From Candidatus Obscuribacterales bacterium (GTDB taxonomy: Bacteria; Cyanobacteriota; Vampirovibrionia; Obscuribacterales; Obscuribacteraceae), in assembly GCA_965228855.1 (NCBI GenBank), contig CBDDIJ010000003.1:1888001-1952000 (forward strand): a stretch of 64,000 bases of DNA, read 5' to 3'. The notes beneath the pieces are model-generated. The model ran no database searches and had not been told where the DNA came from. It was given only the letters and a program-made list of their open reading frames with translations. The position numbers and the translations under genes were made by a program. Position 1 is the stretch's first letter. Every line of letters begins with the position of its first letter. Shown here one piece after another: positions 1-64,000 of this stretch.

Positions 1-368
1 TCATCTCCGGTCGTGCAAAAGACATGATCATCGTCGCGGGCAACAAAGTATTTCCCGGCGAAGTGGAAGGCGTACTGCTTAAGAGTAGACTCGTCAAAGA
101 AGCAGCGGTCACGGGCAAAGAGCACAGCCGTCTCGGTCAGATAGTCAAAGCCACGCTCGTGATCTCAGACGATCGTCTGAGCAAATTCCTTGAGAGTCAT
201 GATGAACAGGAGCGCAAAATCGCGCGCGAAGAAATTCTCAAAGAGTTGAAAGCGCATTGCGCCGAGAATCTGAAACGCGAATTACGCCCAATGGAATGGG
301 TCCTGCGCCCGGCTTCCGAGCCGCTCCCCAAGACCCGCGCCGGCAAAGTCGATAAAAAGCTCTTATAG
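1..368 (+). CDS. AMP-dependent acyl-CoA synthetase/ligase, C-terminal part (5' end outside window)
   Basis: Frame is open from the window edge (ISGRAKDMIIVAGNKVFPGEVEGVL) and ends with the A10 motif LPKTRAGKVDKKLL of adenylate-forming enzymes. Confidence 0.85.
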   Translation, partial: ISGRAKDMIIVAGNKVFPGEVEGVLLKSRLVKEAAVTGKEHSRLGQIVKATLVISDDRLSKFLESHDEQERKIAREEILKELKAHCAENLKRELRPMEWVLRPASEPLPKTRAGKVDKKLL

Positions 369-997
369 CACACCGCCACCATGGACAGTGCGCAAATAAG
401 AGCTTATCCAGCTATACCAGGGAAGCGCGCCGGAACCGTCTGCAAGTACCGAAGCCGTCCCTGTCTAGATTACCGCAACATAGCTGCGATTATCGCTGCA
501 AAAATTGTCAGAATTAGCATGCTGACAATAAGCAACTGAAATGCAATAATGGATCTCATCTAAAGAGCGTCCTTATTTTTTGAGCAATCTCAAGAGCCGT
601 TGTTCGAGCAACGACTCTTTTTGATTCAGGGCGTCCGGCCAATCGGCTTTGTAGATAAGCCGCCCGCCCCTGTAAGTTCCTTTTCGAGAAGGCTTTTCTA
701 CGCCTACTTTGAAGTAGTTCATCCCAAACACCTAAAACAGAACCTCGGGCAATGCAGACGATTGATCCGAGGCTCACCCAGGTGGTTTGTTTTTGCTTTC
801 CGTCTTGCACTGACTTTAAAACACACGAATTACTCTTCATAGATTAATTCTACAGTTTGTGAACAATTAAATCAATAATCCCTAAAGGCCCGCATAGAGA
901 CCCTCTTGACAGATTCACCCTTTCTTGAACGGTTGAGAACTTATTTAATTTTGCTAATTTATAGACAGCCCGCAATTACTTGCGACCACCTCCCCCC

Positions 998-1079
998 TTT
1001 TAACACAACCACTGCGTGTATGCACACTTTGAAATCCAGCCAAAACTGGTTGTACGGTTGTGATAAAATCAACGTACAA
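998..1079. promoter_or_regulatory. Putative promoter/operator of the HTH-nuclease-STAND gene
   Basis: Extended -10 TGATAAAAT at 1061-1069, flanked by the perfect inverted repeat TTGTACG (1050-1056)-N16-CGTACAA (1073-1079). A second inverted pair TTTTAACACAACC (998-1010) / GGTTGTGATAAAA (1056-1068) matches at 12/13. Confidence 0.45.
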
Positions 1080-1093
1080 GGAAGTGCACTATC

Positions 1094-4000
1094 TTGCGCA
1101 AATACAAAGAACTAGGCAATTTAATTGCGCAACTAAGGATTCGCGCCGGATATGCTCAGCAGTCAGATTTGGCGGCAATCATGAACCTGTCTCAACAGAC
1201 TGTTAGTCGTTGGGAACTCGGCGATACGCGACCTCAGCGCCAGCATCTGACATCACTAGCAAAAATTCTCAGGATAGACGAAAGTAAACTGGTTGGCGAA
1301 GCAGGATACGGCGCGGAAAACAGCCCATCAATCGCACTAGCGTCTTTTGACAATCTATTTCCAATTGATTCTCTGACCCCGGAAACTTTCGAGCGTTTCT
1401 GTCTCTATTTTTTGCAGGAGCTTTACCCTCAAGTCGCCTTTGAGAGAATGGGCAAAAGTGGCCACAGACAGGATGGCATTGACGTCTATGGACAATTCGA
1501 GGATGGCTCAAGATGGACTTTTCAGTGTAAACGCGTTGAGAAATTTGGTGCAGCGACAATCAAAAAAGTGGTTGAAGCACACAAGATGCATTCAAAACTG
1601 AACGTGCTGCTCCTGAGCAGAATAGCAAGCCCCGCTGCCCGCGAAGCGTTATCAAAGCACGCGAACTGGGAGCTCTGGGACAAAGAAAACATTACTTACA
1701 AGATTCGGCATAACCTTTCCAAACAGCAACAGTCTCGGCTTATTGACACCTTTTTCAAAGGTCAGCACATAGCTCTACTCGGGGAGCCCTACGATTCTGT
1801 CTGGCAATCAACTGAAGACTTCTATGCCCCATACGAGGACTTGAGGTCATCATTTAACCATTCATGGGAGCTAGTAGGAAGGAAAAACGATCTGGACAAG
1901 CTTCTCAACGCATTAGCACCAGAGAGAGCACCAAAGGTCATCTTGCTATCCGGCGCCGGTGGCGTCGGGAAAACTCGATTGATGAAGGAACTTGCAACAG
2001 AAATTGGAATCAAGTATCCGTCTTCGCAAATCTATTTTCTGTCAGTGTCAGAGGAGGCTAGCAGCTCTGATTTAATTACTTTGGGCGACGGAAGAAAAAT
2101 CATTTTTGTCGATGACGCTCACGACCATGAACTAACAGCCCTTTTTCACTTCGCCGCGACTTCATTAAACACGACCCTTCTCCTCTCTTGTCGCCCGTAC
2201 GCGTTGGACTCCGTTAGAGCGAAGTCCGCAGCCGCAGGTATATCTCATGAACTCATTTATGAGCATCAACTACAGCTTCTCGAATTGGAGAGTGCCGCCA
2301 AGTTATCGAAACAAGTTCTCCTCCTTCATAGCGGTCCTGTACATGCAGCCGATTCGATAGCTAGTCACACCATCGACTGCTCTTTAGCCACAGTATTAGC
2401 ATCATATGTGGTGGCAAAGGACATGCTACCGTTGGAACTCGTCAAGAACACGCGCCTCTTTCGCGACACAATGCGAGGCAAATTTATGTCCTCGCTCACC
2501 GGTGACGTAGGAACGAAAAGCGATGCACCGCTCATCAAAAAGCTTTTGACGGTCTTCGCACTAATTCAACCATTCGACGCGGGCGATGACTCTATCTCTG
2601 CACTGGTTGAAGAAGTTGAACGCATACCCATTCCCGACATTAACAGACTCACCCGAATCCTTATCACCTCTGGTTTGCTTCATAAACGAGGTAGGCAATA
2701 CCGACTCTCACCTGAGATGATTGCTGATTTTCTCATTGAAGAATCATGTGTGGGAGTCAATGGCGTCTCGACAGGATACGCGGAAAGGGTCTTTGACGCA
2801 GCAACCCGAGATTCGATTCTCGAAAACCTACTCTTTAACGTAGGGAAGCTGGACTGGAGAATGACCGACGGAAATACCTCGGACAGCAGGCTGCTAGATT
2901 ATCTATGGAAGAGATTGACTTCAAAGTATTCAGAGCCTCCGGTACGGGCGGTTACTACAGTCGCATTTTTCCAACCCCACAGAGCCGTCGAATTTGGAGA
3001 AAGTCTTCTCCGTCGCAAACGCTGTATTGAACAACTTCCCGCGTTATTTAGAAACGTAGGGCTAAACGTAAAATATCTGAGACGAGCATGCGAAGCGTTA
3101 TGGGAGATTGGAAAGAATGATGCTAGGGAGCTCAATCCACATCCGAACCATGCGATCAGAATTCTATCCGACTTAGCTTCAATTCAGTATTCATCAGACT
3201 TAAGGCTCACGAAATCGTTGGAATCAAACAGTATTGTCATAGATTTCGCTTTAGAGCTAATAGGTTCAGATTCGGCATTCGATGGTGAGTACACTCCATT
3301 CGATATTCTCCTTGGAGTGCTCAAAACAGAGGGAAGGTTCGCCACCAGCGATGGTGCCACTTGGGCGCTGACGCAATACACGGTAAATCCAACTCACACC
3401 ATCCTCTCTCTGAGAGACAAAGCCATTGACGCCGCGTTGGCGACACTTTCAGCCAGAAACTCGAAAAAAGCAATGTGTGCAGCTCGTTTTCTGCGTCACT
3501 CATTTAGACGTCCCGTTAATGGCGATTATTCTGAAGAGTGGAACCGCGATTTCGTCCGTACCTTGAACAAAATCAGCGAAGCCGTTAGTGCGAAAGTCCC
3601 CAGCCCCCAAGTATTCACTGAACTTTTGAACTCAGTACGCTGGTTCAGAGTTCACGGAAATCCTGAGCAGAAGGCGAGGGTAGAGAGTATCCACTCACTC
3701 TTTCCGGAAGCTTTGGATTATCGATGCGCGCGAGCCTTACTTTCTGGTTCAGACAACCTATTTGAAAGAAAGCAGGATGGAAACTACGGCTTGAGCTGCG
3801 GCACCCTTGCGCTTGTCGAAACGTTAAAGACTGAGTTTCCAGATGGCAATGAATTGAGAGAATTTTTGAGCGAGCAGATGAATCAGATTCGCAGAGCGCT
3901 CCCGACGAGGAGCAGCAGCGATCAGTTTTCCTTCGTTTCATCCGTCCTCAGTCGATCTGAAGGACTGGTCCGCGCCACACTAGAACATGCTCAAAGAAAT

Positions 4001-5119
4001 CATGACTTCTTCACTGAGCAGTTTGCGGGAGGGGCCTTGGCGCAGATGTTCGAGTTTGATCAAAACGCATTTCTGATTGCAAAAGCATTTGTGGAATCTG
4101 GTCGGAAAGATCTTATGTGCGCCGTGGGAGAAGCGTACACCTGGTCCAGAAACAAACGAGAGTTAGACATCCAGGATTTAGACCTATTGAAGACCCTACT
4201 TGAGACGAATGACAAAACCGTTGTTGGTACTGTTCTGAGCTGCATGCGTATGCGTGCCTTGAGTGGCGATCGAGTAGTCATCGACTTAGCCAAACATGTT
4301 GATATGAAAGAAATCGGAGATTTAGCAGCTAACTTGTTCGAAATCCTCGCAGACGAAAAGATCCTAACAAAATTCACCCCAGATGACTGCGATTACTTTC
4401 TAGAGGCCCTCTTAGAGGTTCCCGAGTTGAACAGTTATGGCGTCGAGCTGTTTTTATCATTCTTCTCTCAGCACGAAGCAGGGCGAGTTGCCAACTTCTT
4501 TATGGCTCGCGTAAACCGAGCTGTAACGGCTGAGGATTGGAACTACGACACTTGTTTCAATCCATTTACGGACAATGTGCAATTACACTTTCGCAAATCA
4601 GAAGACTTCTCTACGATAGTCCAAAAAGTTTTTGATTGGATCAAAAGCAGCCAAAATTCGATGTTCCAGTATAAGTCCGCTCAGCTTTTTGGAATGATGT
4701 TCAAACCGTTTGACGACGAGTTAGTACACTTTCTAAGTCAATGGACACTGACCAGCAAACCAGCAGATTTTCACCTTTTAGCTCAGATTCTCGCTGAAGC
4801 ACCGCGGCGGTTCGTGTTAGACAACGTGGATTTTGTAATTCAGTTTCTGGACAAGGCAAGCAGCTACGGGGAAAGTGTGGAAAAGATTGCTTTTCGATCT
4901 TTGTTTAAGTCGGCAATGAGTGGTCTTAAATCTGGAAAACTTGGAGAACCCTTTTCCAGTGACATAGAGCTGCATGTCAAAACGCAGTCTATTAGACAGC
5001 AAATTCCTAGATTCTCTTCGGCATACGAATTCTATGGCGATTTGCATAACTATGCAGCCAACGAAATCCAATCAAGTTGGAATAGAATTGACAATATCGT
5101 TTCCAGCCGAACCGACTAG
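1094..5119 (+). CDS. XRE-HTH + Mrr-like PD-(D/E)xK nuclease + STAND-type P-loop NTPase + long helical C-terminal region (putative Avs-like antiviral protein)
   Basis: N-terminal HTH (QSDLAAIMNLSQQTVSRWELG); Mrr-like motifs FERFC...QDGIDV...FQCKR; Walker A GAGGVGKT; Walker B IIFVDDAH; ~800-aa helical tail; TTG start. Confidence 0.8.
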   Translation: MRKYKELGNLIAQLRIRAGYAQQSDLAAIMNLSQQTVSRWELGDTRPQRQHLTSLAKILRIDESKLVGEAGYGAENSPSIALASFDNLFPIDSLTPETFERFCLYFLQELYPQVAFERMGKSGHRQDGIDVYGQFEDGSRWTFQCKRVEKFGAATIKKVVEAHKMHSKLNVLLLSRIASPAAREALSKHANWELWDKENITYKIRHNLSKQQQSRLIDTFFKGQHIALLGEPYDSVWQSTEDFYAPYEDLRSSFNHSWELVGRKNDLDKLLNALAPERAPKVILLSGAGGVGKTRLMKELATEIGIKYPSSQIYFLSVSEEASSSDLITLGDGRKIIFVDDAHDHELTALFHFAATSLNTTLLLSCRPYALDSVRAKSAAAGISHELIYEHQLQLLELESAAKLSKQVLLLHSGPVHAADSIASHTIDCSLATVLASYVVAKDMLPLELVKNTRLFRDTMRGKFMSSLTGDVGTKSDAPLIKKLLTVFALIQPFDAGDDSISALVEEVERIPIPDINRLTRILITSGLLHKRGRQYRLSPEMIADFLIEESCVGVNGVSTGYAERVFDAATRDSILENLLFNVGKLDWRMTDGNTSDSRLLDYLWKRLTSKYSEPPVRAVTTVAFFQPHRAVEFGESLLRRKRCIEQLPALFRNVGLNVKYLRRACEALWEIGKNDARELNPHPNHAIRILSDLASIQYSSDLRLTKSLESNSIVIDFALELIGSDSAFDGEYTPFDILLGVLKTEGRFATSDGATWALTQYTVNPTHTILSLRDKAIDAALATLSARNSKKAMCAARFLRHSFRRPVNGDYSEEWNRDFVRTLNKISEAVSAKVPSPQVFTELLNSVRWFRVHGNPEQKARVESIHSLFPEALDYRCARALLSGSDNLFERKQDGNYGLSCGTLALVETLKTEFPDGNELREFLSEQMNQIRRALPTRSSSDQFSFVSSVLSRSEGLVRATLEHAQRNHDFFTEQFAGGALAQMFEFDQNAFLIAKAFVESGRKDLMCAVGEAYTWSRNKRELDIQDLDLLKTLLETNDKTVVGTVLSCMRMRALSGDRVVIDLAKHVDMKEIGDLAANLFEILADEKILTKFTPDDCDYFLEALLEVPELNSYGVELFLSFFSQHEAGRVANFFMARVNRAVTAEDWNYDTCFNPFTDNVQLHFRKSEDFSTIVQKVFDWIKSSQNSMFQYKSAQLFGMMFKPFDDELVHFLSQWTLTSKPADFHLLAQILAEAPRRFVLDNVDFVIQFLDKASSYGESVEKIAFRSLFKSAMSGLKSGKLGEPFSSDIELHVKTQSIRQQIPRFSSAYEFYGDLHNYAANEIQSSWNRIDNIVSSRTD

Positions 5120-6744
5120 AGAACAGCGTTCTCGCGGTAGGCGCCCCAGACGTCGCGCAGTGCGTTGCAGATTTCTCCGACGGTTGCATATGCTTCGACG
5201 CATTCGAGCAAATAGGGGAAGGTGTTCTTTCCTTCTTTGCCGGCGACCTTGAGTGCTTCCAGCGTGTTGGCGACCTTTTCGTTGTCGCGACGCGCTTTCA
5301 GTTCTTTCAGCCTCTTGGTTTGACGCTCTTCGTATTCTGAACCGATCTTCAAGATCTCAATTTGAGATCCGGGCGCCTCTTCTTTGAAGGAGGTCAAGCC
5401 GATGAAGTGACGATCTCCGGACATCATCTTGCGCTCGAAGGCATAGGCTGAATCGGCGATTTCTTTCATGAAGAAACCTTTTTCGATACCAGCGATGACA
5501 CCACCGATTTCTTCGATTTTCTTGAAGTATTCGTTCGCCTGACGTTCCAGTTCATCCGTGAGCCACTCGACGTAATATGAGCCGGCAAGCGGATCGGCGA
5601 CGTTGGCCACGCCCGTTTCGTAAGCAATGATTTGTTGAGTTCTCAATGCAACGTGCGCTGCTTTTTGAGTAGGCAATCCGAGAACTTCGTCCATCGAATT
5701 CGTATGCAGCGATTGTGTTCCACCGATTACACCGGCAAGGGCTTCGATAGCCGTTCTTACAATGTTGTTCTCAGGTTGCGGTGCGGTCAAGCTGCATCCG
5801 GCGGTTTGAGTATGGAAACGCAGCTTCCAGGATCGTTCGCTTTTTGCGCCGTAGTGATCGCGCATACGTTTCGCCCAGATGCGGCGTGCGGCACGATACT
5901 TGGCGATTTCTTCGAAGAAGTCGATGTGAGCGTTGAAGAAGAAAGATAGACGCGGTACGAAATCGTCTACATTGAGACCAGCTTCGATACCGGCATCGAC
6001 GTATGCGAAACCATCTGCAAGGGTGAAAGCCAGTTCTTGTGCGGCTGTCGCGCCGGCTTCACGGATGTGGTATCCGCTGATGGAGATCGTGTTCCAGCGC
6101 GGGACGTTTTCCGTACAGAAAACCATCATGTCTTGAATCAGTTTCAAAGCCGGTCTCGGCGGGATCAAGTAAGTTTTTTGAGCAATGTACTCTTTGAAGA
6201 TGTCGTTCTGCAGAGTGCCATCGAGCTTCTTCCAGTCGAATCCGCGCTTCTTGGCGTTCGCGAGGAACATGCAATAGATGATTGGCGCAGGACCGTTAAT
6301 GGTCATAGAGGTCGAAACTTTGTCGAGCGGCAGATCCTTGTATAGGATTTCGATGTCTTCGAGCGAGTCGATAGCAACGCCGCAGACGCCGACCTCACCG
6401 TGCGACTTCGGGTCATCGGAGTCATAGCCCATGAGGGTCGGGAGATCGAACGCGGTCGATAAGCCCGTTTGTCCTTGAGCCAATAGATATTTGAAGCGCT
6501 CATTGGTTTCTTCCGGACCGCCAAAACCTGCAAATTGGCGCATCGTCCAGAGCTTTCCGCGATACATTGTTTCATGAATACCGCGTGTGTAAGGGAATTG
6601 ACCCGGATCGGCAAGGTCTTTGTCGTAGTCGAGGTCCTTGATGTCTTCCTTGGTGTAGACGGGTTTCAAGGGAATACCGGAGAGCGTTTCATGCACCTTC
6701 TCGGATTTTTCCTTCGCTTTTGGCTTGGCTAATTCCTTGACCAT
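5116..6744 (-). CDS. icmA: B12-dependent acyl-CoA mutase, large (substrate-binding) subunit; isobutyryl-CoA mutase-type signature
   Basis: MCM-family motifs PYTRG, WTMRQFAGF, ISISGYHIREAG, HTQTAG, SLHTN; no cobalamin-binding domain; F71 and Q189 at the positions of MCM Y89/R207. Confidence 0.8.
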   Translation of the reverse strand: MVKELAKPKAKEKSEKVHETLSGIPLKPVYTKEDIKDLDYDKDLADPGQFPYTRGIHETMYRGKLWTMRQFAGFGGPEETNERFKYLLAQGQTGLSTAFDLPTLMGYDSDDPKSHGEVGVCGVAIDSLEDIEILYKDLPLDKVSTSMTINGPAPIIYCMFLANAKKRGFDWKKLDGTLQNDIFKEYIAQKTYLIPPRPALKLIQDMMVFCTENVPRWNTISISGYHIREAGATAAQELAFTLADGFAYVDAGIEAGLNVDDFVPRLSFFFNAHIDFFEEIAKYRAARRIWAKRMRDHYGAKSERSWKLRFHTQTAGCSLTAPQPENNIVRTAIEALAGVIGGTQSLHTNSMDEVLGLPTQKAAHVALRTQQIIAYETGVANVADPLAGSYYVEWLTDELERQANEYFKKIEEIGGVIAGIEKGFFMKEIADSAYAFERKMMSGDRHFIGLTSFKEEAPGSQIEILKIGSEYEERQTKRLKELKARRDNEKVANTLEALKVAGKEGKNTFPYLLECVEAYATVGEICNALRDVWGAYRENAVL

Positions 6745-6907
6745 CGTTAACTCCCTTTTGATTCCGGGGGTGGCTGCGCCACGCCCAGATGATTAGCGAA
6801 CAGTTTAGATTACGAGGATCGCCTGCGCGATCAGATATGATCATCCATTACTTTTAAGAGTAATAGGTCTTTGTACTGAAATTATTTCATTATCGAGGAG
6901 CATTGTC

Positions 6908-8638
6908 ATGACTACAACGACAGGGACGAAGAATGCCGCTCAATTGGTCAAGGATATCTTGAGCAGCAAGGCGCCCATCACAGTCAAGGCACCGACAGGC
7001 ACTGAACTGGTCACGAAAGGCTGGATTCAGGAAGCGGCGCTTCGGATGCTGCTCAATAACCTGGACCCGGACGTGGCTGAACGTCCACAGGACCTGGTCG
7101 TCTACGGCGGCTCCGGTAAGGCTGCGCGGGATTGGGATTCACTAAAAGCGATCGTCAAATCACTTGTCAACCTCGAGAACGACGAGACATTACTGGTTCA
7201 ATCCGGCAAGCCGGTAGGCATCTTTAAAAGTCACGAAGACGCGCCTCGTGTTCTAATCGCTAATTCCAACCTGGTCGGGAAATGGGCGACTTGGGAGCAC
7301 TTCCGCGAACTCGAGCAAAAAGGCTTGATTATGTTCGGACAGATGACCGCTGGAAGCTGGATTTACATCGGCACCCAGGGCATCCTCCAGGGCACTTATG
7401 AAACTTTCGCTGCTCTGGCTCGCAAGAATTTCGGCGGCAGCCTAAAGGGCCGCATCGTTGTCACGGCAGGTCTTGGTGGTATGGGCGGTGCCCAACCTCT
7501 GGCTGTGACGATGAACGAGGGTATCGCCATTTGCATCGAGGTAGACCCCGAGCGTATCAAACGCAGACTTGAAACTAAATACCTCGACGTCGAAGCTGAC
7601 AATATGGAACATGCCATCAAACTGGCAAATGAAGCAAAGGCTGAAGGCAAGCCTCTATCCATCGGCGTCCTCGGCAATGCCGCCGACCTGCTTCCTAAAC
7701 TGGTCAAGATGGGCTTCACGCCGGACGCACTCACGGATCAAACATCTGCGCACGATCCTTTGAACGGATACGTTCCGCTCACTACGGATGGCGTGCCCAT
7801 GAGCCTCGCCGAGGCGGACAAGTTGCGCAAGGAAAACCCGGAGAAATACCTGGAGCTGTCGACGAGCGCGATCGCCAGACACGTGGAAGCTATGCTCGAC
7901 CTGCAGAAAGCAGGCGCCATCACCTTCGACTACGGCAACAACATCAGACAGGTTGCTTACGACAAGGGTGTGAAGAACGCATTCGATTTCCCCGGCTTCG
8001 TCCCCGCCTACATCAGACCCCTGTTCTGCGAAGGCAAAGGTCCGTTCCGCTGGGCAGCTCTGTCCGGCGACCCGGCAGATATCGACGTGATCGATAAAGC
8101 GATTCTGGAAAACTTCGGTCACGATGAAGGACTGAAACGCTGGATCGAAATGGCTTCGAAGAAGGTTAAATTCCAGGGCTTGCCGTGCCGTATCTGCTGG
8201 CTCGGCTACGGAGACCGAGCCAAAATGGGCTTGATTATGAACGACCTGGTTCGGAATAAGAAAGTTAAGGCGCCAATCGTGATCGGAAGAGACCACCTCG
8301 ACGCCGGTTCCGTAGCATCGCCTAACCGCGAGACCGAAGGCATGAAAGATGGCTCCGATGCAATCGCTGATTGGGTTTATCTCAACGCTATGATTAACGC
8401 GGTGGGCGGCGCCAGCTGGGTCTCGCTCCACCACGGCGGCGGTGTGGGCATCGGCTACTCTCTCCACTCAGGTCAGGTGATAGTTGCAGACGGCACAGAC
8501 GCCGCAGCGGCGCGCTTGCAACGAGTTCTTACGACCGATCCGGGCATGGGGGTTATCCGCCACGTCGATGCAGGGTATGATGAAGCTACCGAGTGCGCCA
8601 AGCGCACCGGCGTTCGGATTCCGATGTGGGAAATCTAG
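6908..8638 (+). CDS. hutU: Urocanate hydratase
   Basis: [66 protein letters not shown]. Confidence 0.97.
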
Positions 8639-8858
8639 TTCGCTGCAACTGGAACTAAAACGGACTTCGAAAACTATCGAATAGATGGTCCTGGACTGTG
8701 CTCGTTTTTTTTTCTGAACGTCAGTCGCTGTGCGAATCAAACTCAACCTCAAACTTCAGTTTCGCAAGGCAACTCAGTTTCAGACTCGAAGTAAACTTGA
8801 ACTATTGAATCTAACTTCACTCCTGGAAGTTAAAAACACTGCTTAATAGGAATTCCCG

Positions 8859-9809
8859 ATGTATAAACGACTTAGCGCATTGTTTCTTTCAGGTCTAGTC
8901 ACCGTAGCTGGTGCTTCACTCTTTTCGCTTTTCAATGCCGGCACCGCATATGGCACCACGCTTTATGCCGGCATCGAGCATGCTGACTATCTCCAACCTG
9001 TTGAAGACCAACACGCAGAAACGATGAATCAGCACTATCAATCGCAAGCGTCTCAGTACAATTTGCGGGCGCAACAGCAACAAGCACCGCAGCCTCAGTT
9101 CGAGACACCACAGGAAGGACACTACGATCAATATCACGCAGTGCCGCGGCTGACCGGTGACGCTAAATATGTTCAGAACGTTGGACCGACCGTTGAGTGG
9201 TTCATGATTCCGAAGTGGATGGCCGGCGCCTGGCAAAAGCAAGGTGACTTGACCGTCAGCTATCGAGATCTGCGCACCGGCAGATTCACCAGCATGTCAG
9301 CCTGGACACCGAATGCCATGAAAACTACCTGGGGACACCAGGTCGACCGCATGGGCAACGTCTGGCACGCCGATATCCTTCCGCTGGAAAAGGACGGCTG
9401 GTCAAAGGGAAAGCTGGCAAGGTTCATGATGACGAATTTGAACTGCGAACATTCCGATCAACGACAACTTGTGACCAGAGCCCGCTACGTTGTAACGGAA
9501 ACCTACGGCGGAACCGCTCAAGTCGCGGATCTTTTTCAGCAAGAGTCACTCAACGATTACACGTTCATGGCCGACGGCGAACTAGAGAATATGTCCTCAA
9601 ACCGCATCTATTCATCTCAGGGACAGCCGCTTCGCGAAGGTGCGCTGGTCAGCAAACTTCAGAAGGTTGGTCAGTTCGAGCCCGTTCGCTATCAAAACAG
9701 CATCGACCTTGCTCAGTCTTTGAACACCTATCTAAACACTCATGGTCTGCAGCACCTGGCCGTCTCACCTCAGACGAGCAGCCTGCAGCAAACCAATGAC
9801 CTGGACTGA
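8859..9809 (+). CDS. Secreted hypothetical protein
   Basis: 316-aa ORF with N-terminal signal peptide, Q-rich linker and globular C-terminal domain; no family recognised. Confidence 0.75.
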   Translation: MYKRLSALFLSGLVTVAGASLFSLFNAGTAYGTTLYAGIEHADYLQPVEDQHAETMNQHYQSQASQYNLRAQQQQAPQPQFETPQEGHYDQYHAVPRLTGDAKYVQNVGPTVEWFMIPKWMAGAWQKQGDLTVSYRDLRTGRFTSMSAWTPNAMKTTWGHQVDRMGNVWHADILPLEKDGWSKGKLARFMMTNLNCEHSDQRQLVTRARYVVTETYGGTAQVADLFQQESLNDYTFMADGELENMSSNRIYSSQGQPLREGALVSKLQKVGQFEPVRYQNSIDLAQSLNTYLNTHGLQHLAVSPQTSSLQQTNDLD

Positions 9810-10304
9810 AAGAACAATTGAGCGGTTCGGCCGACTTCATGAGACTGCGCCGGGCACGGGCGATTTTCTTCGACTAAATCGAGAGCGAACGTACTCGAAA
9901 TTGGTCCCTTTGGTCTTCCTTGAATCAGAGCAAGAGGTCCGGATGAGGCGAGACAATTTTAATTTTACGGAGTTATTTGGCGCCCTTTCGGTGCAAGACC
10001 TTCGACAGACAAGCGCTATAGCAATCAGAAGTAATGATACAAGCGCCTGACATCACTTTCCTTAAGGTTACGGAACAGTCCAGGTGATATTCTTTTCCTG
10101 CGCGTTCGGGTCGGTTTAAGACCTCAGCGACTCCTCCACTAGGGCGAGTCGACGAAAAGGTTTTCGGATACGTCTGGCAGCCGAAATGTCCAGACACTCT
10201 AGAAAAGCTTGCTCCATATAACATGCTGGTAGCCCTGCTGCAGTTGCAGCCGAGCTTCGTCATGGCGCGCCTATCGATGGTGTTTTAATTTCAGGAGCTT
10301 TTAT

Positions 10305-13300
10305 ATGAGCAAGAAGATTGTACGGGAAACCAGCTATTTCTCACGTCGCTGGTTTGCAGTGATCGCCGCTTCGTGCGCTGCACTGGCATCAATGCAATCC
10401 GCACAGGCGTCGGAACGGCGAGAAGCCTTCCGTGATTTTCGAGACAACAATCCCGGACTTGCTCGCAACGAAGCACGCAGACTGTTCAACGAGCAATCGG
10501 GCGGCGTATTTCGTCCAATGTCCATCGAAACAGGTAGAAACGCAAACCTTCGGCACGCTATCGTGAACGAGAGTCTATCGCTCCCTCAGCTCGCGGAGCG
10601 CAACAACCGACACAACATCGAAAGCACACGCGCATTGCGAATTTCCAATCAGTCTACCCAAACGGTGGGAGTCTCGACCGTTCGTCTAAACACCGGAATT
10701 AACCTCGACCTATCCTCCACTGAGAGAAACATAACGCTTGGTCAGAAACTGTTTGAGGGTGTCGGCTCCGTTCAAATCACCGTTGGCGGTGAAACCAAGA
10801 CAGTCCAAGCAGGCTCCCAGGTAAGCGCGGCAGAGTATGTTGCGGTCAAGCAAATCCTTGGCGGCGGGTCGCAGGAAATCGGTCTGGACAATGCCGGCCG
10901 GGCTAACGGCGGTCGGTTCGACCTCGCATCGATTACAAATCCTGGCGATAAAATGCGAGCATCCAATTTTGTCCTCCCGGAGAATGTCACCACATATGGT
11001 GACTTCTCGCGTGCATCAGATATTCGTTTGACAGGTGATCTCGATAACCACGGCTCCATTTATGCGATCGCGAGCGAGAAACGCGGCCACAGCGGAACAA
11101 TCCATGCGGATGATATAACGAACCACGAGGGCGCTTTGATTTCATCCAACATCCCTCGAGATCTGGGGCGCGATCTGGGCGCACACGCAAAGCGCGTTGA
11201 TCTAGGGCTGGACGCTTCCGGCGACCTGTTGAACTATGGAACAATTTCGTCGTCCGGCAGTCTCACCCTAACCGCCGGTAGTGGCAATATAACAAACACG
11301 GGTCACGTCGAATCAACGGGCGGCGATATCACTTTTAACGGTTCAGATGCAGTTTTGACCGTTAACAACACAGGTGGAACGGTCGTTGCAAACGGCGGCG
11401 CGATTGGAATTCGTGACGCCTCTTACACGGGTGCGGCTAGCACGTATGTGAGCGGTGGAGATTTTCTCAGCCGTCAATTCAACACAAACGCCGGTCAGGG
11501 AACTACGTACGTCGATGTTAACAGCATCTCCGGACTCGTCAATCAAATCGGAAACGCAGCTCATGTCGAAGTGGCCGGCGGCAACTTAACGATAGGAGAA
11601 GTATGCCTGACAGGCGATCCTACCTATCGAAATCAGACCGGCGCAATTCAAATCACAGGCAACATAAGCGTCGCCGAGGCGCTTACGATAATTGCTAGAA
11701 ACGACATCTTTATAGACAACAACGTCATTATTTCGGCCGGAAATGCTGCTCAGGGATTCAATGTCAATCTAATCGCAGGCGCAAACATCATCGCCACGCT
11801 CGGTGGCGCAGACAGCCTCGTGCTGCCTCCATTGCCGGCAAGTTCGCAGCTGGTAACCTTTGATGGGGCATCTGTTGATGGCGGCTCGATAATCTTCGGC
11901 AGCAACACGCAGATTAATACACGCAGTACTAACATAGGCAATACCAATGGCGGCAGCGTATTGCTCGCCGCTTTTGCCGGCACCAATGGCGGTGGTGGAT
12001 TCATCGATGCATCCTCAACGACAATTTTCACAGGTGGCCGCGGAACTGGCGCAAATGGTTATGTTGATGTCATCGCAGGCGCACAGAACGGCACTGCAAT
12101 TTCGATGGGAACAATAATATCGACTGGCTCAACTGGAGGCGGAGGCGGCGTCAATATCACGACCGCGCAGCCACGCAGTACAAATGGAGATCCAGTTTCG
12201 TACGGTATTAATGGACAGTTGCTTTCAACTGACTTCATAGTTCCCGGCTTGACCGTCACTCCAACAGCATCTGTAAACCTTAAAACTATGCAGGCTTACG
12301 AGTCGATCAGCGTGAAAGCCGGAAATCTGCTTAGCACCAGCCCAGCCACTACCTTGCAAAGCACGAACGGCTCTGTCGGTTTGCAGACAGGGAACTCGAT
12401 AAATCTAGGCAGCGACATCGTCGGTAACAATGTCGTGATGATAGCCGGCAGCGACATCAATATAGCAACTCAGGTCAGCACCAGTGGCGGTGCCGGGCTG
12501 GTATTGATTCAAGCTGGAGATCAACTTTCACTTAGTGGTGTAATATCAGCGCAAAATGATGTAAGCGCTATCGCCTCCTCTATTCAACTGAGCGGCACAG
12601 GCTCAGTGGGCTCTAACAACGGCGATATAACCCTCTCATCTACAAACACGATAATTGGCGGGCTCACTACCCTGGTCAGCGCGCCAAACGGCACGATAAC
12701 CATGTCCAGCGCAGCAGGCAACATTGGAGTCAACTCCGGATTGAAGATGCGCATAGACGGTCAATCATTAAATGCGACCGCTGTTGCCGGTTCAGTATTT
12801 ATTTCTGATATCGGGGGCATCGACGTAGCCAGCGCTACAGCCTCGAATAGAGTTGAAATCTTCTCAGTTGACGGTCTTTCGAACAGCGGTCTGATTTCCG
12901 GAGACATCGTCAATCTTCAATCAACAGCTGACGCGATTACGTTGAATGCCGACGTGGTGGCAGGAACAAGCGCCACATTGAAAGCAAACACTGATTTAGT
13001 CACAGCGGCACCAGCCAGAGTAACAGCTCCTCAGCTCTATTTGAGCGCCACATCCGCAGATATAGGAGGTGGAGGTTTCGCATTGCCCTTTAGAATCAAC
13101 GCTGACAACCTCGTGGTCAGCACACCGACCGGCGGAGCAATCATAAGTGACTCCGACTCCTTAAATTTCGGCGGAGGAAGCACCTTCGTCAACACGTCCC
13201 TGATCGCAATCGCAAACGACGTGATTTCAAACACGAGCATTATCACTGGGAACAGTGTGTCTCTAGCATCGCTTAATTCAACCGTTAATGTCACCAACAC

Positions 13301-14996
13301 CATCAACGGAACAACTTCGGTAACGCTTCAGGCCAACTCGACCATTACGAACTCGAACATTTCGGCGCCTGTCAATACCGAGTTCCTTTCACTCGGATCG
13401 ACCGCTGGTGATGTGGGAACGACGTCCGCGCCGTTCGTGAGCGGAGCCTCCAGAACAGCTGCAGTCGCCTTCAATGGTGATGTCTATCTATCGCTCACGA
13501 ACAACAACGCACGTGTTTCGGGTTCCGCTTTCGGAACATTTGATGCCACCGCCAACGGTTCTCTTCAAGCCCTGAATATCAGCGGCGTCGATGTTCGTCT
13601 GCAAGCAGACGGTGCACTCACGACAGGCACTGGCAATACTGTCACCGCTACGAATCTGCAACTGGTGACCACCGGCGACGTCGGCGAAAATCTCGCAAGC
13701 GACTTCGTTATGAACGCTCAGAACGTTGATATCGCTGCTGGTGCTGCAATATTCGTTGCAAACACAAGTGCAACGCCAGTCACACTGAACAGCGCAGTCT
13801 CGACAGATACGCTTGCTTTTGCGGCTCAGAATGCCAATCTAACGAGCTCCGCCAACTTCTCGCAGAATGAAATCTACCTGCAAACTGGCGGAGTGTTTAG
13901 CCTCTCCGGCAATCTGCAAAACAATGGGGTCATCTCACTCACGTCCGCAGGTGCAATGACGAACGCGCAATTCACCGGAGCAATCTCCACCGACCGCCTC
14001 GCTCTTGAATCAACGAACAGCACGATTGGAACCAACAGCGCATCACCATTTGTTATTGCTGATGGAACAGCCAACATTATCCGCGCGAACAGCCCTGGAT
14101 TAGGTGGAATCTTTATCCAATCTCTGACCACCGATGAAATTGCGTTGACCGAAAGCAGTTCAAATCTTGATGTAAGCTTCGCTGCAGCAGGACCGCTTCG
14201 CATCATTGGCGATATCACGTCAGCAAACGGCAATGTCAACTTGTCGAACCAATCAGGCACTCTGACCGTTTCCAACGGAGTGACTATCTCAGCATTCGAC
14301 CAAATCAATTTGATCAATTCCGGGACAAATAAGAAGACTTCCAAAATTGCAATCGAAGCAGATGCCAATATCGTGACGAACGCCAAAACTGCGGGTCAGG
14401 GCAACGTCACAATCCAATTAGGAGCGCCACAAACGAAGATAGTTTCTAAACCACCGAAGAATGTAGTCTTCGTGGAAAATAATGGCGGCACAGTTGAGGT
14501 CCGAGGCAAAGGTCTCAGGGCTGCAGCGCCTGTAAACACCCTGACCGCTGACGGTGCGACCGTGTTAATAAGCAATGGCATAAACTCTAAGAACCTCACT
14601 CTAGGCGGCAATGTGCAAATTACTGCCGACCCGCAAGTTTCAGTTCCAACACAAAATATAGTCATCGTCAACACCACCACCGGCGGTGACCTATCCGCTT
14701 CGACAGAGCCCTCAGGTTCGATTATTGTAATTGGATCATCCTCATATCTTTCTGATGCAGGTTCGATCATGATCACTTCTGGCGCAAGTTTTGACTTGTC
14801 TACTTCCGTGAACCTATCAATTTCGCCAGCAGCGACGACAATATCTGGAACGAACCTCACGGTAAGCTCTCCGTCAGTCTCAGTCAGCATGCCTGAACCA
14901 ACCACCATCAACTTCGGTGTCGGACCAATCGGGAAAAATGGTATCAAGCGCGGTCAACACGCAAGACACAACAAGAGCCCCAGAAATGGGAAATAG
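10305..14996 (+). CDS. Large exported beta-helical (filamentous haemagglutinin-like) protein
   Basis: RBS AGGAG upstream, signal peptide, and 1563 aa of G/N/T/S/I/V-rich beta-strand repeats (e.g. GTISSSGSLTLTAGSGNITNTG). Confidence 0.8.
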   Translation: MSKKIVRETSYFSRRWFAVIAASCAALASMQSAQASERREAFRDFRDNNPGLARNEARRLFNEQSGGVFRPMSIETGRNANLRHAIVNESLSLPQLAERNNRHNIESTRALRISNQSTQTVGVSTVRLNTGINLDLSSTERNITLGQKLFEGVGSVQITVGGETKTVQAGSQVSAAEYVAVKQILGGGSQEIGLDNAGRANGGRFDLASITNPGDKMRASNFVLPENVTTYGDFSRASDIRLTGDLDNHGSIYAIASEKRGHSGTIHADDITNHEGALISSNIPRDLGRDLGAHAKRVDLGLDASGDLLNYGTISSSGSLTLTAGSGNITNTGHVESTGGDITFNGSDAVLTVNNTGGTVVANGGAIGIRDASYTGAASTYVSGGDFLSRQFNTNAGQGTTYVDVNSISGLVNQIGNAAHVEVAGGNLTIGEVCLTGDPTYRNQTGAIQITGNISVAEALTIIARNDIFIDNNVIISAGNAAQGFNVNLIAGANIIATLGGADSLVLPPLPASSQLVTFDGASVDGGSIIFGSNTQINTRSTNIGNTNGGSVLLAAFAGTNGGGGFIDASSTTIFTGGRGTGANGYVDVIAGAQNGTAISMGTIISTGSTGGGGGVNITTAQPRSTNGDPVSYGINGQLLSTDFIVPGLTVTPTASVNLKTMQAYESISVKAGNLLSTSPATTLQSTNGSVGLQTGNSINLGSDIVGNNVVMIAGSDINIATQVSTSGGAGLVLIQAGDQLSLSGVISAQNDVSAIASSIQLSGTGSVGSNNGDITLSSTNTIIGGLTTLVSAPNGTITMSSAAGNIGVNSGLKMRIDGQSLNATAVAGSVFISDIGGIDVASATASNRVEIFSVDGLSNSGLISGDIVNLQSTADAITLNADVVAGTSATLKANTDLVTAAPARVTAPQLYLSATSADIGGGGFALPFRINADNLVVSTPTGGAIISDSDSLNFGGGSTFVNTSLIAIANDVISNTSIITGNSVSLASLNSTVNVTNTINGTTSVTLQANSTITNSNISAPVNTEFLSLGSTAGDVGTTSAPFVSGASRTAAVAFNGDVYLSLTNNNARVSGSAFGTFDATANGSLQALNISGVDVRLQADGALTTGTGNTVTATNLQLVTTGDVGENLASDFVMNAQNVDIAAGAAIFVANTSATPVTLNSAVSTDTLAFAAQNANLTSSANFSQNEIYLQTGGVFSLSGNLQNNGVISLTSAGAMTNAQFTGAISTDRLALESTNSTIGTNSASPFVIADGTANIIRANSPGLGGIFIQSLTTDEIALTESSSNLDVSFAAAGPLRIIGDITSANGNVNLSNQSGTLTVSNGVTISAFDQINLINSGTNKKTSKIAIEADANIVTNAKTAGQGNVTIQLGAPQTKIVSKPPKNVVFVENNGGTVEVRGKGLRAAAPVNTLTADGATVLISNGINSKNLTLGGNVQITADPQVSVPTQNIVIVNTTTGGDLSASTEPSGSIIVIGSSSYLSDAGSIMITSGASFDLSTSVNLSISPAATTISGTNLTVSSPSVSVSMPEPTTINFGVGPIGKNGIKRGQHARHNKSPRNGK

Positions 14997-15059
14997 GTTT
15001 AAACGGGCACAAATCAACCTGATATATTAGATAGAGATGACTTAGAAGATGGAGCGCCT

Positions 15060-16277
15060 ATGCGAAAACGGTCACCTGGTCACCTTGCGACAGTTATAGC
15101 TTTGCTCGCAGCTTTCAGCTCCACCGCTCTATTACAGGCGGACGCGCGTCAACTTGTCACCGGCTCGCAAAACACCGAGCGCACTAATAAATTAACCGGC
15201 GAGATTCGCTGGCACCGTTCTGTCGGTCAGGCGCAGGAAGACGCCAGGCGGGAAAACAAACTCGTTTTCTGGGTCAATATGTTAGGCACGCTCTCAGGCG
15301 CCACTTGAAGCGCCGGCAATAGCCTGAGGGCCGTGAGCCTCTCACAAGAACCGGCATTCTCCTATTTGAAAAACTATTTTGTCTGTGGATTCACCGACAT
15401 AACCAATCAGGGATACGTGGGAACGTCCGGCAGGCACGAGCGCCAGGGACAGGCGACCGCCACCACGAATGGCGCCGGTCCTCACAACATTCAGATGTTC
15501 ATGCTCGCAAGCGATGGAACCGTTCTCCACTGCCTCCCCGGCTATTGGGACCCACGCGACCTCGCAAAAGAAATGCAGTTCGCATATCAACTTAACAAGG
15601 TCTACGCAGACACCACGTTGAGGCGAAGCGAGAAAGAGCAGCTGTTTAAACAGATGCAAATGAAGCATATCGAACAGCACCCTCCGCAAATGGTCAGACG
15701 CAGCCATATGCAGGGTTTCGATCAACAATACGAGGCGCATTATAAGCTAAACACATCCGACGCCATCCTCGACGCGGCGCTCGCCAAACAAGGAATGGCT
15801 GCCACCGGTCATCCGCCGGGTGAAGCGTTTAAAACCTGCGATGTGCTTATGCACGAGCGCATGGCAAAACGTCCTTTTGTCGCCTTCAGCAGATTCGACG
15901 TCGAGCGCTTCAGCGACTATGGGAAGCCGCATTACGACAAAAACGAGGACCAGATCGACGCATATTCCGGTCGCGAGGTTCGAGATCATCATGACGCTCC
16001 GACAATCGGCGACGCCAGCCAGGGTCGTCGCATGACGCAAGAGCATCAAGCGGCCAACGATGGACAGTCTCATTCAACGCAGTGGGGAGAGTCCGGTTCT
16101 TCAGCCAACGGCGGCTGGGGCGGCAATCAGACATCGCCGGCGGCAACCGGCTGGGGCGCTTCTTCCCGCGCAGCAAACACGACCTGGGGCAACAACACCA
16201 CCATGGCAGCGACTAAAGCGAAGAAACAACAGCAATCGTCTAATGTCAACACGAATTGGAACAAGAAAACTCGCTGA
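15060..16277 (+). CDS. Putative exported selenoprotein, thioredoxin-like/SELENON-like; UGA at 15306-15308 read as Sec83 (405 aa)
   Basis: ORFs 15060..15308 and 15333..16277 share one frame, separated only by TGA and 8 sense codons (...LGTLSGAT-U-SAGNSLRAVSLSQEP...). There is a signal peptide, a Trx-like start (IRWHRSVGQAQEDARRENKLVFW) and a SECIS-like hairpin right after the UGA. Confidence 0.8.
15312..15355 (+). promoter_or_regulatory. Putative bacterial SECIS element
   Basis: Lower stem GCCGG (15312-16)/CCGGC (15351-55); upper stem TGAG-GGC (15325-31)/GCC-T-CTCA (15337-44) with a bulged U; 5-nt apical loop CGUGA (15332-36) starting 23 nt after the UGA, with GU at loop positions 2-3. Confidence 0.7.
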
Positions 16278-16527
16278 TGAGTTAAACGGGAGGCACCTTT
16301 CGTTTTATGCAGGATGCCACCATAAGCGGTATCGGTTTATTTAGAGAACCGAAAGCAGATTAACAAACATTCGTGAATAAGATATCCACTCGATTTAAAT
16401 CCTGCTGCCTATGGATAGTGCGGTATTACGTTTATGAGAATAGTTTTCCCCGGTACTTAACGAAGCCCTAACCCTTGACGGCTATGATTATGAGTGGAAA
16501 GAGCCCCTTCATTTACCACGGCATAAC

Positions 16528-17775
16528 ATGGGTCGATTAGTACAGAAATTTGGCGGCACCTCTCTTGCGGATGTGAGCAAGATCAAAAGCGCGGCAGAAA
16601 TCGCAGTTGCCGCAGCGAAAGAAGGGCACGAAGTCGCGACGGTTGTCTCTGCGATGGGTCATACGACCGACCATCTCATCGGTCTGGCGGACGAAATTAC
16701 GGACGCTCCGAATTCCAGAGAGATGGACATGCTCCTTACAACCGGAGAGCAGGTCTCGATCGCGCTCATGTCGATGGCGATTCAGTCAATGGGCTATCAA
16801 GCTCGTTCTTTCACCGGTTCTCAAGCGGGAATCATCACGGAAAGTAATCACGGCTCAGCCAAGATTCAACAAATTGCGCCACAAGCTGTGGAAGCGAGTT
16901 TGCAACGCGGTGAAATTGCCGTCATTGCAGGCTTCCAGGGTGTGACTTCCGGTAATGAACTGACGACGCTTGGACGCGGCGGTTCGGACACAACTGCGGT
17001 TGCGGTCGCCAGTGCCCTCAGCGCGGATCGATGTGACATCTATACTGATGTCAAAGGCGTCTACACGGCCGACCCCAGACTTCTCAATGAAGCTAGAAAG
17101 TTGAAAGCCGTCAGCTATGAAGAGATGCTGGAGTTGTCCGCCACCGGAGCGCAGGTCCTCGCGGCTCGATCGGTAGAACTGGCTATGGACGCGAATGTTC
17201 CATTGCGCGTTCGTTCGACATTCGAGCCGAAAGACGACGGCACGTTGATCGGTCATCGCATCAACGTTCCCGAATACACTGTTTGCAGCATCGCTTGCGA
17301 TATGACACAAGCAGCGATGACGCTGAAATCGAAGATGATCGATAAATCCAATTCTTCGCTGGACGGCATCGCATCGCTGTTTACACGACTGGAAGAGTTG
17401 AACATCGGCACCGACATGCTCATGCTCCTGGCGCATGAAGACGAGCCATCACAAGAGATGGCGTTCACGATCGATCGCAAGTCGCTTGGACGCGTTCAGA
17501 CGCTCATCGAGTCTTTGAGCCCCGCCCTCGGCAATCCGCGTGTGCATGTCGAAACCGACATTGCCCGCATCTCTGTAGTGGGACGCCGTCTCACTCAGCG
17601 TCCGGAAGTGGTCGCAAGCGTTTTCGAAGCGCTTCAATCAAGCGGAATTCCAGTCAACATGGTTGCGACCGGAGATATGCGCGTGAGCGTTTTGCTTCCG
17701 GCGAAATATGCGCGCGAAGCAGTCAAGCTCATTCACGACCGATTCCGATTGCAGGAAGATTGTTTTATCGCCTGA
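16528..17775 (+). CDS. lysC: Aspartate kinase with C-terminal ACT domains
   Basis: VQKFGGTS, VVSAMG, TTLGRGGSDTTA, IYTDVKGVYTADPR. Confidence 0.95.
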   Translation: MGRLVQKFGGTSLADVSKIKSAAEIAVAAAKEGHEVATVVSAMGHTTDHLIGLADEITDAPNSREMDMLLTTGEQVSIALMSMAIQSMGYQARSFTGSQAGIITESNHGSAKIQQIAPQAVEASLQRGEIAVIAGFQGVTSGNELTTLGRGGSDTTAVAVASALSADRCDIYTDVKGVYTADPRLLNEARKLKAVSYEEMLELSATGAQVLAARSVELAMDANVPLRVRSTFEPKDDGTLIGHRINVPEYTVCSIACDMTQAAMTLKSKMIDKSNSSLDGIASLFTRLEELNIGTDMLMLLAHEDEPSQEMAFTIDRKSLGRVQTLIESLSPALGNPRVHVETDIARISVVGRRLTQRPEVVASVFEALQSSGIPVNMVATGDMRVSVLLPAKYAREAVKLIHDRFRLQEDCFIA

Positions 17776-17940
17776 CCGGATCGCGACAAACGTTCAATTC
17801 AGCAGAAAAACAGTACATAAGCATCATCGACGTATATACTTCGCTTGAAGGCGTCGGGAAAAACTTTGCGCGACCGCTGTATATACGGTATTCTTAGTTT
17901 GGCGAGAAGAGCCCGTCACCCCGAGCTAGTGGAAAGAACA

Positions 17941-18318
17941 ATGGCCAAATTCGATAGCATCTTCGACAAAGTAAAATCAGCCGCCGGCAAGGTTGCGGAT
18001 CAAACCAATAAAGCCGCCAAACTCGGCAAGTTGAAGATGAATGTGGTGACGCTCAATACAGAGAAGAATAAACACCTTCAAGCAATCGGTTTGCGAGTGT
18101 ACACGCTGCTCGAGGAGAACAGCGCGATTGACGGCAATGTCATCAAAGAAAAGATCAAAGACGAGATGAGTTCCATAGAACGCATTGATGGAAAACTGAG
18201 AGACATTGAAGAAGAGATTGCTGACCTGCAAACCAACACTCAGCACGTAGATGTTGATGACGTCACGGATGACGAAGACGAAGATGAGGATGAAGACGAG
18301 GACGAAAAGCAAAGTTAA
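17941..18318 (+). CDS. Small coiled-coil protein with acidic tail
   Basis: Probable start ATG 17941 (MAKFDSIFDKVK); helical heptads; DDEDEDEDEDE C-terminus. Confidence 0.7.
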   Translation: MAKFDSIFDKVKSAAGKVADQTNKAAKLGKLKMNVVTLNTEKNKHLQAIGLRVYTLLEENSAIDGNVIKEKIKDEMSSIERIDGKLRDIEEEIADLQTNTQHVDVDDVTDDEDEDEDEDEDEKQS

Positions 18319-18356
18319 TCGTCTTATCTGTCACGCCCTGCATTCGGATCAATTTT

Positions 18357-18917
18357 ATGCCTTATACAAACAAAAAACGATTAGCCGCTAACTTAGTTTT
18401 GGCTGCTGCCGCCACCGCATTTTTCGCAGAAGGGGCGCTTGCTGACTCAATTTCACCGAACATTAGCGATGCCGGAAAAGTCTATTCGACCGAGAAAGCG
18501 GACTCAGCGTATTTCGGGACCGGAACAGCATCGAAGCTCAGCGAAGCTTCGGCACTGCGGTTTCAAGCAGATCGACTCACCAGCGATGGCGAGATCGACA
18601 AGGCTATCAAAGTCCTGGCAAAAGCTGTTCAATTCGACCCGGAGGATCCATCCGGTCACATCATGCTGGCTCGCGCCATGACGCAGAAGATTCGCTCGAA
18701 TCGCAGCAAAGAAATCGACTGGGAAATGTATGGTCAGTGCATGGACGAATGGAATCTGATCGCCAAACATGATGCCGATCACACTGAGCAATTAGAAGCA
18801 CGCAATGCTATTACAGCGTTGAAAAAACTTGCCAAAGATCAAGTTCTCAAAGCAAAAGGCAAACAGCCTAAGCGCTCACGACTTGCTGCGTTGAACCCTC
18901 TCAACAGGTTTAAGTAA
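18357..18917 (+). CDS. Exported TPR-like protein
   Basis: Signal peptide ending ALA; TPR-like segment GEIDKAIKVLAKAVQFDPEDPSGHIMLARA. Confidence 0.7.
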   Translation: MPYTNKKRLAANLVLAAAATAFFAEGALADSISPNISDAGKVYSTEKADSAYFGTGTASKLSEASALRFQADRLTSDGEIDKAIKVLAKAVQFDPEDPSGHIMLARAMTQKIRSNRSKEIDWEMYGQCMDEWNLIAKHDADHTEQLEARNAITALKKLAKDQVLKAKGKQPKRSRLAALNPLNRFK

Positions 18918-18927
18918 ACCGAAAGTT

Positions 18928-20373
18928 ATGGCGGGCAACATCCAGCCGCGACTAAGCCTGGCGCAGAGCGCATGGATCATCGTCCTTGTACCTGCGCTAG
19001 TCGGAATCATTTTTGCCATCGGGCTCGGCAAACTCAGTTTGGATATCGAGAAAACAGTGCGCGAGCGCGCAAGCGTAGCGTACAAGGTCAACATGATCAA
19101 CCAGTTGATGGAGCTTCTTGCTGGTCAGATGGAAGCATACATCGATTGGCACACGCAAACTGAAGCCAAGCAAAAAAGATTAGACGACCTTTCTGAAGGC
19201 GTCATTCAGCAGCTGCACAAACTTAAGGCACTGGCCGCGGACGATCCTGAGCTGTTATCGATAACAGATAGCGGATTGAAGATTGCCAATCAACTCGCAA
19301 AAGAAAATCACCAACCGATCTCATCGAAGCGCGCTGCAAAAAAGCTTGCGCAAAGAGTCATCACTTTGCACACACCGATGCAGAGAGCGTTAAACCGGCT
19401 CTATGAAAGGATTACCGCGTCCACAGAAGTCGAGACTGAACAGCGAGAGAAGATGGCAATCATCACGATTGTCATAGGAATTCTTTTGAGTTCCGCAATT
19501 TCCGGTGTCATGTTCGCTCTGTTTTCGAGGCGTGTCGCAAAACGTTTAAACATCCTGAAAGAGAATGCTGCCGATCTTGCTGCCGGTATTCAAGTTGGCG
19601 CCAAGCTCTCCGGAAATGACGAATTGAATAAAGTCGAAGACGAACTGGTGTCACTATCTCAAGAGCTGCATGTTGCTCGTCAACGCAAGCAAGAATTTCT
19701 TTCTATGATCGGGCACGATCTTCGCTCGCCTTTAACCTCATTGCAGATGACCCTGGAGATGTACGCCAATGGCGTATACGGCGAACTCGACGAAGTTCTT
19801 CAGCACGATGTCGACAAACACCTTAGTGATATGAGACAGCTTGTCGTTTTCATAAGCGACTTGCTGGACCTGGAAAAATTGGAAGCAGGATCTATAGAAT
19901 TGAATCCAGGACCGCTTAAAATCAGCACTCTATTCGATAATGTGAAAGAGAACCTACCGGCGGGGATAGGACAAAACCCGGACAATTTTGAAGTAATCGA
20001 TTGGGAGAGGCCGATACAGACCTTCGGAGATCCTGATCGTCTAGAAATCGCTTTAAACAGGGTCGTGATGAGTTGCCTGCTGGACACACCAGGACCAGTG
20101 CGCATGCGCGCTTCGGATATTCCCGAGCAATCAAAAATTCTAGTCACTGTTGAGACGCGACCCGGACAAAACCGTTTATTCTCAGAAGGCGTGATCTTCG
20201 ATCGATTTGAAGTTGACGTCGGCAAACAGATTCTGTTCAAATCATTCAGGCACTCTCTGGCTCTAGCCCGCGAGTTGATTAGAATGCAGGGCGGCGACAT
20301 TGATGTGTCACATCAACCGAATTCCGTTCGCTTCAACATATCGCTGAAGCGCTGGCGGGAGGGCATGCAGTGA
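18928..20373 (+). CDS. Membrane sensor histidine kinase-like protein: intact H-box, degenerate ATP-binding domain
   Basis: Two TM segments and a HAMP-like linker; H-box FLSMIGHDLRSPL; N, G1 and G2 boxes lost (LNRVVMSC; VETRPGQ; FRHSLAL). Confidence 0.85.
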   Translation: MAGNIQPRLSLAQSAWIIVLVPALVGIIFAIGLGKLSLDIEKTVRERASVAYKVNMINQLMELLAGQMEAYIDWHTQTEAKQKRLDDLSEGVIQQLHKLKALAADDPELLSITDSGLKIANQLAKENHQPISSKRAAKKLAQRVITLHTPMQRALNRLYERITASTEVETEQREKMAIITIVIGILLSSAISGVMFALFSRRVAKRLNILKENAADLAAGIQVGAKLSGNDELNKVEDELVSLSQELHVARQRKQEFLSMIGHDLRSPLTSLQMTLEMYANGVYGELDEVLQHDVDKHLSDMRQLVVFISDLLDLEKLEAGSIELNPGPLKISTLFDNVKENLPAGIGQNPDNFEVIDWERPIQTFGDPDRLEIALNRVVMSCLLDTPGPVRMRASDIPEQSKILVTVETRPGQNRLFSEGVIFDRFEVDVGKQILFKSFRHSLALARELIRMQGGDIDVSHQPNSVRFNISLKRWREGMQ

Positions 20374-21803
20374 TGCGAGTCACGCTCTTCAAAAAAGGTC
20401 TGCTTCTTCTTCTAATACCAGTAATGGTGCAGTTCACCGCGATCTTTATCCTCGCAAGTAAATATGAGCAGGTGGTTCATGACCTCAAATATCAGTTAGC
20501 CGTTATAAACATAGGTAAGACATTCGCTGAAGCCGGCGAGATTACCATGCAAATGTCGGAGTATTTGCTGAAGGAGTCAAAAGATCCCAACATGCAAAGC
20601 TACGGTCCGGCGCTGGAGTCCTATGGAAGGCTCTCCGGCAAACTTGACGAGATGTGCAGCACGACCAGCGAATTCGAGGACATCGACAATTGCGCAAAAA
20701 AATTGGGTGAAATCACAAGGGAGCACATGGCGCGCTTCGGTGACAATATCATTGACTTTGGTGCCAAATCCAATGATTCATGGTACGTGAATACGCTGAA
20801 CAGTTTGTACAGCGAAATGGCACCTTATAAGAAATGGCTTTACGAGCGCCCCGCGAGCACGGCGCTGTCACAGTTCAACAGCTCCACAATTACGAATACC
20901 ATTCTAGTTTTAATAGCCGCAAATATCGCCACGTCCTTTTTACTCTGGTGGGTAATAAACGTTAGCATCGTCAGACAGGTTAATCACCTGAAAGAAAACT
21001 TCGAGAGACTGGCTCACAATGAGCCTCTGCTGAAACCGCTCGAAGGCTCCGACGAGGTAGCGGATTTCGATAGAGCCTTTCATGAGATAGGCAGCCGAGT
21101 CGAACGACTGAGAAAGGAACGGACGGAATATCTGGAGATCATGAACTCTACCATGCGAGAACCGCTCCAGAGGCTCCAGGGGACGTTGGAGTTGATTCAA
21201 GAACGCCCCGGCGAATCACTTTCGGAACGAGGTCGGTTGAAACTTGAAGCTTCTTCTCGCACAATAAACAGACTGATTACGATGTTGAACGAGCTCATAG
21301 ACTTCGAGCAAATCGACCAGGGGACTTTCAAGCTAAATGTACGCCAGGCGCCGGCAGCCAAGATAATCTCCGATGCCTTCGAATGCATTTTCGACAGAGC
21401 TTCTGGTGCCGGCATTACGATTAAGCAATCGGAAACGGAGCTGGTTGTCGATGCCGATCCTGATCGCCTTGTTCAGGTAATTGTAAATCTCTTAACCAAC
21501 GCGATAAAGTTTTCACCGCGTGGCACAACAGTCACCGTCGGCATCTACGAACTGGGACCGGACTTCGTTTTCTACGTGCAAGATCAAGGTCCGGGAATTC
21601 CAGTCGAGATGCAATCAAAGGTTTTTGAAAAGTTCGAACAAGTCGATCAGCAGCGAGATAGCATTTCAAAGAAAGGAACCGGTCTGGGACTGGCCATCTG
21701 CAAAACCATTGTGGAAGCACACGGTGGACGCATCTGGGTAGAGAGCACTCCAGGTGATGGCGCCACCTTTAAGTTTTCAATTCCAGTGGCTGCTGATACT
21801 TAA
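20370..21803 (+). CDS. Membrane sensor histidine kinase-like protein: intact HATPase_c, phospho-acceptor His missing
   Basis: Two TM segments and HAMP; N box QVIVNLLTNAIKF, G1 VQDQGPGI, F box, G2 GTGLGLAI; H-box reads MNSTMREPL (His to Ser); start overlaps the upstream stop (TGATG). Confidence 0.88.
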   Translation: MMRVTLFKKGLLLLLIPVMVQFTAIFILASKYEQVVHDLKYQLAVINIGKTFAEAGEITMQMSEYLLKESKDPNMQSYGPALESYGRLSGKLDEMCSTTSEFEDIDNCAKKLGEITREHMARFGDNIIDFGAKSNDSWYVNTLNSLYSEMAPYKKWLYERPASTALSQFNSSTITNTILVLIAANIATSFLLWWVINVSIVRQVNHLKENFERLAHNEPLLKPLEGSDEVADFDRAFHEIGSRVERLRKERTEYLEIMNSTMREPLQRLQGTLELIQERPGESLSERGRLKLEASSRTINRLITMLNELIDFEQIDQGTFKLNVRQAPAAKIISDAFECIFDRASGAGITIKQSETELVVDADPDRLVQVIVNLLTNAIKFSPRGTTVTVGIYELGPDFVFYVQDQGPGIPVEMQSKVFEKFEQVDQQRDSISKKGTGLGLAICKTIVEAHGGRIWVESTPGDGATFKFSIPVAADT

Positions 21804-22656
21804 TACGGTGCTCCGCGGCAAGGGTCTTTTCATAATCGGTTAAACCGCCCTCTGCCAACGGGTGTTGAAACGCTGTCTCAAAGCCAGCTTTCATCGACTC
21901 CTGAAGACGTTCGATGGTGACCTTTTCACGCAGAATTTCGTACAGGTTTGCGTGCCGTTGATTCATGTTTTCCTCAGATTCACCCAGGGACGAATCCGTT
22001 CGCTCGGCATCAACGGAGAACTTCGTAGCGTCCGAAACTTCACCCCCGTCGGCAAATTTACTCGCCGAATCCCTGAGCAAAGTCCGCATCAAATCCTGCG
22101 GTTGGTCAAGCAGTATCGAGCCATGCTGAAGGACGGCTGTCTTACGTCTGAGTTGAGCGCTTCCGATCATCTTCTTTCCTTGATAGTGCAAATCGGCAGA
22201 TGTCGTAGCCAGAAAGCAATCGTGCGCGTTCCTATATTCTGCAGATGATGCTCCCAGACTCAGCTCCAATCCTAGCTCTTGGAAAGCCTGTATGAGCCCC
22301 TCACAAATTTGTTTGTAAGCCTTCACGACGCTCTCACTGAGAAATGCGTCTTCGTCGCTACCACCACTGGTGGCGGACCCGATGAACGAGTACGTCAACT
22401 CGTGCGAATGGAGAACAGCCCGTCCACCGGTCGCCCGACGAACGATGTCGAATCCGTGTGAGCGAATCCGTTCCTCAACCGGCGCTGACAGTTTTTGTCC
22501 ATAACCGATTGATACCGCGGGTGGTTTCCACCCGTAAAGTCTCAGCGTCGCTGGCGACTGTCCGGCGAGATGCGCGTCCAGTATGGCTTCGTCAATTGCC
22601 ATGTTATCCGCGGCATTGTGCACTGAGTATGGTATCAAGCGCCACGATTTTGACAT
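21769..22656 (-). CDS. Lipoate-protein ligase A / octanoyltransferase LipM family
   Basis: NMAIDEAIL, TLRLYGW, VRRATGGRAVLH, KKMIGSAQ, LQHGSI. Confidence 0.9.
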   Translation of the reverse strand: MSKSWRLIPYSVHNAADNMAIDEAILDAHLAGQSPATLRLYGWKPPAVSIGYGQKLSAPVEERIRSHGFDIVRRATGGRAVLHSHELTYSFIGSATSGGSDEDAFLSESVVKAYKQICEGLIQAFQELGLELSLGASSAEYRNAHDCFLATTSADLHYQGKKMIGSAQLRRKTAVLQHGSILLDQPQDLMRTLLRDSASKFADGGEVSDATKFSVDAERTDSSLGESEENMNQRHANLYEILREKVTIERLQESMKAGFETAFQHPLAEGGLTDYEKTLAAEHRIKYQQPLELKT

Positions 22657-23972
22657 TACGAAACGCTTGCCTTTACCAGAGGAGACTCGGGGACTTGCTT
22701 TGAGCTGAAGCGATAGGCGCTCAGCAGTTTTTCCTTAACCGAGTTGAATTGCTCTTCTGAAACCGCATAGACGGTTGCAAGTGAGTCGCCGCTTTTAACT
22801 TCTGTGCCGACCTTGGCTTTGAGAACGACGCCTACGCTCAAATCGATCGGATCACCTTTTCTGACTCGACCGGCGCCCATCAGTTTCAAGCCCTCGGCAA
22901 TCTGCCGTCCATCAAGATGCTCGACCCACTTCGAGCCGCCGCCGTTTGACTCGGCTTTCAGTTCGAATTCATGCTCAGCCGTCGGCATGATCGAGTAGTC
23001 ATCGACGACTTTTGCATCGCCACCCTGGGCGGTGACTAATTTTTTGAAATACTCCAGCGCGACTCCATCGTCGATCAACTTCTGCAGTTTCGCACGGGCG
23101 GACTTCTCATCCTTTTCCTTACCGGCAGAAACCAACGCCATTGCACCGAGCGACAGACAAAGTTCCTGCAGATCCTTCGGTCCTCTTCCTTTTAGTGTTT
23201 CAATCGCCTCGATTACCTCAACGGTGTGACCGACAGCATTCCCGAGAGGCTGCTCCATATCGGTGACCACGGCAGTGACCGGACGTCCGAGCGCCTTACC
23301 GACAGCGACCATGGTAGTCGCGAGTTCCTTCGCTTTTTCGACGGTGTCCATGAAAGCGCCTTTGCCAGCCTTGACGTCGAGGATAATCAGGTTGGCTCCG
23401 GCTGCCAGCTTCTTGGACATAATCGACGCGGCAATTAATGGAATTGACTCGACCGTTCCTGTCACGTCGCGCAGTGCGTAAATCTTCCCGTCTGCTGGAG
23501 CCAATTCAGCGGTTTGACCACCGATTGCCATAGACACTTCTTTGACTTGTTTTATAAATTCATCTTTTCCGAGACTGGTTTGAAATCCGGGTATAGCCTC
23601 GAGCTTATCGATTGTGCCACCAGTGTGACCGAGACCGCGGCCGGAAAGTTTCGCCATCGGTATTCCTGCCGCGGCCAAGAGCGGAACGAAAACGAGCGTG
23701 GTCTTATCTCCCACACCGCCCGTGCTGTGCTTGTCTCCTATCAAATCCGCGACCGAAGATAGGTCGAGCACATCGCCAGATTTACACATACCATCGGTGA
23801 GCCAGGCCGTCTCTTTATCCGTCAAGCCGCGCCAGCAGACAGCCATAAGCCAGGAGCTCAGTTGATAGTCGGGAATCGATCCCTGCATGATTCCATCAAT
23901 AATGAAATCGATCTCTTCCTTTGAATGCTCTTTACCGGCGCGTTTCGCCAGTATCACGTCAACCATTCTCAC
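22656..23972 (-). CDS. pdp: Pyrimidine-nucleoside (thymidine) phosphorylase
   Basis: DKHSTGGVGDK, KLSGRGLGHTGGTIDKLE, YALRDVTGTV, SIMSKKLA. Confidence 0.95.
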   Translation of the reverse strand: MRMVDVILAKRAGKEHSKEEIDFIIDGIMQGSIPDYQLSSWLMAVCWRGLTDKETAWLTDGMCKSGDVLDLSSVADLIGDKHSTGGVGDKTTLVFVPLLAAAGIPMAKLSGRGLGHTGGTIDKLEAIPGFQTSLGKDEFIKQVKEVSMAIGGQTAELAPADGKIYALRDVTGTVESIPLIAASIMSKKLAAGANLIILDVKAGKGAFMDTVEKAKELATTMVAVGKALGRPVTAVVTDMEQPLGNAVGHTVEVIEAIETLKGRGPKDLQELCLSLGAMALVSAGKEKDEKSARAKLQKLIDDGVALEYFKKLVTAQGGDAKVVDDYSIMPTAEHEFELKAESNGGGSKWVEHLDGRQIAEGLKLMGAGRVRKGDPIDLSVGVVLKAKVGTEVKSGDSLATVYAVSEEQFNSVKEKLLSAYRFSSKQVPESPLVKASVS

Positions 23973-24159
23973 GGGTGTACTCTCCTGTCAAATGCTAAAA
24001 CAGCAATCACTCATCCGCTGCACCGGTCTATCCACGGGCAGGGAGGCAAAAAATTTTCGGAAAATTTTCCACAAAGACAGTTTAAACTCTTGACTACTAC
24101 GATTAGACGTGAATAATAGTTTGTAGGGAGCGAGACCACGTTTATATATACTAAAAGGT

Positions 24160-25041
24160 TTGGTTCTCCTCCCATTTTTTTCGCCTATTCTTAAAACATT
24201 GAACAGCTCAGATTCCAAAGAAGGTCGGACCCAGCTGGATTTGCCACGGGTCGGACAGATCAATTTCAGTAATTGCCTTCCAATCAATTTGCCGATAGAG
24301 CTCGGAAGAGTCTCTCTGGACGCCACAATAGTGAATGGCACTCCGGCTGAGTTGAATAATATGATTGCCGCGGGTGACCTCGAGATCACGTCAGGAAGCT
24401 CATTTCTCTACCTCAGCCGCGACGATCTCGATTTGGTTCCGGACCTCTCGATATCCTGTTATGGACCGGTTGGAAGTGTTTTATTCTTTTCAAAATGTAA
24501 ACCGGAAGAGCTGGATGGTGCTGTCATAGCCGTTCCCAAGACATCGGCCACTTCCATCCGTTTAACCCAATTGATGTTGGATCTAGAGTACGGCGCGAAG
24601 CCGGAAGTCGTGGTGATGGATAAACCGGCAACTACCGATGCCAATGACAAGAGACATCAAGGGGCTCTCATAATCGGCGACGCAGCTTTGAAAGTCGACG
24701 ACGAGTGGTCGTCACAAAATCATCGCATCGATCTTGGAGAATGGTGGACGAAACGATTTAAACTTCCGATGGTATTTGGAGTATTTGTTGCACGGCAGAA
24801 ATTTGCAGAACATTTTCCGGATAGTTATCGTCATGTCAGTGAGAGCCTCCGATGCGCCAGAGAAATTGGCGAGTCTGAATTGCTCGAACAAGTCATCGAA
24901 AGAGCGGTTACCATGACCGGGCTCTCGCGGACACGGATGGAAACTTACTTCATCGACAATCTAAATTGGAATCTGGACGCAAAACACCGTGAGAGCCTGG
25001 ACCTGTTTGCGCGACTTCTTAAACAACATAATCTGCTATAA
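24160..25041 (+). CDS. mqnA: Chorismate dehydratase (futalosine pathway of menaquinone synthesis); true start may be slightly downstream
   Basis: RVGQINFSNCLP, GPVGSVL, SATSIRL, LIIGDAAL, DLGEWW...LPMVFGVF. Confidence 0.85.
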   Translation: MVLLPFFSPILKTLNSSDSKEGRTQLDLPRVGQINFSNCLPINLPIELGRVSLDATIVNGTPAELNNMIAAGDLEITSGSSFLYLSRDDLDLVPDLSISCYGPVGSVLFFSKCKPEELDGAVIAVPKTSATSIRLTQLMLDLEYGAKPEVVVMDKPATTDANDKRHQGALIIGDAALKVDDEWSSQNHRIDLGEWWTKRFKLPMVFGVFVARQKFAEHFPDSYRHVSESLRCAREIGESELLEQVIERAVTMTGLSRTRMETYFIDNLNWNLDAKHRESLDLFARLLKQHNLL

Positions 25042-25066
25042 CTGCTCAATCCGAGCATCAATCAAA

Positions 25067-27373
25067 ATGAAATCTTGGCTGGAAAAACTAATAGTGATTG
25101 CCGCCGTGCTGACGCCTGGTGCTGGCTGGGCGGCGAACAGCAAGCCGGCGGATAAGCCGACTGCCAATAAAGAGGAAGTGATTCGCGTGCTGGTCGAAGC
25201 AGGCGATCGTTTTTCCGAGGGCGAATATGATTCTGCAGCAGCGTTGTATAAGCGACTGACTGCGATCGCCCCGACCAACAGAGAGGGCTTCCTTGGGCTT
25301 GGCAGGATTTCCCTTTTGCGCGGCAACAACAAAGAGGCGCTCAGTTACTTCAAGGAATCGGTCAGATTGTCTCCACAATCAGCACCCGCGCATTTCGAAC
25401 TGGGCTCGACTTATCTTAACCTCGGAAATCTGAACGATGCTCTTAAGGAACTGACACTAGCCCACGATCTAGACCCTAGCCGTCCAGAAATTCAATATAG
25501 ACTCTCACAGGCGCGTTCGCTCATAGAGTCATCGCGTCTTATGCCCGGCCAATCTTCGATAAAGTGGCCGATGAGGCGAAATTCGCCGCCCGGCGGGGCT
25601 CCAACGGTTCAAACGCCAGTGGTTGAAAAGGCAACAGGCGGATCGTCACAAAACGCGTCGCCATCGAGCGAAACGCCACCGGGCGCGACACCACCAGTCG
25701 CATCGGTTCCACCCGGGGCGAACGTCCCGGCTGAAACAGGCACGAAGAAGCCCGACTCGCAAACCGGCATTGGACCAATTATGCCGGTTAATATAGATCA
25801 AGTTTCAGAAGTCAGCCTTGTTTATCGCCTTATAACCAGCGGTAGAGTTGATGAAACAATCGCTCAGGGTCTGGCGGCGCTGAAGAAGCAACCAGACAAT
25901 GCCAGCCTGCGTTATCAGCTGGGATTGATGTACAAAGTCACAGGTGACATCGACAAAGCAATCGAGACTTTCGAAGAATCATTAAAGTATGAGCCGGACC
26001 ATACCCAATCGCTCGCACAGCTAACAGCGCTCTTCATCTCTCGCCATGATATGGAGAAAGCTAAGGACGCCGCAACCAGATGGGTAGAGGCAGACCCGGA
26101 CAATCCAAATGCGCAATTCAGCCTGGGATGGGTGTATATCGTCGAGCGAAATTTCACTGACGCACTGCCTCACTTAAAAACAGCAGCACAGCTTGATCCG
26201 CGCAACACAGATCTTTTAAACCATCTGGGTCTTGTCTTGAGAGAGATGGGAAACGATCGAGAGGCTGCCACATATTTTGAACGAGCAATCGCACTCACCC
26301 CGACTAGTCCGGCTCCCAGACTGAATATGGCGATGATTCGCTTATACGACCAGCGCAATGACGAGGCACGCGCGCTCATCGAGCCTCTTCTGGAAGCCAC
26401 CACAGTGACACCACAGATTCGTTCCGTCGAGGCGCTGATCGACGCTCGGGTAGGGCATCTTGATGAAGCCGAACAGAAAGCGACTGAAGCCTTGAAGACT
26501 TCACCTGCAAACCCAATAGCGTCACTGGCGATCGCACTGGTATCGATGGAGAACGGCAAGCTAGATGAAGCGGAAACTATCCTTCAAGCTTCTCTCACGG
26601 CTCATCCAAAAAATGCGCTCGTGATGCACGGTCTTGCTGAGCTTTATTTAGCAGAGGGAAAAATTGATAAGGCGGTGGACTTAGCGAAGAAGGCGCACGA
26701 AAAATCGCCCGCAAAATACCTGATTGCAAAGACATTAGCGCTGGCTCTTGCTCGCTCGAATAATACGGTGGTCGCGCTTGATACGCTTAAACAGATGCGT
26801 GACCTCGCAGACGATCCTGACAAATTATTTTTGCTTGAAGCAGACATTCTGGAAGTGGCCAGCGACCGCGAAAGCGCTCTTCAACACTATCTTGAGGGTC
26901 TGGCTAAATCTCCGGACAACAATGAGTTGGCGTTGCGAGTAGCGCATCTCTATTTCATCGACCGCAAATTCAAGAACGCGCAGACTATGGTCGAAGGAAT
27001 TTTGAGCCGCACTCCGGACAACTATCAAGCCAGGCTGCTCTATGCTTCGATACTGTACGAGCTCAAAGACTACAAAGGTAGTTTGAAACAAGCACAACAG
27101 ATTCCTAACGACGACGATTTGACCTACGAGACCAACTGCGTTTCGGCAAGAAGCAGTTTCAGACTGAAACGATACGATGAAGCCGCTCAGCTGTTTAAAT
27201 CGGCGAGAAACAAACAGCAACTAACCAGAGACGACCTCCTGATGCTGGCGCGAGCGCTGCGGGAGAGCGGCAAAGCTGACGAAGCCAACGAGATTCTGGC
27301 ACAGGTCAAACAAGGGAAGTTTCAAGCTAGAGAATTGAAAGCGGAAATACGCCGCCTGGGGCGAGCCCAGTGA
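25067..27373 (+). CDS. Exported multi-TPR protein
   Basis: Probable start ATG 25067 with signal peptide; many TPR units (e.g. LRYQLGLMYKVTGDIDKAIETFEESLKYEPD); Pro-rich linker. Confidence 0.85.
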   Translation: MKSWLEKLIVIAAVLTPGAGWAANSKPADKPTANKEEVIRVLVEAGDRFSEGEYDSAAALYKRLTAIAPTNREGFLGLGRISLLRGNNKEALSYFKESVRLSPQSAPAHFELGSTYLNLGNLNDALKELTLAHDLDPSRPEIQYRLSQARSLIESSRLMPGQSSIKWPMRRNSPPGGAPTVQTPVVEKATGGSSQNASPSSETPPGATPPVASVPPGANVPAETGTKKPDSQTGIGPIMPVNIDQVSEVSLVYRLITSGRVDETIAQGLAALKKQPDNASLRYQLGLMYKVTGDIDKAIETFEESLKYEPDHTQSLAQLTALFISRHDMEKAKDAATRWVEADPDNPNAQFSLGWVYIVERNFTDALPHLKTAAQLDPRNTDLLNHLGLVLREMGNDREAATYFERAIALTPTSPAPRLNMAMIRLYDQRNDEARALIEPLLEATTVTPQIRSVEALIDARVGHLDEAEQKATEALKTSPANPIASLAIALVSMENGKLDEAETILQASLTAHPKNALVMHGLAELYLAEGKIDKAVDLAKKAHEKSPAKYLIAKTLALALARSNNTVVALDTLKQMRDLADDPDKLFLLEADILEVASDRESALQHYLEGLAKSPDNNELALRVAHLYFIDRKFKNAQTMVEGILSRTPDNYQARLLYASILYELKDYKGSLKQAQQIPNDDDLTYETNCVSARSSFRLKRYDEAAQLFKSARNKQQLTRDDLLMLARALRESGKADEANEILAQVKQGKFQARELKAEIRRLGRAQ

Positions 27374-27461
27374 GCAGACGCCAGCATTAATCCTGCGTGC
27401 TTATTAAATTAACTGTTGTTATACTGATACAGGATTTTCTTACTAAGCGTTTCTATCTCAA

Positions 27462-28649
27462 ATGAACTCAGCCAGCGGTCGAAAGAAAAACGAATTTCCT
27501 TACGTCCTGCGTGATCGTTGGGAAGTTGTACACAGGCTGGGTCAGGGCGGTATGGGCACCGTCTACATGGCACGAGACTTGAACCTGTCGACGCTAAGCG
27601 AGAAGAAAAAGGCGGCCGTCGTCAAAGAGTTACGCGATGACTTCATCCGCGGCGAGGATAAAGAGAAGGCAAAAGAGTTTTTCATGCGCGAAGTGCATGT
27701 ACTTGCCGACCTCGACCATCCTAATATCGTGCGCGTCCTTGACCAGTTCAGCGTCAGGGACCAACTCACCGGCGAAGAAAAGTATTACCTGGTCATGGAA
27801 TATGTGCAGGGACAAAACCTGCACGAGATGATCACCAAGAGACAAGAGCCCTTCGACGAAGAACTGGTTATCGATTGGGCAGTGCAGGTTTGCGATGTGC
27901 TCACCTATTTGCACACCCACAATCCACCGGTGATCTATCGAGACTTGAAGCCGAGCAACATCATGATTAATACCCACGATCAGGTAAAGCTCGTGGATTT
28001 CGGTATTGCGCGCCCGTTCGAGGATAGTGAGGACAACACCCATGTCGTCTCGCAGGGCTATTCACCACCTGAGCAGTACTGGGGTGCCGCCGATCCACGC
28101 TCTGATGTATACGCACTCGGTGCCACTATCCATTTCTTATTGACCGGTCAGGACCCGCTGGCGCTAACTGTTTCAACACCGCAATCGATAAATCCGGAAG
28201 TATCCGATCACATTAACGAGATTGTGAAACGCGCCACGCATCAAGATGCCGAAGGGCGCTATCAATGCGCAGCGGACATGAAGGATGCGCTTCGATACCG
28301 CCCGGTCATCGAACAACCGGAGAAAGCGAAGACACTGTATGTGGTGCTGGCTTCAATAGCAGTAATAGGATTTTTTCTTGGTGGTCTGGTGATACTTGGA
28401 AAGTTGCAAGATCAGCAAGAGACGTCCACCAAAGAGGTTCGAACACTCGAAGAACAAAGATTAGAAGCAAAAGCCAAAGAGTTGAGCGAGCAAGAAGAAA
28501 AATTGAAGAACTTCAAAAGACTATTGCGTCAGGAGATGGAAAACGCGCAAAAGACCGGTCCTTCAACTGCACTGACGCCCCCTGCGCCGGGCGCCGCCTG
28601 GGAATTGACGGAAGAATCCATTTTGACCGACCCTGAAGGTCTCAAGTAG
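27462..28649 (+). CDS. Hanks-type Ser/Thr protein kinase with TM helix and coiled-coil C-terminus
   Basis: LGQGGMGTVY, VVKE, YRDLKPSN, DFG, GYSPPE, DVYALG; TM segment LYVVLASIAVIGFFLGGLVIL. Confidence 0.93.
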   Translation: MNSASGRKKNEFPYVLRDRWEVVHRLGQGGMGTVYMARDLNLSTLSEKKKAAVVKELRDDFIRGEDKEKAKEFFMREVHVLADLDHPNIVRVLDQFSVRDQLTGEEKYYLVMEYVQGQNLHEMITKRQEPFDEELVIDWAVQVCDVLTYLHTHNPPVIYRDLKPSNIMINTHDQVKLVDFGIARPFEDSEDNTHVVSQGYSPPEQYWGAADPRSDVYALGATIHFLLTGQDPLALTVSTPQSINPEVSDHINEIVKRATHQDAEGRYQCAADMKDALRYRPVIEQPEKAKTLYVVLASIAVIGFFLGGLVILGKLQDQQETSTKEVRTLEEQRLEAKAKELSEQEEKLKNFKRLLRQEMENAQKTGPSTALTPPAPGAAWELTEESILTDPEGLK

Positions 28650-28651
28650 GC

Positions 28652-29485
28652 TTAACCACCCCTGGTGGCAAGGTAAATGACGTAAGAGCCGAAGAGTACG
28701 CGGTAAACGACAAAGCCCCAGGTAGAGTGCTTCTGCAGGAAGCGAATCAGCCATGCAATAGAGGCCCAGCTGACAAGCCAGGAAACTAAAAGACCACAAG
28801 CCAGGTTTACGACGTCGCTTTGTTGAAAGCCAATCTCTATCAGTTCCTTCAACTCCAGCAAGCCGCTTAAAACAATGGCGGGTATGCCAAGGAGAAAACT
28901 GAATCGAGCAGCATCAGCCCGGTTCAAACCCAACAACATAGCGACGGTGAGAGTGGAACCGCTGCGAGAACATCCGGGAATCAGCGCTAGCGCCTGCCCT
29001 AGTCCAACCAGCAAGCCTTCTTTGATGCCCATCTCGTTGAGCACTTTCTTCTGACTGCCGAATTTTTCAGCAACCAGCAACATCAGCCCCATAATGATTG
29101 ATACTACACCGACCACCATCAACGAACGGATAGGACTGTCCGGACTTTCGAGAAGTTTTTTGATAGCCAATCCGATAACGCATATCGGAATGGTACCGAT
29201 GATGATGCCAGCGGCTATTTTAAAATCTACCGACTCGAAGTTCTTGTCTTTTACAGCCTTGATGGAACCGGTGGCAATTTCTACAAGCTGCTTGAAAAAG
29301 TAAGTTATGACAGCCAGCACCGACCCCAGTTGCAAAACGGCTGAATATGCGGCTCCCGGATCGTGCCAGCCTAGAGCAGCAGGCACGACTCGCAGGTGAG
29401 CGCTTGAACTTATTGGCAAAAACTCCGTGAGCCCCTGCACCGTGCCTAATACCACAGCTTCTAACAGACTTACTTCGTTTGCCAC
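28652..29485 (-). CDS. uppP: Undecaprenyl-diphosphate phosphatase
   Basis: VQGLTEFLPISSSAHL, LIPGCSRSGST, ARFSFLL. Confidence 0.95.
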   Translation of the reverse strand: MANEVSLLEAVVLGTVQGLTEFLPISSSAHLRVVPAALGWHDPGAAYSAVLQLGSVLAVITYFFKQLVEIATGSIKAVKDKNFESVDFKIAAGIIIGTIPICVIGLAIKKLLESPDSPIRSLMVVGVVSIIMGLMLLVAEKFGSQKKVLNEMGIKEGLLVGLGQALALIPGCSRSGSTLTVAMLLGLNRADAARFSFLLGIPAIVLSGLLELKELIEIGFQQSDVVNLACGLLVSWLVSWASIAWLIRFLQKHSTWGFVVYRVLFGSYVIYLATRGG

Positions 29486-29655
29486 TACCTACGGTTCCCT
29501 ATTCAATATGCCAGCATCACAGTGTGACCTGATTCACAGCGGAATGCAACAGTTTCAACGCGCGTTAAAATGCAATCGTTTTTAATCAAAACGAAGATAT
29601 CGATTCGATGTTCAGAAGCAGCATTTCGTTAATCGAAAAGGCGGGATGCCGACCG

Positions 29656-30474
29656 CTATTTTGTTTCTTCAGCATCCTCGACGACATAATCGCCTTCGGC
29701 AACAACACCGAATTCGTCCGAGGATTCGTTTAATTCCTGGTCGCCGAAAGAATCAGTCGCCGGCGTTTTCTTCACTTGTTTGATCCAGGAAGTCATACCT
29801 TCGCGACCAGCAGCGCCACCATGCTCTCGATCAAGCTCCGCGTCGCGCGGCTTGCCACCGATACGCACAAGAGCCTTATCGAGAATCGCTGACGATTCCT
29901 GAGATAGTGCAATAAATTCGAGAGCAAGAGTCGTTTTATTCGCGAGCCAATTGTGATCGACGCGCAATATTCGGGCTGTCAGAGTCACATCGCCTTCGCT
30001 GGTATGCAAAACCGCATTGATCTCTTTTCCGGATTCAACTTCCAGCTGATCGATACGCGTAGTCTCAATAGCTGAGCCCGATTTGCAAAGGTCGACGGTT
30101 CGAAACTCTTGCTTCTGGTGCCCATCAATATTCAGCGAAATCGTCACGGGCATCTCGACACTGACTCGCTGCGCGCGCCTTCTTTGAGACAATGGCTCGA
30201 GTTTCGGTGCGCTACAAACCAGGACGGTACGTCCCTTGGAGACTTGCGTTCCAAGCACATTGGCTGCCCACATGCCGTTGAAAGTTAGACGCGGCGAGTC
30301 GTTGACAAACCACACCCGCGTGCCTTTCGGCAAGATCTTGTTGGTTTCGCGACTTGTACGGACCTGTATAAGCAGCTGACTTCCGGTGCGATCAATAATC
30401 GTGGCGCGCCCAAATCCCATCTCTCCGGGACTCGTCTCCACCTTCACCTTCACGACCGTACCAGGCTGAAACAT
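29656..30474 (-). CDS. PilZ-domain (YcgR-like) c-di-GMP receptor protein
   Basis: QRRRAQR (RxxxR) followed by DLCKSG (variant of DxSxxG); N-terminal beta-barrel-like domain. Confidence 0.75.
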   Translation of the reverse strand: MFQPGTVVKVKVETSPGEMGFGRATIIDRTGSQLLIQVRTSRETNKILPKGTRVWFVNDSPRLTFNGMWAANVLGTQVSKGRTVLVCSAPKLEPLSQRRRAQRVSVEMPVTISLNIDGHQKQEFRTVDLCKSGSAIETTRIDQLEVESGKEINAVLHTSEGDVTLTARILRVDHNWLANKTTLALEFIALSQESSAILDKALVRIGGKPRDAELDREHGGAAGREGMTSWIKQVKKTPATDSFGDQELNESSDEFGVVAEGDYVVEDAEETK

Positions 30475-30527
30475 CGCTACATCCTTGCAATTAACGCTAC
30501 GCCGCGGCGTCAGACCATTATGTCACT

Positions 30528-31388
30528 TCAGTCGCCGGAATTTGTGGCGTTCTCATTCTTAAGTCCAATTACGAGGTCATATGCCTCAGACTTACGCATG
30601 TCAAACTGTGCCACCAGTTCTGCCGTTATTTGCTTGGAAGAACAACCTTCATCCAGCCTATCGGTCGCAAACGCCCTTACGGTCTCAAGGTTAAAACCGC
30701 ATGCGCTTTTCGGTTCCGCTCCTTCGATAACCAGGGTGAATTCGCCCTTCAAATGTTCGTCAGACAAGCGATCTTCGAGCTCGCCGAGCCGAACTCGAAT
30801 GTATTCTTCGAACTTCTTGGTCAACTCTCTGGCAAGACAAACCCGCCTGTCACCAAGCACCTCATGCATAATTCGAACCGTCTTCTTCAAACCGTGCGGT
30901 GAAACGTAAAACACAAGGGTTCTTTCTTCGTCGATCAGCGAATTCAGTTTTTCCCTGATCAATGAATCTTTGTCAGGAAGGAAACCTTCAAACACAAAGC
31001 GTTCACAAGACAATCCGCTTCCGACCAGCGCCTGAACGAACGCAGTCGGTCCGGGAATGGCAATGACATCCATGCCAAGTTCTATAGCCAGGGAAACCAT
31101 TCGCTGTCCGGGGTCGGATATCAAGGGAGTCCCGGCGTCCGAAATCAGCGCGACTTTCTGCTGCTCGCGGCTCGCCGCCAAAAGCACGTCCCGGCGCGCC
31201 TCTTCGTTGAATTTATGGCAACTCACCATACGCTTGTTAATCCCAAGATGATTGAGCAGCTTGATTGTTACTCGTGTGTCCTCAACCAATAGAAAATCGG
31301 CCTCGGAAATGATCCTTTTAGTACGCTCCGAAATATCTTCGAGATTACCTATCGGAGTCGAAATTATGAACAGGGCTGCTGACAACAC
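30528..31388 (-). CDS. rsmI: 16S rRNA (cytidine1402-2'-O)-methyltransferase
   Basis: TPIGNLEDIS, EDTR, LISDAGTPLISDPG, FEGFLP, ARELTKKFEE. Confidence 0.95.
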   Translation of the reverse strand: MLSAALFIISTPIGNLEDISERTKRIISEADFLLVEDTRVTIKLLNHLGINKRMVSCHKFNEEARRDVLLAASREQQKVALISDAGTPLISDPGQRMVSLAIELGMDVIAIPGPTAFVQALVGSGLSCERFVFEGFLPDKDSLIREKLNSLIDEERTLVFYVSPHGLKKTVRIMHEVLGDRRVCLARELTKKFEEYIRVRLGELEDRLSDEHLKGEFTLVIEGAEPKSACGFNLETVRAFATDRLDEGCSSKQITAELVAQFDMRKSEAYDLVIGLKNENATNSGD

Positions 31389-31698
31389 TTCACCTTTTGA
31401 ACAGTTCTGTCAAACTCTAGCGGTTTCAAGCCTGTTGGGGCTTTTGCCATTTGTGCATGTAGAAAATAGCAGAAAAATAGCGGTCTTATATCGAGTTATG
31501 CACATGAGTTTTCTACAGGTTTTTGACAGATGTAGATATTTAATCTTACAGCTTAAGTGCTGCACCTTGTCGCTAGAGAGATATCGTGTGAGAGCCCACT
31601 CGTGGTGGTTTCAGCAACTCGCGTTTCTACTAAATGTAGAGTATCGTATCGGAAGATATCCATGGTTTCAGCGCGCTCAAACAGAAAGCTAGTCACCT

Positions 31699-34029
31699 TT
31701 GCCGCCGTTTTCTACAGACTCTCGAACCTTCAAAGCTTATCGGCTCGCGATCGCCTCGAACATACTCCGTAACAATGAACATCTAAACGCATTGCTAGCG
31801 GATATCGAATCGCAACAGCATATCATCGAGCTTTGCAACGCATATGCAATGCGATTGCTTTTGGTATGGCTTGGCACCAAATATGGTTGCTCGATATTTA
31901 CGTCGTCTATAAAAAGCGATAAACCACATGCGGTGCATGAGTCTGAGAGATTTTTTCTTTCCTGGGACATATACCCCTTCCAGGAAAGTGTGCGGTTGGC
32001 TAATGAACGCGAGCTGTTTGAAACTGCAAATACCTTTCTGGATGAGGCTTTTGAGCCACGGCTGGAACTCGCCGGCGCTCTCCACGAGCATATGACAAGT
32101 CAGGAATTTGAAGTGGAACTTACTAAATCCGACGGCGAACAACAAGCCCATTTGCATATACGAAACGCCACCGATGGCAAATACGGACGGCGCAAAAAAG
32201 GGCAATTCTATACGCCACCATGGGTAGTGGACTATTGCCTGGAGAAGAGTTTGAGCCCAGACTTAAACCGTCTAATGAAAGCGCTCCAACAGCGAAAAGA
32301 TATATCGAACAAAAGCGCGCCAGTTACCGAATTCACTATCATCGATCCGTCTTGCGGAACCGGAAACTTTCTTCTTGGCATTCTTCGCTTCTTAAATCAA
32401 CGCGGAGCTAGCGCGAACGAACTCGTCTCCGCGGCGACGAATTCTATATATGGACGGGATCTCGACGGCAAAGCGGTTTCAATCGCAATCTGGTCAGTGC
32501 TTTTATATTTGAACGAAGTCGCTCACAGCGCAGATTTCCCACTTGCGGTCGAGTCAATTCTTTCCAGACTATCCAAAAATATTCGTGTCACTGACGCCGT
32601 CTTAGATTCGTTCGCTTTGCGTTGTTCACAAGAGTCAAATTCACAGGATAAAAACTCAATCGGGAAGGTTTCTGACGAGCGTATCTCGGAAGATCAAACT
32701 TCAGGCGAACGGATCTCAAGCGACGGTTTTAACCCACGAGAGGACGAAACCGGTTTCGATCTGGTCATTACGAACCCGCCATATATCAGCTTTGGAAGCC
32801 GTAATCAAGAGCGCATTCTCGATTCGACAGCTTCGTTTCTTCGACACTTTTTCAGCGCATCGGCCGAGTACAAAATCAGACTCAACTCGATTTTCCAGGA
32901 AGTCGCACTCAACTACGCAAAAGATGGTGCCAAGATTTGCCTCTTCATTCCAAACAGTTTTCTCACAGGCAAGGGCTACGCGAAACTCAGGAAAGCTCTG
33001 CTGAAGCGCACCCGCATTCTCAGTTTCACTGAACTCCGCGAAGACACCATGAAAAACGCTGTCGTGGGTAGATGGTGCGTTGCCGTTTATCAGAAAAAGG
33101 AGAAAGCGCTCGCCATTTCGTCCGGAAGTCTGGAAAGAGGACAGCCTCAACCGCAAGCGGTCTCAGGCATTGATGACCAACTGAACTACCCCGTCGAACT
33201 CGTGACATTCTCAAAACAAAACAAAATGGATCGTTATGAGATCCAGGCATCGCATCTGGTGACAAATGATCACAGCCGCTTTCGGCTGGTCTTCGGGAAG
33301 CTTGATGAAGAACTGGCTTTAAAGATGGAACAACTTCCGATGCTTTCATCTGTCGCGCGTGGTCACACCGGCATTCGAGCAAGAAACGGTCAAAAAAGTA
33401 TTCTTGCCGAAAACAGGGAAACGAATCTGTTTAAAAAAGGAATTCGCTCCGGTGGGCGCGTAAAGCCATTCTCCGTGGCGTGGGATGGAACATGGATGAA
33501 GATCGATCCGAAACTTTTGTTCAGCGGCGGCTTCGATGACAGAGTCGTTGAAAATCCGAAATTGATGGTGCGGCAAACAGGCGATCGGATTGTCGCGGCC
33601 TATGATGAAACCGGGCTCTATCACTTAAACAATGTGCACAGCTTCTCATGCCAACTTGCGACCTCGCAAAGAAAAATTGATTTGCATCTTCTGCTTGCCT
33701 TGATGAATTCAAATTTTTGGCACTATCTCTATCGAATGAAAACCCGAGAAGATGGCCGGGCATTAGCACAGATCGATATAGAAACAGTGGAAACAATGCC
33801 ATTACCCACATGCGAAGATTCGCTATCCATGAGCATCGCAAGCCTGTGCAAAAAACTTTGTCACGCGACAAGCGAAAATACTTCTCACGAAGAGATTGAA
33901 AAAGTAAACGCTGAAATCAACCAGCTAATCTACTCCGCTTACAAACTCTCACACAAAGAAGTCGATCATGTGGAGAGCAGTTTAGGATTACGATACAATA
34001 GCCCGTTATTGAAAACTGGCGCTGGCTAA
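31699..34029 (+). CDS. N6-adenine DNA methyltransferase (gamma class, Eco57I/TaqI-like) with C-terminal target recognition domain
   Basis: GQFYTPPWVV, IIDPSCGTGNFL (motif I), DLVITNPPY (motif IV), TaqI-C-like KLMVRQ...LLALMNS...INQLIYSAYKL. Confidence 0.85.
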   Translation: MPPFSTDSRTFKAYRLAIASNILRNNEHLNALLADIESQQHIIELCNAYAMRLLLVWLGTKYGCSIFTSSIKSDKPHAVHESERFFLSWDIYPFQESVRLANERELFETANTFLDEAFEPRLELAGALHEHMTSQEFEVELTKSDGEQQAHLHIRNATDGKYGRRKKGQFYTPPWVVDYCLEKSLSPDLNRLMKALQQRKDISNKSAPVTEFTIIDPSCGTGNFLLGILRFLNQRGASANELVSAATNSIYGRDLDGKAVSIAIWSVLLYLNEVAHSADFPLAVESILSRLSKNIRVTDAVLDSFALRCSQESNSQDKNSIGKVSDERISEDQTSGERISSDGFNPREDETGFDLVITNPPYISFGSRNQERILDSTASFLRHFFSASAEYKIRLNSIFQEVALNYAKDGAKICLFIPNSFLTGKGYAKLRKALLKRTRILSFTELREDTMKNAVVGRWCVAVYQKKEKALAISSGSLERGQPQPQAVSGIDDQLNYPVELVTFSKQNKMDRYEIQASHLVTNDHSRFRLVFGKLDEELALKMEQLPMLSSVARGHTGIRARNGQKSILAENRETNLFKKGIRSGGRVKPFSVAWDGTWMKIDPKLLFSGGFDDRVVENPKLMVRQTGDRIVAAYDETGLYHLNNVHSFSCQLATSQRKIDLHLLLALMNSNFWHYLYRMKTREDGRALAQIDIETVETMPLPTCEDSLSMSIASLCKKLCHATSENTSHEEIEKVNAEINQLIYSAYKLSHKEVDHVESSLGLRYNSPLLKTGAG

Positions 34030-34045
34030 CCACTACGAGGAATTC

Positions 34046-35572
34046 ATGCGCAATCGGAACTTTCGCCTCCATTTGTTTTGCTTGTTTCTTTCACAAGCGG
34101 TTCTTGCCTCGTTCGTGATGAACCTCGCAGCGTCAGCGCAATCCGCGCACAGTCCGTTGAACACGAGCGACGCGCCCGAAGCACCACACACGACTATCAA
34201 GCAGTCTGTTTCCGCAGCTAAAGCGGCTTTGAATCCAGTCAACGCTGCGAAGAAGGCAAAACAAGCCCTGAGCTCAACGAATAGCGCAGCGAAAGCTGCC
34301 AAAGAAAAGCTTACAAAAACTCTGGCTCCGCCGGAACCGACCAACACGGTTCGAGACAAATGGGCATTCCTGGTCGGCTTGGAAGCATTCAATGATGACA
34401 CAGTGAAGCCGGTAAAAAACGCTCAGCAGAATGCCGTTTTGATCTCCAGCTTTCTGGCGAGTCCGGACCTCGGCAAGTTTGGACCGTCTCGCGTTGTCGT
34501 GGTCACCAACAACAAGGCGACAAAAAACAATGTCACCAAAGCTCTTGGCGACACATGGCTTTTGAAAAATGCTCTGCCCAACGACTTGATCGTGCTCTAT
34601 TTCTGCACAAGAGCGCAGTGGAAGTCCGACGGCAGCGACCTGCTGCTCTATATGTTCGACACACCGAGCTCGCAACCGGAACTCGCCGCGATTCCACTTA
34701 AGGCGACTCTTACAAATTTACAGAAACGCACCCAATCCAAGCATATTCTCTGCCTTCTCGACCTTGGTCCAGTCGTCCGAACCGATGACACCGCGGAAGA
34801 AACAGCCACGAACGATGACTCTGCCGCTACAGCTGCCGGAATGTCACTTGAAAAAATTGCCCAGGAGTCCGGAACGACAATTCTTGCGTCCAACGTGATC
34901 GGTGGAAAGACTTACCCGTCCTCGACCAAAGCATGCTCAGCGTTTGTGGAAAACCTGCTGGAAGGGCTGGCAACATCAAAAGGCGAGATTGAATTCGAGC
35001 AAGTCGCGCAATACGTCGTCAAAATGGTCAAAGACAAAGTCGCTCAAGACTTCAGGAAGGAGCAAACACCGGTTTTTGCACCGTCGGAAACCGGTGCGCC
35101 TATGCTGAAAACAGTAGTTGCGACAGCAGTTAAAAGTTCCACGCCCGAGAAACACGCGAAGTTCGGCCACCCTCCGGAGCGCGCTCCGGACGACTCTCAT
35201 CACGTGGTAAACATTCCAGCACCGAAGATTACAACTAAAACGAAAGTCGAAGATGACGACGATGACATCGATTACTCCAAGTTTGGACCAGTAGATTATG
35301 GTCCATACATGTCGAAAATGAAGCGGGATATTCAGTCGAAGTGGATTCCCCCCAAAGGTTTCAAAGACCAAAAGGTGGTCGCGGTTTTCACCATCATGAA
35401 AGACGGCTCGATTACCAATGCCTCGATCGCTGACGGCAGCGGGGTCGCCCAGATTGATGAATCGGCGATGGCTGCTCTGAAATCAGCGTCCCCTTTGGAC
35501 CCTTTGCCGACGGGCGCGCCGCCCTACGTACAAATGCGGTATGTTTTCGAATGGAAAGTGACGAAAAACTAG
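34046..35572 (+). CDS. Exported caspase-like (peptidase C14, catalytically degenerate) domain fused to TonB C-terminal domain
   Basis: Signal peptide; DKWAFLVG...ATKNN...PNDLIVLYF caspase-fold pattern; C-terminal YMSKMKRDIQSKWIPP...FTIMKDGSI...DESAMAAL..ASP..PLP (TonB_C). Confidence 0.75.
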   Translation: MRNRNFRLHLFCLFLSQAVLASFVMNLAASAQSAHSPLNTSDAPEAPHTTIKQSVSAAKAALNPVNAAKKAKQALSSTNSAAKAAKEKLTKTLAPPEPTNTVRDKWAFLVGLEAFNDDTVKPVKNAQQNAVLISSFLASPDLGKFGPSRVVVVTNNKATKNNVTKALGDTWLLKNALPNDLIVLYFCTRAQWKSDGSDLLLYMFDTPSSQPELAAIPLKATLTNLQKRTQSKHILCLLDLGPVVRTDDTAEETATNDDSAATAAGMSLEKIAQESGTTILASNVIGGKTYPSSTKACSAFVENLLEGLATSKGEIEFEQVAQYVVKMVKDKVAQDFRKEQTPVFAPSETGAPMLKTVVATAVKSSTPEKHAKFGHPPERAPDDSHHVVNIPAPKITTKTKVEDDDDDIDYSKFGPVDYGPYMSKMKRDIQSKWIPPKGFKDQKVVAVFTIMKDGSITNASIADGSGVAQIDESAMAALKSASPLDPLPTGAPPYVQMRYVFEWKVTKN

Positions 35573-35704
35573 CCCGGACTGCACGCTAGCGCCCACGGCG
35601 CGCATGTGTGAGGACAGCCTCTATAGATCTAATGGTTAGTTGATAAGTCAGGAAGAACAGAAAAGGCTTATGTGTGATTCATCTTGGACTACGTATTATC
35701 CGCA

Positions 35705-35733
35705 TTGACGCTGCCGGCACTAGGGCGTAAGCT
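35705..35733 (+). promoter_or_regulatory. Putative sigma70 promoter
   Basis: TTGACG (35705-10), 17-nt spacer, TAAGCT (35728-33), upstream of the 35852 ORF. Confidence 0.4.
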
Positions 35734-35851
35734 CGTATATGAGGCAGTACTGTGGGCACCTATGGCGCTCTAGGCAATTAAACCACCACCCTTATCGATA
35801 CCCATGGAAGTAGTTGGCGAATACGTGGGTTTAAGAAATCAGGAGTTCTAA

Positions 35852-36364
35852 ATGAGTAAATTCGAATCCGGCGACAGCAGTAAATCGGACTCCGGAAAAT
35901 CAGCAGATAACAATCCGCTGGGCATGGAAGCGTTCGAAAAGCCGAAAACGACAGAACAACCGCAACAGAAGGCTGAGCAAAAGCCAGCCAAATCTATGGA
36001 CACGACCGCCTTTGCTCAAAAGGCTGATGCATCCGGCGAAACCAGCGAAGAGCAAGAAAATAAGTCGGAACAAACCGAACTATTCGAGCAAAAGGAAATC
36101 GACAACAATAATCAGACGATCAAGGCTCTGCCGACGGCAACGACCACCAGCATAGCCAACAAAATCACGGCGCTCAGCACCCCTGACGGTAGAGCAGCTG
36201 TGAGAGATGGCGTCGTCACCGCCTACAACGATATGTCGGAACTGCCCAAGATGGCGGCAAAAATGCTGCATCCAGGCAATCCGAACCCGCCGATTGATCC
36301 GATCTCGGTAGCCGCCAGCTCATCATGGGCGACACACACCAAGACGATCGAGGCTATCGTTTAA
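35852..36364 (+). CDS. Hypothetical low-complexity protein
   Basis: RBS AGGAG upstream of the ATG; 170 aa; followed by a terminator. Confidence 0.65.
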   Translation: MSKFESGDSSKSDSGKSADNNPLGMEAFEKPKTTEQPQQKAEQKPAKSMDTTAFAQKADASGETSEEQENKSEQTELFEQKEIDNNNQTIKALPTATTTSIANKITALSTPDGRAAVRDGVVTAYNDMSELPKMAAKMLHPGNPNPPIDPISVAASSSWATHTKTIEAIV

Positions 36365-36412
36365 ACAGACTCTCAAGTCTGGAACATCCAGAAGACGAGA
36401 AGCAAAAGTTAT

Positions 36413-36447
36413 AAAATCCCGCTCATCATCGAGCGGGATTTTTCTTT
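36413..36447 (+). terminator. Intrinsic terminator
   Basis: Perfect 12-bp stem AAAATCCCGCTC-atcatc-GAGCGGGATTTT followed by TCTTT. Confidence 0.75.
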
Positions 36448-36728
36448 ACTACCTTGTTTTGCCCACCCTTCCAAATTCCAGGAGCACGACGCTCGCAGTT
36501 CCAAACGCGTGAAGAAGTCCCGAAGCGCTGCGTGGGCAGCTCCTGCCGCCGCACGGTTCGCCTCATATTGCCGTGGAGTGATGACCTCAGATGGCGCCAA
36601 CTGTTTTCAAGAACAAGAAGTCCGGATTGTGAAGGAAGTAAACAGAGAAAGCCGCGCTTGCCTTTGCAGACGTGTCACGAATGCTAAAATACCTGTTCGT
36701 TATATGTCCACCGGGGCGGAGCCTAGTC

Positions 36729-37004
36729 GTGCCTAATATTAAGTCTGCTATCAAAAGAGTCAAAACCGCTGAACGCAATCGTCTTCGCAATCGTGCGTGG
36801 AAGTCACAAGTGCGCACAGAGCAAACCAAACTCGAAGCAACCCTGAAATCTGCAAATGTCCAGAGCGTAGACGGCGATCTGTCGAACGTATATGCGATCA
36901 TCGACAAAGCAGTATCCAAAGGTGTAATTCATAAGAATACTGCCGCTCGCAAAAAGTCGCGCCTGGCGCTGAAAGCGGACGCTCTGAAAAAGAGCGGAAA
37001 GTAA
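36729..37004 (+). CDS. rpsT: 30S ribosomal protein S20
   Basis: GTG start, PNIKSAIKRVKTAERNRLRN...IDKAVSKGVIHKNTAARKKSRL. Confidence 0.95.
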   Translation: MPNIKSAIKRVKTAERNRLRNRAWKSQVRTEQTKLEATLKSANVQSVDGDLSNVYAIIDKAVSKGVIHKNTAARKKSRLALKADALKKSGK

Positions 37005-37119
37005 GCGATAGTTTCGTTGAGCATACGCAAGTTTCCAGTTATATTTTACGGAAGCTAGTCTGAGACTGGCTTCCGTTGACAACTATAAACGCTCTAACGA
37101 GCGATCTTGTGAGGCAAAT

Positions 37120-38586
37120 TTGGAAATCAACGTGTCGTCGCTTCCCAACAACTCTTTTACCAACACATCCCAAACCAATATAGAAGATATAGCCGCTCCA
37201 ATTCATTTCGTCGGAATTGGTGGCATCGGGATGTCTGCTCTTGCGAGGCTCCTGCTGGCCAGAGGGAAGCAGGTCTCCGGCTCCGACAAAAAGGGCTCAG
37301 AGATAACTGAAGAACTGCAGCAGCTTGGCGCTGATGTGCACATCGGTCACTCAGTAGCCAACTTTGCCAATGTCGGATGCGTGGTCGTTTCCACCGCTAT
37401 AACCGCGGACAATCCGGAGCTCGTCAAAGCTCGAGAATTGAACGTTCCTGTAATACACAGATCAGACATGCTTTCCGAATTGACGAAAGGCAAAAGATTG
37501 ATCGGTGTTTCAGGCACACACGGCAAGACGACGACGACAGGAATGATCGCTCAGACATTGATAGACGGCGGTCTGGACCCGTCGGTTGTTGTCGGTGGAG
37601 TATTCCCCAAGATCAACTCGAATGCCCGTCACGGAGACAGCGACATCTTCGTCGCCGAAATAGACGAGAGCGACGGCACCCAAACCAAAGTCGAATCCTA
37701 CATATCCATCATCACCAATCTTGAAACCGACCACCTGGAAAATTACCCTGGTGGCATCGACGATATCATTGCGGCGATGAAGAAATTCGTATTGAAGACA
37801 TCAAAAATGCTCGTCCTGTGCGGCGACGACAAACATTGCCTGGCTCTAAAAGCAGATCTTGCCAAAAGCAGCCAGTTGCCTGTTGTCACCTACGGCAAGC
37901 GCGATCCGAAAAACCCATTCGATTTCTCATTCGAAGACGTTGGTCCTTTCGGAATGAAAGTCTATGGAGGCGACACTCTTCTTGGGGAGATGAAACTTAG
38001 CGTCCCTGGTGCGCACAACAAATACAACGCGCTAGCCACTCTGGCTGTCGGTCTCGATCTCGGCATGAATTTCAAATCAATCGCCGATTCGATCAAAACA
38101 TTCACAGGCGTCAACCGCCGTTTTCAAATTCTCGGCGAAGTGAACAACATTCTAGTCGTCGACGACTACGCGCATCATCCCACCGAAGTTGACGCGACAT
38201 GCAAGGGAGCCAAAGACTACATCGCTGAACATCGCGCCGGGAGCAACGGTCACCGAGGTCGTCTTGTAATCTTGTTCCAACCGCACCAACCAGGCCGATT
38301 GAAAAATCATTGGGAAGAATTTTTGAAATCATTTGCGGACGCCGATGTAGTTTTTATATCCGATATATACATCGCGCGCGGCAAAGAGATCGAGGGAGTA
38401 ACATCCAAAGTATTCGTCGAGAGTATGCAACACGCAAACGCACAGTACATGCCGGGTTCTGTTAGCGAGCTGGCATCGAAGGTGGTACCATACTTGCAAC
38501 CAAACGATTTGATCATGACCGTCGGTGCAGGTGACATTACCAGTGTTGGACCCCAAATTCTCGACCTTCTCAAGCAAAGCAGCTAG
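37120..38586 (+). CDS. murC: UDP-N-acetylmuramate--L-alanine ligase
   Basis: HFVGIGGIGMSALA, GTHGKTTTT, AEIDESDG, DDYAHHPTE. Confidence 0.96.
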   Translation: MEINVSSLPNNSFTNTSQTNIEDIAAPIHFVGIGGIGMSALARLLLARGKQVSGSDKKGSEITEELQQLGADVHIGHSVANFANVGCVVVSTAITADNPELVKARELNVPVIHRSDMLSELTKGKRLIGVSGTHGKTTTTGMIAQTLIDGGLDPSVVVGGVFPKINSNARHGDSDIFVAEIDESDGTQTKVESYISIITNLETDHLENYPGGIDDIIAAMKKFVLKTSKMLVLCGDDKHCLALKADLAKSSQLPVVTYGKRDPKNPFDFSFEDVGPFGMKVYGGDTLLGEMKLSVPGAHNKYNALATLAVGLDLGMNFKSIADSIKTFTGVNRRFQILGEVNNILVVDDYAHHPTEVDATCKGAKDYIAEHRAGSNGHRGRLVILFQPHQPGRLKNHWEEFLKSFADADVVFISDIYIARGKEIEGVTSKVFVESMQHANAQYMPGSVSELASKVVPYLQPNDLIMTVGAGDITSVGPQILDLLKQSS

Positions 38587-38590
38587 AGCC

Positions 38591-39493
38591 ATGGATGACG
38601 CTTTCAATGCGCCACTGGCTAAACACACTACCTTAAAAATTGGTGGCAACGCCAATCGGCTCTGTCATCCTAATACGGTCGACGAGCTTGTTGAACTCGT
38701 AAGCGATTTGAACGCAAAGGGCGAGCCCTGGTTCATTCTGGGCGGCGGTTCCAATTTGCTCGTATCGTCGGAAGGCTTCAAGGGCACGGTTGTCAGAACT
38801 ACCAATCTTACTGAGATTAAGACTCCGGAACCCGGAATCATCGAAGCCGCAGCCGGAGTGCGTCTACCTCACATCGCCAAGAAGGCGGCCAACCTCGGTT
38901 TGTCCGGCATGGAATTTGCAGTTGGCATTCCTGGCACCATCGGTGGAGGCGTCATTATGAATGCAGGTGCTCACGGCAGCTGCATGGCAAATATCCTGTT
39001 AAGCGCAAAAGTCCTTGATACCACCACTGGTGAACTCATGGAGATAGCAGCTGAGGATCTGGACTTCACCTACAGAAGATGCAAACTCGATCCTTTGAAG
39101 CACGTTGTCGTTTCTGCCGTATTTAAAATGGAACAGGGTTCAGCTGCGGATATCGAGAAGAAGACGAAGGAAAACGAAGACTACCGCTGGCGCACGCAAC
39201 CTATCGGTTTTCCAAACGCAGGCAGTACATTCAAAAATCCGGAACCGACAAAAACCGCGGGCTTCTTGCTGGACAAATCCGGCGCGAAGGAACTGAAAGA
39301 GGGTGGCGCAGCCGTGTCCTCTCTACACGCGAATTTTGTTGTAAACCTGGGCGGTGCCACCTCACACGATGTCACCACCCTGCTGAAGAGAATGCAGGAT
39401 TGCGTCGAAAAAGAATTCGAAATTCACTTGCAACCGGAATGGAAGAAACTCGGCAAGTTTACTGACTCAGAACTCGAAGTCTGGAAGAGCTAA
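38591..39493 (+). CDS. murB: UDP-N-acetylenolpyruvoylglucosamine reductase
   Basis: HTTLKIGG, LGGGSNLL, GIPGTIGG..MNAGA, NAGSTFKNP, HANF. Confidence 0.95.
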   Translation: MDDAFNAPLAKHTTLKIGGNANRLCHPNTVDELVELVSDLNAKGEPWFILGGGSNLLVSSEGFKGTVVRTTNLTEIKTPEPGIIEAAAGVRLPHIAKKAANLGLSGMEFAVGIPGTIGGGVIMNAGAHGSCMANILLSAKVLDTTTGELMEIAAEDLDFTYRRCKLDPLKHVVVSAVFKMEQGSAADIEKKTKENEDYRWRTQPIGFPNAGSTFKNPEPTKTAGFLLDKSGAKELKEGGAAVSSLHANFVVNLGGATSHDVTTLLKRMQDCVEKEFEIHLQPEWKKLGKFTDSELEVWKS

Positions 39494-39511
39494 GGCCTTT
39501 CGGCTTGGTCG

Positions 39512-40330
39512 TTAGCGAAACGACGGCGGCGTTTTCACGTATCCGAACACAGCTTTTCGCGTAGGATCCTGGCTGTTTGTCACAGCCATTTGCGTTCCAT
39601 AATCAAAATGCCACCATTCATATGGATAGTTGACGAAACCGTTATCTACCATCGCCCAGTACAGAAGACGCCGATTGCGTCTTGCTTCAACCACGCTGGC
39701 GCCGTCGTTGCCGGTCAGTTTTCGCTCGAAATAATCAGTATGAGATAAGTCCGTCACATCATCGAACACACTTCCGAAGAATAATTCTTGCTTCGATTCA
39801 AGCGAACGCAACGATAAGTCGATAGCACCACCGGTGCTATGGGTAGGCCACGTTTTGAAATTGGCCTCGTCAAATCCGCGCGGGTCGGAGCAGTAGAAAC
39901 CCGCGTAGTGGGCGCATTCTTCATCCGAAGGATTGCCGAGGACTCTACGAGCCTGCGCAACAAAGTCATCCCAAATCTCAACCTGCAAGGCAATCGGACG
40001 ATAGCCGTCAAGGAGATAAACTTCCACGTTAAACGTCGATAGCGTTTCATTCACTCGAACCAGTCTTTCGATAACTGATTTGCGAAGGTGAACGCTTTTC
40101 GAGGCTGAATTGAAGCTCTTGTAATAAGGGGCGTTTAAACGATCGGTGCGCGCATAGATACTCTCAGAAGCAAGACCGAAGTCAGACACAGGAACCACTG
40201 GATCTTCAGAAGGTTGAGAACCGGTTTCTATCGGCACGTCGTGATAATCGTGCGCGGAGGCAGCACCGTCCAAACGCAGAGGAATCGGACGTTCGCGAAG
40301 ATCGGAATCCGTTTTGAACTCATTCATCAA
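39512..40330 (-). CDS. D-Ala-D-Ala dipeptidase (VanX/DdpX, peptidase M15D)
   Basis: LDGYRP, THSTGGAIDL, EWWHF zinc-peptidase motifs. Confidence 0.85.
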   Translation of the reverse strand: MMNEFKTDSDLRERPIPLRLDGAASAHDYHDVPIETGSQPSEDPVVPVSDFGLASESIYARTDRLNAPYYKSFNSASKSVHLRKSVIERLVRVNETLSTFNVEVYLLDGYRPIALQVEIWDDFVAQARRVLGNPSDEECAHYAGFYCSDPRGFDEANFKTWPTHSTGGAIDLSLRSLESKQELFFGSVFDDVTDLSHTDYFERKLTGNDGASVVEARRNRRLLYWAMVDNGFVNYPYEWWHFDYGTQMAVTNSQDPTRKAVFGYVKTPPSFR

Positions 40331-40540
40331 AAATGACCTTTCGTATACGCAGTGAGGATATCACAAGATGTCCAAAGCAATTAAGACACCTTCAAACTCC
40401 GGCTTTAATCAAGGTTAAGCGAGCGTTGACTGAAGTTGTTTTTAGGTAAGAATGGGTGAGAAAATCAGTTGAGATGCTGACCTCAAGCGGGAATTTCGCC
40501 ATAATATGAGTTGCTAGAGCCGCATCGCGACCAGGGTTTT

Positions 40541-41341
40541 ATGGTAGGTACACTGACGAATAAGACGTTGAACAGCCAGTTTCTCAACACCGCACGAATT
40601 GGCGATACCGGGCATCCGATATTGATCATGCACGGTTGGGGACAGTCGCTTGAAGGCATGCGACCGCTCGGAGAGCTGATCGGCAAATCGCAGCAGGTTC
40701 ATCTTATTGACTTGCCGGGTTTCGGCAAGTCGCCTAAACCAAGCGAAGACTGGGATTCCATCGGATACTCCGAGCGTATATATCAGTACATGCAAGATAA
40801 TGGACTGGAGCGCGTCGATGTTCTCGGTCACTCATTCGGCGGAAAAGTGGCTACCCGCCTGGCAGCACGCCATCCTGAAGCGGTTCGCGGTTTGATTCTA
40901 ATGGACGCGAGCGGTTTGAAGCGCGTCGTGACCGGAAAGAAAAAACTGCGCGGCGACTTGCTTAGAACACTGTCAAAACTTCTCAAGTGGTCGGACAAGA
41001 CATTAAAAACGACGTTTTTCGAAAGCTGGTTTGTGCCCAAATTCGGTTCGCGCGACTACAAAAACGCCGGTCAACTTCGCAACATACTGGTCAAAACCGT
41101 CAACGAAGACGTTACGCCCGATGCGGAAAAAATTACAAGCTCTGCTCTGATAATCTGGGGTGAGTTAGACGATGAAACCCCGGTCGAGATGGGCGAAAGG
41201 TTCAATAGACTTATCAAAAACTCGCAACTGATTGTTCTACCGCGCAAAGATCACTTCCCGTATCTCAACGACGGTGTGCAGCTCTGCGCCCGCTACATTC
41301 TGGATTTCTTGAATAAGTTGCCCGCAGCGGAGACAAAATAA
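40541..41341 (+). CDS. Alpha/beta hydrolase
   Basis: HGWG, DLPGFG, GHSFGG nucleophile elbow, WGELD, DHF; directly abuts murF. Confidence 0.9.
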   Translation: MVGTLTNKTLNSQFLNTARIGDTGHPILIMHGWGQSLEGMRPLGELIGKSQQVHLIDLPGFGKSPKPSEDWDSIGYSERIYQYMQDNGLERVDVLGHSFGGKVATRLAARHPEAVRGLILMDASGLKRVVTGKKKLRGDLLRTLSKLLKWSDKTLKTTFFESWFVPKFGSRDYKNAGQLRNILVKTVNEDVTPDAEKITSSALIIWGELDDETPVEMGERFNRLIKNSQLIVLPRKDHFPYLNDGVQLCARYILDFLNKLPAAETK

Positions 41342-43036
41342 ATGGTTGAGATCGCGCTCTTCGTTGTTGGAGCCTTCGTAAACCTCTTCTTTTACTATCG
41401 GCGCGGGCTGCGTTACCTCAGCTATTTCCAGCAGGAAGACTACACCGGTAAGCGCTTCATCAAGTGGCTTTTCGAGAAGAAGGCTTTCGATCGCAGAGGT
41501 TCAATTCCCTGCGTAATCATGCTGCTGGTTGCGATTCTAGCTAAAGACGTCTCTGCAGTTGTTCTCGGACTCTCCGTCGTGGCGCTGATTGCCATCGTTG
41601 CAATCGCTTTGAAGGAAGAAGATCCCAGGACTACCGGCAAAATCAAGTTAAACATGACCGCTCGCGCTAAGCGGATTTTCAAGCTAGCCTCCGCACTTTA
41701 TGTGGTGGCACTGGCGGCAGCAAGCGCGCTCTGGTACCACTTCGTTCTTCCACAAGGTCCAGGCATGGTCCTGCTTGCCTTTTGGGTCAATCAAATCCTG
41801 CTCATCCGCTCGCAACCACTGTTCCTGGTCGCGGCAAACTCAATGCTTCAGCCGTACGAGACTGGTCTGCAAGAAGGTTTCGCAAATGAAGCGCGCGCCC
41901 TTCTCAAAAAATATAACCCGACCGTAATTGGTATCACGGGCAGTTACGGAAAAACCAGCACTAAAATTATCCTTCGTGAAATTCTCAGCTCCGTAGCGCC
42001 AACCTTCGTGCCTCCCGGCAGCATCAACAGCTACATGGGCGTGACTCGCGAAATCCGAGAGAAGCTTCAACCGATTCATAAGTATGCGGTCATAGAGATG
42101 GGCGCATATTACATCGGCTCGATTCGGCGCATGTGCACGTTGACGCCGCCGAGTGCCGCGATCATCACCGCCATCGGTATCATGCACTTAGAACGATTCG
42201 GCGGGCAAGACTCTGTGTTGAAAGCCAAGTCAGAACTCGCCCAGGCGGTTCCCGAGGACGGTATTCTGGTGGTAAACGGCGACGACATCAACTGCCGCAG
42301 AATAGCTAAAGAGAACCCGAAGAAAACGGTCCTGCATTATGGCTGGGACGAAAGCAACGGTCCGCTCGACGCCATAATCTACGACGTCACGGCAAATGAT
42401 AAAGGCTCGAATTTCAAAATTCGCTACAAGGGCGAAGTATACGAAGGCTTTACGCAACTCCTTGGGAAACCGCTTCTATCGAATGCTCTTGCATCTTTCA
42501 CACTGGCCTGCGCCCTCGGCATAGCACCACAGACGGTGATATCCGCCATGAGAAATGTGCGGACTGAGAAAAACCGTTTAGAGCCGGTCAAGGTTCCGAT
42601 CAGCACTCTCAAGGTCAAGGAAAACGGCAATGGCGTAGCGCCTTCGCCTGGTGAGGTATTGCGTTTGAACGACGCGTACAACTCCAATCCAATAGGTTTC
42701 GCAGCGGCACTGGACGTTCTTGGACAAGTGTCGGGCGGTCGAAAAATTCTTGTAACTCCAGGCATGATCGAGCTGGGAGACAGACAAGAGATGGAAAACA
42801 AAAAGGCCGCTGAAAAGGCCGCCGGAGTTTGTGACCTCGTGCTAGTCGTCGGGGACACGAATCGGAAGGCACTGACAGATGGTCTGATAGCTGGCGGTCT
42901 CGATACACAGAAGTGCCAGAACTTCGATGACATGCATACGGCCTTGACGTATCTGTCGACTTTCTGCCAGGACGGTGATGTGGTTTTGATTGAAAACGAC
43001 CTGGGCGATCTCTACGAGGGACCGGTCACGTTCTAA
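41342..43036 (+). CDS. murF: UDP-MurNAc-tripeptide--D-Ala-D-Ala ligase with N-terminal membrane domain
   Basis: IGITGSYGKTSTK, IEMGA, HLERFG, NDAYNSNP, TPGMIELG; ~170-aa N-terminal extension with several hydrophobic helices. Confidence 0.9.
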   Translation: MVEIALFVVGAFVNLFFYYRRGLRYLSYFQQEDYTGKRFIKWLFEKKAFDRRGSIPCVIMLLVAILAKDVSAVVLGLSVVALIAIVAIALKEEDPRTTGKIKLNMTARAKRIFKLASALYVVALAAASALWYHFVLPQGPGMVLLAFWVNQILLIRSQPLFLVAANSMLQPYETGLQEGFANEARALLKKYNPTVIGITGSYGKTSTKIILREILSSVAPTFVPPGSINSYMGVTREIREKLQPIHKYAVIEMGAYYIGSIRRMCTLTPPSAAIITAIGIMHLERFGGQDSVLKAKSELAQAVPEDGILVVNGDDINCRRIAKENPKKTVLHYGWDESNGPLDAIIYDVTANDKGSNFKIRYKGEVYEGFTQLLGKPLLSNALASFTLACALGIAPQTVISAMRNVRTEKNRLEPVKVPISTLKVKENGNGVAPSPGEVLRLNDAYNSNPIGFAAALDVLGQVSGGRKILVTPGMIELGDRQEMENKKAAEKAAGVCDLVLVVGDTNRKALTDGLIAGGLDTQKCQNFDDMHTALTYLSTFCQDGDVVLIENDLGDLYEGPVTF

Positions 43037-43087
43037 TGAGAACGTGATGACAAGCGGTTTTACGGCTCACAATGAAAGGACAGAACG

Positions 43088-44335
43088 ATGACCAACGGTA
43101 ACATGGGCAAAAAGACAGTAGCTGTAATGTTCGGCGGGCGCTCAACAGAACACGAAATCTCAATCATCACCGCACTACAAGTCATCGAAGCCATGGACGT
43201 GGTCAAATATCGCGCCATCCCTGTCTACATCGCACCTTCAGGGAAGTGGTACACAGGCGATGCGCTTATGAAACGCGAGTTCTACAAGGGCATGCCCGGC
43301 ACTTTGAGCGACGCTCAGGAAGTGACACTATTGCCGGTGCCAGGCGTCGGCGGTCTTACGGTGCTGGGTTCGAAGGCAGCAAAGAAAGGCGGCTTCTCGC
43401 TCTTCGGTGGCGGCGCAAAGAAAGACGACGCGGAAGAAGTAATTCCGGTCGATATCTGGTTCCCAAGTTTCCACGGCTCATTTGGCGAAGACGGCTGCAT
43501 ACAGGGTCTATTGGAACTGGCTGATGTGACCTACACAGGCAGCGACTTGCTATCATCAGCCATTTCGATGAGTAAATATCACTGCAAGAAGTTTCTGGAG
43601 AGCCACGGCATTCCAGTGCTGCCATCCGTGCTACTTTCACGCGACAGCATGGGCGCGGGCGCGGACCTCACCGCATTGCGTGACAAGGTTTTGTCCACAC
43701 CAGGATTCGATAAGTTTCCGCTATTTATAAAACCGGCCAATTTAGGCTCAAGTATCGGTATCGCAAAAGCCACTGACAATGCTTCTCTCGACTCGGCGAT
43801 GCTGCAAGCCTTCAAATACGACCATCAAATTCTCGTCGAGCCGTGTCTCGACAACAAGCTTGAAATCAACGTCTCCATCATGGACGACGTAGAGCCGAAA
43901 GTTTCTGTAGTCGAAATTCCCGTATCGCAAGCTGGCGAAGAGCTGACCTACGAGGACAAGTACATCAGATCCGGTGGCAAGAAAGGCGGTCAAATAGCTC
44001 AGGGAATGGCAGGATTGAGCCGCGTCATAGACCCAACCGATCTAGATCCTGTAATTAAAAACGGTGCGCAAGACCACACGAAAAACGCCTTCAGATATCT
44101 CGGCTGCGGCGGCGTTGCCCGCATCGATTTCATGCTCGATTTGAACACCAACAATCTCTACTTCAACGAAATCAACCCGCTGCCAGGTTCGCTGGCATAT
44201 TACTTGTGGTCGAACTCGAAACCTTCGGTTCTCTTTACCGACCTGATTTCGACAATGATCGAACGAGCGATTTACAATAAACAGAAGAAAGCCGTCTTGG
44301 TCCGCGAGATAGGTTTTCACGCGCTGCTGAAATAA
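43088..44335 (+). CDS. ddl: D-alanine--D-alanine ligase
   Basis: FGGRSTEHEIS, HGSFGEDGCIQG, KPANLGSSIGI, TYEDKY, ARIDF, NEINPLPG. Confidence 0.93.
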   Translation: MTNGNMGKKTVAVMFGGRSTEHEISIITALQVIEAMDVVKYRAIPVYIAPSGKWYTGDALMKREFYKGMPGTLSDAQEVTLLPVPGVGGLTVLGSKAAKKGGFSLFGGGAKKDDAEEVIPVDIWFPSFHGSFGEDGCIQGLLELADVTYTGSDLLSSAISMSKYHCKKFLESHGIPVLPSVLLSRDSMGAGADLTALRDKVLSTPGFDKFPLFIKPANLGSSIGIAKATDNASLDSAMLQAFKYDHQILVEPCLDNKLEINVSIMDDVEPKVSVVEIPVSQAGEELTYEDKYIRSGGKKGGQIAQGMAGLSRVIDPTDLDPVIKNGAQDHTKNAFRYLGCGGVARIDFMLDLNTNNLYFNEINPLPGSLAYYLWSNSKPSVLFTDLISTMIERAIYNKQKKAVLVREIGFHALLK

Positions 44336-44404
44336 ATTCCAGCTAGCAGCTTCACCTCTCCTGCTACCATTTTCACCTCTCCAGTTAGCGGTTTCGATTC
44401 TAAG

Positions 44405-44800
44405 TCACTGCTGAAGATACCCACCGGTTTGCGGCATCTTCCAATCGTCGGCGCCAATTTCGCGACCGGTCGGCGACATCGCCAGACTACGGACAACCGT
44501 ATCAGTGGTGGGATTGGTGACGACTTCCAGACGCCAATAGATCGAAATTAGCTTCCCCGAAAAACTATACGGACCAGCTGGAAAGCGTAACTCGAAAGGA
44601 GTTTTTCTGTAACCGCCAGGTTTTTCAATGACAATCGAATCAACCATACCCGTGTCAGAATCACCTTTTCCAGTAGTCTTCCAGATCAAGCGAATCTCTA
44701 TAGCCTTAACATCACGCTCGAATTGCCACTCGACAGTACCTCGCACTACCTCACCGGGCAGGTAATTATGCTTATTTTCATCAAGTGTGACTTCAATCAT
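44405..44800 (-). CDS. Small beta-sandwich protein, arrestin-N/Spo0M-like
   Basis: Start ATG 44800 with GGAGG RBS; YLPGEVVRGTV...IEIRL...FELRFP..PYSFSGKLISIYWRL pattern. Confidence 0.6.
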   Translation of the reverse strand: MIEVTLDENKHNYLPGEVVRGTVEWQFERDVKAIEIRLIWKTTGKGDSDTGMVDSIVIEKPGGYRKTPFELRFPAGPYSFSGKLISIYWRLEVVTNPTTDTVVRSLAMSPTGREIGADDWKMPQTGGYLQQ

Positions 44801-45710
44801 TGGGCACCTCCGGCGGTACCAGAATGATCGGATAACTGTCATTTGTGTCCGGCCAAAACGGCACAACACCCTCAACCTTCATCTCCCAGAAGATTGAATT
44901 CGAGCCAGCTTCGAACGTGTGCATCGCAAGAGCCGGAATATCGATCGAAGTCTTGCCCTCGCGGATCTTCTTCTGTTCCTCGGTGTACATGATGGAGACT
45001 TCGCCAAGCACAGAATCATCGGTATAGGTTGTCGTACCGCGCGTGTAACGTGTTCGTTCCTTACCGACCAGAGTGATCTGCATATTCGACATCTGACCTA
45101 TGCCGCTAGTCGTCCAGCGAACTTGAAGCGCGCTACCTAACGGAATCACGCTAGATGGAACCGTGATACGCACTCTGGGTCCTATCGCCTTGAGCCAGTA
45201 GTACAGCGTCGGCACGACAGGCAATAAACCGACAAACGCGAGAATCATACCAAGAGACATATCCACTGAAAGCGCGTGCATGGTCCCGAAGATCCACATG
45301 GCACTAAATAAAGTTCCAAAGATCAGGAAACCTCCGACGCGCGGACGAGACTTGAGTACTACCCCCCAGGTTCCATCCTTCAACCTGACAGGATCAAGTT
45401 CTTGTCTCGCCTCCGTGAGGTTGCCACTTCCCGCATAGCCTGGAATTCCGGAGCGACGCTTGATACCGCCCACAGTGGCTGGAGAAACGGCGTTCCATGA
45501 AGCCTTGATCCCTCTCAAGGTTATCAGCGTAGCCGGGATAATTATAAACCAGCGGAACTCACCGAAATCCCATACCACCGCTAAAGTAATCCCTAAAAAC
45601 ACAAGCGGAAAGAGAACCGTAATCAGCCGCTGAACAGGGAAAAGGCGATCTCGCAGTTGGTCCCGCGGCAACGATTTCAGCTTGCTAAGCTCATCTTTAT
45701 TCACCGACAC
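44793..45710 (-). CDS. Membrane protein (4 TM) with C-terminal arrestin-like beta-sandwich
   Basis: Four hydrophobic segments, then PLGSALQVRW...ITLVGKE...IPALAMHTF...SIFWEMKV. Confidence 0.65.
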   Translation of the reverse strand: MSVNKDELSKLKSLPRDQLRDRLFPVQRLITVLFPLVFLGITLAVVWDFGEFRWFIIIPATLITLRGIKASWNAVSPATVGGIKRRSGIPGYAGSGNLTEARQELDPVRLKDGTWGVVLKSRPRVGGFLIFGTLFSAMWIFGTMHALSVDMSLGMILAFVGLLPVVPTLYYWLKAIGPRVRITVPSSVIPLGSALQVRWTTSGIGQMSNMQITLVGKERTRYTRGTTTYTDDSVLGEVSIMYTEEQKKIREGKTSIDIPALAMHTFEAGSNSIFWEMKVEGVVPFWPDTNDSYPIILVPPEVPND

Positions 45711-46285
45711 ACCTCGCTGCGAGGCAAGTCCGCAAAATAATCATAAAGGTCGCGCATACAATCCCTGATGTTTCCGCCGTGACGGGAAAACAATTGCTCG
45801 AGAAAACCGGCTGGCAGTCTAGCTTTATGCTCGGCATTCAACATCTGATCTATGAGGCTCTCGAACAAAGGAAAAGTGGTTTTGCACTCATGCAGAATTG
45901 GCCAGCGTCCCGGCTCATGCTCCACTATCACTATGCCTGCAGCGTCTCGACACTTAAATTGAAACGCAATCCAGACAAACCACGGCAAACGCTCCTTCCC
46001 GTCAAGCAGAACATAGACGCCTTTCGTGTTACTGTGCCAAAACGCGTGAGGAATCCAGGAATACGCCTGATTGACCAGTAGACGCATCACAGTGAAACCG
46101 CGTGATTGAAGATACTGCTCAAGGTCCTCTACTAATGTGGTCTTGCCATTCCCATGCTGTCCTACGATGGAAGCACGTGCACCGAGCGCGTGCAGTCTTT
46201 CCAAAAGCGCACCGCATGTGCCATCAAGGCGATAACGAAGCTCGGATACTCTCTCAGTGGAAAACGGATTTTCACGCGGTTTCAT
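45701..46285 (-). CDS. Small P-loop NTPase
   Basis: N-terminal NPF, Walker A GQHGNGKTT, Walker B-like VLLDG, C-terminal GGNIRD. Confidence 0.7.
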   Translation of the reverse strand: MKPRENPFSTERVSELRYRLDGTCGALLERLHALGARASIVGQHGNGKTTLVEDLEQYLQSRGFTVMRLLVNQAYSWIPHAFWHSNTKGVYVLLDGKERLPWFVWIAFQFKCRDAAGIVIVEHEPGRWPILHECKTTFPLFESLIDQMLNAEHKARLPAGFLEQLFSRHGGNIRDCMRDLYDYFADLPRSEVCR

Positions 46286-46297
46286 GAGAGACGACCT

Positions 46298-47578
46298 TTA
46301 ACCTCTACCGGTTATCCATCGAACGAGCCGCTGCCAGACAGATACTTCATTATGATGAGACATCGTGTCTTTCAAACTTCTTGTAGTTGATAAGCTTTCC
46401 TTTGTTGCCACCTTCTCTCGTGCACTATGAGTAGTATCACCTTCTCCGGCGTCGTGATACTTCGGCATCCGTTGATTGGACTGCTTCTGCCTGCTGACGT
46501 TTTCAAATATCTTGGAAATCGAGCTTGGCACTTCATCGTCAGTGAATACTTGAGCCTCGGGACCGCGCTGTGACGGCAAGCTTTTAGACGCCGACTCCGC
46601 AGCCTTCAAACCAGTCCTCATAATCTTTTGACTGACGAACTGATCCTCGTGGTTCTCAGCGGGCGCATCAAACACTTCATCGGGAATTTCAAAATCAGGA
46701 TGTATACTCTGATAGATTTTGTAGAGGGTGTGTCGCACAGCCCGCGCATTCGGAGGTCGCTCCGATGGACTGTGCGCCGTTAGCGAAGATATCAACGCAT
46801 CAAAAGTCTCATTGATCTCCGCGCCTTGCTGACTTGGAACGCTTGTAATCAAAGGTCTGGGACGAACGCCGGTAACAAGGTGCGCAAGCGTCGCTCCCAG
46901 CGCATACAAATCGCTTCTGACCTCGGGTTTGCCGAAATACTGCTCCGGCGGAGAATAGCCGGCAGTGACAACACGAGTGGCGGTGGTGGACGGCATAAGC
47001 ACACGAGCAATACCGAAGTCGATAAAAATAACCTGCCCCTCGGGCGTGAGCATGAGATTGCTCGGCTTCAAGTCGCGATAGATAATCGACGGCTTCTCAG
47101 GCGACTGATCTTCGTGCAGATATTCCAGAACTTCGCAAATCTGAATGCCGACTTTGACCGCGTCATCCTCGTTGAATGGACCGTAACTTTGAATCGTGGT
47201 CTCTAGATTATTGCCCGTGATGTAGTCCATCACCAGGAAGTAGCGTCCATCGTTGGTGACATGCCAGTCTCTAAACGGCACAATGCCTGCGTGATCGAGG
47301 TTGCGCAAAATTTCGACTTCACGAAGAAACAGCCTGCGAGCCTCCTCAAGCTCTTCTTCCGACCTGTTCGGATCGCTGCGCAACTGTTTAATTACACATC
47401 TGGCATTGTTATGAAGCTTTGCCTCGGCCAGGTAAACGGTTCCCATACCGCCCTCAGCAAGCGGTTGAAGCCACTCAAATTCACCGTAAAAATCGCGCTC
47501 GGCAGGCGTCACAAAAGGAACAACTCCAGGTCCGTAGTCCACAAACAACATACCCCGAACGGCCTGTCTCCCGGGCAA
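46298..47578 (-). CDS. Hanks-type Ser/Thr protein kinase (cytoplasmic)
   Basis: LAEGGMGTVY, VIKQL, YRDLKPSN, IDFG, GYSPPE, DLYALG. Confidence 0.92.
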   Translation of the reverse strand: MPGRQAVRGMLFVDYGPGVVPFVTPAERDFYGEFEWLQPLAEGGMGTVYLAEAKLHNNARCVIKQLRSDPNRSEEELEEARRLFLREVEILRNLDHAGIVPFRDWHVTNDGRYFLVMDYITGNNLETTIQSYGPFNEDDAVKVGIQICEVLEYLHEDQSPEKPSIIYRDLKPSNLMLTPEGQVIFIDFGIARVLMPSTTATRVVTAGYSPPEQYFGKPEVRSDLYALGATLAHLVTGVRPRPLITSVPSQQGAEINETFDALISSLTAHSPSERPPNARAVRHTLYKIYQSIHPDFEIPDEVFDAPAENHEDQFVSQKIMRTGLKAAESASKSLPSQRGPEAQVFTDDEVPSSISKIFENVSRQKQSNQRMPKYHDAGEGDTTHSAREKVATKESLSTTRSLKDTMSHHNEVSVWQRLVRWITGRG

Positions 47579-47814
47579 TTGATGTAGAGGATCTTCTTAT
47601 CAGCTTAATGTCTAGATCTAACTCTTATCCCTTATATGCAAGAGCGAAACCGAAAGCAGCCGCCCAGCGCTGTTTTCGAGATTTTTCAAAATAAACCAAA
47701 TTACCAGACGTCCGTATGTTGACATACGCTTGTATGGTGTTTATGATGTTCGCATCTCCCCAATTGAACCAAATGTAATTCAAACCCAGAGGCGCTATCG
47801 CCAGGAGGTAAGAC

Positions 47815-48480
47815 ATGAGTCTCGCGACTATTTCAATTGTGGGAAACCTAGCGAAAGAGCCCGAACTATTCAATTTGAATAACGGGCAAAAGAAAACCAC
47901 TTTAGTGCTAGCGGTAAACTCCTTCAAAACTGACAAGAACAAAAGAGAGAAGCGTACCGACTACTACAAAGTGGAGACCTGGGACCGGCTTGCAGACTTA
48001 GCCAACACCTATCTGCATAAAGGTAACCAGGTGACCGTATCGGGCAAATTCGTTATGGAAAAATGGGTCGACCGTGAAGGGAACAGCAGGATCACCCCTA
48101 CAGTTCAAGCAAATCAACTTGCCTTTCCTCCGCGGCAAAGACCCTCCGATTCCGAGCCGAGAAGAAGCGAAGTAATTTCCCGTGATGCAAGCACGGGATC
48201 CGTACTCGACGCCGTGCCTTTGGAAGCTGGTATGGTGCAGGACGAGGTTCAGACCGCCCCTCGTCCTGCAGTCGAGAACTCTGATTCACACTACGATGAG
48301 CCTGGTAACTCTGAGGAAAGTGAAGAAGAGAATGCAGATGGAGAGTCGCAAGACGAACCTGATGATGACTCGGTAAATGCTATCGCAACTTTAGACGGCA
48401 CTGTTGTTTCCGTTCCTCCCGACGATGATTCCGCAGCACTGTCTTATCAAAAGGCTTCCGAAATCAAAATGTCGGCGTAG
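47815..48480 (+). CDS. ssb: Single-stranded DNA-binding protein with long acidic tail
   Basis: RBS AGGAGG; IVGNLAKEPE, TDYYKVETW, YLHKGNQVTVSG, WVDREG. Confidence 0.88.
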   Translation: MSLATISIVGNLAKEPELFNLNNGQKKTTLVLAVNSFKTDKNKREKRTDYYKVETWDRLADLANTYLHKGNQVTVSGKFVMEKWVDREGNSRITPTVQANQLAFPPRQRPSDSEPRRSEVISRDASTGSVLDAVPLEAGMVQDEVQTAPRPAVENSDSHYDEPGNSEESEEENADGESQDEPDDDSVNAIATLDGTVVSVPPDDDSAALSYQKASEIKMSA

Positions 48481-48525
48481 TAATACTCCGACGAAGCTTT
48501 TCCACACACTGTGCGACTGAGAGTT

Positions 48526-48560
48526 GAGAGGGGAAAGATTCTGCCTCCTTTCCCCTTCTC
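48526..48560. terminator. Stem-loop between convergent ssb and serine hydrolase genes
   Basis: GAGAGGGGAAAG / CTTTCCCC(T)TCTC inverted repeat; no clear U tract. Confidence 0.35.
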
Positions 48561-48866
48561 TCCCTCTCCCTTACTCGTCAACCTGCATCAAAAAAGTAAA
48601 TGACAAAGCGACCCAGGTCCGGGTCCACGCTCGATGTCCGCGCTTGTGCACGCGTGCAGTGCAATTCGTGAGAACGAGGTGGGATACCACCGTGGGTTTA
48701 GCTTTTTCTACTTAGAGAAGAGGCATCTGCCAGTTGCTCTCTGAAATGAGAAGGAGCAGAGCCGTAACCACATACGGTGTCGTTACAGCATCGTGCATTT
48801 GCATGAACCGGTCTGTAGATCGCATTTCAAAATGGCAAGGAGCCCAGAAAATTTATGTCAATAAAT

Positions 48867-50108
48867 TCAGTTCTGAAACATGTCGATAGCCGGCCATTCT
48901 TTGATGTTATTCAGCACAGCTCTGATCGACTTCAATGTTGGTGGAAGCGGATTCACCTTACTGCCATCGGGCGAAGAGCCGCCGTTAAACATCAAGCAAA
49001 AATCAGTATTGTTAGGAAGGTGAACAATTTGAGTATGAACGCCCGGCTTGCCACCATTCTTGGTGAATGTCACACCTTGTGGTGTCATGCGCACAGAGTC
49101 CATTCCCAGACCAAAGTGACTGCCGCCAGGATCGCTTTGCATTGGCGGTGGAAGAGGCGCAATCATCTGCTCGAAAGAACTTTGAGAAATTCCCTGCATG
49201 CGACTTCCGTCAAGGGCAGTCAACAGCTTCACCATATCAACGGACGACGCCATCCAATTTCCAAAGTCGGGCATCAAAGGCACATTAAGTTGTCCTCCCG
49301 CAATCGCGTGCGGTGGATAGCCCACATAGCGGCTCGCCTGACCAGGGACCATGCCGCGCGATTCCGCACACATATCTTGAATGCCAATCGCACTGAGCTG
49401 CTCTTGCATGTACTGCGCGTAGGGCTGCTGAGCAGCGCACTCAATCACGTACTTGATCAAATTCCATTGACCGTTAGCGTACTTCGCTTGCGTACCCGGA
49501 GGATAGTCGAGTGGTGTCGCCAACAATACGCGCACCGCTTCACGATACGGAAGCCCTTGCGGAGCCAGCGCCTGCACTTCTCTACCAGCTTTAACGAATC
49601 CTGAATCGTCATTCCAGCCGCCGGAATGATGCAACAACTGACGCACCGTGATCTGCGCCACCAGTGGATCTGCCTGCATTCCGCGCACCAGATTTGGCCG
49701 ACCGATGACTGTGTAAAAGGGTGTGTCCAGATCTAGCCGACCTTGATCGACAAGCCTCAAAACGCCAAACATCGAAACTGCTTTTGTGCAACTCGCAAGA
49801 TTGAACAATGTAGCAGGCGTAACCGGTTCTTGCGTACGCAAATTTGCAACGCCAAACCCTTTTGCATAAACCAACTTCCCGTTGTGTGCCACCGCCAGCG
49901 ATGCACCCGGGATGTAATACTGCTGTAGAGCACCGTTGACGATGTCGTCGAGCTGAGACAGATTTGCCGGTCTCTGCGAAACCACCGCGGGACCATCGTC
50001 AAAAACTGGTGGCGCAAACGAATCGTCGCCATCACCTCCAGAGTCCTGCCCGTGCGCAGCTAGCGGGAGGAGAAACGTGAGCGCTAAAAGTAAGAGTAGT
50101 TTTTGCAT
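48867..50108 (-). CDS. Exported serine hydrolase, beta-lactamase class C / AmpC-like family
   Basis: Start ATG 50108 with signal peptide (MQKLLLLLALTFLLPLAAHG); SxxK in FNLASCTK; LLHHSGG; YxN in YAN; KNG. Confidence 0.88.
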   Translation of the reverse strand: MQKLLLLLALTFLLPLAAHGQDSGGDGDDSFAPPVFDDGPAVVSQRPANLSQLDDIVNGALQQYYIPGASLAVAHNGKLVYAKGFGVANLRTQEPVTPATLFNLASCTKAVSMFGVLRLVDQGRLDLDTPFYTVIGRPNLVRGMQADPLVAQITVRQLLHHSGGWNDDSGFVKAGREVQALAPQGLPYREAVRVLLATPLDYPPGTQAKYANGQWNLIKYVIECAAQQPYAQYMQEQLSAIGIQDMCAESRGMVPGQASRYVGYPPHAIAGGQLNVPLMPDFGNWMASSVDMVKLLTALDGSRMQGISQSSFEQMIAPLPPPMQSDPGGSHFGLGMDSVRMTPQGVTFTKNGGKPGVHTQIVHLPNNTDFCLMFNGGSSPDGSKVNPLPPTLKSIRAVLNNIKEWPAIDMFQN

Positions 50109-50178
50109 GCGTCTATTAAACCCAAATCTGCCGTACACGATATCATTTAGAGCTAGAACTTGATCAGGGAAACTAAGT

Positions 50179-50709
50179 ATGGCGAAATTCGTTTTCAGCA
50201 TGAACCAGTCGCTCGACGGCTACGTCGACCATACGGAATTCATGCCTAGCCCGCATCTTTTTCGCCACTTCGTTGAGAAAGTACGAGGTTTAACAGGAAG
50301 CGTTTATGGTAGCCGCATTTACGAGCTTATGCGCTACTGGGATGAGGAGCGTCCTGAATGGAACGACGACGAACGTGAATTCGCAGTAGTTTGGCGAAGG
50401 CAACCCAAATGGGTTGTATCGAATTCGCTTAAGTCAGTTGGTCCGAACGCGACTCTCATCTCAACTGACATGGAAACGGAACTCCGACGATTAAAGGAGG
50501 AACTCAAAGGCGAGATCGATGTCGCAGGTCCGGTGCTGGCACGCAGCTTAACCAATCTTGGTCTCATTGACGAGTATCGAATCTATCTCCACCCATACGT
50601 GCTGGGTAAAGGAAGTCCGTTCTTCGCGGGTCCACGTCCGCCACTCCGCCTCAAGGCGAGTGAACAAGTAGACGAGAATGTTATGAAACTAACATATGAG
50701 CCGATTTGA
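50179..50709 (+). CDS. Dihydrofolate reductase / RibD C-terminal family protein
   Basis: MNQSLDGYV, GSRIYE, PKWVVS, GLIDEYRIYLHP.VLGKG.PFF. Confidence 0.88.
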   Translation: MAKFVFSMNQSLDGYVDHTEFMPSPHLFRHFVEKVRGLTGSVYGSRIYELMRYWDEERPEWNDDEREFAVVWRRQPKWVVSNSLKSVGPNATLISTDMETELRRLKEELKGEIDVAGPVLARSLTNLGLIDEYRIYLHPYVLGKGSPFFAGPRPPLRLKASEQVDENVMKLTYEPI

Positions 50710-50771
50710 CGCGTTCAATCTCGGAGCATAATTCTATTCAACCTAAGCAAAAAGTGGAGTCTGAATTCTGA

Positions 50772-51074
50772 CTATCGACTCAAGCCGAAAACAGTTCCAG
50801 CCGTTGCGCAAAACACCGCCGCGATTACCGCCCATTGCCAGAGCGGTCTGGCTGCCCTGAGCTTCCATGTCGGTGCATTCTTGAGAATGGCATCTCGACA
50901 CATCAATGGAATTACAAGAATAGCAACAATCGCCACAATAACTGGGCTGCCAAAAATCCGCCATGCTAGCTCTTCCAGGCGATTCTTGCTGCCGCTTATT
51001 GTCGAACTCAGAGCTACATAGGCGGACGCGATGCCCCAGGCCATCAGAAGACCTTCAAACAGCTGTGTATACAT
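50772..51074 (-). CDS. Small hypothetical membrane protein
   Basis: 100 aa with three hydrophobic segments. Confidence 0.5.
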   Translation of the reverse strand: MYTQLFEGLLMAWGIASAYVALSSTISGSKNRLEELAWRIFGSPVIVAIVAILVIPLMCRDAILKNAPTWKLRAARPLWQWAVIAAVFCATAGTVFGLSR

Positions 51075-51250
51075 GGAAGTTTCTCGGTTAGATGCGCCAT
51101 GCTCGACGCGTTTTAACTATCTTAGCCTCAACACTTGAGAACCCTCGAATTCCTTAATACCGAATTTGGTATTACAGGGTCAGTCCCTTACTCGACCTCT
51201 GTTGAAAGCATCTACGATATCCAGAAGCCGCTTCGGTGGCGAAATCGTGA

Positions 51251-51631
51251 TTAATCGCTGCGACACATCAGTTTTGAAACGGTCACGAGGATTCCAGGTT
51301 GCGTCACCAAGTATTGTCTGGAATTTATTTTGAACCTGAATTTGGACCCCCTAGTAACCATGTTGTGTCGAGTGATGCGAACGTGGCCAGTTGCTTCAAC
51401 TATCCGCGTTTTCTTATCGAAGGCAATTGTGTCCGCTTCGATTTTCGCACCCTGACCCGCGACCTGACCTTGAGCGTTTCCGAATGCGACCAAAATCTTT
51501 CCGTGCTCCTTGCGTTCTGTGCGATCAGCAGTGATCTCGAATAGTCGTTCTGACGCACTTTTGGCACATGCATGTTCGAAACAGAAACAGGTGAGGAGGA
51601 GCAATATGAGCAGATTCACGGAGTACTTCAC
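51251..51631 (-). CDS. Exported LptA/OstA-like beta-jellyroll protein
   Basis: Signal peptide; EITADR...AFGNA...KIEADTIAFD...VEATGHVRI...GSKFRFKI. Confidence 0.65.
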   Translation of the reverse strand: MKYSVNLLILLLLTCFCFEHACAKSASERLFEITADRTERKEHGKILVAFGNAQGQVAGQGAKIEADTIAFDKKTRIVEATGHVRITRHNMVTRGSKFRFKINSRQYLVTQPGILVTVSKLMCRSD

Positions 51632-51716
51632 GAACCACCTCGCAACACGAAGAATGTACGCATTTTACCTCGAATGCGTGACGGTCAGGACGATAGTGGA
51701 CGTCGGAAGTCGACAC

Positions 51717-52320
51717 TCACCTTCGATTGGGTTCGGACGGAGATGTTCCGCAATCGTCTGACACTGATCTAGGTGGTCGCCGTAAACATCGCAGCGCTTT
51801 CCTAAGTCTCGATTCTACGGAATGATAGCCCATCCGTCTTTCTATCTCCTCAGCGGTGAGCCTTCGACCGAACCTGTGGTGGAGAATGTCTCGATCAAAA
51901 GGTCGGACGAGTTCAGTAATCCTGTCAATCTCCGCTTGGTCTCCGTTCTGACAATAGGTTGCCAAATCCGACGGATCGATAGTTTCCACGCCCAACTCAT
52001 CCAGTCCCTTGAGTATGGCATCATCAAGGTCTTCGCTCACCTTTGCATAGAAAGATCTCTGCTTCTTACCGGCAGAAAAGGTATATTTTTGAACAGCCTC
52101 CACGAGTAAACTTTGAGCGGCATCAAACAGTTCCATAGTTACCCCAAGCGACCTGTATCTGAGTGCCGCTGAAACTGCAAGAGGAAGATGGCTAAGCACA
52201 AGTAGAGTTCTTGCGGCGTTCGCTTTAGCAGCGCCCGATTCCTCGAGATTTGCGCAAAATCCATTTCTTCAGCAATGGACTCAGAGGAATAGTTTCACGG
52301 TTCTTCTGTATCCCGAACAT
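51717..52320 (-). pseudogene. Degenerate, frameshifted sigma70-family sigma factor
   Basis: Region 2-like ARTLLVLSHLPLAVSAALRYRSLG...LVEAVQKY and region 4-like RDILHHRFG...LTAEEI...VESRLRKAL. The region 1.2-like ETIPLS / IAEEMDFA lies upstream in two other frames. Confidence 0.5.
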
Positions 52321-52514
52321 AGAACCAGATAGGGTGAGGCGGCCGCACCTACTTATGAGGTTTAGTGCCAAGTTCGCATCTAAAATCCTCTATCAAAAAG
52401 GCTTGAACTTGCAGCTTTCCGACACTAAATCTAGTGCCAAAAGCGGCTGCGGCGCTACAACAAATAACAATCGACCAGGCAAGGAGCGACGGGCATTTTG
52501 GCAGAGAGATAAGT

Positions 52515-53042
52515 TTATTCATCGGTTCTAATCTCCGCTGCGGCAAATTCGGCAAAGTCATCGCTTACTTGTTTGCGGCGCCGCTCATACTCTTGGAAGC
52601 GTTTCAAAAGAGAACTCTCTTTGCCCTCTGGAAGTTTGTTTTGCCGCTTCAGTATGCTAATTGCCTCTTTGCGCGTTTTTCCATCGTTGCACAGCACCCT
52701 GATTTGTTGAGCCATCTCTTCTGTGAAAAATATTTTGCACGGTCTGCCTGAGCTTGAATAAGTCCGATATCTCCCGCGAAGCGGCACTTTAATATCTGAA
52801 AAGTCAGAAAAGAGCAAGTTGGCTAAGTAAAGCGCGAGTTGAAGAAAATTATGATGCTCTGCTGGATGAATGTCGGCGAAATCTAGCAGACTAGCCATCC
52901 TTTGTGCTGCGCTTATTGAGTCCTCGGTAGTTTCACACCCGAAGTAACGCGTTAAAAATCTGATTTCAGAACGGCGGAAAGCATGATAGGTATTGGGGAT
53001 CCCAATCATTACGTCTCTATCATCGGGTGAATTAATTCGCAT
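52515..53042 (-). CDS. Hypothetical protein, possible C-terminal HTH
   Basis: 175-aa ORF with basic helical C-terminus; no family recognised. Confidence 0.5.
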   Translation of the reverse strand: MRINSPDDRDVMIGIPNTYHAFRRSEIRFLTRYFGCETTEDSISAAQRMASLLDFADIHPAEHHNFLQLALYLANLLFSDFSDIKVPLRGRYRTYSSSGRPCKIFFTEEMAQQIRVLCNDGKTRKEAISILKRQNKLPEGKESSLLKRFQEYERRRKQVSDDFAEFAAAEIRTDE

Positions 53043-53200
53043 TGGTCAGTCTCTGAAGGGTTTCTGATTGAAGTCTCTCGCAAATCTCGCGAACAAACAA
53101 CAGCTTGAATAAATTCGCGATTGACAGACTTTGCTTAGCTCATTACCGAGTTTTCTTAATATTGTTGCTTTTGCTGAATGACTTTGATAATATTGAAAGT

Positions 53201-53935
53201 ATGAAACTAAAAGCCGCAAACGACCGAATATCGGCATTAGGAAATACCACACGATTGGTGATTCTGAAACTCTTGAGAGTTCACTCAACTGGCCTTTCCG
53301 CAAGCGCAATAGCAGAGAAGCTGGAGATACCGGCTCCAACCCTGTCATTTCATATGAGTCAGTTGGAGAAAACGCGGTTAGTGAGCGCTAAACGACACGG
53401 ACGTTCGTTGCTTTACACCATAAACGCTGGTGGGTTGACAGAGTTGGCACAATTTCTGACAGAAATAATACCAGGAGATACCATGCAGAAGACGCTAAAG
53501 CCAGTAGTGGCTGTTTCAAGCAGATACTTGCCGTTGCCTTGTGCAACGTGCGGTGAGGACTTAATACCAGATGCGGGTCGCGCGATCATTGCTTTCGCCG
53601 AGACTTTTCGTCGCGAGGACAGACCGAAGGAGACTCACGGTGTTTACGTCTCTCATAAGGGCAAGTGTGATCAGATCATGCGAGCCCAGTGGGACAACCG
53701 GGAAACACTGACTGGGTGGTCGGAGTTGGAATCTTTTACGAGCCCACCGGGATTTTTGCGACTGTTACTTACGGAGCTAAATCAAAGGCAAAGGGGCGAT
53801 TTGTACACTGAAGAGGCTCATAAGCAGTTCAGAGACATCGCCATGTCTCTTTCTCAGCTGGCACTTCGAGAAATGAGCGAGACCGAGAGAGAACGCTTTC
53901 TTGAGGACCGAGAACTTGATTTTATGAGGTCTTAA
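53201..53935 (+). CDS. ArsR/SmtB-family HTH fused to an unknown Cys/His-containing domain
   Basis: ALGNTTRLVILKLL...IAEKLEIPAPTLSFHMSQLEKTRLV...GRSLLY; second domain has CATC and HKGKC; internal AGGAG-N5-ATG at 53483. Confidence 0.75.
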   Translation: MKLKAANDRISALGNTTRLVILKLLRVHSTGLSASAIAEKLEIPAPTLSFHMSQLEKTRLVSAKRHGRSLLYTINAGGLTELAQFLTEIIPGDTMQKTLKPVVAVSSRYLPLPCATCGEDLIPDAGRAIIAFAETFRREDRPKETHGVYVSHKGKCDQIMRAQWDNRETLTGWSELESFTSPPGFLRLLLTELNQRQRGDLYTEEAHKQFRDIAMSLSQLALREMSETERERFLEDRELDFMRS

Positions 53936-54322
53936 GCGAAGCGCGACGACGCAGCGCCGCTGAATCTTGGCACCTATAAGAACCTTCGGTATTAAAGCGC
54001 ATGTGCAGGCGACTCCAATTTATATCGACTACTGGGAGTCCGCTCAGAGTGCACAATCAGTTTCCGGACTTGCAACGAAATTGAACCTGGGGCACATTCG
54101 CTATACCTGGTATTACCTTTGGTATCATCACCTTTTCCCCTTGTTCGGAAGAAACAATTTGACCGGATCGCCTTTATCTGGAAACTTTAGGTCAAATTTC
54201 CACGCCTCACAAGCACAAGGAGAGAAGCTAGCTGCGCGGAGTCGAGCAAGGACAGCGCAGTCTATCATTTGAGGTAAAGTGTTGGGTGTTTCAAGCGCAG
54301 AAGTGTGCCAAGGAATATTAGC

Positions 54323-55486
54323 TTACTCATCTACGTGCACTTCAAATCGAGTTGGCATCATAATCACCCAGAACCTTCCTCGCTTTTCCATCACTCCAAC
54401 CACCGTCACAATTTGTCCATCTCGATGAGCATCACACGCGAGGTGATAGTCATCTGCTTGAAGAAAGACACGGATGTTGATGATTCGGTCTTCTCGCGCG
54501 AAGTAGCCCGATAACGTCACGACCCTGTCCTGATGCGAATCTTCGGGATCCTTCTGAACCTCTCGGTCTTCAGATTCTTGGAGCCTTAGCTGAGTTATCG
54601 AGCCGGTAATTCTAACCAATTCTGGTCTCAGCGCTGGTCGGAGTGCAGTAGCCGCCATTGACAAATATCTCACAGTAGAGTGAGAGACTTTAATCGCACC
54701 GACGGAAGCGACGGAATCAGATGGGGCAAGGTCGGACGCCCATGAAGTACGAAATTCAAATCCTTCAGCATCGGCGACTGAGACCATTTCTACGATGGCA
54801 TCGCACATATTTGCATTCAGACCAGTCGCGTAATTCGCAATAATTGGTCCAGGGTCCTGTTGCGCCCTAGCGAGGTCAGCTTGTGCAAGACCTCGTGTAA
54901 TTCTCTCAACGACTCGCCGAGAGAACGGAATCGCTTTTTCTAACGGTAAAACCGGCAACGTGAGTTGACCGACATCGACGGGCGACTCTACGGTAAATCC
55001 CATGCTCCCCGAAAATGTTTGACCAAATCGACAATAACCCGCATGTGTTATTCCGATCGCAGACAACTTAACAAAGTGCGGTCGAGGAACAGCTTCCACA
55101 GTTGCTGCGCAAGACACTAATTCGGTCAACTGTTCGATAATTGTCGATGCAACATTGAGCGGCACGCTATCTTTTTTCTGCATAACTCGAACTCGAAATA
55201 TATCCAAGTCCTGTGCCACCATATCAGCCACTACATCTTCTGGCTTTCGGTGGGTCGTAACAGACAGTAGCTCAACAATTCCGCTCAGTCGTTCGATCCA
55301 ATCGAGAACATCATCGCTAGTGGGAAAGACTATAGTAAGTGGATTTCCTCGGTCGTCGTTTGGTCCACTAAACGTCAGTAGATTCTTGTTTTTTGATTTG
55401 ACGCGCTCCCACCCATTCCGTTCCAAGTAAGTCACAGCCTGGGATACAGAAATCTTTGTCAGCAATGTTTGATTTAAACCGACCAT
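54323..55486 (-). CDS. Hypothetical protein, coupled to the DUF4365 gene
   Basis: 387-aa ORF whose start overlaps the upstream stop; YLERNGW N-terminus; GSMGFTVESP core; OB-like C-terminus (YHLACDAHRDGQIVTVVG). Confidence 0.75.
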   Translation of the reverse strand: MVGLNQTLLTKISVSQAVTYLERNGWERVKSKNKNLLTFSGPNDDRGNPLTIVFPTSDDVLDWIERLSGIVELLSVTTHRKPEDVVADMVAQDLDIFRVRVMQKKDSVPLNVASTIIEQLTELVSCAATVEAVPRPHFVKLSAIGITHAGYCRFGQTFSGSMGFTVESPVDVGQLTLPVLPLEKAIPFSRRVVERITRGLAQADLARAQQDPGPIIANYATGLNANMCDAIVEMVSVADAEGFEFRTSWASDLAPSDSVASVGAIKVSHSTVRYLSMAATALRPALRPELVRITGSITQLRLQESEDREVQKDPEDSHQDRVVTLSGYFAREDRIINIRVFLQADDYHLACDAHRDGQIVTVVGVMEKRGRFWVIMMPTRFEVHVDE

Positions 55487-56004
55487 TAGACTACTACCCC
55501 ATCCTTTACCAACTCGATTAGGTTTAGAAGCCCTTCAGGCGTAAGCTGATTAGCCTTAGGAAGGTGAACGACCTGCGTTCCTTCGTTCGGAGATTTCTCT
55601 CCGGTGATAGACTGCCAATAGCAACTATATCGTAGAAGAACCTCTTGTGCTGAATGTGTTATCCACTCGGGTTTAAGTTCTGGCAAGTGCAGAACAATCA
55701 ACACACACGGAGTACCTCGACCTTGACGGTCAATCAAATAATTATAGGTCTGCACGTCAAGGTCGTATGCGATAACATCCTGGTTTCGAAGTTCTCGACA
55801 ATTGATTGACGCCTTCAACTGAAAATGAACGCAATGACCACTCTCTCGAAGCTTGCCTTCAATCATTGAGACTTCATGGAAAGAACCGTCCACACCGTAG
55901 TCAAAATTGTGTGCGAAATTGAAATTTATCCCCGCAGCTGATGCGACAGCCGCTACATGCGCGATACTGAGACCTTCCTCCATGTGCTGATAAGTTATTG
56001 CCAT
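55486..56004 (-). CDS. DUF4365-like PD-(D/E)xK nuclease-fold protein
   Basis: Start ATG 56004 with GGAGG; EEGLSIAHVAAVA, DYGVDG, FQLKAS, YDLDVQTYN, YW.S, P..N.LT. Confidence 0.75.
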   Translation of the reverse strand: MAITYQHMEEGLSIAHVAAVASAAGINFNFAHNFDYGVDGSFHEVSMIEGKLRESGHCVHFQLKASINCRELRNQDVIAYDLDVQTYNYLIDRQGRGTPCVLIVLHLPELKPEWITHSAQEVLLRYSCYWQSITGEKSPNEGTQVVHLPKANQLTPEGLLNLIELVKDGVVV

Positions 56005-56184
56005 GCGCCTCCAGAAGGAACGGAAGAAATGGTTATTCGCTTGAAAATTTTCCCAAGTTGTCAGATTACGAATCAGAAGCGTCACTCAAGCAAAGCTGAG
56101 CAATATGAGCAAGTAGCACTTACATTGCACTTCCAGATAAAAAAATGGATATCTGGGCGACTCCCAAAACCCTTGCTGAAAAAC

Positions 56185-56222
56185 AACCCTCCGAGAGATT
56201 CGAACTCCCGACACCCTCCTTA
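56185..56222 (-). repeat. att-site direct repeat: copy of the tRNA-Arg 3' half
   Basis: AACCCTCCGAGAGATTCGAACTCCCGACACCCTCCTTA matches 61539-61576 at 37/38 nt. Confidence 0.92.
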
Positions 56223-56419
56223 AGACTGACGAAGTTTACCATTTCTCCACTGTTTCCCAAACACTCTCTGTGTTTATAATGGCGCAGCCAATGAGCGTCT
56301 TCGGAACTTTCGGTCTAATCGAAAGTCACTTCTAATACCTCAACTTTCATGTCCTAGGTAGGGCTGGAGACCAGAAATGAATCCAGTAATATCATTTAGC
56401 TTCCGGCTCAGCGCCTTAG

Positions 56420-57623
56420 ATGATCTATCTTGCCCAGCTGGACAAAGACATCTGCGCGTCATGGACAAAGGTCCAAGGTCTCGGTCTGCTAGTTCGACCG
56501 TCCGGCGCAAAAACCTATATCTATTATCGACGCTTGCCGGACAACAATGAGTCGCCGAGAAAGATCTGCGAATTGACGATCGGAAGATATGTCGATGTCA
56601 CCATAGAGCAAGCGAGAAAACGAGCGACCGAGATGAATCACGCTGCGGGTCTCGGAAAAGATCCAAGCAAAACGATGCCGCAGTCACCAACCTACGGATA
56701 TCTGTTTGCGAGATACATTGAGGACTATGCCAGCCTTCACAACTCAACGTGGCGAGAAGCAGAGAAAAACTTCAAGAGATATTTTTCTACATTCGCAAGT
56801 ATTTCTACATCATCGATCTCATGCGGATCGGGGGGGGCGGCTTCATCCGGAATACACAAAGGAAATAACCCTTGTGTCGTCGTAAGCACGTCCAAAACTC
56901 TTGCACGCGAGAGATTTCTGCAACCCGGCGACGAATATAAAAGATTTGCAGAAGCTCTCGTCGACGAGCCAAACGAGTCGCTACGCGATTTCTTATGGAT
57001 GTGTTTGTTTACTGGAGCTCGCTGCTCGAATGTTCTGAGTATGCTATGAGAAAATATCAATTTTGATCTTCAACATTGGCGCATTCCACTTACCAAAAGT
57101 GGAAATTCTCAGACAATTCCGCTGACATTAAATGCAATGCGAATTCTGAGAACACGCAAAACGTCTGCCGATGCGCATGATGTCTGGGTATTTCCTTTTG
57201 ACCGAAAAGGCTGGAAAACAAAGGAACTCGGGCACCTAACCTCGCCCTGGAAAGCATTTTTAAAGAATAATCCAACGGGCTGGAATTTCGTATTTTAGAA
57301 TCCACGATCTTCGGCGCACCGCTGGCAGTTACATGGCTATTCAAAACGTCAGTCCAACGATCATCAGAAAAGCGCTTGGGCACAGGTCTCCACAATCAAC
57401 GGCAATCTATGCTCTCTTAACTCAAGATCCAGTTCGAGAAGCACTCGAAAACGCACAAGCAGCTTCAGAAAATTCTGGGAAGCTGTTGGATTTAAAACCG
57501 CGAGGCGGAAGAATTTGGAGACCTAAAGGCTCAGAGCAGAGCGTTTTAGAAACTGCTCTACATAAACTTTGGCATAAAGATCCGATGCAACGCGTTTACC
57601 AAGACCGTGATATTATCCAGTAA
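56420..57623 (+). pseudogene. Tyrosine recombinase/integrase (P4-like, arm-binding N-domain), disrupted
   Basis: GLGLLVRPSGAKTY...TIGRY...EQARKRA arm domain; LFTGARCSNV; premature TGA at 57047-49 (ML*ENI, where Trp is expected); the frame continues to TKSG...VFP, then shifts to RIHDLRRT...LGHRS...TAIYA. Confidence 0.88.
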
Positions 57624-57717
57624 ATGCGCCAACTTCTTTTGACTTTAGACGGAAAGGGAACTGTAGAATTAAATGCAGGCGTTTTAGGCGCGGAATTTTT
57701 TCCAGCTTGTAATAGAA

Positions 57718-58044
57718 ATGGTTTCCGACGCGTTGAAAACGATAAATGTGGAAACCGGTCCAGGTTTCCTCTCCGTTGAAGACGAAAATGGATACGTGCA
57801 GGTCGCTGGAGATGGTCGGGAATTCGTCGTTGAATGGAGCGAATTTCACGGAGACGAAACGACGCTATATGCTGCGGGCAAACTGAATGGTGACACCGCT
57901 GATTCCGAATTTCGCGCTCTTCATGGAACTATCAGCATAAAAGAACGCGAACGCCTGAACCTTAGCAGCGCAGCCTTCATCTGCTCAGAATTTGTTGAGC
58001 AAAGAGTTCGACCGGACAGTTATACTTGGCGTGAAATTATTTGA
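57718..58044 (+). CDS. Small hypothetical protein resembling polymorphic-toxin immunity proteins (Imm1-like)
   Basis: 108 aa, acidic; C-terminal A..I..EF....VRP.SYTWRE pattern. Confidence 0.5.
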   Translation: MVSDALKTINVETGPGFLSVEDENGYVQVAGDGREFVVEWSEFHGDETTLYAAGKLNGDTADSEFRALHGTISIKERERLNLSSAAFICSEFVEQRVRPDSYTWREII

Positions 58045-58212
58045 GTCCACGTACTACTCGCCGACAGGTCCTCACCCACTTCACATGACCAGCCCCGAAT
58101 GCGATTACCAGGTATTACCTGTGGTGCAGCGTTTCAACGCTAATGCGAGAGCAGGTAAAAACTCTCACTCAGCGAGGGTTGCCAGAAGCTTTCGCCGGGT
58201 ATAATGCTCGTG

Positions 58213-58437
58213 ATGATTCCAATTCCCGACGACTGCTACTTGCACTCATGCGAATCGCTAGGATTTGTTTATGGAAGCAAACGCTGGAAGGATGGCAATG
58301 GACACTTACTCACCTGGGATAGTCAGCACGGTGAGATTGAAGTGTTCAATGCGAGAGGCAGACATCTAGGAGCCGCAAACGCTGTGACAGGAGTCATTTA
58401 CAAACCACCAACCAAAACGCATAGGATAAAGGTTTAG
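58213..58437 (+). CDS. Stand-alone colicin E3/cloacin-like cytotoxic RNase domain (alternative start 58204)
   Basis: KRWKD...TWDSQHGEIEVFNARGRHLG...TG matches the colicin E3 catalytic segment (WDSQHGELE...HLG) with D/H/E intact; TATAAT at 58200-58205 lies 7 nt before ATG 58213. Confidence 0.82.
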   Translation: MIPIPDDCYLHSCESLGFVYGSKRWKDGNGHLLTWDSQHGEIEVFNARGRHLGAANAVTGVIYKPPTKTHRIKV

Positions 58438-58458
58438 CTCTACTTCGGGGTTAACAAC

Positions 58459-58791
58459 ATGGCTAAATCAGTCAAGGAAAACTTTTTTGAATTGTACTCC
58501 CAGGGCAGAGCTCTGGCAGACGAAGCCGACGACTACATCGATGAATGGCACGAATCTGGTGAAGAAGTCACTTGTGAGCTGCACGAATTCCTTGGTCTAA
58601 AATGGAACGAATATCAAGCATTCGTTTCTGACCCGACAGTCTTACCACTAATTCTAAAGTCGCGAAACGAACACAGACCACTAAACAACGTCATTGAGCT
58701 TGCAATGAAGGAAGACGACCGAATTGCGGCTCGGGCACAAGATATAACGATACTTCGGAACTGGCTGTTAGAGCAAAGAAGCCAGTCTTGA
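58459..58791 (+). CDS. Small acidic helical protein, candidate antitoxin/immunity protein
   Basis: 110 aa, 21 nt after the toxin; acidic DEADDYIDEWHE...LHEFLGL..NEY. Confidence 0.65.
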   Translation: MAKSVKENFFELYSQGRALADEADDYIDEWHESGEEVTCELHEFLGLKWNEYQAFVSDPTVLPLILKSRNEHRPLNNVIELAMKEDDRIAARAQDITILRNWLLEQRSQS

Positions 58792-59792
58792 GTGATATCA
58801 CTTCAGTCGAGTTAAACCTGGCGAGACATATTTCTCGACGTTTTAAACTCACGCCTCCTCTCACTCATACACTGCTAAACGTCGTTGAATATTTTGCAGA
58901 CGTGGAGATAGGCGATCTTCCGGTTAAGGTGGACGGCGCCTGCCTTAAGCGCCAAGGCGAACGACCTACAATTCTTATCAACAAAAGACAAATTGAAACG
59001 CGCAAGTTGTTCACATTGGCTCACGAGTTCGGTCACGTGTTAATCCCAACCCACTATGGAACCATTGTAGATGAATTCGTTGATGGTTTCGATTATTCGC
59101 CAACAGAAGCGCAAGCAAACCGATTTGCATCTGAGTTATTGTTGCCCCTTGCTTGGGCGAAGCAGTTTGTAGAAACAACGGACGAACCCGGGAAGTTGCT
59201 AACGACCATATCTAAGCGAGCGAAGGTTTCATTATCCTGCGCGGCGTACAGGCTACCAGACATCCTTGGCACAGGATATGTGTTTGCCGAAATCTCAAAC
59301 GACAATAGGATTAAGGGCGCAATATCCACTACCTATAAAATTGCTGCGCCACAGCGAGGCGCGATAGTCAGGGAGCCGGAATCTCGCTACAAGACCGCGA
59401 CAAAGCAATGGTCCTTCAAACGTGAAGATAGCACTTATTGGTGGTGGCAATTTGATACCGCAAGCCCCTTGGTCAAGAAGATAGAAACAGCATCAGACAT
59501 ACTACGAGATATCTTCAATGACTGCGGAGTTCCAGAAGAAGCCAAGCAATCGCTTCGTGGCTCAATTGGCGGAGTAACCGGCGGCAGCGTAAAACGTGAC
59601 GAATCCGCCGAACAAGGAGCCTCTCGTATCAAGGAGGCATTTGTCCGAAAGGCAAAAGTTATTCCGAACTACGAAGACAAAAACAGGGTTCATTACCAAA
59701 ATATCCTCAGACATCCTCGATTTGAGGAGTATTCAAAATTAGTAGCATCAGAGCTAATTGCCAAAGCTTATTGGATTGCGAAGAGTGACTGA
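58788..59792 (+). CDS. ImmA/IrrE-family zinc metallopeptidase with C-terminal extension
   Basis: VDGAC, ILINK, FTLAHEFGH (HExxH), EAQANRFASELLLP, AKVSLSCAAYR; TTG start overlaps the upstream TGA. Confidence 0.88.
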   Translation: MSDITSVELNLARHISRRFKLTPPLTHTLLNVVEYFADVEIGDLPVKVDGACLKRQGERPTILINKRQIETRKLFTLAHEFGHVLIPTHYGTIVDEFVDGFDYSPTEAQANRFASELLLPLAWAKQFVETTDEPGKLLTTISKRAKVSLSCAAYRLPDILGTGYVFAEISNDNRIKGAISTTYKIAAPQRGAIVREPESRYKTATKQWSFKREDSTYWWWQFDTASPLVKKIETASDILRDIFNDCGVPEEAKQSLRGSIGGVTGGSVKRDESAEQGASRIKEAFVRKAKVIPNYEDKNRVHYQNILRHPRFEEYSKLVASELIAKAYWIAKSD

Positions 59793-60446
59793 CTGAGACA
59801 AGAACTATTTCTTTGTCCTGCATGAAGTTTTTGGACTGCCTTCAGAGCGATCTCCAGTTCTCGCAAAAAAATCCGGGTCTGCTCCCATTGAATGGACTTT
59901 GAGCAGCGTACATATCGCCTCGTTGAATTCCGCTGTTTTACTTAAGCAGCGGATCCATACTGACAGCAATCATAAAGAGCAGATTCTATGTCGCTGTGTC
60001 GCTGGCGAATTACTCCATAGTTATTGATTGATCTCGATGTCCGACCTTAGCCCCTTTCACACGCACTCCTGAAGTCCGAAAAATCAACTCACTGCACATT
60101 CGCGTCATCACGACGGATGCGCATTGACAGTACGTCTAGAGGGCAACACACTGCGAATCGATAGAAAACTTTGTAGACGATCTGCCAACGCGCATCACTC
60201 CCGGAAGAACTAGAGAGATTTCGATTGTTTGAATTTATTTTGTCAGGACAGGATAAAGAATGTCGGCACGAGTGCCGAAATCAGCCATCAGCAAGGCTTC
60301 CGCTGTCGACAACGTCAAATCAGTTGTCGACAAGTACCTCTAAACCATCAGCGATTGACATTCCAGCAGCAGACGGTGAAGTGCAATTGATAGAATTGAG
60401 ACATCTTCGAAGCGAGAATAATCAGATGACTTGCGCTTGTCTCAGC

Positions 60447-60902
60447 ATGGATACCTTGCTCGACTACATCGAGCGATACCACTCATCAACACCCGCCTCG
60501 GTGAATGCTTCCGTCTGTGAAGACTTCGAGAGAAACTTTGGACGAATGCCCACGGACTTGGAGTATTTGTACTCTCAATGTGCATCGCTCTCTCTCTTTA
60601 ACGATAAAGTTGTGATACTTCCGTTAAGCGATCTCTCCTGGGCGAACGAGGCGGTTTTCGGTAAAAATCATACCAATCAGTTCTCGACGACCTGCGTCGC
60701 ATTCTGCAGATTTGATACTGGCGGCTACGTGGGCTACGAATTGCCACCGACGGGCTCAGCGAATACCTCCTTTAAGGATCTCGATTCGTTTTTCGAGAAC
60801 GAACCAACGACTATCAGCCGATGTTTGACAAATTTTCTCACAAACTTACTGGTGTCAGAGGGAGAACTCTTTTGGCTTGATCCAGGCTACAAACATCATT
60901 AG
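60447..60902 (+). CDS. SMI1/KNR4 (SUKH)-like immunity protein
   Basis: PAS...CEDFERNFGRMPTDLEYLY...LF, IL-PL, AFCRFDTGGYVGY, ISRCLTNFL; start 60426 or 60447. Confidence 0.6.
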   Translation: MDTLLDYIERYHSSTPASVNASVCEDFERNFGRMPTDLEYLYSQCASLSLFNDKVVILPLSDLSWANEAVFGKNHTNQFSTTCVAFCRFDTGGYVGYELPPTGSANTSFKDLDSFFENEPTTISRCLTNFLTNLLVSEGELFWLDPGYKHH

Positions 60903-60953
60903 ATACTTACTCGATTGCTTTTTCGACAAGCAATTCACCACGTCGAGGTAATT

Positions 60954-61476
60954 GTGAGTTTAGAAACTAGGTGGCAATCGATTTATGAAACCGCTGGCTA
61001 TCTCGCAGCTCATGCCGTTTGGCATCTTCATGAAGAAGATATCGTAATTCCGGTGCTCGCGTATGAGGCGCAAGGTCAGCGCATTATCGAAGAAATTTTG
61101 GCAAACACAATGGCGGAGTTGGAAACTGGCATCGGAAAAGCGAGTGTGGCGTTAGCAACTAATCCAATGGCGGCGTCGTTCGCTCTCCTGATCTTTCCTG
61201 CATCTATTGAATTAAATCAAGAAGCACGAACTTGCATAGTCATCGACATGTGCGACTACGCCTCCGAATTAACCTCATCAGCCAGACTTGTCGTTCCATT
61301 CACGCTCACAAAAAAAAATGTTTGGAAAAGAATTGGTGCTCCATCCTCCTGGGCAGATGGATCGCAGTGCGGATTTTGACGTCCCCTTGGCGATGCAAAG
61401 TTTTTTTAAAGGAGTCTACGACCATTCTGAAGGCGCTGCAATTTGGAACAAGTGCCTGGATCAGTCTCAGCTATGA
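60954..61476 (+). pseudogene. Hypothetical gene frameshifted in an A9 tract (61310-61318)
   Basis: Removing one A joins LVVPFTLT to KKMFGKELVLHPP...FFKGVYDHSEGAAIWNKCLDQSQL; start position uncertain. Confidence 0.55.
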
Positions 61477-61538
61477 TTAGTCTAAATTTTATGTAGGACC
61501 CTTGTAGGGCCAACAAAAACTCAAATCCTGAAAAACTA

Positions 61539-61610
61539 AACCCTCGGAGAGATTCGAACTCCCGACACCCTCCTTAGGACGGAGGTGTTCTTCCACTGAA
61601 CTACGAGGGC
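61539..61610 (-). tRNA. tRNA-Arg (anticodon CCT), CCA not encoded
   Basis: Cloverleaf: GCCCTCG/CGAGGGT acceptor, GTTC/GAAC D arm with A20, CCTCC-GTCCTAA-GGAGG anticodon arm, GGGAG-TTCGAAT-CTCTC T arm. Confidence 0.93.
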
Positions 61611-61655
61611 AGATTGGATATCTATTCTAGCGCATCGCTGGAGACAGGACAGGGC

Positions 61656-63563
61656 TTACTCGAACTTTCCGACTGACAAGAAGTGAATGGTCTTGCCGAG
61701 CAGCCGGCTTAGCCAGAAGAATGAAAGGAAGGCGTTTATCAAGAGGGCGGCGACTGCCAGGTTAAAACCGAGCCTCTGCGAAGCAGGTCGACAGTCGAAA
61801 GTGACGAGATGAGAGCCGGCTGTGACGAAAACAGCCCGGGCGAAGCCGTTGGCTCGATACATTGGAGCCGGAGTACTGTCCACGTATGCTTTCCAGCCTG
61901 GATAAAACGTATCGCGAACAACCACGAAAGCCGGACTTTTCGCGTTTACAGACAGGGAAACATGCTCTGGCTCGTAAGCCATCACGTCAACCGGCTTGCA
62001 CCGCGCCTCGTTCGCTAACAATTCCGCACCTTTCGAGTCGGAAAGCGGCGGACCACTCGGCGGATTCACTTGCGAAAACGGCAATGCGTCCAGGCGCTCT
62101 ACATCAACATCGACAGACTGAGGCTTCTCAACGATCAGTTGAAAGCGCGAATCAAACGACCTCCCGCCTTCGAAGTACTGTTGAACTATCTCGTTTCGAT
62201 CTTTCACCCAGTGCCAAGCGTCCATCGTATAAGCGACCGGCACCACAACCTCCTGCTGAAAACAATGCCAGGACTTCGGCTCATCCTTCATCTGCAGCAT
62301 GAACGGGCGCCAGTCCACAAGCGCCGTTTCTGCCTGTTTCAACGCATCCCCCTGAGAAGTCACTATCATCCCAATCGAGCAGAATGAACTGAATTTCGCG
62401 AGCTTCTCTTCCAGCGCTGCGTCGTCAGCTGAAAACGAAATCGACTCATCCGGTTCAAAACCGATCGCGTCTTTCACGAATGTTCGGTACGAAGCGACCG
62501 GATGACCGAGATATCCCATCGGGCTCCCCAACTGGCTTTTCATGTTTACATCCGGCAGGATGGAACGCACTACTTCAGAGTCGATGCCATTTTTCCCAGA
62601 TGCCACCAGATACCGCCCCTGATGCCCGACAGTTCCTTGAATTGCCTTCAGCATCTCGTCTCGTTTCCGAGCAAATGTATAAAGTTCAGTCTTGGTCATA
62701 GTTTCCGGCACAAGGAAATTTCCGCCCGCTTCGAGTTTTGGACCAGATCGGAGGAAGTTTCGAACAGCACCACTAGCAGTGTCACCTTGCACCCAGTCAA
62801 AAACTGGCAGTAGAACAGGCGCTGCAATACAAGCAGAAACTAGAACTGCCATGCCATACATCCCGAAGCGCGCATCTTGTCCGCGCAACCGACATGCCAG
62901 CAACATTAGAAAGAGAAACAAAACCGCGCCGAATGCAAAGACGAGCGAGCCGGACATAAGCATTAGAGTGATGAACGTTGAATTTACAACGATCAGACCG
63001 ACTTTATGCGGCTTGGGCTCATTTCGGACGGCGCACCGCGCGGCTCCGAACAAGCAGAATGGAAACCATGCGAAAGTAGCAGCCAGTGCCAGGTTTGAAT
63101 CCATCACCATAAGCAGGGCTCCTCCGCAATATAGAAGAGAAAGCACCAGGCGCACCACCGGTTTCGCCCGGACCTGACTCAAAGCCAAATAGATTCCGGT
63201 GAATCCAATGATTTGATGCAGCAACAGAAACAGCCCACAGGCGAGGTCATAGTTCTCAATCAGAAGAACTACATTGAGTGGATAATACGAGCCTGGAAAG
63301 CATCCGGGCAACAGCGGCATTCCCAGATAACAAAACGGGTTCCACGCTGGTACCGTTCCATGAATCTGTATCTGTTCTCTGAAAAACTCAACCGTCGGTC
63401 GAAGATATCGCAAATGGACCTCAGAGCTGAATACTGCTCCACCGGCGAACACAGACGCGTATCGCAGCGCCAAAACGAAAGAAACCGCAAGCGTGTATAA
63501 AACCACATGCGGTATCGTTCCAGGTTTTGATTCAGTTTTGATCTCGTCTATCGACTCAGTCAC
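61656..63563 (-). CDS. YfhO-family membrane protein (GT-C-like)
   Basis: PAWNPFCYLGMP...YYPLN N-terminal motif, multiple TMs, C-terminal VVRDTFYPGWKAYVD...RANG.ARAV...AGSH.V.F. Confidence 0.85.
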   Translation of the reverse strand: MTESIDEIKTESKPGTIPHVVLYTLAVSFVLALRYASVFAGGAVFSSEVHLRYLRPTVEFFREQIQIHGTVPAWNPFCYLGMPLLPGCFPGSYYPLNVVLLIENYDLACGLFLLLHQIIGFTGIYLALSQVRAKPVVRLVLSLLYCGGALLMVMDSNLALAATFAWFPFCLFGAARCAVRNEPKPHKVGLIVVNSTFITLMLMSGSLVFAFGAVLFLFLMLLACRLRGQDARFGMYGMAVLVSACIAAPVLLPVFDWVQGDTASGAVRNFLRSGPKLEAGGNFLVPETMTKTELYTFARKRDEMLKAIQGTVGHQGRYLVASGKNGIDSEVVRSILPDVNMKSQLGSPMGYLGHPVASYRTFVKDAIGFEPDESISFSADDAALEEKLAKFSSFCSIGMIVTSQGDALKQAETALVDWRPFMLQMKDEPKSWHCFQQEVVVPVAYTMDAWHWVKDRNEIVQQYFEGGRSFDSRFQLIVEKPQSVDVDVERLDALPFSQVNPPSGPPLSDSKGAELLANEARCKPVDVMAYEPEHVSLSVNAKSPAFVVVRDTFYPGWKAYVDSTPAPMYRANGFARAVFVTAGSHLVTFDCRPASQRLGFNLAVAALLINAFLSFFWLSRLLGKTIHFLSVGKFE

Positions 63564-64000
63564 TATCTAACTGAAGGTTGTTTAGCGTATCCAATCTGGT
63601 TGCCGGTTTTTGGCTTCGCTACGTTCGCGGAGTCCGAACGATGGCCAATCAAGGCATCGTTTTCAGCGCTGCTAATCAGCTTGGGTTGCGGTCTCTGACT
63701 GATTTCGCGAACCTTTGCCGGATCGATGCTATCAGCAGCTCGACCGGAGATGCCCATAATCGGGTCGATCAGGAATGTACCTGCGGCAACTGTAGCGATC
63801 GAGCATGCGAGAAGTGCAGCCCATGGACCTTCCTGAGGGCTACCGACGAATGTGCGGGTCGCGGGAAGCTGAGCCACTTTCTCAGATGGTTCAGGCACAA
63901 TCATTTTGATAACGACACGGCAGTAGTAGAAAATTGCCGGGATGGAAGTCACAAGCGCAACAGCCACCAGCCACCAGCCAAGGTTGAGGCTGCCGAACAC
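63563..64000 (-). CDS. nuoN: NADH-quinone oxidoreductase subunit N / NdhB, C-terminal part (5' end outside window)
   Basis: LVAVALVTSIPAIFYYCRVVIKMIV matches the NuoN/NdhB C-terminal S..YY.R motif. Confidence 0.75.
   Translation of the reverse strand: MFGSLNLGWWLVAVALVTSIPAIFYYCRVVIKMIVPEPSEKVAQLPATRTFVGSPQEGPWAALLACSIATVAAGTFLIDPIMGISGRAADSIDPAKVREISQRPQPKLISSAENDALIGHRSDSANVAKPKTGNQIGYAKQPSVR

Follow-up and report, generated by a model that had tools for sequence, protein, structure and literature searches.

The DNA analysed here, called the window, is a stretch of 64,000 nucleotides from a Candidatus Obscuribacterales bacterium (contig CBDDIJ010000003.1 of assembly GCA_965228855.1). Positions 15060-16277 of its forward strand comprise a single 405-codon frame, interrupted once by a TGA at 15306-15308 (codon 83). 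The frame starts with ATG at 15060, preceded at a distance of 5 nt by a ribosome-binding site, GGAG (15051-15054), and ends with a TGA at 16275-16277. Translation table 11 calls two ORFs in the same frame, one of 82 aa and one of 314 aa which begins with GTG at 15333. The first-pass annotation had considered both as one frame broken by a single TGA, and this is borne out: the two halves are in-frame in all close homologues. The GTG used by gene callers for the second ORF sits within the loop of an RNA hairpin. A GAGG upstream of it is spaced by merely 3 nt and is located in the stem.

A scan at the gene revealed no sigma-70-type promoter and no terminator on the plus strand. The neighbourhoods of 26 loci have no conserved functional gene context, local synteny only; an aspartate kinase is located downstream in seven of them. 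Directly upstream (10305-14996, plus strand) a repetitive, probably secreted β-rich protein of 1563 aa is encoded which has no Pfam match. This gene may be an insertion because close relatives carry the gene of 8859-9809 at that place. Further upstream, a 1341-aa ORF (1094-5119, plus strand) displays by eye an N-terminal helix-turn-helix, a restriction-endonuclease-like segment and a P-loop; it may code for a defence protein.

The N-terminus of the 405-codon product is a predicted signal peptide (15060-15146) with basic residues at the start, a hydrophobic core and Ala-x-Ala at residues 27-29. The signal peptide had been proposed at first pass; of the 40 members whose N-terminus is complete, 39 have a hydrophobic 12-mer there according to a hydropathy heuristic (four short ones were skipped). 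We regard export of the protein as likely. A predicted thioredoxin-like domain follows (about residues 45-185; 15192-15614), with an invariant GAGP loop ahead of strand 144-149. Next is a conserved helical C-terminal domain (about residues 186-300; 15615-15959) with invariant His, Asp, Glu, Arg and Tyr residues. The end is a low-complexity tail rich in Gly, Ser and Asn with Trp-Gly units (16062-16274), which is variable, not conserved and probably disordered (pLDDT below 50 for residues 340-405).

The AlphaFold2 model has a mean pLDDT of 81 with a confident core, most of the thioredoxin-like domain being above 90. A Foldseek search with this model had no match at E 0.001 or better, its top rows being thioredoxin-fold chains of lower significance; the helical C-terminal domain had no Foldseek match. 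In VIA the best match was 3f9u (Z 9.3, rmsd 2.6, 110 aligned), followed by 2lst, 4fyb, 3ira, DsbH, DsbD-gamma, AGR3 and UAS domains (2ec4, Z 6.7; 2dlx, Z 6.3). In the predicted model residue 83 opens helix 84-93 behind core strand 68-74. This is the usual active-site position in a thioredoxin fold, exactly where the first-pass annotation had suspected a redox residue. No CxxC, CxxU or UxxC motif is present at the site in 47 unique copies. Cys158 is found in 24 and Cys109 in 25 of 26 aligned members; H126, H203, H207, H265, D221, E225 and D261 are invariant. Searches of Pfam (at E 1 or better), NCBIfam and PDB sequences identified nothing for the protein itself. Weak matches to Pfam PF03190 and PF13899 occur in 12 and 10 of the 26 aligned members, respectively.

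What is the evidence that codon 83 is read as selenocysteine (Sec)? First, the TGA is conserved. We examined 59 genome loci, duplicates included. All 58 loci of the close family have TGA at codon 83; the 59th is a distant paralogue with TGC followed by TGA. The same holds for 80 of 80 metagenome loci (the best 80 of 223; 78 unique). Removal of duplicates left 47 unique Sec copies from the genome loci. At the end of these genes, on the other hand, all three stop codons are used (TAG 21, TAA 20, TGA 6). Second, codons +1 to +6 behind the UGA are conserved as protein: the amino acids are invariant or nearly so while the codons vary synonymously, including AGY/TCN switches at two Ser. The site reads Thr-Sec-Ser-Ala in 47 of 47 unique copies, which confirms the Thr ahead of the Sec seen initially. 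All 47 have Arg at Sec+7; Asn is at Sec+4, and no Cys is located between positions -3 and +11.

Third, Cys replaces Sec in L102, L103 and P0015; the first two come from a deliberate selection of loci without a stop. In the tree these three copies stand in a starred group together with Sec copies, and the tree fixes neither the number nor the direction of the changes. Homologues with Cys or TGA at position 83 and conservation on both sides are what the first-pass annotation had anticipated. Out of 120 database proteins 117 begin behind the UGA, 102 of those at the GTG; of the other three, one carries Cys and two carry Trp at position 83. The latter were most likely called under another code since the matching loci, L068 and L041, have TGA. 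A contig from another strain spans codon 83, with no change there among the differences listed. Public RNA runs contained no usable reads across the UGA.

In some paralogues (P0193, P0176, P0178, L106) the site is occupied by Ser or a different residue, so the scaffold can be retained when the redox residue is lost. L106 (G000:C5:353500-356300, G000 being the source genome) has a Cys-Glu site, and P0176, P0178 and P0193 have no Cys at the site, which suggests that these four are non-redox paralogues. In two identical copies, L055 and L056, an extra in-frame TAG is located at codon 48, upstream of the Sec codon, possibly a pseudogene or an assembly error.

Downstream of the UGA is a hairpin of the bacterial SECIS type (15325-15344). 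Positions 15325-15331 pair with 15337-15344, the loop CGUGA occupies 15332-15336, U15340 is bulged and the predicted energy is -8.3 kcal/mol. According to the first-pass annotation the hairpin started 23 nt after the UGA. The hairpin is real, but it is the apical loop that begins at 23 nt; the stem begins after 16 nt. Likewise, the bulged U and the CGUGA loop described earlier are both present, but the bulge is on the 3' side, is clade-specific (5/47 unique genome copies, 8/78 unique metagenome copies), and most copies lack it, having a perfect 6-bp stem and a 6-nt loop. The hairpin fits the published consensus model for bacterial SECIS elements, which calls for a spacer of 16-37 nt and an energy of -7.5 kcal/mol or lower (PMC13188914): the loop has 5 nt with G at position 2, the spacer is 23 nt and the energy suffices. 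The initial assignment as a bacterial SECIS stands.

Such a fit alone is no evidence, because 208 sites in the source genome pass a loose version of the model and most of them are spurious. In single-sequence folding the hairpin is no better than shuffled sequences (z about -1.0). What goes beyond chance is the conservation. All 47 unique genome copies have a CGUG-initial loop at spacer 23, and so do 77 of the 78 unique copies from metagenomes. In a comparison of 39 genes under 85% identity the four four-fold sites within the hairpin are 0.87-1.0 fixed; the mean for 52 sites elsewhere is 0.48 and the maximum 0.77. One metagenome copy carries a compensatory change from A-U to C-G. The three unique Cys copies are without CGUG, two of them folding into a weaker hairpin with a G in the loop (-5.1 and -4.7). 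In a sister family with a Cys-Sec dyad another stem carries a CGUG loop, likewise at spacer 23; 24 of 30 loci fold in this way, and the remaining six keep the CGUG with a U-U mismatch. Across the source genome such a hairpin follows 16 UGAs at spacer 23. Only four of these UGAs are flanked on both sides by long frames, and these are the four Sec members of the superfamily in this genome. Judged by these comparisons, the hairpin is under selection.

The source genome has selA, selB, selD and a tRNA-Sec with a UCA anticodon, all over cut-offs. Among 151 genomes of the class the Thr-Sec family occurs in 28 and selA in 31: 27 have both, four selA only, one the family only and 119 neither; since the genomes are related, this co-occurrence does not amount to a statistical test. 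In G140, the genome with the family only (86% complete), selB and tRNA-Sec were identified, so each of the 28 genomes with the family shows Sec machinery as far as tested. Three genomes of the same taxonomic family without the Thr-Sec family and selA also are without selB and tRNA-Sec. In 201 sampled genomes of the phylum just three further matches appeared, weak and without a stop. Named relatives are nearly all from Obscuribacterales or Melainabacteria, one at 99% identity; these bacteria are kin of the cyanobacteria that do not photosynthesise. In earlier genome sets Sec use was not found in Cyanobacteria (PMC9312934, PMC1794560). The initial remark that this lineage is not associated with Sec agrees with the literature, and the genome itself has the machinery.

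With a conserved UGA, Cys alternatives, a conserved hairpin and the complete machinery, the selenoprotein proposed at first pass is upheld. None of the observations that, according to the first-pass annotation, would have spoken against it was made: the Sec genes are present, the two Trp proteins were most likely called under another code and both halves share one frame in all close homologues. We consider Sec insertion at codon 83 very likely, as far as sequences can tell. The explanation which we favour, and hold to be likely as a whole, is that the UGA is decoded as Sec with the help of the hairpin, yielding a likely exported, predicted thioredoxin-fold protein which probably operates as a single-selenol redox enzyme of the cell envelope. 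Catalysis of thiol-redox reactions is the probable function, judged from the predicted fold and the position of the Sec. By analogy to the established bacterial pathway, SelB charged with Sec-tRNA would bind the loop G and insert Sec at codon 83, and the protein would then be exported. Sec83 would take the position of the nucleophile at the start of the active-site helix, a partner of the CxxU or UxxC type being absent. The lone selenolate might attack a disulfide or an oxidised thiol of an envelope substrate, resulting in reduction or rearrangement. Cys158, Cys109 or an outside reductant could accomplish the resolution, and the helical C-terminal domain may select the substrates.

A reading compatible with this explanation, which differs by claiming descent, is that the selenoprotein is the bacterial counterpart of animal selenoprotein N (SELENON, SEPN1) and, like the latter, reduces partner proteins within an oxidising compartment. 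For the Thr-Sec protein we regard this as rather unlikely. Animal SELENON is characterised by a SCUG motif with Sec462 and Gly463, by Arg466 and Arg469, an EF-hand and one membrane span (PMC12839072, PMC8967691, PMC8584023, PMC3541580). Both proteins have a single Sec, a thioredoxin-like domain at the outer side of a membrane, an Arg at Sec+7 and an RNA hairpin just past the UGA, termed SRE in animals. The invariant Arg corresponds to Arg469, export and fold would agree, and UAS domains are among the structural matches. Yet the first-pass label SELENON-like is not established, as the published residues match at Sec and Arg+7 only (one of five flanking residues). The Thr-Sec family has Thr-Sec-Ser and not SCUG, Asn and not Arg at Sec+4, and 405 instead of 590 residues, and its decoding signal is bacterial. 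An EF-hand was found neither by Pfam at E 1 or better nor in the elements of the predicted model.

In a weak search aimed at long relatives of SELENON size, none of 264 candidates qualified; even a match would have been biased because the query had been picked for its likeness to SELENON. Atlas searches with two natural Cys homologues retrieved unnamed bacterial clusters and weak Thioredoxin_7 leads, and no SELENON. SELENON was not among the structure matches either, which is no evidence against kinship. The available parts of four further papers (PMC5029168, PMC13578239, PMC7539508, PMC3473315) added nothing on bacterial SelN.

A different picture emerges for the sister families. The source genome contains a second Sec family, represented by L016 (G000:C3, TGA 1338742, minus strand) with a Cys-Sec dyad and a CGUG loop at spacer 23. 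This Cys-Sec family is about 25% identical to the Thr-Sec family; the TGA and the preceding Cys are present in 30 of 30 loci. Compared with NCBIfam the Cys-Sec paralogue reached merely 10-15 bits at cut-offs of 275-300. The Cys-Sec family matches the published SELENON residues at Cys461 (-1), Sec, Arg466 (+4, in most) and Arg469 (+7). A joint profile retrieved 3004 clusters at 50% identity. Among the best 150 of these, 145 fit a site motif with Arg at +4 and +7, 143 of the 145 have Cys in the Sec column, and no recognisable SELENON was present. With the Thr-Sec profile alone 114 of 154 such proteins from the wider family are detected at E 0.001 or better, and hhalign places residue 83 on the Cys of the wider family (probability 99.0, E 3e-18). 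L014 (G000:C5) and L015 (G000:C3) are further paralogues of the Thr-Sec type with about 50% identity, each with a UGA and a hairpin.

As the sister families match more of the published residues, any kinship to SELENON is probably via these families. We do not file the gene as SELENON; the Cys-Sec family appears to be the better fit. SELENON presumably has a Trp at Sec+28, and the Cys-only family has an invariant Trp at this position. A SelN-like protein from Poribacteria is reportedly the subject of a thesis. One may go a step further and tentatively propose that the Thr-Sec, the Cys-Sec and the large Cys-only families form one bacterial superfamily from which animal selenoprotein N descends, and that such envelope proteins are the main reason why Obscuribacterales have kept their machinery for Sec. 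We think of this as a conceivable view, on balance somewhat doubtful. Six Sec genes were found in the source genome, four of which code for members of the superfamily, likely envelope proteins. Its three molybdopterin oxidoreductase matches are without internal stop, i.e., no Sec formate dehydrogenase was found, and selD has no internal stop.

With respect to mechanism, the main rival to disulfide chemistry is that Sec83 binds a metal or senses oxidation without turnover of disulfides, in a site that the invariant His, Asp and Glu would complete. A lone Sec without CxxU or UxxC, the seven invariant residues listed above and a C-terminal domain without structural match would suit such a role. 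We judge it improbable because the Sec occupies the usual redox position of the thioredoxin fold and the neighbourhoods contain no recurring metal-related genes; in addition, thioredoxin-fold selenoproteins are mostly taken as redox enzymes (PMC13188914).

Another alternative assumes two translationally coupled genes, in which the UGA truly terminates the first and GTG 15333 initiates the second. All 47 copies have the GTG, and the surrounding stem is likewise strongly conserved. The start assigned to most database proteins behind the UGA would fit, as would the termination at the UGA that is expected without selenium. However, the codons between the two would-be genes encode conserved residues, the break would cut a single fold at its active site, Cys copies exist as a single ORF and a genuine stop codon would be expected to change into TAA or TAG over time. 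On account of the conserved codons, the fold, the Cys copies and the stem we reject coupled genes as extremely improbable. A nonsense mutation, a sequencing error or a code with UGA as Trp has practically no chance and is refuted by conservation: both database proteins with Trp match TGA loci, the other-strain contig has no listed change at the codon, paralogues and two families share the TGA, and UGA otherwise is a normal stop which ends 482 of 1584 long frames in the source genome.

How does the favoured redox selenoprotein compare with known systems? Its decoding would be that of bacterial Sec-UGA recoding: a hairpin directly 3' of the UGA, a 5-nt loop with G at position 2, spacer and energy within the model of PMC13188914, and selA, selB, selC and selD in the genome. 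Different from the general case are the spacing of exactly 23 nt and the CGUG loop across two distant families, and the clade-specific bulge on the 3' side. With the catalogued thioredoxin-fold selenoproteins, i.e., Trx, DsbA-like, PF13098 (thiol:disulfide interchange), NF041199 (Trx7/PDZ) and NF041383 (VPGUxxT), it shares one active-site Sec and Cys homologues; it differs by Thr-Sec-Ser without CxxU or UxxC, by a longer active-site loop and by the extra helical domain. The DsbD-gamma, DsbH, Thioredoxin_7, AGR and UAS folds (3f9u, 2lst, 4fyb, 3ira, 2ju5, 3ph9, 2ec4) resemble residues of about 40-200 with Z-scores of 6.7-9.3, yet at 11-15% identity; here Sec is present, a CxxC is missing and the C-terminal domain is unmatched.

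The family exceeds no curated cut-off in Pfam or NCBIfam. Table 1 of the 2026 catalogue with its 119 families, as available, lists no such family, and the accessible text has no passage on SELENON or Cyanobacteria (PMC13188914). The BSepDB genome table has at least 18 rows for Vampirovibrionia, none named Obscuribacter among those listed, and full-text searches of the literature turned up no description of the Thr-Sec family. By these resources the family is uncatalogued; the decoding mechanism itself is standard.

Several implications arise. Current annotation splits the family, as the 117 truncated database proteins illustrate. The gene points to Sec decoding in Obscuribacterales, although Cyanobacteria are described as lacking Sec in earlier surveys (PMC9312934, PMC1794560). 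Because the Sec is alone without a vicinal Cys and natural versions with Sec, Cys and Ser exist, the role of the Sec is directly testable. If homology between the sister families and selenoprotein N were demonstrated, or if the superfamily were its source, the bacterial proteins, being soluble, would give convenient access to the poorly defined chemistry of a human myopathy protein.

Finally, the source genome holds other features of interest. L113 (G000:C2, TGA 2345996, minus strand) codes for an MsrA (PF01625, E 1e-44), a known selenoprotein family, with the UGA at the position of the catalytic Cys. L112 (629-1579, minus strand; G000:C5, TGA 1078754) encodes a predicted lipoprotein with an AhpC-TSA/redoxin domain and a UxxC motif; its hairpin has a CGUGA loop at spacer 26. 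The product of L112 is possibly an envelope redox partner. Two dense tRNA arrays are located at G000:C3:724518-727973 and C3:1529761-1530653 with 21 and 5 genes, respectively, the larger one with unusual anticodons, e.g., Ile-TAT and Cys-ACA.
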